Origin: Styela clava
Lineage: Eukaryota
Direction of reading: 5' to 3'
NCBI RefSeq assembly: GCF_964204865.1
Contig: NC_135258.1
Span: 12,586,001 to 12,650,000 of the forward strand
DNA length: 64,000 bases
Below, piece by piece: positions 1 to 64,000 of this stretch. A program made the translations under genes and the position numbers. How positions within the stretch are numbered: the stretch's first letter is position 1; every line of letters begins with the position of its first letter. The notes beneath the pieces are model-generated. The model was not told the origin of the DNA, searched no databases, and was given only the letters and a program-made list of their open reading frames with translations.

Positions 1-1112
1 TGAAGGACTAAGGTAATATCTTGTACTCGATTTTATGTAATTTGTGTAATACTAATTACCGAAATATGTTCCAACGCTACGGTAAATATTCCCGTGGTTT
101 CAAAAGAGCTTTGAAACGGGATTTCACTGTATGAGAATTGCATTTTTAGATTGGCATTTTTAGATTGTTGAAGTCACTACCACTCTAATCACAACCCCCT
201 AACGACTACGTGATTGAAGAGGCGTTAGAAACTCTTCATTTCATTTTCAGTTTTCCACGATAAAAACAGTGAATGAGGAGGCCTCTTTATTTCATTTTAT
301 TCAGTTTTCCACGATAAAAACAATCTCAAAACTTTCCAAGACTAGACTAACATTGAAAACATATTGAACGGTATATATGTAGGGATGAATTAAATGTCCC
401 TGAACTAAATGACCAGAGAGTTTGACAAGCCCGTGAATCGATGCTCTAAGAACGACCAGAGATCGTAGGTTTTATGGTATTTTCAAATTTGAGGTAATGG
501 CATTGGTTACTTAAGATATGTAAATGGTGAAGGACTCAAAGTAAGGTATAAGGCATTAAAAAGTGGTATAATGGTCTAGTTGTTGTCACTAAGTAGGTTT
601 AAAAAAATCATCATCATTAATCATTTCAAAATTGAGCAACATTAAAGTTGGCTCATGTAATATGATATGATTTTGAAAGTTTTATATTATAGAAACGAAA
701 GCGCACTGACATGAGAGTGAGAGTATATTCCTTCAAATGGCCAGAATGAATCATGTATACAGCACCTAATGAAAGTGATGAATTGAATATTCCCGTTTTT
801 GAAGAAATACCGTTCACAAGCAACAAGAAATATATGACATTGGAAGGCATAGAGAGTGAGGGTTAAATGCTAATTGGAGTGCTTAGTATCAGCAATAGTG
901 TCAGCATCAGCATTCAGCATTTCCCTGATTACAGGGAATTAATAAAAATAGAAGAAAGAACACCAATGTTAAATTATAAATTACAATAGTTTTTCATTCT
1001 GCTTTTAAGAAAATTACAAGCAGGACATTCATGAGAGAACACGCAAATTTTAGTGAACCATGCATGTTTATTCATACATGCGCGCAAGAAAGAAGTTGTA
1101 AACGGAAATAAA

Positions 1113-1316
1113 GGGTGACCGTACATTTGAACCCATGTACATTTGAACCCATGCGTATATCCACGGGTTCAATCTATATGCGGGTGCTAAAACCCATGGG
1201 TTAGGGTTAGTATGGGTTTAACTATCCGTGAAACAAAAAAAATTCCATAGGTGCAATAGCATACATGTGCAATTGTCATGGGTTCAAATGTACGTGGGTT
1301 CAAATGTAATGGAACC
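1113..1316. mobile_element. MITE with internally repeated long TIRs
   Basis: Left end GGTGACCGTACATTTGAACCCATGTACATTTGAACCCATG is an imperfect inverted repeat of right end CATGGGTTCAAATGTACGTGGGTTCAAATGTAATGGAACC. Flanks are GAAATAAA/GAAATAAT; GGGTTAGGGTTAG lies inside. Confidence 0.7.
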
Positions 1317-2188
1317 GAAATAATAAGATGAAATTTGAGATAACATGAAGCACATAATTTGAGATGACATGATGCTATAAAGATATCGGGTATAAATGCA
1401 AAATGGGAAATCCTACATCATTTACAGTAAGGTTCAAAATGTGAACACAAAAATTGGGATATCCAACCAATAAAAAATTATTACATTATTAAGAAATTAA
1501 TTCACAATATTTTATAATAATGAAAGCATATAACACCAGTATATCATATTGATTCGAAATGTTGTCACACAATTACATGTGTTTCCATGCATAGTTTGGC
1601 ATATTAAAACATGAACTTAACCAAAGGACTTAGTAAATGCTAGGACATTATCTGGGGGAAGACATATTTTCACTGCAAGATTTCAAGATTACACACTGAA
1701 AACTATTGCTACGGAAAGTGATCAGGAAGTTCATTATAGAATATATATAACAGCATATGCACCCACCAACATAAATAACAAGTTTATCTTATAACAAGAA
1801 CAAAATAACACAGTATGGAGTAGTAGCAGAGAAATTGTTATTTTAGGATTGCAGACAATGCATTAGTACAAAGTGGTTATGATTCATGAATGAAAATCAG
1901 ATCTTATTGATTGACTTCAAAACAAACAAGGACTAGACAAAGTATATAATATCGTGTACACAAATGCTACAGTCCCCATAAATAGTGTTTAATAATTGGC
2001 AAAAAATACTGAAAGCAAATTAAAACATAATTCTGTATCTTGGAAAAATGTAATCTCAAACAAATACAATTTAGTATGTTGCACGTTATTAGAAGAAAAA
2101 AATAAATATTTGGAATTTGTGTACACAAGTTGAAGTCAGTGACATTAATTTGAACAGTAGCACAAATAGAGCTATTATGTTATTAAAC

Positions 2189-2321
2189 GACGCTTCCGTA
2201 GTATGTGCACTGAGATGGCGTACAACCTGATAACCCTAACCTGATCTGATACACATACTATGTTCAGGCTGTGTGCCATCTTGGTGCACATGCTGAGACG
2301 GGATGCACACACGGGAGCACC
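2189..2321. mobile_element. ~105-130 bp palindromic MITE, copy 1
   Basis: Hairpin-forming; homologous to 18672-18775 and 27992-28101; 8-bp direct repeat TATTAAAC on both flanks. Confidence 0.75.
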
Positions 2322-3967
2322 TATTAAACATATAAAGGTATTCAATCTCAGCGATTGTGTGATCTCAGTGATTTTAGGTAGGGTTAGGAATCGAATTTTA
2401 TGAGAATGTCTTCAAGACACGAAAATGGAAATCACAAAAGTAAGTGAGATTGCATACTAGTAGCAAGTCGAAATGATAAAATATTTGTGGAAGTAAAGGA
2501 TCAGACCAGGAGAATGCACTCTTTCAAATGTTTGTGTGAATAAAATGATAACTATAGGGCTGACTATGTGCTATTAGGTGAAATCTATGAAAAAGTTGAT
2601 CTGTCATAAAAATGTTTAGATTAGCTGGATGGATAACCTTGGATGCAACAATGGGAATACAGTTTGCATAAAAAACAGTAGCAATAAATAAACTATAAAA
2701 CAAGATTAAAAATGAGAGTGATTTTTATGATTGATCCAAGTTACATTAACAAAAATAGGAAAATTATTTTAATAGAAGCAATTATGGCAAATAAACAACT
2801 CTTACTAACATATGGATTAGCAAACATACACTAAAGTTTAATGTTTTATATGCCCTTTACAAATAACAAGTATCTAATTTCTCATTTTACATTTGCCTTA
2901 TAAGCTAAAATGCTGAATAAATATTAAATATTACTAGATTAGAATGGTTCCTTTATGAAATTTGAACATAATCATATTCCAAGAACTTGTGAAATACTAC
3001 ACGAAGCTATTGTGTTAGAAAGTATCTTCAATACATTTTTGTACAAGGGTAAAGTTAACTATGACAAAATAGGAACCTCTGTCAGCTGAAAGATAATTAT
3101 CACTTTTTAATAAGTTGCCCGAAGCAATGATCAGCAATGATACCAAATCTGAACTGAAACGTAAGTTTCAGCACTTCAAATCCATAAACCTTCTCAAGTT
3201 TCAGAATATTTGCAAATTGAACCAATACACAGTAGAGTATGTGAGACGGTCATCGGTGTTTTGAAGTACAGAGATAGTTTTGGAGATAAAACTATATCAA
3301 GTCCCATGTCACAATTCATTTGTGGGCATGTAGTGGACCTATGGATCGTTTTGTTATTATGTTGTTGTTCTTTGACACATATTGAAAAACTGCTTTTCTT
3401 GTTGATTACTGGACGAATTGCTTTGAAATTTTCAATGGTTTAAGATTGATTTGCCTGAAGGCTATTACTTTCATATATTTCCAATATTTCTGCATGGAAT
3501 TCATTTCTTTTGTGCTATGACCTCATCAAAAATTGCCACCATGTGGCGGTTCATCGTGCGCAGCGAGTCACGAGGTCAGCGAACATTGGTGCTTCTAGTG
3601 TTTAGCGAACCGTCAAAGGTAAGCTGGACTACTGCTTCGCTCAGGCTGCGTGTCCATATATTTGAGCATCGCTCTCTTGTTGAAAGTGCAAACTATAAAG
3701 TTCTTGATCCCCTTTCTGGCACAAATAGACTCACTTCAGTCATTGCAGCAATATCCCTAAAGACTAGATAACCTTAATCTTCATATCTGAAATTATATCA
3801 AAATACTTGACAGAGTTTCAAGTAGTCATTATAGACTTAATGTCATTTACGATAAAATTTTATAATGGAATTGGAAGTTCGGGGCTTTTACTACAGTTAA
3901 TTAACATGACATGTGTCTCGCTCGGATTAACGATAGGATCTACATATCTATCCCAGGAGAGAGATAA

Positions 3968-4198
3968 TGGACCAGATGGTGGAGGAAGCTGTAACCGACC
4001 AGCGGTTATGTGAACCACCCAACTGCGACGAGGAGTCCAGTAAGCCTCTCGCACATAACCATGGGGTGACGAGCGTATTCCTAACGATCTCCACATTTAA
4101 ACCTGCGAACCTACACAGACTGACATGGTGTAATTAATAAGAGGTGCGATGCCAAGCTTATTCCGCTTACAGGCTTAGCACGATGAGCCACACCACTG
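3968..4198 (-). mobile_element. Degenerate tRNA-derived SINE copy
   Basis: Shares GGTGGAGGAAGC..AACCGACCAGCGGTTA..TGAACCACCCAAC..CTCTCGCACATAACC with 5466-5800; internally rearranged. Confidence 0.7.
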
Positions 4199-4793
4199 CT
4201 AATTTGAAGTTAGACAATTCAGCAATTAAATATATCAAATAGTTAGAATGCATATTAACTTTTTGCTTAGGTCTGCGGAGTTCACTCAAACAGTCAAATG
4301 GCTTTAGCAGTTTCACTTTTTAGTTTATCGCTTGCTCCGCACAATGCTGCAATGTTACTGGTACCAGTCCCAATTTGACATATCGGTACCGTGTTCGTGC
4401 CTACATCTTGCCACACAATAATTCCACCGCGAAGGCATATCTGGTACGGTACCGGTACCGTACTGTCCTTGTAATTACCACCAAAACAACTGCCAGAGTA
4501 GCCTAATTTGGACCAGAAGAATGTTAAATCTCTTACTGTATTTTCTGTCTACTGCCATTCTCTACGCTGCCCATGCCGTCAGGGACTGGATTAGCCTTGG
4601 CAGATTAATGCTGTAATGGGCCACATACTGGTACCGGTACCGGTACTCACTACGGTACCGGTAGGTGGTACCTATTTCCGTACCGTATCCTGGCATATGC
4701 AGATACATTCAGGCTACATGCTAAACTTAAGAACCTTAAAATGTTCGTACGGTACCGGTACCACTGACACCATGCCCTTCACTTTCTCAAAGT

Positions 4794-5070
4794 CGCCATC
4801 CCTAATCTGCCACCACAATTCGACCGCATTTTGCCATCCCTAATCTGCCACTACACTTCGACCGCATTTTGCCATCCCTAATCTGCCACCACGCTTCGAC
4901 CGCATTTTGCCATCCCTAATCTGCCACCATTCGACCGCATTTCGCCATCCCTAATCTGCCACGCTTCGACCGCATTTCGCCATCCCCAATTTGACTTTTC
5001 GACCCTATTTTGCCATCCCTAATCTGCCACCTTTCGACCGTATTTTGCCATCCCTATTCTGCCATCCCCT
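4794..5070. repeat. Minisatellite, ~33-37 bp unit, ~7-8 copies
   Basis: Repeated GCCATCCCTAATCTGCCACCAC(N)TTCGACCGCATTTT. Confidence 0.9.
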
Positions 5071-5347
5071 ATATGACTTTTATGCTACCACCACTATAGG
5101 CGCATCGGAGCAATATCAACAATGGCATAGGCCTGTAGGCTGTAGGCCGGTGGTTCCCAACCTTTTATGGCTCGTGGCCCCCTTTCGACGGTTTTTTGCA
5201 CTCGTGGCCCCTCTGTTCGCCATTCCAAAAAACTAGACGTTTTGGATTGTAGTCTACTACAGACAAAAAAAAACCAAAGCTTTTTAGTGTAAAATCAATG
5301 GGAATCTTGCGCTTGGGACTATCTGACGAGGTTTCTTAAAAGGCTGA

Positions 5348-5452
5348 CGGACAACTCGACTACACGGACAACTCACTAGAGACAACTCGAGTTGTCTCTG
5401 GTGAGTTGTCCGAGTTGTCTCTGGTGAGGTGTCCGTGTAGTCGAGTTGTCCG
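5348..5452. repeat. Palindromic element with GACAACTC/GAGTTGTC subrepeats (MITE-like)
   Basis: CGGACAACTCGACTACACGGACA is the reverse complement of TGTCCGTGTAGTCGAGTTGTCCG. Confidence 0.7.
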
Positions 5453-5465
5453 CCTCCCTCTTATA

Positions 5466-5800
5466 TTAGGATAGGATTTACATATTTATCCCGGGGGAGA
5501 GGAAAGCCGATAAGACGGCTTATCCATATGGCGAACCACGGCCTCTCGTCCGGTTACCATTCCAAGACGGGTATGGGATTAGTTTTACTGTATTGTTTGA
5601 TTTCGGAAGCATGGACTTGGTGGTGGAGGAAGCCGTAACCGACCAGCGGTTACGTGAACCACCCAACGACGGCGAGGAGTCCAGCAATCCTCTCGCACAT
5701 AACCATCCCTGCATGGGATTCGAACCTGCGAACCCACGCAGAGTAATTAGAGGTGCGGTGGCGAGCGTATTCCTAACGCTTAGCCCGTTGAGCCACACCT
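5466..5800 (-). mobile_element. tRNA-derived SINE, near full length
   Basis: Minus strand starts GGTGTGGCTCAACGGGCTAAG (A box), contains GGTTCGAATCC (B box) and ends in an (ATCCT)n tail; at least 5 related copies in the window. Confidence 0.85.
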
Positions 5801-6225
5801 AAATTTACAAGTTAAATTTTAGACTAGTTTATCGTAGCGTTTGCGGTATCAATTTTGAATTATTGCAAATAAACTAAAGACATAATGACAATTAAGTTAT
5901 TTGACTTACAACTAATTTTTGGAAACATAAATAAAAACTGACAAATAACACACAAAACCGCGAAAGCGAGGCGATGTTTACAAGCTTGAATATCTGTCTG
6001 AGGCTCTGAGCGGTCGCGCAAGTTGCAATTGTTACGTCATAATTGATTTATTGTTGATTGGTCATTGTTATAGGATGTCGTCATGAAATCAATGTACGTT
6101 GGATATCGAGTACGGTACTTTTCTGATAGGCGACAGCGCATTGCAAAAAAGATATCGCATTAGGAATGGCGCATTATCAACTATGAGAGGCGCAGTTCTT
6201 ACCACTTCATGGCAGCTCCTGAGTC

Positions 6226-7465
6226 TAGAGATGTACCGATACCACTTTTGTCGCCGATACCGATACCGATCCGATACCAGCTAAAAAAGCCGATACCGAT
6301 ACCGATACGCCGATACTACAAAAAGGCCGATATTACCGATATTCCGATACCGATACTATGTAAATATTACTTAATTAGGTGTGCTTTGTAGGGCAGACGG
6401 GTTAAAACAATGGTCTTTGAGCGTTGTTCATAGTACACATTATTTCAGATCGAAAAATGATATATCACATAATATGAAATTAATGTTTGGTGTTTGCTTC
6501 AACTGATTAAGATACACTGTACAGTAACGCTAGTAATCTCGGTGTTCAATTAGAAAACCCATAAGCCGGGATGTCCAATTTGAATTTAATGTTAATATCG
6601 CGACCTTCGAATATCGTTATTCGTGTTTAAAAGAATATCGAATATCACCCACACATTCTAGAGCCGCCGTCCTACGTTCAAATTAAAAGCATTTTTCAAA
6701 TATTTTATTTCGTGGCTAATCGTAATCGTCGACGCAATAAGTCAAAGCCAACATGAAAGAATATCAATCAGCACCGACCAAAAGAAGGCCTACCTATAAC
6801 CGTCGAGGATGTTTTTTTACTTTACTATTTTATATTATTATACAATTGCTATCATATATTTGAGACAGTCTAGGACTCTAGGCCCTCTAGGGCTAGGCGG
6901 TCATGTCAATATATCTATAAAGAAATTGTGTTGTTAAACAAAAATTAATATCTGCGTAGAGGGATAATTGTGTCGGAATTTAGTTTATCGATGTCGTCGG
7001 ACTAAATGACACTCGTACTTGACGACAAACAGTCAGAATTTATACCCGTGCCAAAAGTCCATGTGCCGTTAATAAGGACCCCAATTCCACTGTATGATTT
7101 AAAACTGGGCTCCTAATTGCTTTTTGTTATGTGCCGTGTTGATATATTTCTTCATAATTACTATGTAATATTAAAAATGTCAATATAAAAATTTGACAGC
7201 GAAAATAGCTAAAAATACGTGAATCATATTCTCTCGCGGGGGTAGGGACATGTATGGCTCATAGCTCACGATCTCTCCAGACAAAAAATAAATCAAAAAG
7301 TAGTATTCCAACTTATCTTTTAAAACATTCTGGACCATATCAAAAAGGTAAATATATCGGAAATATCGGCCTTAATCTAACCGATACCGATACATGGCCG
7401 ATACCGAAAAAATGGCCGATATTGCCGATACCGATACCCGATACCGATACATCGGTACATCTCTA
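6226..7465. mobile_element. Non-autonomous hAT-like element
   Basis: Perfect 15-bp TIR TAGAGATGTACCGAT/ATCGGTACATCTCTA; subterminal (CCGATA)n arrays; flanks share CTCCTGA (imperfect TSD). Internal 6567-6860 resembles 13639-13875. Confidence 0.8.
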
Positions 7466-9074
7466 CTCCTGACACGAACGAACCGCGGCAGCTCTTGCCA
7501 TGGTTTTATAGCGCTATTCAGTAATCAGTATTAACGGTATATTCACAAATTAATGTACCAGATTTCAATTGATCATGTGGAATTATATCTACTTAAACCC
7601 TAACCCCAAATCAATCAAAACTGTATCCATAAGAAAAACGTTCCAACTTACCTAATATTTGTCACCATAATAGACAGCCCTGTCTTTACGGCCCACCTGC
7701 CGCGGTTACGGCAGCAAAATTTTACCTGCCATTGGTTTACAATTTGCGGTAACGGCAGCTCGACATTGGTTTGTGGCAGCTAAACAGTCAGTTGCCATGA
7801 GTTTGGCCGTAGCGGCCATGGTATGGAAATACTGCAATGGTTTTGCGGCAGCTGCAGATGCCACAGAATACTTAAAACTGCACTTGAACTATGATTCGCA
7901 TTAGAGCGCATTGGGAGCAAAGTGACTATAAACCACTGGGAGTAATACGGGGTCGCATTAGGAGCAGTGCATTACGCTCAGTGAGGCCGCATTGTCAACA
8001 GCCCAATGGGAACGATGTGTGGTCGCATTAGGCATGGCAAGTTCTCATGCCGGTATTACATCAGGTCAGGTAAGCAATTGATTTTCTGAGTGAGCCAGTA
8101 GCAGATAATAGACTTCAGGACTTGGTTACGGTACTGGGCTGGAATTCAATATGAAAAACTAATAAAAAGATTAAACTTTTTTAATGCTTGATTTCAGTGA
8201 TTGATTATGAATTTTATAATAATATGAGTATAAGTTTATTTGGACTCCATAATCAGCATACGATACCGTTATAGACGATAAAGTAATTGATGAAAACGAA
8301 ACAAACAATGCTGAAAAGTTCAGTGTATGCGGTAACCCTTCTAGTGTCAATCACCAGGCATAAAATATGGTAATGCTCAAAGAAATAGAGGTGCATTTCA
8401 AAACGTGATACCAAATGTGAAAAGAGTATCAGAAAAGTGAAAATGTTGATTGTTGGTCCTAAAAATATGGAGACTCAAAGGAATAACTCTCAGTAGGCTA
8501 CGGTACTTCAGTACAAAAATGTTATGCAAAAACTTTACCGGTATAACATTTTTGGTTAAAAATTTTATTTATTAAAAAAAAACTATAAATAGAAAACAGT
8601 TCATTTACAAAAGCTAGTCCAACTGCTAGGCTAATGTTTGTACAATAATAAAAAGAAGTACAATCAGACAATGTATCAAATGGGGTCATTATGATGTTAT
8701 TTTCACTACTTTTAGTTTTGTTCCACATACAGACATAGTCATAATTGAATTGATATTTTTTCAAGGAGTCTGCCACTTTCAAGAGGTCAACATTGAAACA
8801 TATGCCCTCGAAATTATGATATGCAGAGTGCAGACAAAGATTATACATTCTGACATTATACAGTTATACTGAATGTAATCTGAAAGCATCTTCCATTTTC
8901 AAAGCAGTTTCGGCTGAATAGTGTCCATTCTAAATGTAGTTATGATTTTTGTTTCAGAACTGAATTGTGTTAATGGTTGTTGACGTAATGAAATGCCATC
9001 AGATATCATGATGATTAAATAATAATTTGTTGTATGGAGTGAACCTTAACTGCAAAAAAAAATTAAAACTCCAA

Positions 9075-10289
9075 ATGGATTTCAGTTCAAATGCTGCACT
9101 TTCAATACCATGTGTGGTAGTTCACATATTATCCTATTTGCCAATACGATCCCTTGTTAAGCAGCAGCGTGTTTGTAAACTATGGAAGCAATGCTCTGAA
9201 CAAATATTGTTTGAAAGAAGTCAATTTGGCAAAATTGAAATTTTAACATTGATAAAAATTCAACAACGTTATAACAGTGAGGATGAATACGAGGACTGGT
9301 CAAGTAATACTGGTGATAATTTTTTCAAAGATAATTTTATGAAATGGAGAGAAAAGTGGAGAATTATTCCATCATTATTGATGTGCGCCTCATACTTGCC
9401 CGACAGTTCAGCTCTGAAACTTGAGAAGCAGTGGCTTCCCAAAAATTGTATAGCTTTGGTGTTCGAAACTGCTGGCACCATGTGTATTGATGGCGAAAAA
9501 TCTCAAATTGAAGATGACCTTGACATTGTTGATATTTCCACATCTCACAATTTGATTGCACTCGCAAATGACATCCAGACAAATGTTCTTTATTTGAAAA
9601 CTGGAGGAGGGAAGGAGTCGAGGGATCTTTTTTTGTCCAAATTTAAAACTATACTCACAAATGAAGCCACTAAATTTGTCCTGGTAATTGCTAGTAGTAG
9701 GTTCGAAAACCTGAAAACTCTGGAAAATGACATTAACAGCGCAACTGAAAAGGGTATTGTAATTCTTGGCTGTAGTTCATGTGAATCTCTCCTATTACTC
9801 TGCCCAGATGAACATGTTAAAACAGACATTATTGCAGTATCATTAGAGGGTCCGAGTATTAAGGCAGCTTCTACCTATATCAGTGAAAATGACATTGGTG
9901 AAGAATTAACAGTGACAAAATTATATGATTGTATTTTGTCACTAAAAAATGTTATTGATAAATTCTTTGAATCATGTCCGGCTCATGTAAATAATTTAGA
10001 TAAAAGAGGGTTTTGCAAATTATGTCATTCTCAAACAATTGGATTTATAATAATGACTCCTCGTTCCAAACAAGAGTGGTATGAAGAATATGATGAAAAC
10101 CCACGTCCTATTTGCTTCAATCAAGAGCAGGATGCTTTTCGTGCAATATTTCCAAATGTTCCTTTGTTTGGTTCATATGGGGAAGGAATTATTTGGGGTT
10201 CAATAAATATACCGAATGCAAAGAACCATTCTATCTTCACAGATCCAGAAATTTTTGCGATGTGTTTTGGGGTGTTGGTGCTCTCATAA
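9075..10289 (+). CDS. FBXO22: F-box only protein 22-like (F-box + FIST-C), single-exon CDS
   Basis: F-box: IPCVVVHILSYLPIRSLVKQQRVCKLWKQC. C-terminal TIGF...EQDAFRAIFPNVPLFGSYGEG matches the FBXO22 FIST-C region. First ATG is at 9075 (the ORF track starts at a TTG). Confidence 0.75.
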   Translation: MDFSSNAALSIPCVVVHILSYLPIRSLVKQQRVCKLWKQCSEQILFERSQFGKIEILTLIKIQQRYNSEDEYEDWSSNTGDNFFKDNFMKWREKWRIIPSLLMCASYLPDSSALKLEKQWLPKNCIALVFETAGTMCIDGEKSQIEDDLDIVDISTSHNLIALANDIQTNVLYLKTGGGKESRDLFLSKFKTILTNEATKFVLVIASSRFENLKTLENDINSATEKGIVILGCSSCESLLLLCPDEHVKTDIIAVSLEGPSIKAASTYISENDIGEELTVTKLYDCILSLKNVIDKFFESCPAHVNNLDKRGFCKLCHSQTIGFIIMTPRSKQEWYEEYDENPRPICFNQEQDAFRAIFPNVPLFGSYGEGIIWGSINIPNAKNHSIFTDPEIFAMCFGVLVLS

Positions 10290-10755
10290 CAGAATGGGTT
10301 CAGGGCTTGAGACATTAGGTTATTTTCAAAATTTGTGGCGCTTTAGTCAGCCAATACTGTTAAACCTACTGCTGTATGCCTTGACAGGAAAGCAATACTC
10401 AATTATGTGGTCACGGCACAGCAAAATTTCAGGAGAAATCGGGGTGATGGACATTAGGAAAAACTTGTAAAAGAATAGCCTAAAAAGGTAATAACCGTTT
10501 TAGCAGCTCCAAGTACCGAAACACTTTTGTGTAACACTCAACTTCAACAATATGGTCTTTGAGAATAAATCTGGTGCGTGTTCCATTATTTGAAATGTTC
10601 TATCATTCTGTTTGCCATTTTTCATTTTGTTATCTATCTTATATTTATTTCTACACAATATTGTACTTTTATTTGCATCACACTAATGTTACTCCTATTT
10701 TCCAGATTTTATTCAACTTTGTATCTATATTAGTATATAGCTAATTATATTCAAA

Positions 10756-11867
<1,112 letters not shown>

Positions 11868-12239
11868 CCTCAAGTGATGCAAGAAAATTTTTTAGTCACA
11901 CTGGAACTCCTATAAACACTAGAATTGAGAAACAGGATAGAGATGTACAGAAATGTTGCAGTAGTATTGTCGCTAAACCAAAATCATATTAATAAATTCA
12001 GTTAATACATGCGATTTCAAATAAACTTGTTCTATAGCTGGGTATAGTTAATTAACATGCTGATTTGTACATTTGCTGCCAAAATATTTTGAATGCTTTT
12101 ACTTCATTCTATTTTTTAAAACAAGTGGAATCTACTACATTCTGCAATAAATTTTGTTGGTGACGTGTTTATCCAGCATTTTGTTTTTCAATTGATAAAA
12201 CTTCTTCCTTCAAGAGTCCAGACAGTGGCTTGAAATAAC

Positions 12240-13330
12240 TTGTAAAAGTCATTTCGTTTGTAATAATAACACAAGTACAATTAAAATTCTCAGTCAGTCA
12301 ACTCTTGGTTATATGCGTATTGATGGAGGAAAATAGCATCGTCAAGAGTTAGTAGTCGATTGAGTATCCACAGGTATTGTGGGTTTCTTTTTCCATCCAC
12401 AGAATCTTTTCGAATTCTTTGAATTATGAAATGCCAAAAGAGATAAAGATACCATCTTTTTGATTTCATTCGAAACCTGTACTTTGCAAGAAATGAATTC
12501 AATTTATCAATACCTCACATAAACTTATTACTCTTCGATCTTTAGATCGGTAAGTATGTTGATAGGTATTTGTCTGTTTGTTTGTCTGTCTGTTAGATGC
12601 ACGCGATATCTCACGAAGGCGTGGTTGCATCTGCTCCAAATTTTGCATGTGCATTCATCATATCTTGAACCAGAAGCTCATTTATTTTGGATGAATTGTG
12701 TCGTATAATTAGCGAGTTAATAATTAATTAGTGCTGGGACACGCGGTGTCACTATAGGGTCATGGATCAAACCCGCAGTTTCGCTCGATAAGTCTTCGGT
12801 CTCCGACCGATATTCTCGTATTCTTGCACAATAGCAGGCATGGCTATGTGCACATGCTGCTTCGTTCGTCTGTCCCATCGTCTGATTTGATCAATTGGCT
12901 CCACTCCTACGTACGAAGATAGTAGTGATACTGCCCTGTTGTCATACCAGCTTACGGCTATTACGTTATTTTTTTACTCAACTCTGAAGTCATATTCCCC
13001 CCTGCCTTCCTTTTTAATGTTTTTTCATCGTCTAGGTTACAGCTGGGTAGGCGGTTTTTTCTCACGGTGCTAACATATTGCATTCCCCTCTTATAATTTT
13101 TGAATGAATGGAAAGCTGATAAAAAGGTTTCCTCTGTCACAAAACGGCGGAAATAACGCAATGGCGTATCTACAATCATGTCAGCTGGAGGATCCAATTG
13201 TGGGCCGGAGAATGTTGCATCAGGTCTATCGGAATGTTTCTTTCTCCACCGAAACTCATTGCGGTCGGTTGCATTTTCTTTTTGGCTATGTTTTTGATTT
13301 TGCACTCGTGAACTCGTCAAAGGATCGTCG
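12240..13330 (-). pseudogene. Decayed piggyBac (PGBD-like) transposase
   Basis: Fragments TPLRYFRRFVTEE, STVRKNRLPSCNLDDEKTLK, VSWYDNRAVSLLSSYVGVEP..PAIVQEY and NKFM*GIDKLNSFLAKYRFRMKSKRWYLYLFWHFI, with deletions, frameshifts, a stop and an insertion. Confidence 0.85.
12531..12820 (+). mobile_element. Helentron/HINE-like non-autonomous element inserted in the piggyBac fossil
   Basis: (GTCT/GTTT)n microsatellite, 3' hairpin TCGGTC-TCC-GACCGA and CTCGT end; no TSD; second copy at 55314-55612. Confidence 0.6.
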
Positions 13331-15044
13331 TCGTCAGAACTTTCGGACTCGACCTGTAAAATGAAATATCACGAAATGAGAACAAAGAACAACATTATAT
13401 TACTTGTTTCGATCAATGAGTGAGCAAGATATTTGTCAGAAGATATTTTCGGTGTCTGTGAGCGATCAGTTGTGTAATGCTTCATTAGAAAAAAAACTAT
13501 GTAATCATTATTTGAAAATATTATGAACCTGAAAGCCGTTGTTTTCGTCTTTTCTGATATCGTATTCACTATCTGACTTGACCAACTACTAGTAAGATCG
13601 TGTAATAGGGGTGTTACGTAGGTTCCCTAGGATTAATGTAGGGATTCCAAATCCAATATTCGAATATCGCGATCTTCAAATATCGTTTTTTCGTGTCCAT
13701 ATGAATATGGCGCACGTATCCTAGCGCCGCCGTCCACGTTTTGATTTAAAAGCATTTAAGATTTTTTTTATCGCATTCGAAGGCCGCTGACATAAATTAT
13801 AGCCGACATTAAAGGATAACACGTCGAGGGTGTTTTGGATTGGAATTAGTTTACAATTATTATCATATATTTCAATTTAGGGTGTACTAGCTAGGGTACT
13901 GTGTACTGAACCCGGCAACCACAAGGAATCAACGTAAAAGACTGAAACTCAACGAAAACGAACCTAAAACAAACAACAACAAACCATACAAAAAAGTTCA
14001 AAAACAAACACTGGAACATCTTCAAATGTCGACTGAATATCATTCTTCTAGACTAGAGTCTAGACAGCACAATAGAGACAGACTCAACCCATTCATCTCT
14101 AATATTCTCGTATTTTTAGTATATTATTTCTAACCGACTATTGATCTTTATCATTTGCAGCCATATCTTGTTTTATATGAAGGAGTTAAACTATGATCTA
14201 ACGCAAGCTCATAAATAAACTTACTATTTCGTGAAAATAGATTTTGTTATTCCTATTTCAATTTAGTCGAGATAGTTTGTGCGGCTTCGGCCATAAATCT
14301 AAAAGAAAATTGTGTCGTAATCAATTGTTGTAATCTGTCGTTTCGATTGTGACCGAACATAACGGAAATTATTTCATTTCTCGCAATTCAGAGCGTATAA
14401 AGTAGCTCTCAAATATTATTTAGTATGTATCGCGGATTTTATCGTGATCCTGACGTCGTTGATGACAATATCGTTCAGTTCAAGTCGGTGGTATTAATTA
14501 AAATCGTAACAGCTGACATGAAATTTTTTTAACTCAGCGCCGCCTCGAAAAATGAAAAAGTAAAACGTTCTCCGGTCCTAATTCTCCTTCATTGGTAATG
14601 ACAATGGTAAATAAACAAAGGTACACAAACATACCGTTCGTAGTTTTTATTCGTTATTTCACTGTTCTTTCTGTGTGTATTAGGGCCTTTACAGTTAAAA
14701 TGCGTACCCACTTACGGAATTTTCCACTTGCGAACGGGCGTCCGGAACAAATCAATTTCGTAGTTAGAGTTTTCTACTGTATTTGGTGGTATCAGAATTA
14801 TATCTGGTTTCGGCAACTGAGCATAATGGTATAATTTATGACGACAAATTTACCATGAAGGCTGCGGTCAGTGAGTGTTCAACTAGGGCTGGCGAAATGT
14901 CAATGTGTGTCCGATTAGCGCCACCGAAACACAGTCAGTGCGTGTACAACAAGGGCTCTGCCTCTGTTATTCAGAACTATGTAGGATAGAATTTACAATC
15001 TAAAATCTAATCTAAAAAAAAATCCAATCTAAAAAAAAAATTGA

Positions 15045-15180
15045 ATTTACATATTTATCCCGTCGAGAGGAAAGCCGATAAGACGGCTTAATCATATGGC
15101 GAACCATGGCCTCTTGTCCGGTTACCAGTCCAGGTCGGGCATGGGATCAGTTAGCCAGTTTTTTGTTTTCGGAAGAATGG
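15045..15180 (-). mobile_element. SINE 3' fragment
   Basis: ATTTACATATTTATCCC..GAGAGGAAAGCCGATAAGACGGCTT matches 5476-5600. Confidence 0.8.
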
Positions 15181-15548
15181 AATTGAATTGCGTTACGGGA
15201 ATTGGTGTCATTGACCGTATTACCCTGGCCGTAATCGGACTGACTGACCCTAATTGGACACACATGACCTAATTTCGCTAACACTGATAGAACTTTCATG
15301 CTACCACCACTGAAGATGAGGGCAGCTTTTTTGTCTAAGTTATCTTACAGCCGGTATTTTTTGGTAAAGGCGCTGACGTTTCACAGAATTGCAATGTCTG
15401 AATGGCTGTGTTCAAGAGATTGTCAGATTATTTATATTCCTCTTTCAACTAATTACTGAATTATGTTATACATCAGAGTTTGGGTCATGAAAGTCGATTT
15501 ATATTTTTTCGATTGCGCAATCGATATTTACACTAGCTGATAAATTTA

Positions 15549-16937
15549 ATGTCAAATGGAAACATTGATGATGAAATCTCTGCTGCTGAGAGATTGCTAT
15601 CCTGGAGACCAGGGATTCAGTCCAACTCTTTACCATCTAAAGGTGGCCCTAAATTCTTTGGAACCAGTGACACTGTTGTTGAAGAATGTAAGGTGAATAC
15701 ACAATTGGATAAATATGCTTCTGTACTACACTCGGAAAAAGTCAGGAAATTGAGTAATCTGGGAAGTGCGGAATGGATGGAAAGTCTGGGAGTAGCAAAA
15801 ATCACAAAGCAAGGTAAATTCATGCAAAGCATGTGCCATCATAATGGTGAATTTTTTGCCCTTTTTGGTGAAGAGGCATTGTTCCTACTAGACATTGGTG
15901 ACTTAGAGTTAACTTTAAATGGTGTCCCACTGGCACTGCAAGAGGCTTACTCGTTTATACTAAACAATGATAAAAGCTGCTGTAGCTTACAGGATTATCA
16001 GGTGTATTCATATTTGGTCAAACGAGGATATATTGTCCAGAGGTACTCGTTAGATGACAATTGTACTGGACTTGTGGAAAAAGAAAAAGCAAATAAAAGA
16101 AAGCTTCCTAAGGATGATGAATTCGAAGAAGGAAACTCAAAACAATCCAAACAAGATCACAAGGTAGTTTCAAAAGAAATTTTGTCTCCAAAATCATCTA
16201 GAGGTTGGAATATGCAGTCTCTTCCAGCATTATCTCCATATTCACTTTCCCATTGTACTTTCATATTAGATGCAAAATTTTTTCCCAATCTATCAAATAA
16301 GTCATATACGCATTTGCCAAAGCCAGATGCAAGTCTAATACCACCAAATATTGACACACATGAGTATAATATTGAAGAAATCTGGTTTCAACGAATCCAA
16401 AAGGATTATGTCAATGAAAAAAGAAACCCACAACATTCAAATATGATTAACCTTAATGATATTGCGCGGAGGGCAAAAACATGGACTGAATATAAGAAAA
16501 TGGTGAAAATAGCCAAGCATAAAAAGACTGGTAAGCATTTTGAGCTGCTCAATAAGATGCATTCAGGCAATATTAAACCCTTATTACATCCATCACAGGC
16601 AACTAGTGTTGATCAAGTTGTCAAAGAAATAAAACTAACCAATGATGCATCTAATAAGAAATTTCAAAACATGCAACAACATAACCAAACTTGTACTATT
16701 AAATATAATGTGTTTAAGAGTGATTCATTACCTTTCAAAAAAACGAATCCTGGTACACCATTTTGTAGGATAGTTGTAACAACAATTCAGGACGAATTTC
16801 TTGATACACTGACTAATATTACTATTAATAGACAATCAAATAGTGTCCCAGTCAAATATGGAGTTGTTGATTATGGACAAATATCATTTTTTTCCATTGA
16901 TGAAGGTGGTGTTCCCACTATAATTAATGATCCGTGA
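15549..16937 (+). CDS. TSEN54: tRNA-splicing endonuclease subunit Sen54, single-exon CDS
   Basis: Sen54 N-terminal motif EEALFLLDIGDLELTLNGVPLALQEAY..YQVYSYLVKRGYIVQRY; C-terminal FKKTNPGTP..VPVKYGVVDYGQISFFS. Confidence 0.9.
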   Translation: MSNGNIDDEISAAERLLSWRPGIQSNSLPSKGGPKFFGTSDTVVEECKVNTQLDKYASVLHSEKVRKLSNLGSAEWMESLGVAKITKQGKFMQSMCHHNGEFFALFGEEALFLLDIGDLELTLNGVPLALQEAYSFILNNDKSCCSLQDYQVYSYLVKRGYIVQRYSLDDNCTGLVEKEKANKRKLPKDDEFEEGNSKQSKQDHKVVSKEILSPKSSRGWNMQSLPALSPYSLSHCTFILDAKFFPNLSNKSYTHLPKPDASLIPPNIDTHEYNIEEIWFQRIQKDYVNEKRNPQHSNMINLNDIARRAKTWTEYKKMVKIAKHKKTGKHFELLNKMHSGNIKPLLHPSQATSVDQVVKEIKLTNDASNKKFQNMQQHNQTCTIKYNVFKSDSLPFKKTNPGTPFCRIVVTTIQDEFLDTLTNITINRQSNSVPVKYGVVDYGQISFFSIDEGGVPTIINDP

Positions 16938-18053
16938 TAGTGTTTTAATCTCTCATGCTCTAAAATCAGACATGATTTTCAAGATTGGCAATAAATATTA
17001 TTTTCATAAATAAATGAGTCTGATATTTGATAGAAGTTGCAAGGTGATGATGAACATTATCCCGTGTTTCTCTTCGACAACTAACTGCTTGGAAATATTT
17101 CTTCAAATTTGTTGAGGCTGTACTGAAATTATTCATGTTTCATGAAATTTTCTGCATTGTATATCAACAAAACAAAATATATTTTACAATACAGTGTATG
17201 TGCTTTAGTTCCAATGCTGAATAGGATTAGTTAACCTTACATTTTCGCATGTTCCGTTAAGTCAAATATCATATCAGGCAAATCATTGTTCCAAGTGTCA
17301 TCGAGCTACAGTTTTCATTGTGTATTATTAGAGACGTTTCAAAATCTGATTATATCTGACAAATCAGAAAATTTGCCATGGTTCATTTCAAAGGAATATA
17401 TTTGAGTCAACGTCCACTTGCTAATGAAGTGTGTTTTTATGATATGTAGTTTATATATTTCAAAACTGTTTTGAGGAGCATCAGTAATCGCAGGCCCTTT
17501 CCATCAATAATGTAACTTTTATTGGTATAAGAATGCTAATGAAAAATATCATAATTGATATAGATAAGTCGCTCACCAGCTGAAACATTTCCTACAATAT
17601 ACAGTAAGTCATATTTATTAATATACAATTTTAACAGATATATATTTACTACAACAGTATAAACATTGAAAACATGAAATCCACATTTGCAACCTTGCTC
17701 AAAATTATATAAATCCTCCGCTCTTATTATCAATTTATAATGGATAATTTGAAGATTAAACATTATTGCGAAAAGTGCCATCATGAATATATCTATTAAT
17801 GGTCAAACCGAACCATTTTCTACTATTCAAAATAGAAATTCAAAAATATTTCAAAATGAATTGGGGGATGTAATATCGCAGAAATATGAATGTTGATTTT
17901 CTACATTATTCTCAGATATGTTAAAGAAATCATTCAATAGAATACCACTAATTCAACATCTTCTTTCAATACCACCTTACACTTCTCACAGTATGAGTAT
18001 TGGTTCAGAAACAATAATATGTCACAAAAATATCTTGAAAACGCTACATATGA

Positions 18054-18581
18054 CTAACTTTCAATGCCAAATTTGTCAAAATTTCTCAGTATTACATTCA
18101 ATTGTGCATGAACCTTTCCCATAGCAGTTGTATGCAATTTATACCTGTCTGCACCACTGTATATTAATTCTGGATTTTTCAATTGTGGGCATCCGCCAAC
18201 AAAGTATTGCATCAATTCTTCTTTAAATGTTCCATTGGGTTTCCATGTCATGCACTCAACTTCATGTGGTCCTGGAGACGACGGAATGTGAACAAATCCA
18301 TAAGCGTATAGTTCGTTTCTCCCAAATGCATCATGGTGCCAAATCTGCACATGTAGACGTGGCCAGCCCTGAAGTCCTTTAGTTGCGTAATGCAAGTCTA
18401 TTGGATGACAAAATGCAGCGAACTCTTCATTTTGTGGATTGTCTACTTGAGTTTGTCCATCTTTTGAACCTGCTATCAACTTCCAGGCACCTCCTGCGTG
18501 AATTCCCCATTTGCAGAAAAGTCTATGATCTGGAAATTCACTCGCCCCAGTTAACTGACCAATAATATGGACTTCAGCCAT
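18054..18581 (-). CDS. B9D2: B9 domain-containing protein 2 (ciliary transition zone), single-exon CDS
   Basis: 175 aa [53 protein letters not shown]. Confidence 0.95.
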
Positions 18582-18671
18582 GGTTTGTTTATAAATGGTT
18601 CAACATATTTATGATAAATCTTAAAGGCAAAGTAAAAAAACAAATTAATATAATAGTATGGAACAATTGAC

Positions 18672-18775
18672 GGACTTCCCGAAGTATGCTCACCAAGATG
18701 GCGCACAACCTGAACTCGGGTTGGTAACCAGGTTCAGGTTATGCGACATCTTGGTGCACATACTTCAGGAGTACC
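18672..18775. mobile_element. Palindromic MITE, copy 2
   Basis: Hairpin with perfect 8-bp TSD CAATTGAC (18664-18671 and 18776-18783). Confidence 0.85.
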
Positions 18776-19407
18776 CAATTGACAAACCAAGTATAGCCTA
18801 GCTATATCAAAGTCGTTCGATACTGGAACAATAAAAATGGGAATTCGATATGGAGTTTTTGCACAGTATTAACTTAATGTTAAAACATTGTTTGCTATCG
18901 AACATGACCAAATCGTTAAACATCTATGAATAACTGGATAGAGAGGTTCTGGTATGACACAACATGACAGATGAAATACATTGCTAGATAATGGTATTAA
19001 TTCTTTTAATGGTATTTATTATTCAAAAAATATTTCACTTATTCAGTCTATAGTAAACTGAAGCCGGTCAATACACTACTAGGGTGCGGTACCTGGACTG
19101 AACATACATTCAATTTCCCATTGGCAGCTATGACAATTATTCTTTATTAATGCGCATGTTTATTTACATGTATTGTACCTTTATAAAAGTTTTGCAAGTT
19201 TCCCAAATTTTCGCAATCTTCTGTGTGTTCATTCTTGTGTTTTGTGTATGATTTTTTTTCGGGAAAATCAAAACATACTTATATAGGAACAAAAATAAAT
19301 AACTATGTAGCGGTACCTACAGCATTAGCATACAAACATTCATTTCAGTACTTCAACCGTTATTCATTGATCACATTTATATCCAGCCATACAGGTAATT
19401 CTCAATG

Positions 19408-19512
19408 TAATAAAACAAGATTATATATATGAAACACCGGAATTTAGAATAAATATTTTAATAAAACAAGATTATATATATGAAACACCGGAATTTAGAA
19501 TAAATATTTTAA
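19408..19512. repeat. Perfect 51-bp tandem duplication
   Basis: TAATAAAACAAGATTATATATATGAAACACCGGAATTTAGAATAAATATTT occurs twice. Confidence 0.9.
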
Positions 19513-20252
19513 CTAAAGAAACCGTATCCAGAATCGCAGAACAACAAATAAACCGCGTATCCTGGAGCATTGATGCATTAATTTTAAATCAAGCGGTACC
19601 ACTTAAACCCTTTGGTTACAAAGGTTGAAGTTTATTTTTTAATATATTTTTGGAATTTTGCTTTATTTGTTTTTGTTTTGTGCCAATTTTGAAATGAAAT
19701 ATGTTTTTTTTTAATATCAAATATTTTAAAACAATTTATAAAATTTAATAAAACCACAGCGTTTATATATCTGTTGGCGATAATTTATATCTGCCACAGA
19801 GGGTTAATTTGGCGAGTTGAAATATTTCTCTTTCAGCTCGGCTCTGCTCTAGTCGTCGAAATGCGTTAAAGTGCAAGAAATACCTATAAAAAAAATTCTT
19901 ACGGGTAGCATATACTTACCTAGTGTGTTTCGAATAAATGAGCTCACCGTTCAGTAATGTAAATTTACAGCCTCCTGTTTTGTATTCTGTAATTATTTTG
20001 ACAATAATTCATTAATTGAAATAGGATTTTTTTCCATGTTGTATATATGAATTCTCATTCTTCAACCAATTAAGCCATAACAGTTTAACCAGTTTGAGTT
20101 ATTGGATTAGAATATTTCATTAGTAAATATAGTAGAAATATTTATACTATTTTACTTAAAAATGTTTTCACATTTTTAGACAATTTTACACCATATAAAT
20201 GTATCACGTATGTCAGTAATTCACTTTAGCAAGTTTTCAGCAACACATTATC

Positions 20253-23200
20253 ATGCGATCTGTTCCTCTCTGGTTGGATAAAGTTCAGGACAAAACAACT
20301 GCTGGACAATGGTACAGCATAGTAATTTATTTCTTATAAAAAATTGATATTAAGAATATGAATTTTGGTATAATAATCAAGAATATTATTGTTCAAAATC
20401 ACTTACCGGTGACCATTTTGTTTACTTTCCTCTCGAATGTTTTTACAAAGTTTTAGTTGTACATCTATTCTTTCAGCATATATGACTTGGCATTTAAACC
20501 CGATGGATCTCAGTTGATGGTTGCTGCGGGAAATAGAGTTTTAGTCTATGATCCGAGTGATGGAACACTGGAACAATCACTTAAAGGACACAAGGACTCT
20601 GTATATTGTGTCGCCTTTTCTAGAGATGGTGAGAGATTTTTTATTGCGTTTTGTGGTTTATTTATAGACAGGTTAACAGTGTAACTTCTGTACACAGTTG
20701 TAACTTCTTTTTTGATTATGCGAAATATCTGTTAGTAAGCTCTTTCGTCAAGTTTGTTTTTTCCAACCAGTAAAATAGATCTTTATTAAGCTGCAAGTAG
20801 GGATGGGCAATGTAGAATAATTTACTATTCTAGAATATTCTAGAATAGTTAAATCGAATCCAGAATACCGAATCCTATTCTATTTTCATACTTATTCAAA
20901 TAGTAGGAATTTCTACATTGCTGGATTTAGATGGTAAAAAATTGCAAATGTTATTACTTACTATAAATGTATTATCTATTTGGAAATGTCCTGAACATTG
21001 GACTTCATTTGATACTAAACAGGCAGTTCCCAGGACAATAGAATTTAGGAATATTACAATATTTTTTGCCTTCAATTGTTCCAAATGTATGTGATCCCTA
21101 AATACTGATATGCTAAATTAAGACACGCTTTACACACTTTAATAGTAAGCGGTTAAATACAAAATAGACATGCAACGGCGTTAAATCATTATTAATGTAA
21201 GTCTGCCGAGTATACTAAAACATACCCGCTGAGAATTAATTAGATGCTGAACCAGCATGTGGCCACTGCAACCTATGCTCCGTTGTAAAATATTAAATTT
21301 AAGCACTATCAAATAAAATCAACTTTTTATTCTGTGAGAGCAAGACACGTAAAACCAAGTTCCCGTAAACGCGATTTCGTACTTAGTTATTAGGTAATAA
21401 CATCTGAAGACGAACTCATTTTCTATGATTATCGTTACATATCATTATCTACCCAGACTTAGCCCTACTCAAATTCATACGTCACTATCTTCGCCAGATG
21501 CGGCAACTTTTTTCAAAATTTATCGGCGACTAAAATACTACAGACACTCGATCGAACGTGCGTCTATCTTGAACGATAGAAATGTTATCATTAATCATTA
21601 TCTACCCAGACTTAGCCCTACTCAAATTCAATACGTCACTATCTTCGCCAGATGCGGCAACTTTTTTCAAAATTTATCGGCGACTAAAATACTACAGACA
21701 CTTGATTAAACGTGCGTCTATCTTGAACGATAGAAACGGACCGAAAAATATGTAATTTTTTGAGAGTGAAATTTAAATGTGACAGATGTTTGCGTTTTGC
21801 GATATAACTTTGTATTTCGGAAAATGGTACAATAAAATTATTCGTGAATAATATTTGATCTAAATTAATGTTATAACATTTAACGCCTGGCTTTTGGCTT
21901 ACGTGCATCATTTTTTTGGGAAAACTCGTAGGTCGCGAAAAATCATTTAATTTAAAATGAGGCAAGGCACGTCTGTAAACAATTAAAGATTGTTGTATTC
22001 AGATTATCGGAATATCACCAGTAAGTCGGCACAAATAACGCTAGCTAGATAGCAAAGAAAGAAAACGCAAAAATGGTGCAATAACGAGTTCTCGCTGTGA
22101 GGTTATATTACCGACTTCTTGTCCTGAATATGCCGATTGAAATTACAGTGTTTGATGTTCACCGATTTACGGGTTATTTGCGAGCAGACGCAAGTTTAAT
22201 TAAACGAGAGAGATTTCCACGCGAGAAAAACGCTCGTCTATAATTGATAAATTAGAAACCCGAAATAAAAAAAATGACGCTTGGCGCCGGAGAGGCGGAA
22301 ACCGAATCCTGTTATCGGATCCCGTTGGATTCGAATACTTTGGGATTCGAATCCTCCGGATTCGGTATTCTATATTGCCCATCCCTAGCTGCAAGATGTG
22401 TTATTTAGATTGAAATGAAACAGTAGTAAAGTGGGAAAAAAATTGGCATGGTATCTTTCTGACAACTAGCATGAATTTTTCTCTGTACAATATAAATTGC
22501 TTTGCGAACACTTCACAATTCAACGAAATCTGCTTAGAAAAGTTTCAATAAGCATTGTAAATAGCAGCCCACAATTCCTATATCAAATTATGATTCTAAT
22601 TTACATTCTTCCTAGCAAGGTATAATATAGAATTTTGAATGAATAACTATCTGCTTTAAACTCTTTCTTTTTTTTTTAAAGGTAAACGTTTCGCTTCTGG
22701 CTCAGCAGACAAAAGTGTCATCATATGGACTGATTCGCTGAGTGGGATATTGAAATACACGTATGCTCTTATTGGTTCCTAGCAGGGATGTCCCAAACGA
22801 ATCTAATATTGGAATTAATTTGAAATGATTCATATAAAATTCTTGATTTTAGTTTTAAATATTTTTATTTAAAAATAACCAAGTTGAGTAATCAAGGTAT
22901 CAGCAACAAAGCATCTAACTTCTGAAAATAGTAAAAAATGGATAAAAAATCATTGAATGAATGAATCACTGTTTATTTTAACCTTTTTGGAATTTCCAAA
23001 CTTTTAAAAATACGATTGACTCCTATTATTCTTTATTGATCTCGGGATAGTACCGCAAAATTATTTGTATTTCATTGGTTTACAGTTCTGCATTCTGCAC
23101 AATGGGCATAAGCAGTGTCAAATAAGTGATTTCTGTTTTCTATAACCAACCTCATTTTTATTCACAGACACAATGATGCAATACAAGCTCTTGCATACAG

Positions 23201-26200
23201 TCCTGTAGCCCAACAACTTGTATCATGTGCAGTTTCTGATTTTGGTGAGAGGATTTTTATGAACAGTCGTATTTGTAATAAATAATCAATAAATTCATGT
23301 TAATTTATACATATTTTTTCATTTACCTCTTTTTAGGTCTGTGGTCACCAGAACAGAAATCAGTCAATAAGCATAAAGTGAATAGCAGAATCACATGCTG
23401 CAGGTTGGTATTGTATTTGTGAAAGAATCATTTTTCTACTCAACTAATGGACCATTCATTTTCAAATTGTCAAAGTTGCAAGAAAGCTATTCCTTTTTTT
23501 CAAATTATGTCCAATTGCTATGCCTTATGTTTCTCTGATTTTTTTTAAATTTATGGGAACACTTTTTATGACCTAAGGCAGGGGTGTGCAACCTACGGCC
23601 TGCGGGCCAATGGCGGCCCACAAGGGAAAATTGTGCGGCCGATTTTGAATTGTGTGCGCCCTGGGGAACAAGTTTTCAATTTAGTTCAATTTGGTGTGAG
23701 TGCGAGTAACCCCAATACCTTTGTATTGCAAAGCCTATACCTGAGACCAATTTTTATGACGTTACAAATACAATGCCCTAACAGTTACCTTGTGCAAAGC
23801 GCTTATCATACGACCAAGTACCAAAATTTTTATGCCTGCAACTACTTTAAAGCAAATGTTAAATAAAGGTGCGGCCCGCGGTTTCTTCCAGTTATTGGAA
23901 TGTGGCCCTCCTGTAATAAAGGTTGCACACCCTTGAACTAAGGGAAAACGTCTTTCATCACACTTCCCCCTGACCTTTTTTGTTTGTGAAATTTCCAGTG
24001 TGATATAACGTGTTATTGATATCGTGATGGATTAACTGGTCTTTGTTTATAATGTATTTTATGCTTCTTTTTAGCTGGACAAATGATGGGCAATATTTTG
24101 CAGTTGGATTGTTCAATGGCATTATCAGTATCAGAAGTAAATTAGGAGAAGAAAAAGTTAAAATAGAAAGACCTGGTGGCTCTTTAAGTCCTGTCTGGTG
24201 CTTACAATGGAATCCTAACAAGTATGATCCATCATTATATTCAAGTGTAATACTGCATTATCACCATTTCACACGACCAAACCAATCAGGGCCACAGATT
24301 TGTCCTGAAAGATAATTTGAAATAAACTACTTATCGGTAGTAAAAATCAGAAAAATATGCATAATATGCTCCCCTAATTTTTGGAATGAATATCAGTGAT
24401 AAATGTGCTTTTTATATGCAAAGAAATATGATATAAAACATTATAAACATTATTTGATTCTCTCATTCGTTATGTATTATAAATCATGATTAAGTGTTTT
24501 TGAACTTTGTATCAAATTTTTCCTTTTGTATTCTGGATATTTGTAACTTTAGTATAGGTTTACATTTCTTTATAACAGAGAGGAATCATATGATGTTCTT
24601 TCTGTTGGTGATTGGGGAAAAAAACTTTCATTCTATCATCTTAATGGAAAGCAGGTAGAACTTTTATAGATATTTCATTTTATCTCTCGTTCAGCTAATA
24701 ATTACTCGAATGCTCTTGCTTACCTTCTGGTGTCCTGGAGTAGAATACCATTTTTTCAGTGAAACTCTTTATGAACCAATTTTTCTCTGATATTAATTGG
24801 TATTTAAAATTTTTGATATATCAATTGATGTATTGCAGATCTTTGCTTTATTAATAAAGGCAAATTTTCCAGAAAAGTATCTTAGGAAACAATTCATATA
24901 TGTGATTGGTTGGTTATTTGAACAAGGATTACCAAAGTAGACTTTGCTTCATGAACAATTGCTAATGCAATATGATTCAAGTTTACTCATTTACATATTT
25001 GCTTCTTGATTTCGCAAAATTTCTTGAATTCATTTTGCAGGTACCGGTAATCAAATTTTTTTTTTCAACATGTATTTTGTATATCTACATTCTCAAAATA
25101 CCTTTTTCCGATACCTTAGATCAGGGGTATCTGAAGCTGCGGCCCGCGAGCTAATTTGTTGCGGCCCTCGAATGACCCGACATTTGATACATGAAACAAA
25201 AATTCATTTGATACATGAAACAAAAATTGATCCTAAATTTATTATTGTCTTTACACGGATTTATGTGATAACAAGTGCTGCTGTACGGCACTTATTTTGT
25301 AACAGGGAGCGACGTTCGATTCTTAGTTAAAAATGTCTGCGAAACTTCCAAATTGCTTTGACGGAAAAATATTTTTCCTATGCATTCCAAAACTAGTATG
25401 CACGATATGTCCAATCGGCGTTGCAGTTATTAAGGGATTCAATGTTAATCTCGTTACGCTTACGTATTTTGTCATCGAAAATTCTCCCCTGCGTCACAGC
25501 TCATCTGTGCGACAGTACGAATCGTGTAATGTGCATGTTCGGAAGAATATATTGGGGTGAGCAGCTTCATCTAAAATGCATTACACTTCAATTAAATTGT
25601 ACTCGCTCGTCAGATCCTTATTTGGATGACGTACCGCGGCAAGTTGCCATAAAAACTTTATCCTTCACATTAATAATAAGTGAAAAAACAAGGTATTGTG
25701 GAATAATATATTAAAAAGAGCCACATGCACATCTGATTGTGGCAGGCTTTTAACGCAGCAATAGAAGGTGCGAATGCGCATAATTTGAAGTTTAATGTAG
25801 CGATTGTTCGAAGGCGAACCGGAAACATGTATATTTGGCCCGCAAGCACATAAAGTTTGCCGACCCCTGCCTTAGATTTTCAGATTGAGATGTTTAAAAT
25901 TACAATTTTGGTGTATTTTCAAAAGATTGGCAAGGATGTGAAGCTTGATTTTGATCCATGTACTCTCTGTCATTTTATGAATGGAAAATATCTCATTGTT
26001 GGTGGATCAAATGGAAAATCTTCTCTTTACTCAAGGGATGGTCAATTTCTTGGACTGGTTGCTGATACTGGGGATAAATGGATGTGGGCGTCTGCATGGA
26101 AACCTGACAGTACTACTGTTGTATGTAGTAGTTTGTATAATTCTATATATTTGCTTGTTATTTTTGTAAATTCATTTTAACAATTTCCATCTACCCTTAC

Positions 26201-29200
26201 TAAGATAACTACCGGTAGGTGTAGCTAAGAAATTGGTTATTGTAATGAAAATTATTAGAGATTTTTTCCAATATTATTTGAGATTGTGAGTAATAAGATA
26301 ACTTTATTATAACAAATGAACAATATGCACGTAGTGGTTAAATGTTTGGATTTAACAGTGCTGCAGTAATCAGTTGCTGTTTGTAAAGGGCCTTGTACAG
26401 AGCCAAAGCCATGAATGAGCGCAGAATAAAAGAAAGACCATTAAAATAATTGTTTTAAACACCAATTTCCATTATAGCAATTACAGCCATAGGTTCAATT
26501 GAATGCTGATCTCAAAAATATTTATCATTTGGAATATGTTATTTTTGGGAAAGAACAGGAGTGTTTAAAATGAATCGAATATTTGAATAAATTCACAATT
26601 GGTGATATTCGATGTAGTACATAAATGATTTAGGAAGAATTTTATTTGACAATTTATCTCTATCTGCATTGTACATTGATGACCAAACCCAAAATAGACT
26701 TCATTTAACTTTTGTCAGTTAAACAAGGTTATTCCGAATTGTTCTGCATTACCAAATTTAATCACTATCCATTTATAATATCTGCAAATTTGGCAATATT
26801 CCTTATTTGTATCGTAAATATTATTTCAGGATGTATTCAAAATAGTGACTAATTAGATTTTGTCTATTCTTGTTCAAGAGTGCATCATAAATAATGACGA
26901 ACTACCTGTTTGTTCAGCAACCATTTAAATAGCCAACCTTCCTATAAAATATATTTATTTTACTTTACAATCTGTATTTCTACAGGTCAGTGGATCGCAG
27001 AATGGTTCTATAAATTGTCATAATCTACTTTTTTCAACTGTTCATGGTTTGTATCGAGATCGTTATGCTTACAGAGAAAATCTAACTGATCTGGTCGTAC
27101 AATTACTATCAGCAGTAGATGTTGAGGATACATCAAGTGGTTCCAAAATTCATCTGAGATGTCATGATTTGATAAAGAAAATATCAATATATAAAGATAA
27201 ACTTGCTGTGAGTTAGAATTTTTTGTGTGATCTGTGTAGGAATATTATCATGAATGTCATTCTTAGCACTGAATGATTCATATGAATGTCGTTCTTTTCT
27301 TTTCTACAAATAGGACAAATAGTTAATTAAATATTTTTAATCAGTTTGAAGTCTTTTCATCAACATGTTCCTATTTTAATTAAAATTTGTGAATTTATTT
27401 TATATGGTATATATCAAGGTGGTCCAAGATTGGCAGCTCCGCGGGCCACAAAATTACTTTTGTATTGTTCGCAGGCCACAATAGTGCCAAGAACTTCGCT
27501 CGTTTAACTTCGCTAGTTGCCTCAGCAAGCCATAACACTAGTCAATTCAGTGATATTAAGGATGCAACAATATGTCAAAAGATTTTTTGGTAAATTTTAT
27601 GACGAAACAGCACGAAATGCGATTTTTTGATTCCTCTCCGAATGCGACGCGGGACACAAATAATGAAGCGACGGGCCACATGTGGTCCGCGGGCCAGGGT
27701 TTGGACCACCCTGGTATATATACTGAATGATTATGAATCATTTCTCACACTTTTCGGGGATGTTTTTTGTTGTCATCCCAAATAATCAAATTTGCATTTA
27801 TAAATGGGAAAGCAATTCAACAGACGTGTCAATCCTTTACTTGTATATCTTTTTATGGTTAGAATATTTTGTTTACTGTTAGAGGATTTTCCATTTTCAG
27901 ACAATATGTTAAAACATGTAACTATGTAACAACATAGTAGGATTTTGTATATTTATCCCCGGGTAGAGGAAAGCGAATGAGATTGCTTGATGGTACTCCT
28001 GAAGTATGTGTACCAAGATGCCGCATAACCTGAAACCTAACCTGGTACACAACTTGAGTTCAGGTTGTGCGCCATCTTGGTGCGCATACTTCAGGAGGTC
28101 CCACATATGGCGGACCATTCCAGTTACCAGTCCATCTCGGATATAGGATCAGTTAGCCAATATTCGGAAGCATGGACTTGATGATGGAGGAGCCGTAAAT
28201 GACCAGCGATTACGTGAACCACTCCACGGTGGCGAGTAGTCCAGCAATCCTCCCGCACATAACTATCCCCGCATGGGATTCGAACCTGCGAATCCACGCA
28301 GGGTAAACTGAGGTGCGGTGGTGAGCGTATTTCTATTGCTTGGCATGATGCGCCAGACTGCCGAGCCTTACATAGTGTGAATAATCTACAGTGGAATTAT
28401 TGATTCATTTATTATAAACCAGGTTCAACTGCCAGATCGAATCATCATCTATGAACTAACGGAAGATGAATCGTCGAACATGACATACAAACCCAAGCAT
28501 AAAATAATGAAAAAATTTGATTGTAATCTTCTTGTTGTCTGCACCAATAATATAGTTTTATGCAAGGTAATAGATCTAAGAATTTTCAAAGAAATGGTAG
28601 TGTGGTACAATCTTTGCCGGAGAAAAAAAGCGATCTGACAATAGATCTTTCATATACATCCTGTGTAGATGGCTTAATCATATAGTAGACCACATCCCTT
28701 CATCCCCTGACCAGTCCAATATGAGAGCGGGGTAACTGTTCCAGATTCATGGAAGTTCATGTTGCTGAAAACTGCCGCCGGTCAGTAGTTTAAATCAGAG
28801 GTGTGCAACCTTTACTACAGGAGGGCCAGATACAAATAAATGGGTGAAGCCATGGGCCACACCTCCATTTAACATAGGTTGTCTAGTAGTAGCGGCACAA
28901 AAACTTCGGTTATTGGTCCTATGACATACATTGTTCACAAGCTCAGAAATAGGCTTTGAAGCACAAAGAAATTGAAATTACTTGCACATACTAGATTAAA
29001 CGACGGTAATTTAAAACTCGTTTCGCGGGTCACACACCATTCAAATTGGAACTTCTCCACGGACCGCACAATTTTTTCCTATGGGCCGCATTTGGCCTAT
29101 AGGCCGCAGGTTGCACACCCCTGGTTTAAATGACCAACCTTCGACGACTAGGAATCCAGCAATGCCCTTGCCCATAGCTATTCTCTGTAGGGTTTCGGCT

Positions 29201-32200
29201 GTGCAATAACAAGCGTGTTTCAAACTTTTCGTACAAATGCATCAACCATAAGAGCCACCACCAACCCAAGGTTAATAGATCACTGGTCATTCTGATATTT
29301 CATTCTAATTTTTCACTGTGAACCAGGATCTGTACAAGCAACAGCTTATTCTTAAGAACCTACTATACTTGAATCTTTAGGACTAGAAACTTTCCAGCAT
29401 GACAAATTTTATAGTTCTTGGTTGTGTGATTGGGTAGAAAAAAGAGGTAATCTGGACTCGTAGCTGTAGTTCTAATCTGACAAAGCTATATTTAGCCAAC
29501 AGGTGATGGAACATCTGATTTATTGTATTAGCATGTTCAATTCCTAAAGTACTACTTGAAAGTATTTGTCCAAGAAAGGAAATAATATGGGATGGGGACC
29601 TTGAAAATAGCCTGAGTTACCGGTAGTTCCTCTGTTTCTTTACATTTTTTGTCTTGCATCAGCCCTGTGACTTCTTTGAAACAGAAACTCTACTAGTGAT
29701 TCATTTTCTGATTGCTTTTATCAGGAAGCAAATTTGACTTGTTTGTCACTGACTGGAGTTAAAGAAAGAGAATGGGTTCTTGATGCAAATATTAGATATG
29801 TGAAGGTGATTGGTGGACCACCAGGAAGAGAAGGAATGCTACTTGGATTGAAAAATGGCACTGTAAGTTGGTGTACTGGTAATTTGTATGATTTCTTACA
29901 TAGTATCATCATTTTTGTGTATTAGTTTTTATTGTCTCCCTGGATCGTGCTAATATATACCTTATGTGCGTGATTCAAAATCATATAGATTCTAAAACAT
30001 GTTTAAGTAGAATACTATTATATATAAAGCACGGACACTATACATAGATATACTACACATGGATGCAAAAATTTGTAATATATGTTAAAGATTTGTTTAT
30101 GGGCAAAAAATTAACCTGCGGATCGATTTATGGAGTTTGTTGTAGCTTTTGAATTGGTACTAGTTAAAATGTTTTCAGAAGTCTATGGCTTTTGAATTTT
30201 TTCTGCTCCCCTGAGGCTTGTTGTTTTACTCCAATTTAGAATATAATAAAAACTTTAGCCACTACATGAATTTCCGCTGATTTTTAGATCTAGCTTGTGC
30301 TCAACAAACCATATATGTTTATTATTTTAGACAAGTAAAAGTAACTAAAAAACAACTTTTAGGCTTTGATTGATTGATAAATTTGTATATCTTTGATATT
30401 AATACTACAGATTTTTACAGGTTTTGCAGATTTTTGTTGACAATCCTTTCCCAATTCAGTTGTTGAAAGTTAAGGGATCAGTGTTATGTCTGGATCTTAG
30501 TATGAGCAGAAATAAACTTGCAATTGTAAATGAAAATGCAACTCTAATGGTATATGATATCAACACAAAAGAGATTTTATTTGAGGTATGATTGTAGATT
30601 ATGAATCATATAGTTACAATTCAAGATTTATTGTTAGCCTCTGAATCTGAAGTATCGCTAAAGTAATGTATTCGAGTATAGGAGATGGATCTTTAATCAA
30701 AATTGCTGAAGGTATTGGAACTTTTAGGTTTTTGATACCTGCATAAAATGGGAAAAAATAATAAAGTGACATTGTTTTTACAACTCTGCATCATAAAATC
30801 ATATCCCTGCTATTATACACTAATTTGAATATGTTGTCTGCCCCCATTGAAACTAAATTAGGTTCCAGTACTCAAATGTAACTATCTGCAAGACTATTTT
30901 AGATATAATCTAAATCATGGAATGAAATCCCAATTTATCAAGTACAATCAATAGCAAATGCATAATGATTATTTAAAATACCGTTATTTTTAAAATACTT
31001 CACACGAAAAAATATTTCAACGTATATGTAATATCTATTTTAATCTTATACCAATCACAAAATACCATCTGATGGCGATACATATAAGCAAATTTTCTAT
31101 CATGAACAAAACCTTTTATTTGTAAATATTTCAATAAACCTTAAGTCTTAAGAATTCGAGGAGTTTACAAAAAATGCCCTCATATTATAACAGTTCACTT
31201 CCATTTCTGTTGTATAAATTTGACTATATAGGCTTTATTAATGTTTTATCTAGTGGTTCCCAACCTTTCCACTCTGGCGGACCGGTTAAATTAAATTAAA
31301 TGTACTCATGGACCGACAAACAATTGAAATGACCAAAACAGAAAAGAATAACATATATTTGCGTAATATAATGCAATGTCAGGCACTCAATATTCTCACG
31401 AAGAAAAACTATCAAATAATATGCCGGCTTAAAATTGAAATGGGTGAAACATAAAATAATACCATATATTTGCATAATGAAATGCGGTGCTGGGCACCCG
31501 TTATGCGTAAGAAAGGCACGCATAAAACATCTCGCATAAAAAAACATGTACATGCCAAATCATGTACAATCACAATTACCTTTTGTGAGAATATTTTGCT
31601 GTTTCGTTTCCAATATAGGATTGCAAACGAGGCCTCAGAGAAGTTTCTGCAACGCTTAGCTCTGCAGCGGCGTGGAGCCGATTTCTTTGATTCGTTTTAA
31701 TTATAGCTAGTGATGAAAAGGTTTTTTCATATAACTACCAGTAAGTAACTGGTTGAAAATACGGACAACAATATGATTGCTCGATTACTTAGCAATGGGT
31801 ATTCGTTATCAAGAGGTATCCAAAATTGTGTCAAGTAATTCTTTTTTAAATTTGGACTGTAAAGTAGAATAAAAATTTCAATCAAGCTTTTTCATCGAGT
31901 TCATCATATCAATATTAATCCTCTGCAGTTGATTGACGCTTCAAACAAAATGAATTTACATTACAATGACAAAGTCATCGGTAACTTGGCACCAGGCTCA
32001 AAATCCTAATGTGTCTGCTCAAAAGCGATTGAGACGGCATAAAAACAACAAAATTTTCTTGCGGACCGGTAAAAAAGCTTCGCGGACCGGCACCGGGAAC
32101 CACTGTTTGGGAACCACTCTTTTATACAACACAGTCATGATTGCTTAGCAATGCTTACAAGAAATTATATCTATTTCCTCTTTTTTTTTATTTCAAATAG

Positions 32201-35200
32201 GAAAAAGATGCAAACAGTGTTGCATGGAACACACAGAATGAAGACATGCTATGTTATTCTGGAAAAGGAATGCTGAGTATCAAAGCTGGAAATTTTCCTG
32301 CACATCAACGTAAAATGCAAGGATATGTTGTGGGATATTGTGGATCTCGTATTTTCTGTCTTCATATTCATGCTATGCGGGCTGTTGATGTGCCACAATC
32401 TGCACCAATGTATCAATATTTGGAAAGAAAAATGTTTGAGTGAGTTGAATTTAAATTTTGAGAGAATTGGTTACAGAATTATACCTATGTTGGCAAGTTG
32501 TAGCTTTTGGATTCATACTCCATGCTTATCCATGGTTAAGTTGCATAGCAATATTTTATACATATTTATGGGCACAATATAGTCTATTTAAACTGCATAA
32601 AAGCTCAAGTGTGACCTGTGTGTAACGCTAGATAAGAATCCGACAACGATTGGGAAAATACCGAAAACAAAGTTTTTAGAATTGCGAGGGAGTGATAAAT
32701 AAATCCAAAATATCGAAAAAGGTTGAAAAACACTGGTGTTATATATTGTTCAGGCACTGCTGAATTTGTTCTAGCTCTATATCGGTAAATGCTCATACAA
32801 AGCATTGTTTGGCATTAAGGTTCGAAACCATATATAAAAAAAGATAAGGATTTCAGGTTCAAAATCGATGTCCACTATTTCCCCCCATGGTGTAGTAGAT
32901 TGAGTATTCAATATCAAATTAAAAAAATTCTGATTCTTTAAAAATAGTTGCTCATTAGGTATCAGTGACTGTTAACACAGAAATCTGTTTGAATTTAAGA
33001 TGTGAGAATTCAATCATAAAGGGAAACTTACTATACGATCACTATTGTTAAATTTTTAAGGTTTGTTTTAAAATTTGATATATTACCACAAAGAAATTTT
33101 GGAATATCAATTATTGAGTATGGCCATTTATAATTGATTTTTAACTGTGCACTGAATACATTATACATACATTATAAACATGATAATATGATCTGATTCT
33201 AAAACATAATCCAAGCTTTAATTGATTGATTTATTCTACAGTGAAGCCTATAAAATAGCATGTCTTGGCGTAACCTCCGGCGATTGGACAAACCTTGCAC
33301 TTCATGCATTGGAAGGATTGAATTTTGAAGTATCGAAAAGAGCTTTCACAAGAACTCGAGATCTTAGATATTTGGAGTTGATACACAATATTGAGGTAAG
33401 AGTAGGGATAGCTTTTTAAAAATTTATTATCGTTGACTTAATTTGATAACTTATTGTATGGTTTGACTATTGGAGGATAGTTTGGATCTTTTTAAATAAG
33501 ATTGTTTAATATCGATGATAAATAAAGCACAACCGGTGTTAGCAAAACGATTTATTTATCATTGATATGAATATACCTGGTGGCAATCGTGCGCTATTCA
33601 AGATTGTTTAATGTTATCATAAGATCTGAAAATTAATTTTCATTTTTAACACAGTATTCTCGTACTAGTGAGTTAGCTAGTACCCTATGTAGTGATCAAT
33701 AGTCGACCAAATTTTTTGTCAAATGTCTGATTTTTGTATAATAGTTGATGATTGTATGGAGGTAAAATATTAAATGGGATTTATTTTTAGGAACGTCAAC
33801 GGCGCGGTGAAGAAGATCTGGAAGCTTTTCTTGCTGATGTGTATGCTTATCGAGGAATGTTTTCTGAGGCAGCTAAACTTTATAAGAAAACCGGAAATCA
33901 ACAAAAAGCACTTGATATGTACACTGATTTGAGAATGTTCGATCTAGCTAAGGTATTTATTGATATTAGTTTCATAAATCAACATCTTCAAATCTAAATC
34001 ACATCAATTGATGCAGCTTGTTTTAGAGATTAATTATACTCAAATTAGATTCAAATTTCTTTTTTCTACAATTACTTCCTTTTTGCAGGAATTCGTTGGA
34101 TCTGGTGATCCTATGGAACAAAAGCAGTTAATTGCAAAGCAAGCTGATTGGGCGCAAAATACAAATGAACCAAGAGAAGCTGCTAACATGTACCTTGCTG
34201 CAGGCGAGAATCTCAAAGCTATAAATATTATTGGTAGAAATGGATGGATTGATATGTAAGTGTTATATGAACCAATGCGTCAACATTTATCCTTACAGGC
34301 AGGACACTGTTGATATTGGAGTTGTTTGCTGCTCAATTCTACTTGAGTCAAATTTCAGAACTTTTTTTTTCATAAAGTCATCATCAAGTCACTTTGGTCA
34401 ATTTTCATTTTTTTGAATACATATCATGAAAGGACAATTTTGACCTTGTCTGTATAGCAAATCACTCAAGTTTTTGAATCAAATACCATGTGTTCATCCT
34501 AATCTAGTAATTGAATGATTGACTTAAGTTTATTCAATTTATTTAAAATAAAGTTGAGCCAAAGAACCTTTGAAAAAGGGGAGTCTATTTGAGACTGGAG
34601 TCATCCAAATCCTTATCTTGATCAAGAGAAAGCAAGAGAACAAATACCTTTTCTATTTAAAACTTTCCTCGTGGAAAAGATAGAAACACTTGCATTGAGA
34701 GACAGTTACACACATGCCTGCAAAGTAATGCACTCCTGCCATGAACTTTATTAGGAACCGAACTGTATTAAGCTGAGAGAGAGTTGTATGGAAAACTAAG
34801 ATAATAAATCACAATGAAGTGTGAATTGTTAAAATCAATAAAACATATGGTATATTCTTTTCCCAGATTTTGTTAGATTTTTACTGCATGTATTCACGGT
34901 ATTTTTTTCTGGACTTTTGCCAAACCCCGGGACAACTCAGTGAACCCCAGATGTACAATCTAACCCAGGTTAAGAGCCATTTTTTCAAGCAGTACCACCA
35001 TACTATCAGAAAAGTATGTTGAAGAAAAAAATGAATTTGATAATATAAATTCTTTTAGCCTGCTTCTAAGAGATTATTATATGTTTTTCGTAGGTTGATT
35101 GATGTAGCACGTGGATTAGATAAAGCTGACCGTGAACCGCTTTCTCGTTGTGCACATTTTTTGAAAGTTCTACAACAATATGCATATTGTGCTGAAGTTT

Positions 35201-38200
35201 ATAATAAGATGGGAGACAGAAGATCGTTGATTGAACTCCATGTTGATACTAAATCTTGGGAGGAGGTTTGTGTTCTTTTTTATATTTAAATTCCAGCTGC
35301 CAAATTTACAAAACGTAAATTCTTGCAATCGACTAACACGAACGCAGACAGATAAGCCTAGGAGAGTTGTAGAGAAACAATACTCTAACCAAGTACATTT
35401 TATATAAAGCTGTTCTATATTTTTTCTTTACTATAGGCATTTGCACTTGCTGAAAAATATCCTGAATACAAAGATGAAGTTTACGTTCCATATGCTCGAT
35501 GGTTGGCTGAACATGATAGATTTGAAGAATCACAAAAAGGTCATTATCAATTTTTTTCAATATTGTTGGTAGAAAGTAATAGCTTAATCTCATAGATTGT
35601 ACATTGTGCGCAACTAATTGCAACTGTATCACTTGCATTTCATTGTGTGTAGGAGTATTTTATTTTAAAATAACTCCATTGTTGCCATTGAGAATTTTAT
35701 CAATCTAAATTTGTTGCAACATTGGTAGGCGTTCTAATTCAAGTTTCCAGAAACCTCTTGGTTTCTCATTTGCTTGACATCAAGCAATGTATGATATGTA
35801 GCTCATTATACGTGTATACGAATATACTTGATATTGGAATAATAGCTAAAGTTCGATTTGATATTTATAGAATTTTTCTAGAAGAACTCAAAATATCAGA
35901 ATGATGGAAATGTCTATATACAGGTCACAAGCTTGTGTCCATAGTTTAATGGTTCACTTTATCTGCTTTCCTCTTACGGTTTGGTCACCTCTTTGTTCTC
36001 TATATATTTCAGCTTTCCACAAGGCAGGCAAGACCACAGAAGCTTTACATGTTTTGGGTCAACTTACCAGCAATGCTGTAAATGAAAGCAGATACAATGA
36101 TGCCGGTTATTATTATTGGATGCTATCAATGCAATGCTTGGATATTGCAAGAGGTAATAATGTATTGATTATCTGTAATTATTTTAATGAATTTAGTTAC
36201 AGTATGCATTCTACGGTTTGAGAAGAAAAAATTTCAGTATCGTTTTATTTTGTTAAAGTTGTTACTTGTGGTGAAATTGAAATCCATCATATCTTTATCT
36301 AAGAGATTGTTAGTATTGCAAAAAATCTAAAATACAATTTTAGAATCTCACCATGTTGTTATGACTTATAATGATCTATTTTTAATGGTTTTTCATCAGA
36401 GGTAGATTTTACCCACCTACCTAATCATGATATGAGCACATTTTGTTCATTAAATTTTGATGTAAATCATGATTACAATGCAAAAAAGATTGAAGGTAAA
36501 AACAAAAATGTCTTTGGCTTATTCACGTCTCACCCACTTACTCTATTATTTTGGTTAATTATTGGATTCTCTTAATTATAATTCCAGAACATCCAGAAAA
36601 AACTGAAGAAATGATTGAAAAATTTGAAGAATATAGGAAGTTAGGAGAAATGTATTATGCTTATCACTCGATACATACTTACACAGTAAGTAATATAAGA
36701 AATTGATAGTTTTTTTTTTATATTCATTGTTACTTGCGCGACGTACATATTGGTGTAAACTTATAACTGAATTTAGATTTGTAAACATAGCTTATGATAA
36801 AAAAAAACAATTTAAAATGTGTTTACATTTTTGTTCATTCTATCATTTCCAACTGTAGTTATATTGTGAATGTACCACACTGCTGCAAATTGCTTGAAAA
36901 CCATAACCAAATATATAATTATCATATCTGAAATAAGTCAACTTGTGACTTTTGACTAGTTAAACACACGTACCGTATTTGTGTTTTGCCTATTTAATGT
37001 AAGTTAGTTTTCATTTTAATATGTAATATATTTATCATTCATTTCACAGGATGAACCATTCACATCTCATTTGCCTGAAGCTCTGTTCAATATAGCAAGA
37101 TATCTGGTTCATCAAATGTCAACACGATCTCCACCTCCTCGTGTTTCTAAAGTGTAAGATCAAGTTTTTTGGTGGAACATACTCGTAATATATTCTATGA
37201 ATCATAATATCAAACTGCGCTCTAGGGACTGAAACCTATGGGCAGGGGTTATATTTACTTGGGTAACACAGATAGTCCCCGAACTCAGAAATGAAAATCA
37301 GAATAAAATTATGGCCTAACCCAGTACATATACTATGGAAGTACCCAAATTTCATTATAAAAAAAGTAACTTTGATTTAATTGGTTTTTAAAAACCGTTT
37401 CGGTATAATAGTCCATGCATTTGAAAAGTAATTGGTTAACGACTCTCATAACTAGCTTGAACTGGTAACCGGACTAGAGGTTCAAGGACCATTTCAACAC
37501 ATTCTTTTCCATAGGCTATATATGAAAATCCCATCCTGTCTTAATATTAATTTCAAAATTATTGTCAATCAAGTAATTTGAGAAATAATCTAAAATTATT
37601 AAACTAGCCTTAAACTAATTGCAGCAGCAAGGTGAGGGCTTTCAATTTAATTTACTTTTGAAGACTGAGATCCTGAGAAAAAAAAAAGCCTACCCACTTA
37701 TCCAAATGCAATTTGATCATATCTATCGTTCACCATAAATTATTTTTCTGCGGTTAGGCCATACTTTTTATATTTTATATCCTTATAAGGCCTAGGACTT
37801 AAAATATATATTTTTGTTCTATAGTGCTACATGGTATGCATTAGCAAAGCAAGGACGATACCTACATGCATATAAGTTGGCAAGATATGCTTATGAAAAA
37901 TTGCAGAAATTGAGATTACCTTTAAGATTTCAAGATGCAATTGATCTGGCTTCTGTGACTATCAGATCTAAACCATTCAATGATAATGAGGTATGGCTAT
38001 TCATTTCTATTTGATCAATGGCCATTTTTGTTTTTCTTTTATGATATTTATTTTGTTTGTCTGCCTATAGGACTGCATTAATAAATCAATCTCCAATGAA
38101 TCAATAGTTATATAATTGCCTCACTTAGCTAGTACTTCTTTCCCATCAATCATCTTAAATCATTCGCAAACTCACATTTCGATTAAAAGAATCCATAACA

Positions 38201-40399
38201 GTTCATTGAACTGTTTTTTTCTGGTTACTAAAATCAGTCATTTTTTTAACTCGGAATAATAGATTATGGTTGTTCATCTTAGTTTCAAATCTTACTACTT
38301 TGCTACCCCATATATTTAAGTGAAACATGAGTTATCTCTATTCCTCACGTTTCACTACTTTCAATTAACAGGATTTGCAACACACATGCTTGAAATGCTC
38401 AACAACTAACCCAGTGTTAAACCCCAGAGGTGATTTCTGTGTTAATTGTCAACAACCATTCGTTCATTCATTTTCTTCGTTTGGTAAGTCTTTCATTTTC
38501 TGATGACTCCGCAAATGCTCCATGTTTTGGGCCACTAAGTTAATAGACAGTCAATACAACTTTGCATACTCATTCCTTATGCTGTTTTGTTATAGCCTAA
38601 CCTGCTCAATTCATTATCTCTGAAGATAGGGGGGGCTGAATCAGGGGCATACCCAGACGGATGGTTTTGCGGGTCGGAATCTACCCCCCTTAAAATGTGT
38701 TAAAAATGCGTATCATTCATAGCACCGCTTCATAGCTTAAAGCGTTTTTTAAAATCTCAAGACTCAGCCCACGTTTCCCCGGCCTCTAGCCAGGCCCTCT
38801 GGCTGTCATAGTCTAACTTGGCTATTCAAAATTTCAGAGCGCCCTTTGACAATTCCTGGCTATGCCGCTGGTTGATATCACCTGTAATTCTGTGACGTTG
38901 TGATTATCCTAGTCCCATTTTCTATATTGTCCAATTTATGAAAATTTACCATTTGGAAAATTAGAGTATGATGTGATTTTAAACAAGTCTTGAGGATTTA
39001 GATATTAATATTTTTGTGGGTTTCTTGATTTACTATTCAAACAAATTGGTCTGCTATATTGAAGATATAATATAGAAGTATGTTGATAGATGAATGAAGA
39101 CTAATTAATTATTCGCATATACCTTTTATTAGTAAAATGACGAAATTACTTTTTAGAAATTCTTCCGCTTGTTGAATTTCACCTTGAGGATGGAGTACGA
39201 GATGAAGAAGTTGAAATGCTGCTTGGAACTGATTCTAGACTTGATGGAACAAATAATAATGAATGGAGTTCAGCAGATGGAACTGCACAAGTGCTTAGAA
39301 TGGATTCAGATGAATCTTCTGACCCTTTTACTTCCGATTTTATTAACGAGGTAAATTGCTTGGCATTGTAGGTTTCACATCCTGGGTTCAAATCCCATGC
39401 TGAACTGTAACAGCGTCTGACCATTCTAAAAAATTAGTAGCTCCTCACCATCGTTACATAACATTGGTTGCTTGTAAGGAACCTTTGTTCAAATCGGAAG
39501 GCGTGAATAATACAATATAATTATGCAGTTTTCATTCTTGGTTAAATATTAAAATGCTAACGAGTATAATATTGAAGCGTCATGTATGTTGTTGGTGAAG
39601 CAAGTCATAATGGCCAGTGCTTACTCTACCACACTGCAATTTGAGCTCAAAGTGATTTTTTTGTATGATGAAAAGAATTTTACATATGTTTTTTTATTTG
39701 TTTTATGAATAAACAAAATTGGGGCGGTATATTAGCATTGAAAACGAACACTGGACTATACACTTACCTATACAAAAATTATTTCTCAGGGCGATAAATA
39801 TGTTCCTGTCATTGTGTCACATTCCACATTAAGATCTTTGTCTCGTCGTGAAGTCATCATTAGGAAATGGCCTAAACCATTACGCTGGCAATTCTTCAAA
39901 AACTGTCTGCCTGATGTTCCTATTTCTATTTGCGATTCATGCTTGCAGGTTGGATGCTTTTTATTTGTGATATTATCAAGTGTATATGTCATATTTAACC
40001 AATGATTGATTGAGATTCATATTTATACAAATGGGGGAAAGATGATAAGGCAACTTAGTCATATTGCAGACAAGATCTCTTGTCCAGCATGTATGGTAAC
40101 AGTCAACCAGTAAATTGTACTTTGTGCATAAATTTGAATAGTGAAGGAAACTGTAACCAATGAGGGAGTACTATTAACTGCCTCCGACAATAATCTTGTT
40201 CAACATAATTATTCCCCATGGAACTTTAAACATGCAATTTCATATTTGAATGATGTGTCAGTCTCTTAAACAGATTTTTATTTTATTTTAGATGTTTCAC
40301 ACTGATGATTATGAATTAATGGTTCTTCAAAAACAGCAATGTCCGTTCTGCAGAAAACCTACAGAAGATCGAATAGAGGAGGAAAAAATTGATTTATAA
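20253..40399 (+). CDS. IFT122: Intraflagellar transport protein 122 (IFT-A), 26 coding exons
   Basis: Exons start at about 20253, 20477, 22682, 23168, 23337, 24075, 24580, 25926, 26986, 28423, 29725, 30421, 32201, 33242, 33791, 34089, 35094, 35437, 36013, 36588, 37050, 37824, 38372, 39157, 39790 and 40292. They join in phase via GT-AG and give IFT122 motifs ([42 protein letters not shown]-terminal CPFCR). Confidence 0.95.
20798..22387. mobile_element. Non-autonomous hAT (Ac-type) element in IFT122 intron 2
   Basis: TIR TAGGGATGGGCAAT/ATTGCCCATCCCTA; perfect 8-bp TSD GCTGCAAG; internal ~153-bp tandem duplication at 21441-21735. Confidence 0.9.
23579..23935 (+). mobile_element. hAT MITE (CAGGGGTGTGCAACC family)
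   Basis: TIRs CAGGGGTGTGCAACC/GGTTGCACACCCTTG; TSD ACCTAAGG/AACTAAGG; inverted sister copy at 28796-29123. Confidence 0.85.
25122..25869 (+). mobile_element. hAT non-autonomous element, ~750 bp
   Basis: CAGGGGT..ACCCCTG termini; perfect TSD CCTTAGAT; sister copy at 52677-53461. Confidence 0.85.
27415..27713. mobile_element. hAT MITE, ~300 bp
   Basis: TIR CAAGGTGGTCCAA/TTGGACCACCCTG; perfect TSD GTATATAT; end fragment also at 54567-54603. Confidence 0.85.
27938..28362 (-). mobile_element. tRNA-derived SINE carrying a nested palindromic MITE (27992-28101)
   Basis: Colinear with 5466-5800, including GGGATTCGAACCTGCG, apart from the 110-bp hairpin insert. Confidence 0.85.
28796..29123 (-). mobile_element. 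hAT MITE inserted in an old SINE copy (~28650-29225)
   Basis: Inverted copy of 23579-23935; perfect TSD GTTTAAAT; SINE-like sequence resumes on both sides. Confidence 0.85.
31251..32119 (+). mobile_element. hAT-like non-autonomous element (AGTGGTTCCCAA family)
   Basis: TAGTGGTTCCCAA..TTGGGAACCACT termini; body homologous to 41440-42190 and 43029-44020. Confidence 0.8.
38642..38870. mobile_element. Degenerate MITE
   Basis: Imperfect TIR CAGGGGCATACCCAG/CTGGCTATGCCGCTG. Confidence 0.55.
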
Positions 40400-40868
40400 A
40401 TTAGTTCGTATATCACAATCACTTCACGGAAGCCGAATTTGTATGTTAGTTGTCTGTTCATACCCAGGAAATAAATTGCCAATCAGTGCTCAAAAGATTA
40501 TCAATTATTAAAGGGTTAATATAAGCATTGTGAAATTCTGGTTTGTGGTATTATAGTGGTTTCGGCCCCATGTTATATTTTTGCACATTTTGTCTCGTAA
40601 ATTCTATTGAAGTTGAATTAATTAACTTTAATATTCATTGATTTGTTGATATCACATGGCTTTCTCATTGCGTAGTTATAATTGCTATTGATCCAGCTTG
40701 CTTTCAGTTCTGTCTGCCCTAGCAGCATAACACGTTTTCCTTTGCGGTACTTACCGGAAATGCAAATCAGACTGTATTTTCTATAGATTTGCGTGTTCAA
40801 AAGTTATGTAATTTGTTATAGGCGCACATAAATACAGCTGAGTTCTGTAAACTACCTGAAGGCAATAA

Positions 40869-43800
40869 TGTATATATTAAAATACCAGGCCATTGATAAT
40901 TTGAGAGAAGTATTCATATGTTTAGTTTATTTTTATATTCTTTTATATATATTTATTTTGTTGAAGAATTTGACAGCACATTTTGCAACATCCATGTAAA
41001 ACGTTGCAAATGTAACCAAGCTTTAAGCGGAAGAAAAATAACGCCGTTGCACCATTCAAGAATTTGTTGGCACTCTAGAATTGAAAATATTATTTTGTTA
41101 CATTTATTTGTGTAGAAATTTGATTTATTTTAGAAATAAAACTTGATGTTTGTAATATTGATTGTAGTATTTTCTTGTCTTCTATAATCTACAATATCAA
41201 TGCCTTAATGCTCACTCTCAATTCGTTGGTATTCTATCAATTTTGGTATTGAAATCCGAAATATATGTGAGACTTCTTTTGCCGCTCATGTTCTTCACAT
41301 TAATATTAGTGAACAACACCATCTGCTGAGATGATTATTACACATATTTGTAGCATACGTGCAGTAATGCGATCAATCAGCTGCGTTTCATCTTACTTTT
41401 TTTATTCGTGATACAGACGTAACGAGTGGCGTATCTAGGGTAGTGGTTCCCAACCTTTTTACCCAGGCGGACTGGTAAAATTAAAATGGGTGGAACATAA
41501 AATAATAACATATATTTGCGTAATAAAATGTAGTGCTGGACACCTATTACGTGTAAAAAAAGCACACAGAAAACATCTCGCATAAAAAAACATGTAGGCC
41601 TACGTGCCAAATCATGTACAAACGCAATTAACTCTAGTGAGAATTTGCTGCTGATCCGTTTCCAAATACAGGATTGCAAACGAGGCATCAAAAAAGATTT
41701 TGCAACACGCCGCTTGCAATCGATTTCTTCCTTTCGTTTTAATTAAAGCTAGTGATGAAAACGTATTTTTCGTACAAGTAACTGGTTAAATATTCGGACA
41801 ACAGTTTGATTGCTCGATTACTTAGCTATTGGTATCCGTTATCAAGAGAGCTCGAAAATTGTGACAGCGATTCTTTTATAACCCGCTGCAGTTGATCGAC
41901 GCCCCGTACAAAATGAATTTACATTGCAATGATAAAGTCGTTGCTAACTTGGCGCCAGGGGGTCAAAATCCTGCTGTGCATCACCTGGAAAAGATCTCAA
42001 CAGCCCATGCTTTTGTTGCGCGTCTCGTGACCACCCGTAGGGTCCAGCAACACCTGGCTGAATGCCATGGGATCGATTATTACCGCACTTATCAAACAGT
42101 GATACGACGACGGAAGAGATATTGCGTAATAAACCAACGCAATAATGCATAATAACCTTCGATAAAGCGATCGAGACGGCAGGAAATCAACAAAACATTC
42201 TAGGTTATGGCAGCCATGGTTTATGCCATGCGCGCTGTTTGTCGAGGGCGCAAAACTCGTACTTTTAGAAGAATGTCAAAATAACAACATCCGTTGATTG
42301 TCAACTAACGGCAAGGAGGCGCGTGTTTGAACTTTGCCATGGGCGCCATTTCACATAGATACGCCGCGGTACTCCACGTTTCTTTTCCATTCGCGCGCAA
42401 TAGTATTTAGCCGTTTGAAACCCGACATTGTTTAAAAGTGTATCGATGGGACTTGATTTTGCCATCGCAAATTCTGATACTGTATATAATAAAATACCAG
42501 GCCATTGATAATTTGAGAGAAGTATTCATATGTTTAGTTTATTTTTATATTCTTTAAATTATATTTATTTTATTGAAGAATTTGACAGCACATTTGGCAA
42601 CATCCATGTAAAACGTTGCAAATGTAACCCAGCTTTAAGCGGTAGAAAAATAACGCCGTTGCACCATTCAAGAATTTGTTTGCACTCTAGAATTGAAAAT
42701 ATTATTTTTTTACATTTATTTGTGTAGAAATTTGATTTATTTTAGAAATAAAACTTGATGTTTGTGATATTGATTGTAATATTTCTTGTCTTATATAATC
42801 TACAATATCAATGCCTTAATGCTCACTCTCAATTCGTTGGTATTCTATCAATTTTGGTATGTAAATCCAAAATCATGTTCTTCACATTAATATTAGTGAA
42901 CAACACCATCTGCTGAGATGAATATTACACATATTTGTAGCATACGTGCAGTACTGCGATCAATCAGCTGCGTTTCATCTTACTTTTTTTTATTGGTGAT
43001 ACAGACGTAACGAGTGGCGTATCTAGGGTAGTGGTTCCCAACCTTTCTACCCAGGCGGACTGGTAAAATGGAAATGGGTGGACCAAAAAATAATAACATA
43101 TATTTGCGTAATAAAATGCAGTGCTGGACACCTATTACGTGTAAAAAAAAGAACACAGAAAACATCTCGCATAAAAAAACATGTAAACCTACGTGCCAAA
43201 TCATGTACAAACACAATTAACTCTAGTGAGAATTTGCTGTTGATCCGTTTCCAAATACAGGATTGCAAACGAGGCATCACCAAAAGATTTTGCAACACGC
43301 GGCTTGCAATCGATTTCTTCCCTTCGTTTTAATTAAGGCTAATGATGAAAACGTATTTTTCGTACAAGTAACTGGTTAAATATTCGGACAACAGTTTGAT
43401 TGCTCGATTACTCAGCGATGGGTATTCGTTGTCAAGAGAGCTTGAAAATTGTGACAGTGATTCTTTTATAAATCTGGACTGTAAAGTAGAGGTTTATCGG
43501 GTTCATCATATTTATCCCTCTGCAGTTGATCGACGCCCCGTACAAAATGAATTTACATTGCAATGATAGGGTCGTTGCTAACTTGGCACCAGGGGGTCAA
43601 AATCCTGCTGTGAATCACCTGGGAAAGGTCTCAACGGCCTATGCTTTTGTTGCGCGTCTCGTGACCACCCGCAGGGTCACGCAACAAGTTCATACCTTGC
43701 TGGATGCCAAGGGATCGATTATTACAACACTTATCAAACACAGTAATACGACGGCGGAAGAGATATTGTGCAATAAAACAACGTAACCCCGAGTTCGATA

Positions 43801-44167
43801 AATAGTCCAGAGGATAAGAGGTAAAATCATGCACAAATCCCGATGCCTTGTTTCCATGGCAATGAGATATTTTTTTTGATGGCACCATATCCAAAATTGA
43901 TCAGAAGATGCTACTGTACACGTGTACCAAGTTTCATGCTTGCATCCAACAGTGCACCATTCTATCATATTTGAGGTCTTATCCGCTGGAATAAAAGCGA
44001 TCTAGAGGGCAGGAAATCAACAAAATGATTTTAGGTTATGGCAGCCATGGTTCATGCCATGCGCGCTGTTTGTGGATGGCGCAAAACTCGTACTTTAAGA
44101 CAGCGACGCCGTGTGAAACCCGACATTGTTTCAATAGTATCGATGGGACTTGATTTTGCCATCGCAA
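40869..44167. repeat. ~1.6-kb tandem duplication (40869-42480 and 42481-44167)
   Basis: Both copies begin TGTATATA(T/A)TAAAATACCAGGCCATTG and end GATGGGACTTGATTTTGCCATCGCAAA; they differ by substitutions and indels. Confidence 0.9.
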
Positions 44168-45289
44168 AGTGACGGACCGGTAAATCCTGACCAAAAATTT
44201 GGCGGGCCACCTTTATACAAGCTAACTAATCTAATGTAATTGATTATATGAATTAGAAAATTTTGGTTGACAATACATTCAAAAACAAAGGTGATACTAT
44301 TCACGTAACATGTTTTATTACGTTCACCCTACTTAGATATTTCGCTTTTATAGTTTTAGTAGTCAATTTTAAAAACCCTACCTCGCATAGAGGTAACAAT
44401 GCTATTAGTGCATCGTACGTTTTTTGTGTCACGTTTCTACGCACCGGTAGTAACCTTACCGCGGGCCGGCGGTGGGTCGCGGCCCGGCGGTTGCCGACCA
44501 CTGCTCTATATGCTATAAAAAATTTATTTAAAACTTCTGCGTGTTCTATCACTGGGTATACAGTACTGCTCGTCCTTAATGGCGTGGTGTTTTGATTTGA
44601 GAGTATTTCTGCGCTATTTAACTTCTGTTATAGGATTGGTATGAATCTAACGTCGTCAAAGGAAAGTAGGCTGTTGAGCTGCTAATTGTTCAAACATTAT
44701 AAACTAAAAATTTGATTACATATATTATATACATATAAAGTACCAACTACCAAGTATTAGATCAAAGCAGTGTGTGAATTATAGCCTTAATAGATGCAGC
44801 TGTTTGGGAGTTCACTACTTCATTTGTTTTCTGGTCTGATCGTATAGTTGTTGTTCACCACTATAGTAGCTCTTTGCATTTCTTTAGTTACGTGTAACTA
44901 ATATGAAAGTTGGGCCTGGGACATTTTTTTCTGAGTGTGCATGGCTTTGCTTTGCGCAAATTTTCGAATTCGAATAATTGAATTACGGTCATGTGGGCAT
45001 GCCAAGCTCACCCAGGGTAGTTTCATGGACAGTGAAGTATTGTTACGACCTAATCTGGTCTTGCCCAAGTCGAATTTCAAATCCGGGTCTGTCAAGCTGG
45101 GCGGAACTGAAAGTTCGATAAACACCGCTCCCAGTCGTGTTTGTGCGCGTGAAGCAGGCTTATCTTTCCGAAGTCAATTTATTGTGCGGTTACCCGCTGC
45201 CAAGAATCCACCGCCAAACACGTCCTCAAAATCTAAACCTCGAGTTGGAACCTTTTTATGAGCGACACACTGTTTACCTTTTTTCCTTA

Positions 45290-45420
45290 TTGCGTCACAA
45301 CGACGTCAAATTTGCTGAGTAATATATAAGGCTCTGATTTCTCAGCACTCAAGGTGTTGTAAAGCTATAGCGCGGTCGGCGTAGCCTAGATAGACTGCTG
45401 TTGGAATGTTGGAGGTAACT
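45290..45420 (+). promoter_or_regulatory. Putative core promoter and first non-coding exon of the ETNPPL-like gene
   Basis: CRE-like TGCGTCA (45291) and GACGTCA (45302), TATATAAGG (45323), donor GAG|GTAACT (45415); polypyrimidine acceptor near 45661. Confidence 0.45.
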
Positions 45421-45710
45421 TATATGCGCCGACTTAGAATTTTTGAGATCAGCTGTTCAAAACGCAGGGCATGGATATTAATTTATTCAAAATACATTTT
45501 TACCTCGGCCTCGCGTATCCACTATTACTAAGTGACTACGTGTGCTGTTAAATTATGATTTAATATCCTGCAACATCAATTTGCAGATTTGTCAATCCAC
45601 GATTTTGTTTTCCTAATAAGAGAGGATTTTAATTTGCAATGCAACGCCTTTTTTTTATTAGGCAGGCCAGTCTAAGTAGGGGGGACTGACACTATCGCGA
45701 AGCTCAGATA

Positions 45711-53646
<7,936 letters not shown>

Positions 53647-55313
53647 TCCGTGATACACAGCTGAACACCAACGTGTTTTTCTCGTTATAGAGATTTATAC
53701 ATATTATGAGTCGATCAAAAATTATCATTATAATTCATGCATCGAGAGCTATTCATATATGTACTATTAATATTTGAACGCGCTGCAATGCAGTTTTCAA
53801 ATGAGCAAAATATGTCGCACCTAATACAGCATGTTGATGTATATCACTTTTTTAAGTAAAATAACTCGCCCTTTGTGTACAATTTGTAAACATGCACTTT
53901 TTAAATCAAAATATGAAATAATATAATTATTACAGCCATAATAGCGTAATAATCTTACTTGTAATACCATTAACCGTGTTATTAATTGTTGTTATAATAA
54001 TTGATTTTTGTGTTATAATTTTATGTTAATTAGTTTCATAATTAACAGAAAACATTTTGAGATATTTTTTGTGTTGTTTCATTATTTTTGGGGTTATCCG
54101 TAACATAAGAAAAATTTGTCTTTTTTACCTGCCTGACAGATGCGAATGAAATAATTGGGATTGATAAAACGGTATGTTTTGTAGAATTAGAGAGCATCGA
54201 CCAACTGCGTCTTTGAGCGCCAGAAAATTAGGAATACCTACGTAGTTTAAATAGCTTCTCATGAAATAAATCAGAAAAATCGTTGACATATTGTTGGTAT
54301 ATCACTACTGTGACTGAATTGAATAGTATGATGGCTAGCTGAAGCAACTAGCGAAGTTGAAGATATGATGGGCAGTCTAAATTGTTACCTGGATTTCTAT
54401 CGTTTTGGTCGGGAATTCGTATATGCTTACAACATAGGCAACATGATAGAATACTAAACATCGGATGCGGATTCCATTAGTCTAGGTTGACAATACCAGA
54501 TAACCAAGTGTTTACACAATAGAAGTGCTTGTTTTGTATTGCACTGTTTACCTATTCTTGGTACTATTGTGGCCCGCGGAGCCCACAACTTTGGACCACC
54601 CTGCTCTATTGTATTGGTTCTTTACCAGGAGTTCGGCGGAAGTCCTCTGAAATGTTTGACATATTGTTCTGCGACAGGTACCAATTCCACTAATGAATTG
54701 TCGGATTTGAAATTTTAGCATTTCTTTGCTTGATTTTGACGATTTAATTTATTATTCTGCTTCTTGCCTACATCTTGAGGCTGAATTTGTCAGACGGTGC
54801 ATCACACTGAGCTGAACGGGTTGGTAATACTTGAACCGGGTGATGGCCATATTTCGTAAAATAAGATTGACATGTTATCATCTTTCGACTCCCGAAGATA
54901 AATGTAAAAATCCACCGACTGCGAGTGATTGTTCATTCAATGACAATCGATTTTTGAATAGCTGGATTATTAGCGCGGCTTTCGCGCGCAGTATTATTTC
55001 ATTTCTCGTGCTCACAACACTAAATTAGCCCAATTAAACCACTTTGATTGACTCCTCTATTAGCAAGCCATTCACAACTGTGCATGTGACATATGTGCTA
55101 TTTTAATTTGCTGTCACCTCGTGTAGAATAGGTGTCAATATGCTATTAGGAATATACTTACTCCATTGCACTGATGGGCATAAAATCCTCATTTAAACCA
55201 ATGACTAACATACCGTCTAAGTTTTTTAGACTTACAAAACAAAAAACCGGAGCTATGCGGATTGTACAAATCTTGGTTCGATTCTGAGGCTTAGTAATAT
55301 CCAGCTCATTAGT

Positions 55314-55612
55314 TATCGATCTTACGATCGGTAAGTATGTTGATAGGTATTTGTCTGTTTGTTTGTTTGTCTGTTAGATGCACGCGATATCTCACGATAG
55401 CGAGGTTGAATCTTCTCCAAATTTTGCATGTGCATTCATCATAGCTCGGATCAGAAGCCTATTGATTTTTGATAAATTATGTCGTATAATTAGCGAGTTA
55501 TTAATTAATTAGTGATGGGACACACGGTGTCACTATGGAGTAAGAACGCTGTTTTGGGGGATCCCCTAACCGACGATCGATAACTCTTCGGTCTCCGACC
55601 GATATTCTCGTA
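55314..55612 (+). mobile_element. Helentron/HINE-like element, copy 2
   Basis: Highly similar to 12531-12820. Confidence 0.65.
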
Positions 55613-55784
55613 TAAATATTATTACTATTCAAGCCACCGGAGAACGTGCACTTTCTTTTTACTTCTGTAACATTGGCTAAAATCAGCAAGATATAATGGT
55701 GACGTTAATAATTTATAAGCCCTCAGACAACTTTTCCCCAAATTTATATTCAGAAAAGATTCCCACGAAGATATTTACAGGCAT

Positions 55785-55940
55785 GGTGGTGAAGTCCATG
55801 CTTCGGAAAAACAAATATCTAACTAATCCCATACCCGACATGGAATGGTAACCGGACGAGAGGACGTGGTTCGCCATATGGTTGAGCCGTCAAATCGGCT
55901 TTCCTCTACCCCGGGATAAATATGTAAATCTTATCCTTAC
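55785..55940 (+). mobile_element. SINE 3' fragment
   Basis: AAGTCCATGCTTCGGAA..GGTTCGCCATATGG..GGGATAAATATGTAAATC is the reverse complement of the 5466 copy tail. Confidence 0.8.
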
Positions 55941-56671
55941 TTTAGCTTATTGTTATGGTTTTGTATGCTATTTGTCAGTTTTCAGCTGTACTTAGCCGTT
56001 AATGTCTAGTTGATTAGCAAATGTTACAATTTGCCAGTATGTAAATCCTATCCTTATCAACGTTTCTTCTTCAGCAGTCTCGTGATAAATATGGAAATCG
56101 CATCTTTCATCACGGGAATTCAATGGAGTGCGACTCACTTCACAGTGGTGGTATCATAGTACCGGTAGTCTTGTTTTAATGAGGAAGTTCCGGCCATGCT
56201 ACCGGGAGTTTTCCATCATTTTAGTGTGAGTTTGTCTTGCGATAACTAGGTACAGAGGTAAGGTCGGAAGTCGGAACCTAAGTATAGTTTTAAGTTTATC
56301 ACTTCACAAACAAATTCATGAGTATCGCAGATACTAGGGTTTAATTCGCTACCGTACATTACTGTAGGTGGCATGTACGGTATTTCCTACTCCATTGATT
56401 ACCTGGCATAGCATATCTGCATATTGTACTGGAGCACAGGATCATTCGGAAATTGTCATTAATACAGGAATAATAGCGAAGTGCAATTGATAATTGTTTG
56501 AGGCGATTCTTGCCTGAGAGGTCTAACACCAATTTTATGATTCTTTTCTACAATTTTAAATCATCAAATAGCTAGCTATTTTTAGGCTAATTCTGTAATA
56601 TGACTCTTTGAAGTTACAAATATTGATTTGGATTAAAGTACTGTACGCTACTCACTACAGGAATATTGGTA

Positions 56672-57127
56672 ATGGCTAATTTCAAGCAAAAACGGATTAG
56701 TAAAGAAATACAAAATCTAGCAGTGAGACCACCACCAGGTGTGAAACTTCTAAACCCTGATGACACTTCATTGGCACGCGTAACCATGGAACTCACTGGT
56801 GCAGACAACACTTTGTATGCGAAGGAAGTATTTAATCTTGTATTCATATTTGGGGATAAATATCCATTTGAGTCGCCTCAAGTCATGTTTACTGGCAACA
56901 AAATTCCAGTTCATCCTCATATTTATAGCAACGGACATATATGTTTATCCATATTGACAACAGATTGGAGTCCAGCACTTTCTATTGAGTCTGTTTGTCT
57001 GAGTATCATATCTATGTTAAGCAGTTGTAAGGAAAAGAAAAGGCCTCCCGATAATTCAATATATGTTATGAGGGCCAGCAAGAATCCTAAAGATACAAGT
57101 TGGTGGTATCATGATGATAACGTGTAA
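56672..57127 (+). CDS. UBE2W: Ubiquitin-conjugating enzyme E2 W, single-exon CDS
   Basis: KYPFESPQVMF..IPVHPHIYSNGHICLSILTTDWSPALS..RPPDNS..WWYHDD; ATG at 56672. Confidence 0.95.
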   Translation: MANFKQKRISKEIQNLAVRPPPGVKLLNPDDTSLARVTMELTGADNTLYAKEVFNLVFIFGDKYPFESPQVMFTGNKIPVHPHIYSNGHICLSILTTDWSPALSIESVCLSIISMLSSCKEKKRPPDNSIYVMRASKNPKDTSWWYHDDNV

Positions 57128-58376
57128 TTGTTTCAAGATATATCTTACAACAAAGTGTGCTTTGTTTCTGCTTATCACCAGTGTTCTTTTGGGTCTGTCA
57201 AAACTCTAAATGAACTTTAAACTATGTGTATAGGAGTTTTAAAAACAGACAGGTTGTGCAATTTATAATATTTGATGTGGCCTTTGTTTTAATTATATCA
57301 TAGATTCCTTAAACTCTGATACAAATTCTTATTTTTGTTTATCGCTTATAAATTGATAAGCTATCAAGAAAACAACCAAGATTAACACAATGGATTCGTT
57401 TTTCGGCGAGTTATATATGTAGATGTCATGATTCAAACTTGTAGTCACAAAAACTTGGCATCACGAAGCGCAGCCTATTCAACTTATTATAGGTTTCAAG
57501 CTTTATTTTGGAGCAGAGTTTACTGCGCTCTTATTGCAGGCCAAGTTTAATTTTATTATTTTAAAGTGCACCAATAAATGCTATGTGAATTGTATGCAAT
57601 ACTGTGCTATAGCTTAATTTATGTAATATTTTAAAATCACTATGTTCTGAGTATTTTAGCAGCTTCTAGATAATATTCTACTTCATTGTCTTGTCAAATT
57701 TTAAACACACTCTTTGATATATTTTCTTCTCTTAACAATAGCATATTTGATAAATTTTCTTTGCGAAATTATGTTTTTCTAAACTTAAGCCATTCTTGTC
57801 TTATATATCCATTAAAATCTTTTTTGAATTAGAGTCCTAGTTAAACCACTGCAACCGTGTTTGTGCGAAACTGATCGATTACCGGTATGTTAAACTGGTT
57901 CAATATAATCTCTAAAGTAATTCAATAATTGCTCATATGCAATTTCTTTACTGTCCAGAGCTTTGCTAAAATTGAAGTATACTGGTTTCGTATGCTAGCT
58001 TAAGGTTTCATGCATATTATTTAAATTTTACTGTTAGACTAAGTATGATCAATGTTTTTATTATTCACATGATCAGATTTATTCTGTATTTGGTATGGCG
58101 ACAAATTTATTCAGAGTATAATTGAAAATAGCTACAATAATTAAGAAAAAGTTCTATCCTTTTCGCAATTTGATATCAATCTTTGTTTTGTCTTGCACTA
58201 TTTTTCATAATGCGCATAATTTGTTTTATTTTTTGTTTCTTTATTTTTTAAGTATTTTGACTGGAAGCAATCTGGCATCCACCTTGTTTCGATCTGTGCG
58301 AAGGATACATTCAATTAATTTATCTGCACCGAAATTACAGCAAAAGGTTTTCATACGTCAAATTTCAGTAAAGAAG

Positions 58377-60518
58377 ATGGATGTTTCACAGCATATTCTA
58401 GAAAATGAAACTGAGGTTTGCCACCTTGATTGTGTCACAGCATTTAAAGCTTTGAGCAAGAGTGAAAAATTGTATTCACATTATTTGGGAAAAGCATCAT
58501 TCTATGGTGGACTGATTGTCCTGCACCAAACTTCTCCCGAGTCACCAAAAATATTTTGTCTTTTGATGAAAATATTTTCAAAGCAGAGTGCAGAAGCAAT
58601 TGCAAAAATTGCTGTTGAACAATGTGGATTTTCAGCAGAAGATGTAACAGCATTCAATGTTTACATTGCTGGGTTTCTGGCAAACATGGGAAACTATAAA
58701 GGATTTGGTGACACAAAGTTCATCCCTGGAGTTCCTCAGGAGAAGTTCATGAAGTTGGTCATGTGTACAGATGCATATCGTCAAGAACCGGAGCTCATTG
58801 AGTCCTTGATGCAAGCATGTGCTGAAGGAACTTATTCTCTGAATGAGAACAACAAACAACTGGGTTTAAAGGGGAATGGAATCACAGCGTATTTCTCACT
58901 CAATTGCGACAAAGCTGATGCTGAAATGATACAAAAATTTCTGGATGCAAAATCTATAAGTGCCTATAACACTAGACTATTTAAGAAAGAGTTGGATGAT
59001 GGAAAGTACAAGTATGAAGTCAGGCTCGCATCAGTTTCTAAAACTGATGATAGTGGTGATAAACTTCCTTATTTAGGTGACCATGAATTTGAAGGTCACT
59101 CAATCACAGTTCAACGTGGGGATTATAGTGTTTTGATGAAAAAAGTGGTAGAAAATTTGGAAAAGGCGAAAGCTAATGCTCTTAATGAAAATGAAGCCTC
59201 TATGATTAAGGAATACATTCGTTCTTTCACAAGTGGTGATCTCGAAGCACATAAAGAAGGTTCCCGATTTTGGATCCGAGACCAAGGACCTATTGTAGAA
59301 TCTTATATAGGGTTCATTGAGTCATACAGGGATCCTTTTGGAACAAGAGGTGAATTTGAAGGATTTGTTGCTGTTGTCAACAAAGAAATGAGCAAAAAAT
59401 TTGCAAATCTTGTTGCATCATCTGATACACTCCTGAAACATTTGCCATGGCCTAAGGATTATGAGAAAGATACATTTTTGCGTCCAGATTTTACATCTCT
59501 TGATGTTCTTGCTTTTGCTGGCAGTGGTATTCCTGCTGGTATCAATATACCAAACTATGATGACATTCGTCAGTCGGAAGGATTCAAGAATGTATCACTT
59601 GGTAATGTGTTATCTGCAGCGTATTCTGTAGGAAAAAAAGTATGGTTTCTTTCCGATGAAGACCAGGCTATGTTCAAGGATTACAAAAGTAAATCTTTTG
59701 AGGTTCAAGTTGGATTGCATGAGTTGTTAGGACACGGCAGTGGGAAATTGTTCAGCACAAAAGAAGATGGAACCATGAATTTTGATAAAGAAAAAGTCAT
59801 CAATCCATTGACAAATAAATTAGTCAAAAAATGGTACAAATCTGGTGAAACGTGGGATAGCAAATTTGTTGAACTTTCCTCACCATATGAGGAATGTAGG
59901 GCAGAATGTGTGGGATTATACCTGTGCCTCAACAGGGATGCACTCAAGATTTTTGGACATGAAGGACAATCTGCCGATGATATCATTTATGTCAATTGGC
60001 TAAATATGGTTTGGGCAGGAGTTCAAGGCCTTCTGTACTACACTCCAGAAAATAAAACATGGAGGCAAGCTCATATGCAAGCAAGATATGTCATTCTCAG
60101 AGTTTTGATGGAGGCTGGTATTGTGACTGTTATGCACACTACATGCAAAGATGACGGAAAGCCAGATGCTCTTATCACTCTTGATCGTTCACTCATAGAG
60201 ACCAAAGGTCAAAAAGCAATTGGTGATTTCTTGTGCAAACTGCAAGTCTACAAATCGCACGGCGATTGTGAGACTGCCAGAGTTATGTGGCAGAATTATG
60301 CAACTGTGGGATCTGACATACAACCCGACATGTTAAAATTGAGACAGACCGTCATCTTACGACGTCAACCAAGAAAGTTATTTGTTCAAGATAACACCAT
60401 TAATAAAAGTGAAGAAATTAATTTGGTTTCTTATCCTGCCACCCATTCAGGCCTGATAGATTCGTTTGCAGATAGATTCAGAGATGATGACATTTATGAA
60501 TTGTTGAAAAACTGTTAA
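58377..60518 (+). CDS. DPP3: Dipeptidyl peptidase III (M49), uninterrupted ORF; possible N-terminal extension from 58253
   Basis: HELLGH zinc motif, EECRAE, SYIGFIESYRDPFG, GIPAGINIPNYDDIRQ; ATG at 58377 aligns with the usual DPP3 start. Confidence 0.95.
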   Translation: MDVSQHILENETEVCHLDCVTAFKALSKSEKLYSHYLGKASFYGGLIVLHQTSPESPKIFCLLMKIFSKQSAEAIAKIAVEQCGFSAEDVTAFNVYIAGFLANMGNYKGFGDTKFIPGVPQEKFMKLVMCTDAYRQEPELIESLMQACAEGTYSLNENNKQLGLKGNGITAYFSLNCDKADAEMIQKFLDAKSISAYNTRLFKKELDDGKYKYEVRLASVSKTDDSGDKLPYLGDHEFEGHSITVQRGDYSVLMKKVVENLEKAKANALNENEASMIKEYIRSFTSGDLEAHKEGSRFWIRDQGPIVESYIGFIESYRDPFGTRGEFEGFVAVVNKEMSKKFANLVASSDTLLKHLPWPKDYEKDTFLRPDFTSLDVLAFAGSGIPAGINIPNYDDIRQSEGFKNVSLGNVLSAAYSVGKKVWFLSDEDQAMFKDYKSKSFEVQVGLHELLGHGSGKLFSTKEDGTMNFDKEKVINPLTNKLVKKWYKSGETWDSKFVELSSPYEECRAECVGLYLCLNRDALKIFGHEGQSADDIIYVNWLNMVWAGVQGLLYYTPENKTWRQAHMQARYVILRVLMEAGIVTVMHTTCKDDGKPDALITLDRSLIETKGQKAIGDFLCKLQVYKSHGDCETARVMWQNYATVGSDIQPDMLKLRQTVILRRQPRKLFVQDNTINKSEEINLVSYPATHSGLIDSFADRFRDDDIYELLKNC

Positions 60519-61852
60519 CATTTAGCAAGCAACTTATCATCCTGACAGTTCAAGCTGACAATGATGCATTGGTATTGGGAAGCCTTAGTTAAGTAGTTTC
60601 CCTCTTTTTTTGGTGCATTCTTTAACCTATTTTTCAAACTCTTCATTCCTCCCCACTATATATAAAAAGTTTTGTTTGAATTTGTTATTCAATCTTGAAT
60701 AGAACATTTGCTTGTGATATGTGCAACTAGCCTTCTGTACAGTTTAAACATATGCATATCTATGTTTCACAATAATACTACATGCAAATATAGAGTAATA
60801 TTTAAATTCCTGCTTGGAGAGGAATAGGGAAACATTGGCCCTAAAGAATCTAAATTTTTCGCTACATGATTCAATGGCAGTATCATGTCAATTACTTGCC
60901 ATCAAAATAACATTTCAATACTACAAGAACCATTATAACTATTAATTGGGAACCCAATTTATGTGTCAAACATTTCAAGCTAGCATTCCTAATGAATGAC
61001 AAAATCTGTTTTTTGCTTGATCAAATAAACCAAATGATTGAACGAATGAATATTTCGTATCTGTTGTTGATCATGAAGGTTTGAGGGTATACCTGTTTAG
61101 GTTCCTAACATTCTTCAAAAATATTGTGGGTCTTGTACTCTTGTCACAGCAGTTCAGTGAATTATTTTATTAGCTCATATTCTGATTGAACCGCCTAGAT
61201 AGGACTTTTAAAACTGTCTCTATCGAATAGGACGAAGAGCATGTTCTCTCATCTGATCAACTGTCCAGATTTTGTATTGTTGACCAGCCGAAAATTCATG
61301 AATTGTGCAGCAAGAAATTGTGAGATTATTTTAACATTTGATGATAATATCCCATCGGGTGGGTGGGTACACTTTCGTATAGTGTCATCCTAGTGAACAG
61401 ATATAAATCTGATTGCTCGAAACTTTAGAACACAATCATGAGCGAAACTTATTCAACTGAAAGTTGGTGAACCCCCCCCATAGCTCGTCAGTTATTAATC
61501 CAAACTAGAAAAAACATGGAACTCTCTCACCCAGTTAACCATAATTTCTAGGAAAATGCTGCAAGCTATATGGCTACGCCTCATCAGGAATAAAGGCCAA
61601 TGCAACTCTTGAACACCGCAGCTACCGTAAAGCTACATGCACTGTCTATCTGCTCAAGAGGAAGTAGTCCCAGTGATTATAACCAGATTTATACTGCAAA
61701 AATTTAATTATGAATACTGAAAATGGCTATCAAAAAAAGCACCAGCTTTATAAGCAGTGAAAAGTTGATCAACTTCATGTAAATTGTTTACAGATTATGA
61801 TTGAAAAAAATTGTGAGAGATAGCAGTGCAGGTGGCATAAGCAATTTGCTGG

Positions 61853-62044
61853 TCATAGCTCATCATGATTTTGTTCCTTGCCTTCTGGACGTTTGAATGC
61901 TCCAAGCTGATACATGACACCACTTTTCATGTTTTTGATCAGGAAGATGAAAGGATGATCCGCATAAAACATAATTCTTTTGTCAGCAGGTGTACGGTTG
62001 GCTTCTTCGCGCTCTGCCTGAACCAATCCCCCTAGAGGATTCAC
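61853..62044 (-). CDS. Serpin alternative RCL/C-terminal exon B (non-inhibitory, HSP47-like, HDEL)
   Basis: Acceptor ATTCAG|GTG in phase 0 with the donor after ..HKGVLE; encodes VNPLGGLVQAEREEANRTPADKRIMFYADHPFIFLIKNMKSGVMYQLGAFKRPEGKEQNHDEL*. Confidence 0.85.
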   Translation of the reverse strand: MNPLGGLVQAEREEANRTPADKRIMFYADHPFIFLIKNMKSGVMYQLGAFKRPEGKEQNHDEL

Positions 62045-62099
62045 CTGAATTACCATAAGTAAAATATTACTATTTTAATATCACCAGCATACCTGTATC

Positions 62100-64000
62100 C
62101 TACAGTTCTTGATGACTCATTTCTGTGCCTTCAGGTCGTACAAACCGGCCCAGAAAGAGTATCTGGCGAATTTTGTTGTGATGTATCATCCATATGAATG
62201 GATGATCAGCAAAATATCTGATGGCAAGATCAAGTGAGCGTGCCATAATCCGGACAGTGGTGGCCGCAGCCGCCGTGCTGCCCTCTTCAGTAACCTGATG
62301 GAAATTGTATAAGATTCACTAGTATTCAATAATATTCTCCTAAACTGAAAAAATGTCAAACTTGCCTCTAGTACACCTTTGTGAAAAATGGCATCAACGA
62401 AGAGTGATTTGTCACCACTTATTCCAGATAGGTCTGCTTGGCCGGATGAAAATATATCTTTGATTCCCAGGTTTTGCAATGATTTTTGAAGTTCAATGCC
62501 AGCCTCCACTTTAAATTTTGGTAATGTGATCTAAAATCAACACAATCATGAACTGATTTAATCGAGATTTCAGTAAAGATGTAATTCCTGCATAGCGATG
62601 AAGGTTGTAACCCACATAATCGTGTATATATTTAAGCATTTGAAATAAAATCGTGTTTTTCTATACTTTAACGAATATAATTGAATTACTCAGTATTGTC
62701 ATAACCAACCCAACTGATGACCATAAGACAGACTTGATTAAAAATTCATATTTAAATAGATTTGATCATGTACATTATTTGAAGAAATTGAGACTTACGT
62801 CAACAGTTTCGTATTCCATGTTGGAAATCCAATTGGTAAGGTTCTCATAGTTTAAGTTCTTCTCAACAGATGCAAGATCAAAATTGTCCGGCAGGAAAAG
62901 ATACATGCTGATATCTTGGCCAACGTAAGGCAATTCCAAAACCTGAAGATTCAATGATTCAATATACCGAAAACGAAACTTTCCTGTAAAAATTAGAAAT
63001 AAGAATTACTTAAAATTTACATTATGTATACAATACTTATTTCCTAAATTGGTTTAAAAAAATGAAACGCTTCTCTCGCTCACCTCGTTGATACATGAAG
63101 TGAGTATTGATAACTCTGTAATGAGACACATAAAATGCTCTTTCATCAGTGTGCATTGGTGAAAAGCCAGAGTGCCATTCACCAGTAAAATAAAGGGTGT
63201 TGACAAGGACCAAAGCAGTTGTCGCATCTAGATCGTCATCGTTGAGCATATTTGGAATGAGGTCGCCAGTTTCTTGAGAGATCCATTTATTAATGTGAGA
63301 TACAGATGTCTTGTCCCCAAAATCCAACTGTAAAAAGAATTAAGTCTAATTATTATATGAACACTCTCATATTAGCATGCAATGTAAGTTTATATACACA
63401 CATCTTCAATTTTCGCTCCAAACACTGAGAGAGCATTTCTATAGTCATTCAACACACTGGCAGTCTTTGAAATGAATGCTCCATTCGCACCTTTCAGGGT
63501 GATGTTGTCTTTAGGCTACAAAAAAAGTTTGGCATAAAAAACATACATAAGTAAAAACCCATAAAATGAAATGTGTATATTTTTTGATTCTGAGAATTGT
63601 ATGAAAATATTAATATAGTCTAAGATTACCTTGTCAAAAAGAAGTCCATTCAGTTCACCAAATGCTGAATTGATTAGTGATGCTTCAACATCTTTTAAAT
63701 GAAGGGCTTCTGCAATTTGTTTAGTGGAATTTTCTTTCGTTCCTAACTTCACCATTGCCAAAGCTGTTAAATAGTGCAATTTCATTACAAGTCATAATAT
63801 TACCATTTTCAATAATTTCGTAAGGGATTGCAACATCTTTAAAAAATGAAAGCGATATTATTGCTTATAATATCATTATACTCTTATACAAGATAGACAA
63901 ACCTGCTGAGACGCTGACTGGAGAGAATACCACATTTACTGTTTTGGGTTGTGCAATAATTTCCCTGTAGAGATCCACAGCGAACTTCGAATTTGCTGCT
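62100..64000 (-). CDS. Serpin isoform A (inhibitory RCL, C-terminal HQEL); 5' end beyond window; exons >64000-63903, 63763-63630, 63515-63402, 63327-63084, 62983-62799, 62530-62366, 62294-62100
   Basis: Serpin motifs NVVFSPVSV, INKWISQET..IPNML, LVLVNTLYFTGEW, QVLELPY, ITLPKFK, ADLSGIS. Last coding exon: VTEEGSTAAAATTVRIMARSLDLAIRYFADHPFIWMIHHNKIRQILFLGRFVRPEGTEMSHQEL*. Confidence 0.9.

Follow-up and report, generated by a model that had tools for sequence, protein, structure and literature searches.

A Styela clava serpin gene with two alternative last exons, one with an inhibitory hinge and one predicted to be non-inhibitory

Direct reading and translation of the window, the 64,000-nt stretch of Styela clava DNA analysed here, revealed a minus-strand serpin gene with a signal peptide, six introns and two tandem phase-0 last exons, A and B, each with its own stop. 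We consider it probable that this locus belongs to tunicate serpin group U6, as the counterpart of Ciona Ci-Spn-10, and that it yields two products, with the B product being non-inhibitory; these points are judged together. The exon pair adds only a further species to an arrangement that is already known, and the interest lies in the nature of exon B. This exon is conserved in distant ascidians, is kept in a paralog that lacks a functional exon A, departs from the hinge rule of inhibitory serpins, and reproduces the collagen-arginine strand of HSP47.

Gene structure and choice of the last exon

The features of the gene are listed in the table. Exon 1 continues past the window, reaching its ATG 104 bases outside it (L001:3905). 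The Pfam Serpin matches (PF00079) of exons 4, 5, 6 and A together cover profile positions 117–370, with E-values of 1e-10 to 1e-20.

Table. Features of the Styela clava serpin gene, in window coordinates
Feature	Position	Strand	Description
Exon 1, in-window part	63903..64000	-	encodes hydrophobic signal-like N-terminal peptide and start of serpin core; next intron phase 1
Exon 2	63630..63763	-	134 nt, AG|..|GT; next intron phase 0
Exon 3	63402..63515	-	114 nt; next intron phase 0
Exon 4	63084..63327	-	244 nt; Pfam Serpin profile 117-195
Exon 5	62799..62983	-	185 nt; Pfam Serpin profile 199-256; next intron phase 0
Exon 6	62366..62530	-	165 nt, ends ..IFHKGVLE; donor exon common to A and B
Exon A	62100..62294	-	64 aa and TAG; inhibitory hinge, ..TVRIMAR|SLD.., s1C/s4B/s5B, HQEL
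A-B spacer	62045..62099	-	55 nt, from stop of A to acceptor of B
Exon B	61853..62044	-	63 aa and TGA; charged hinge, NRT sequon, MFYADHPFIFL, RPEG, HDEL
ATTAAA, candidate poly(A) signal	61703..61708	-	145 nt 3' of exon-B stop; consensus match only

Group U6 has been described as having ER signals and six introns, with core positions 60a, 106c, 144c, 225a, 283c and 339a (Kumar & Bhandari 2014, PMC4150122). The lengths of the 114- and 244-nt exons agree with the published intron spacing of this group, and the intron after exon 4, which is of phase 1 and falls within the Gly codon of ..MYQR-G-KF.., probably corresponds to 225a. The six intron phases are, in order, 1, 0, 0, 1, 0 and 0; if the suffixes a and c denote phase 1 and phase 0, as we take them to do, five of the six match group U6, while the last is phase 0 against the phase 1 predicted by 339a.

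The donor of exon 6 is GC and not GT (GAG|GCAAGT; 62365-62364), as it is in the paralog, and this GC donor alone preserves the frame and gives the ..HK.VLE|V.. junction of the orthologous proteins. The acceptors of A and B both read ..CAG| in phase 0, matching this donor, which would join either exon to the shared six-exon body. Direct reading and translation agreed with the sequence-only reading that two intact phase-0 exons, each running from the reactive center loop (RCL) to the C-terminus, follow ..HKGVLE (62366), and that they are alternatives within one gene, both with ER-retrieval-type tails (HQEL on A, HDEL on B). Tandem exons of equal acceptor phase, each carrying an RCL through to its own stop, are features of alternative RCL-cassette genes. 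No further RCL exon was found between B and the neighbouring DPP3 gene, nor elsewhere. Judged by the Pfam matches and by the matches of exon B in a protein library, the exon pair is far above chance. Both acceptors are probably used in Styela clava. The A-B spacer contains a donor-like CAG|GTATGC (exon end 62093), located 7 nt past the A stop and 48 nt short of the B acceptor, as well as an ATTAAA (62079-62074), both being consensus matches only. Given the position of this donor-like site just past the A stop, a transcript joining exons 6, A and B is conceivable, with B then serving as 3' UTR, or the mRNA may end after A.

Counterparts in other ascidians and a second gene copy

The closest relatives of the gene are U6 members carrying the A/B exon pair. 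The sequence-only reading pointed to alternative-RCL serpins in Ciona, correctly: Ci-Spn-10 has an alternative A/B RCL exon, and its two products measure 408 and 407 aa (Kumar & Bhandari 2014, PMC4150122). The same reading had left the novelty of the exon switch to a search of other tunicates, and here the novelty falls, as public databases already list the pair for three ascidians. RefSeq isoforms X1 and X2, which are model predictions, are given for Ciona intestinalis (XP_002130997 and XP_009859361) and for Clavelina lepadiformis (XP_076812981 and XP_076812982), and the two Phallusia mammillata proteins (CAB3265988 and CAB3265989) are identical through ..HKAVLEV and then diverge. The matching A and B products in these three species indicate that the exon pair is old. 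When compared with the C-termini of Ciona, Clavelina and Phallusia, exon A has 52–59% identity to the A-type and exon B 46–53% identity to the B-type; with only about 50% identity, Styela clava is a distant ascidian relative to these three. Searched alone against 1.8 billion library proteins, exon B matches tunicate B-type C-termini with E-values of 1e-15 to 1e-7.

Ci-Spn-10 and its Clavelina and Phallusia counterparts share with the Styela clava gene a signal peptide, a core with six introns, an ER-type tail, a single body with a choice of two RCL exons, Arg-Ser at P1-P1' of A, and the B loop GG.V.AER.EA...YADHPF...HDEL. In each, the B product falls one residue short of the A product, at 411 against 412 aa here. 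They differ from the Styela clava gene in the A tail, which is HDEF or RDEL as opposed to HQEL, so that retention of the A product may differ among species. A further difference is that Styela clava has a second, dispersed gene copy without a functional exon A.

This paralog (C10:5.15 Mb) sits on the same contig at a distance of 7.4 Mb and is 93% identical. Exon B is intact in it, as is every body exon with its splice sites; its exon A is broken by a +1 frameshift leading to a TGA and by a 98-nt deletion. The dN/dS value for the paralog is 0.28 at a dS of 0.08. Its signal peptide carries a Gly-to-Glu change, which suggests that the paralog may itself be decaying. Only these two loci in the Styela clava genome contain a B-type exon. 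A haplotig origin of the second copy was rejected based on the distance of the two loci on one contig, the presence of only a broken 3' piece of DPP3 beside the copy, and kilobase insertions.

Hinges and tails of the two predicted products

The hinge of inhibitory serpins follows an empirical rule, with Glu at P17, Gly at P15, Thr or Ser at P14 and small residues from P12 to P9. The exon A hinge, EEGSTAAAATT, conforms to it from P17 to P9 (E-E-G-S-T-A-A-A-A), and counting from the P17 Glu places Arg-Ser at P1-P1', in support of the earlier description of A as a textbook Arg-Ser inhibitor with an HQEL tail. The Pfam Serpin profile matches exon A with an E-value of 1.5e-10 (profile 317–370), and the A-type RCL motif ..VR[IV].AR|S.. 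is conserved among the aligned tunicate A exons. The product of exons 1–6 and A (412 aa) would be a suicide inhibitor of the usual kind, directed at a protease with Arg specificity, and HQEL would hold this product in the early secretory pathway. A furin-type target was considered for it and is not supported: furin inhibitors carry basic residues at P4/P2/P1, unlike the A loop, which has Arg at P5 and P1 and not at P4 and P1. Comparable proteins are amphioxus Bl-Spn1 and the neuroserpin orthologues, inhibitory serpins with a C-terminal retrieval signal that are presumed to guard the secretory route (Kumar & Ragg 2008, PMC2556349); tunicates lie outside the coverage of that study. From their tails, both products of the Styela clava gene are presumably resident in the ER.

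The exon B hinge, PLGGLVQAEREEANR, is followed by FYADHPFIFL, RPEG and HDEL, and has Pro at P17, Gly at P14, Val at P12, Gln at P11, Glu at P9 and Arg at P8. It does not conform to the inhibitory rule, as the sequence-only reading had argued, and the P9 Glu and P8 Arg are invariant across nine B-type tunicate sequences. The same nine sequences share GG, AER, YADHPF, KRP.G and HDEL, and the GG.V.AER.EA loop together with HDEL occurs in about eight tunicate sequences. The Pfam Serpin profile matches exon B with an E-value of 1.6e-4 and 21.5 bits (cut-off 27), and only over residues 16–53 (profile 333–370), which leaves the B hinge outside the serpin profile. Because its charged and bulky residues stand where burial in sheet A is required, B should not inhibit by loop insertion, and on this basis the exon B form very probably cannot inhibit. 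The B product (411 aa), with the same body and an HDEL tail, would most likely bind a partner through its exposed loop and the sheet-C surface rebuilt by exon B. AlphaFold2 predicted the Clavelina B isoform to be a confident native serpin (pLDDT 90.5), with the loop partly helical and of lower confidence. A conserved N-glycan in the B loop was also considered and rejected: the Styela clava gene and both Ciona species have the NRT sequon, but four of the nine B-type sequences in the alignment lack it.

Alternative readings of exon B

The sequence-only reading had described the B product as HSP47-like at its C-terminus. It is possible, though we regard it as unlikely, that B is an HSP47-type collagen chaperone and that the U6 gene is either a precursor of SERPINH1 in invertebrate chordates or its convergent counterpart. 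The s1C strand of B (MFYAD), together with Arg, Thr, Tyr/Phe and Gln of the body, would then form a putative Gly-X-Arg collagen site, and HDEL would return the protein from the Golgi. Among all PDB sequences the best match of exon B was HSP47 (30.3 bits, E 3.8e-6; next about 24 bits), and a B-only profile from four species enlarged this gap to 35 against 26 bits. However, exon A fits the same C-terminal stretch of HSP47 nearly equally (29.4 bits), and BLAST against fish HSP47 scored A and B alike.

Collagen-contact residues of HSP47 were taken from PMC8301893. The MFYADHPFIFL of exon B aligns with L381-F382-Y383-A384-D385, and Arg222, Ser305, Tyr245, Met271, Leu381, Phe382, Tyr383 and Asp385 correspond in the body and exon B to Arg, Thr, Phe, Leu, Met, Phe, Tyr and Asp, several of which are common in serpins. 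The Arg aligned with Arg222, encoded in exon 4, is found in this gene and in seven of eight database U6 proteins (Lys in the other), as compared to 3 of 56 other serpins. Tyr383 is Tyr in all B exons, in no A exon and in none of the 56 other serpins, and Asp385 is Asp in B. The U6 proteins have Thr, Ser or Ala at the Ser305 position and Tyr or Phe at that of Tyr245, and most have Gln at that of Gln254; the Leu381 position holds Met here and Leu, Leu, Val and Thr in the four database B proteins. Against this, Asp385, Phe382 and Gln254 are common in serpins, Manduca serpin 1K also has Arg at 222, His273/His274 are lost and replaced by Asp-Asn, and the contact residues were picked after the match had been seen.

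Like the B product, HSP47 has an xDEL tail after RP.G, a non-inhibitory hinge (here in B only) and ER residence (here predicted from the tail), and the likeness includes the [LM]FYADHPFIFL strand. Intron 225a and an ER signal are common to group U6 and the HSP47 group (Kumar & Bhandari 2014, PMC4150122), and the genome contains fibrillar collagen genes. Unlike the gene described here, SERPINH1 is reported in the literature to have only one kind of C-terminal exon, and introns at three positions (192a, 225a, 300c). No HSP47 homologue closer than the U6 gene was found in this genome.

Whole-protein and fold comparisons, in which full-length database orthologues served as proxies while this gene was searched exon by exon, point away from HSP47. 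The U6 whole protein groups with SERPINB1 and antithrombin (36% identity), with HSP47 at about 27–29%; its best vertebrate matches resemble SERPINB1 and reach 236 bits, as compared to 185 bits for HSP47. In the fold search with the predicted B isoform, SERPINB1 and antithrombin lead the list, HSP47 ranks 40, and HSP47 is not separated from other serpins. Among the matches of exon 4, HSP47 falls outside the best 60. The HSP47-like character of the C-terminus holds locally, for the C-terminal exon and some contact residues, with a body nearer to SERPINB1 and antithrombin and a C-terminal-half likeness that A shares. A predicted complex of the Clavelina B isoform with three identical 36-residue Gly-X-Y chains, taken from a fibrillar collagen of this genome and including GPPGPRG, scored 0.08 against a mark of 0.34, which is evidence neither way. 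HSP47 has been stated to be absent from invertebrates (PMC5583329). Literature searches combining HSP47 with tunicates, Ciona or serpins revealed no paper that links HSP47 to tunicate serpins.

The wider claim, that a single U6 gene gives rise to a protease inhibitor of the ER as well as to a collagen-binding chaperone resembling HSP47, and that vertebrate HSP47 descended from or converged on a B-type exon, is one we advance only tentatively and likewise think improbable. If true, the collagen chaperone would have originated before the vertebrates, and a serpin inhibitor would have become a chaperone by duplication of an exon, not of a gene. To our knowledge, current descriptions treat HSP47 as having arisen in vertebrates, and we know of no procollagen chaperone in invertebrate chordates.

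Considerably less probable is that B still inhibits a different protease, by an unusual hinge or by tight binding without insertion, and that the gene is a specificity-swapping cassette. Cassettes of Drosophila Spn42Da (Spn4) and Manduca sexta serpin-1 are likewise tandem alternative exons, each of which encodes the protein from the RCL through to the C-terminus and has a stop of its own, and such serpins normally swap one inhibitory specificity for another, with Spn42Da isoforms also differing in ER targeting (PMC4006314). Unlike them, the Styela clava gene has only two cassettes, both ER-tailed, one of which breaks the hinge rule; from their differing gene structures, we infer that tunicate and insect cassettes arose independently. 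Kumar & Bhandari (PMC4150122) give the P1-P1' of Ci-Spn-10 B as P-L, as if inhibitory, and the function of B is not discussed there. Exon B does retain the P15 Gly and a small P14 Gly, with a loop length one residue off that of A. Burial in sheet A conflicts, however, with the invariant P9 Glu and P8 Arg, with Val, Ala or Arg at P12 and with the P10 Glu of some species, and the serpin profile gives no alignment to the B hinge. Several species have basic residues toward the loop end (KR here; DR or RK elsewhere), but these lack positional conservation and lie about four residues past the canonical P1 distance.

Very improbable is that one of the two exons, B or A, goes unused in Styela clava, as a relic of the ancestral pair or as 3' UTR of the transcript that the donor-like site in the spacer would allow, since the frame of B is intact, its acceptor good and its HDEL invariant, the decayed exon of the paralog is A, the three other ascidians have both forms, and exon B differs from that of the paralog by only two non-synonymous and three synonymous changes, while the adjoining A-B spacer is 8% different.

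Structure of the serpin gene and its two ends

The sequence-only reading had described a donor exon (exon 6) followed by two intact phase-0 exons, A and B, with retention-type tails, which direct reading and translation of the minus strand found correct in every detail, each of A and B having a CAG/ acceptor and its own stop. Five further exons with canonical splice sites were reconstructed upstream of exon 6, and the ATG, where a hydrophobic signal-like peptide begins, lies 104 bases past the window end. Intron phases are 1, 0, 0, 1, 0 and 0, and the predicted products are 412 aa via exon A and 411 aa via exon B. The donor feeding both ends is GC (GAG/GCAAGT), giving a GC-AG intron that is conserved in a paralog, and it is the sole exon 6 donor that both keeps the frame and yields the junction known from orthologues. 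Because the 55-nt spacer between A and B holds both a donor-like CAG/GTATGC and ATTAAA, exon A may be the last exon of its transcript or a cassette that is itself joined to B.

Searches were run with single exons of the Styela gene, full-length database orthologues serving as proxies for the joined protein. The exons match the Pfam Serpin profile in gene order, exon A being aligned from the hinge on (E 1.5e-10). The hinge of exon B does not resemble a serpin hinge, as the alignment of this exon begins only at residue 16 and stays under the family cut-off of 27 bits (E 1.6e-4, 21.5 bits).

Coordinates of the serpin exons, neighbouring features and related loci (window positions unless contig C5 or C10 of the same genome is named)
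Feature	Position	Strand	Description
Exon 6	62530-62366	minus	165 nt; ends ..IFHKGVLE
GC donor of exon 6	62364-62365	minus	
Exon A	62294-62100	minus	hinge EEGSTAAAATT; loop ..VRIMAR/SLD..; ..FADHPFIW..; RPEG; HQEL
Exon B	62044-61853	minus	PLGGLVQAEREEANRTPADKR, then MFYADHPFIFL..; RPEG; HDEL
Dipeptidyl-peptidase III (DPP3)	58380-60518	plus	Peptidase_M49 E 1e-229; HELLGH motif; ~712 aa
Two interspersed repeats	54242-54610, 55305-55633		about 300-340 bp; dozens of copies, 88-94% identity, many contigs
DPP3 3' fragments beside serpin paralog	C10:5135835-5136423, C10:5145378-5145924		broken pieces
Serpin-profile matches, cluster 1	C5:12281130-12303292		~22 kb; genome profile search
Serpin-profile matches, cluster 2	C5:14310612-14319484		genome profile search

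Orthologues and age of the exon pair

With exon B alone as the query in a library search, B-type C-termini were found only in tunicate-like sequences, among them Ciona savignyi H2Z1K4 (Cs-Spn-2), which was used as a second query to retrieve further A/B pairs. RefSeq model isoforms of the Ciona intestinalis 'leukocyte elastase inhibitor-like' protein are X1 (408 aa, A-type, HDEF) and X2 (407 aa, B-type, HDEL), those of Clavelina lepadiformis are X1 (A-type, RDEL) and X2 (B-type, HDEL), and Phallusia mammillata has two consecutively numbered entries that share the same sequence to ..HKAVLEV before an A-type or a B-type end. The exon pair, proposed earlier as something to look for in other tunicates, is thus present in entries of all three species, and the alternative-RCL serpins of Ciona that had been mentioned earlier turned out to include this very pair, published by Kumar & Bhandari 2014 (PMC4150122) and found in RefSeq. 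Their group U6 is this serpin group, and the B-type loop they give for Cs-Spn-2, GGDVLAERAEANRTP.., has the same motif as Styela exon B. The pair is therefore already known, from the Ciona paper and from RefSeq annotation, and the Styela locus adds one member; in insects, alternative RCL exons are a well-established arrangement, e.g., Spn42Da (PMC4006314).

The serpin body is ~50% identical to its counterparts in Ciona, Phallusia and Clavelina, from which Styela is, judging by sequence, a distant ascidian. Since exon A matches the A-type ends (52-59% identity) and exon B the B-type ends (46-53%) of these species, the A/B duplication is older than the split from them. The B-type Phallusia entry (comparing P0014 with P0016) opens with a different 20-residue N-terminus and lacks the A-type entry's signal peptide; an alternative first exon or an incomplete gene model could explain this.

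Predicted activities and likeness to HSP47

The hinge of exon A fits the inhibitory consensus, as had been read, and the ..VR[IV].AR/S.. loop is conserved across ascidians in the orthologue alignment, which points to a putative conserved Arg-specific target protease. Given the signal peptide and HQEL, the exon A product would act in the early secretory pathway. Its tail is HQEL in Styela, HDEF in Ciona, Phallusia and one fragment, and RDEL in Clavelina, so retention of A may vary between species, and the A and B isoforms may be retained with unequal efficiency.

Nine B-type sequences have GG, AER, YADHPF, KRP.G and HDEL in common, HDEL being the terminal tail in all of them. In their hinges P9 is always Glu and P8 always Arg; P12 varies among Val, Ala and Arg, and some of the sequences have Glu at P10. 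Inhibition requires burial of even-numbered hinge residues in sheet A, so by the established hinge rule the B form should be non-inhibitory, as expected earlier of a loop predicted not to insert. An AlphaFold2 model of the Clavelina B isoform, used as a proxy, is a confident native serpin (pLDDT 90.5) in which the AER.EA segment forms a short helix of lower confidence (about 70). Strong conservation of a loop predicted not to insert argues for a binding function. No statement of the B form as non-inhibitory or HSP47-like was found in the searchable literature.

That the B isoform is a collagen chaperone of the HSP47 (SERPINH1) kind appears unlikely. Among all PDB sequences HSP47 is the best match to exon B (30.3 bits; next about 24), and the gap grows with a profile of four B exons (35 vs 26 bits); however, exon A matches the same C-terminal stretch nearly equally (29.4 bits), and the U6 body is nearest SERPINB1 and antithrombin by both sequence and fold. 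Collagen contacts of HSP47 (PMC8301893) were transferred via an ungapped fish-to-dog HSP47 alignment, and these residues were chosen after the match had been seen. Tyr383 is Tyr in all B exons, in no A exon and in 0/56 other serpins. Arg222 is Arg in the Styela gene, in seven of eight U6 proteins from databases (the eighth has Lys) and in 3/56 others, although a Manduca serpin has it too. Leu381 is Met in Styela, and the four B proteins from databases have Leu, Leu, Val and Thr there (13/56 others have Val, Ile, Leu or Phe); Ser305 is Thr, Ser or Ala in U6 and Styela (Ser or Thr in 14/56) and Asp385 is Asp (50/56). His273/274 are not kept. Intron 225a is noted as common to U6 and the HSP47 group (PMC4150122), and HSP47 is stated to be absent from urochordates (PMC5583329). 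Genes for fibrillar collagens that contain Gly-Pro-Arg sites are present in the Styela genome, and no homologue closer to HSP47 was found there.

A paralog retaining exon B, and neighbouring loci

The same contig carries, 7.4 Mb away, a serpin copy that is 93% identical. This copy is not a haplotig but a genuine dispersed duplication, since the duplicated block includes nothing of the neighbouring DPP3 gene except broken pieces of its 3' part. Decay of exon B in relatives had been set as a refuting condition, and the reverse was found: nothing is broken in exon B, in the six body exons or at their splice sites, the GC donor among them, and exon A has a one-base insertion leading to TGA and a 98-nt deletion removing its 3' end and stop. 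Over body and B, dS is 0.081, dN 0.023 and dN/dS 0.28. The partition in Ciona is similar, Ci-Spn-9 (P0015) having an A-type end and the sole Cs-Spn-2 database entry a B-type one. The least diverged parts of the duplicates are exon 6 (0.6%) and the GC-AG intron (1.4%), vs 3-8% for other introns; gene conversion or control of splicing is a possible reason.

DPP3 is a single uninterrupted reading frame, intronless and tail to tail with the intron-rich serpin gene. In Ciona, Ci-Spn-5 adjoins valyl-tRNA synthetase. Two Ciona gene models are described in PMC8803312 (supplement) and PMC8495957: the serpin KH.C11.648 is raised by Xbp1::VP16, an ER-stress factor, and KH.C1.489 is automatically labelled 'serpin H1'. 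The ~22-kb cluster on C5 looks like a tandem array of putative serpin genes.
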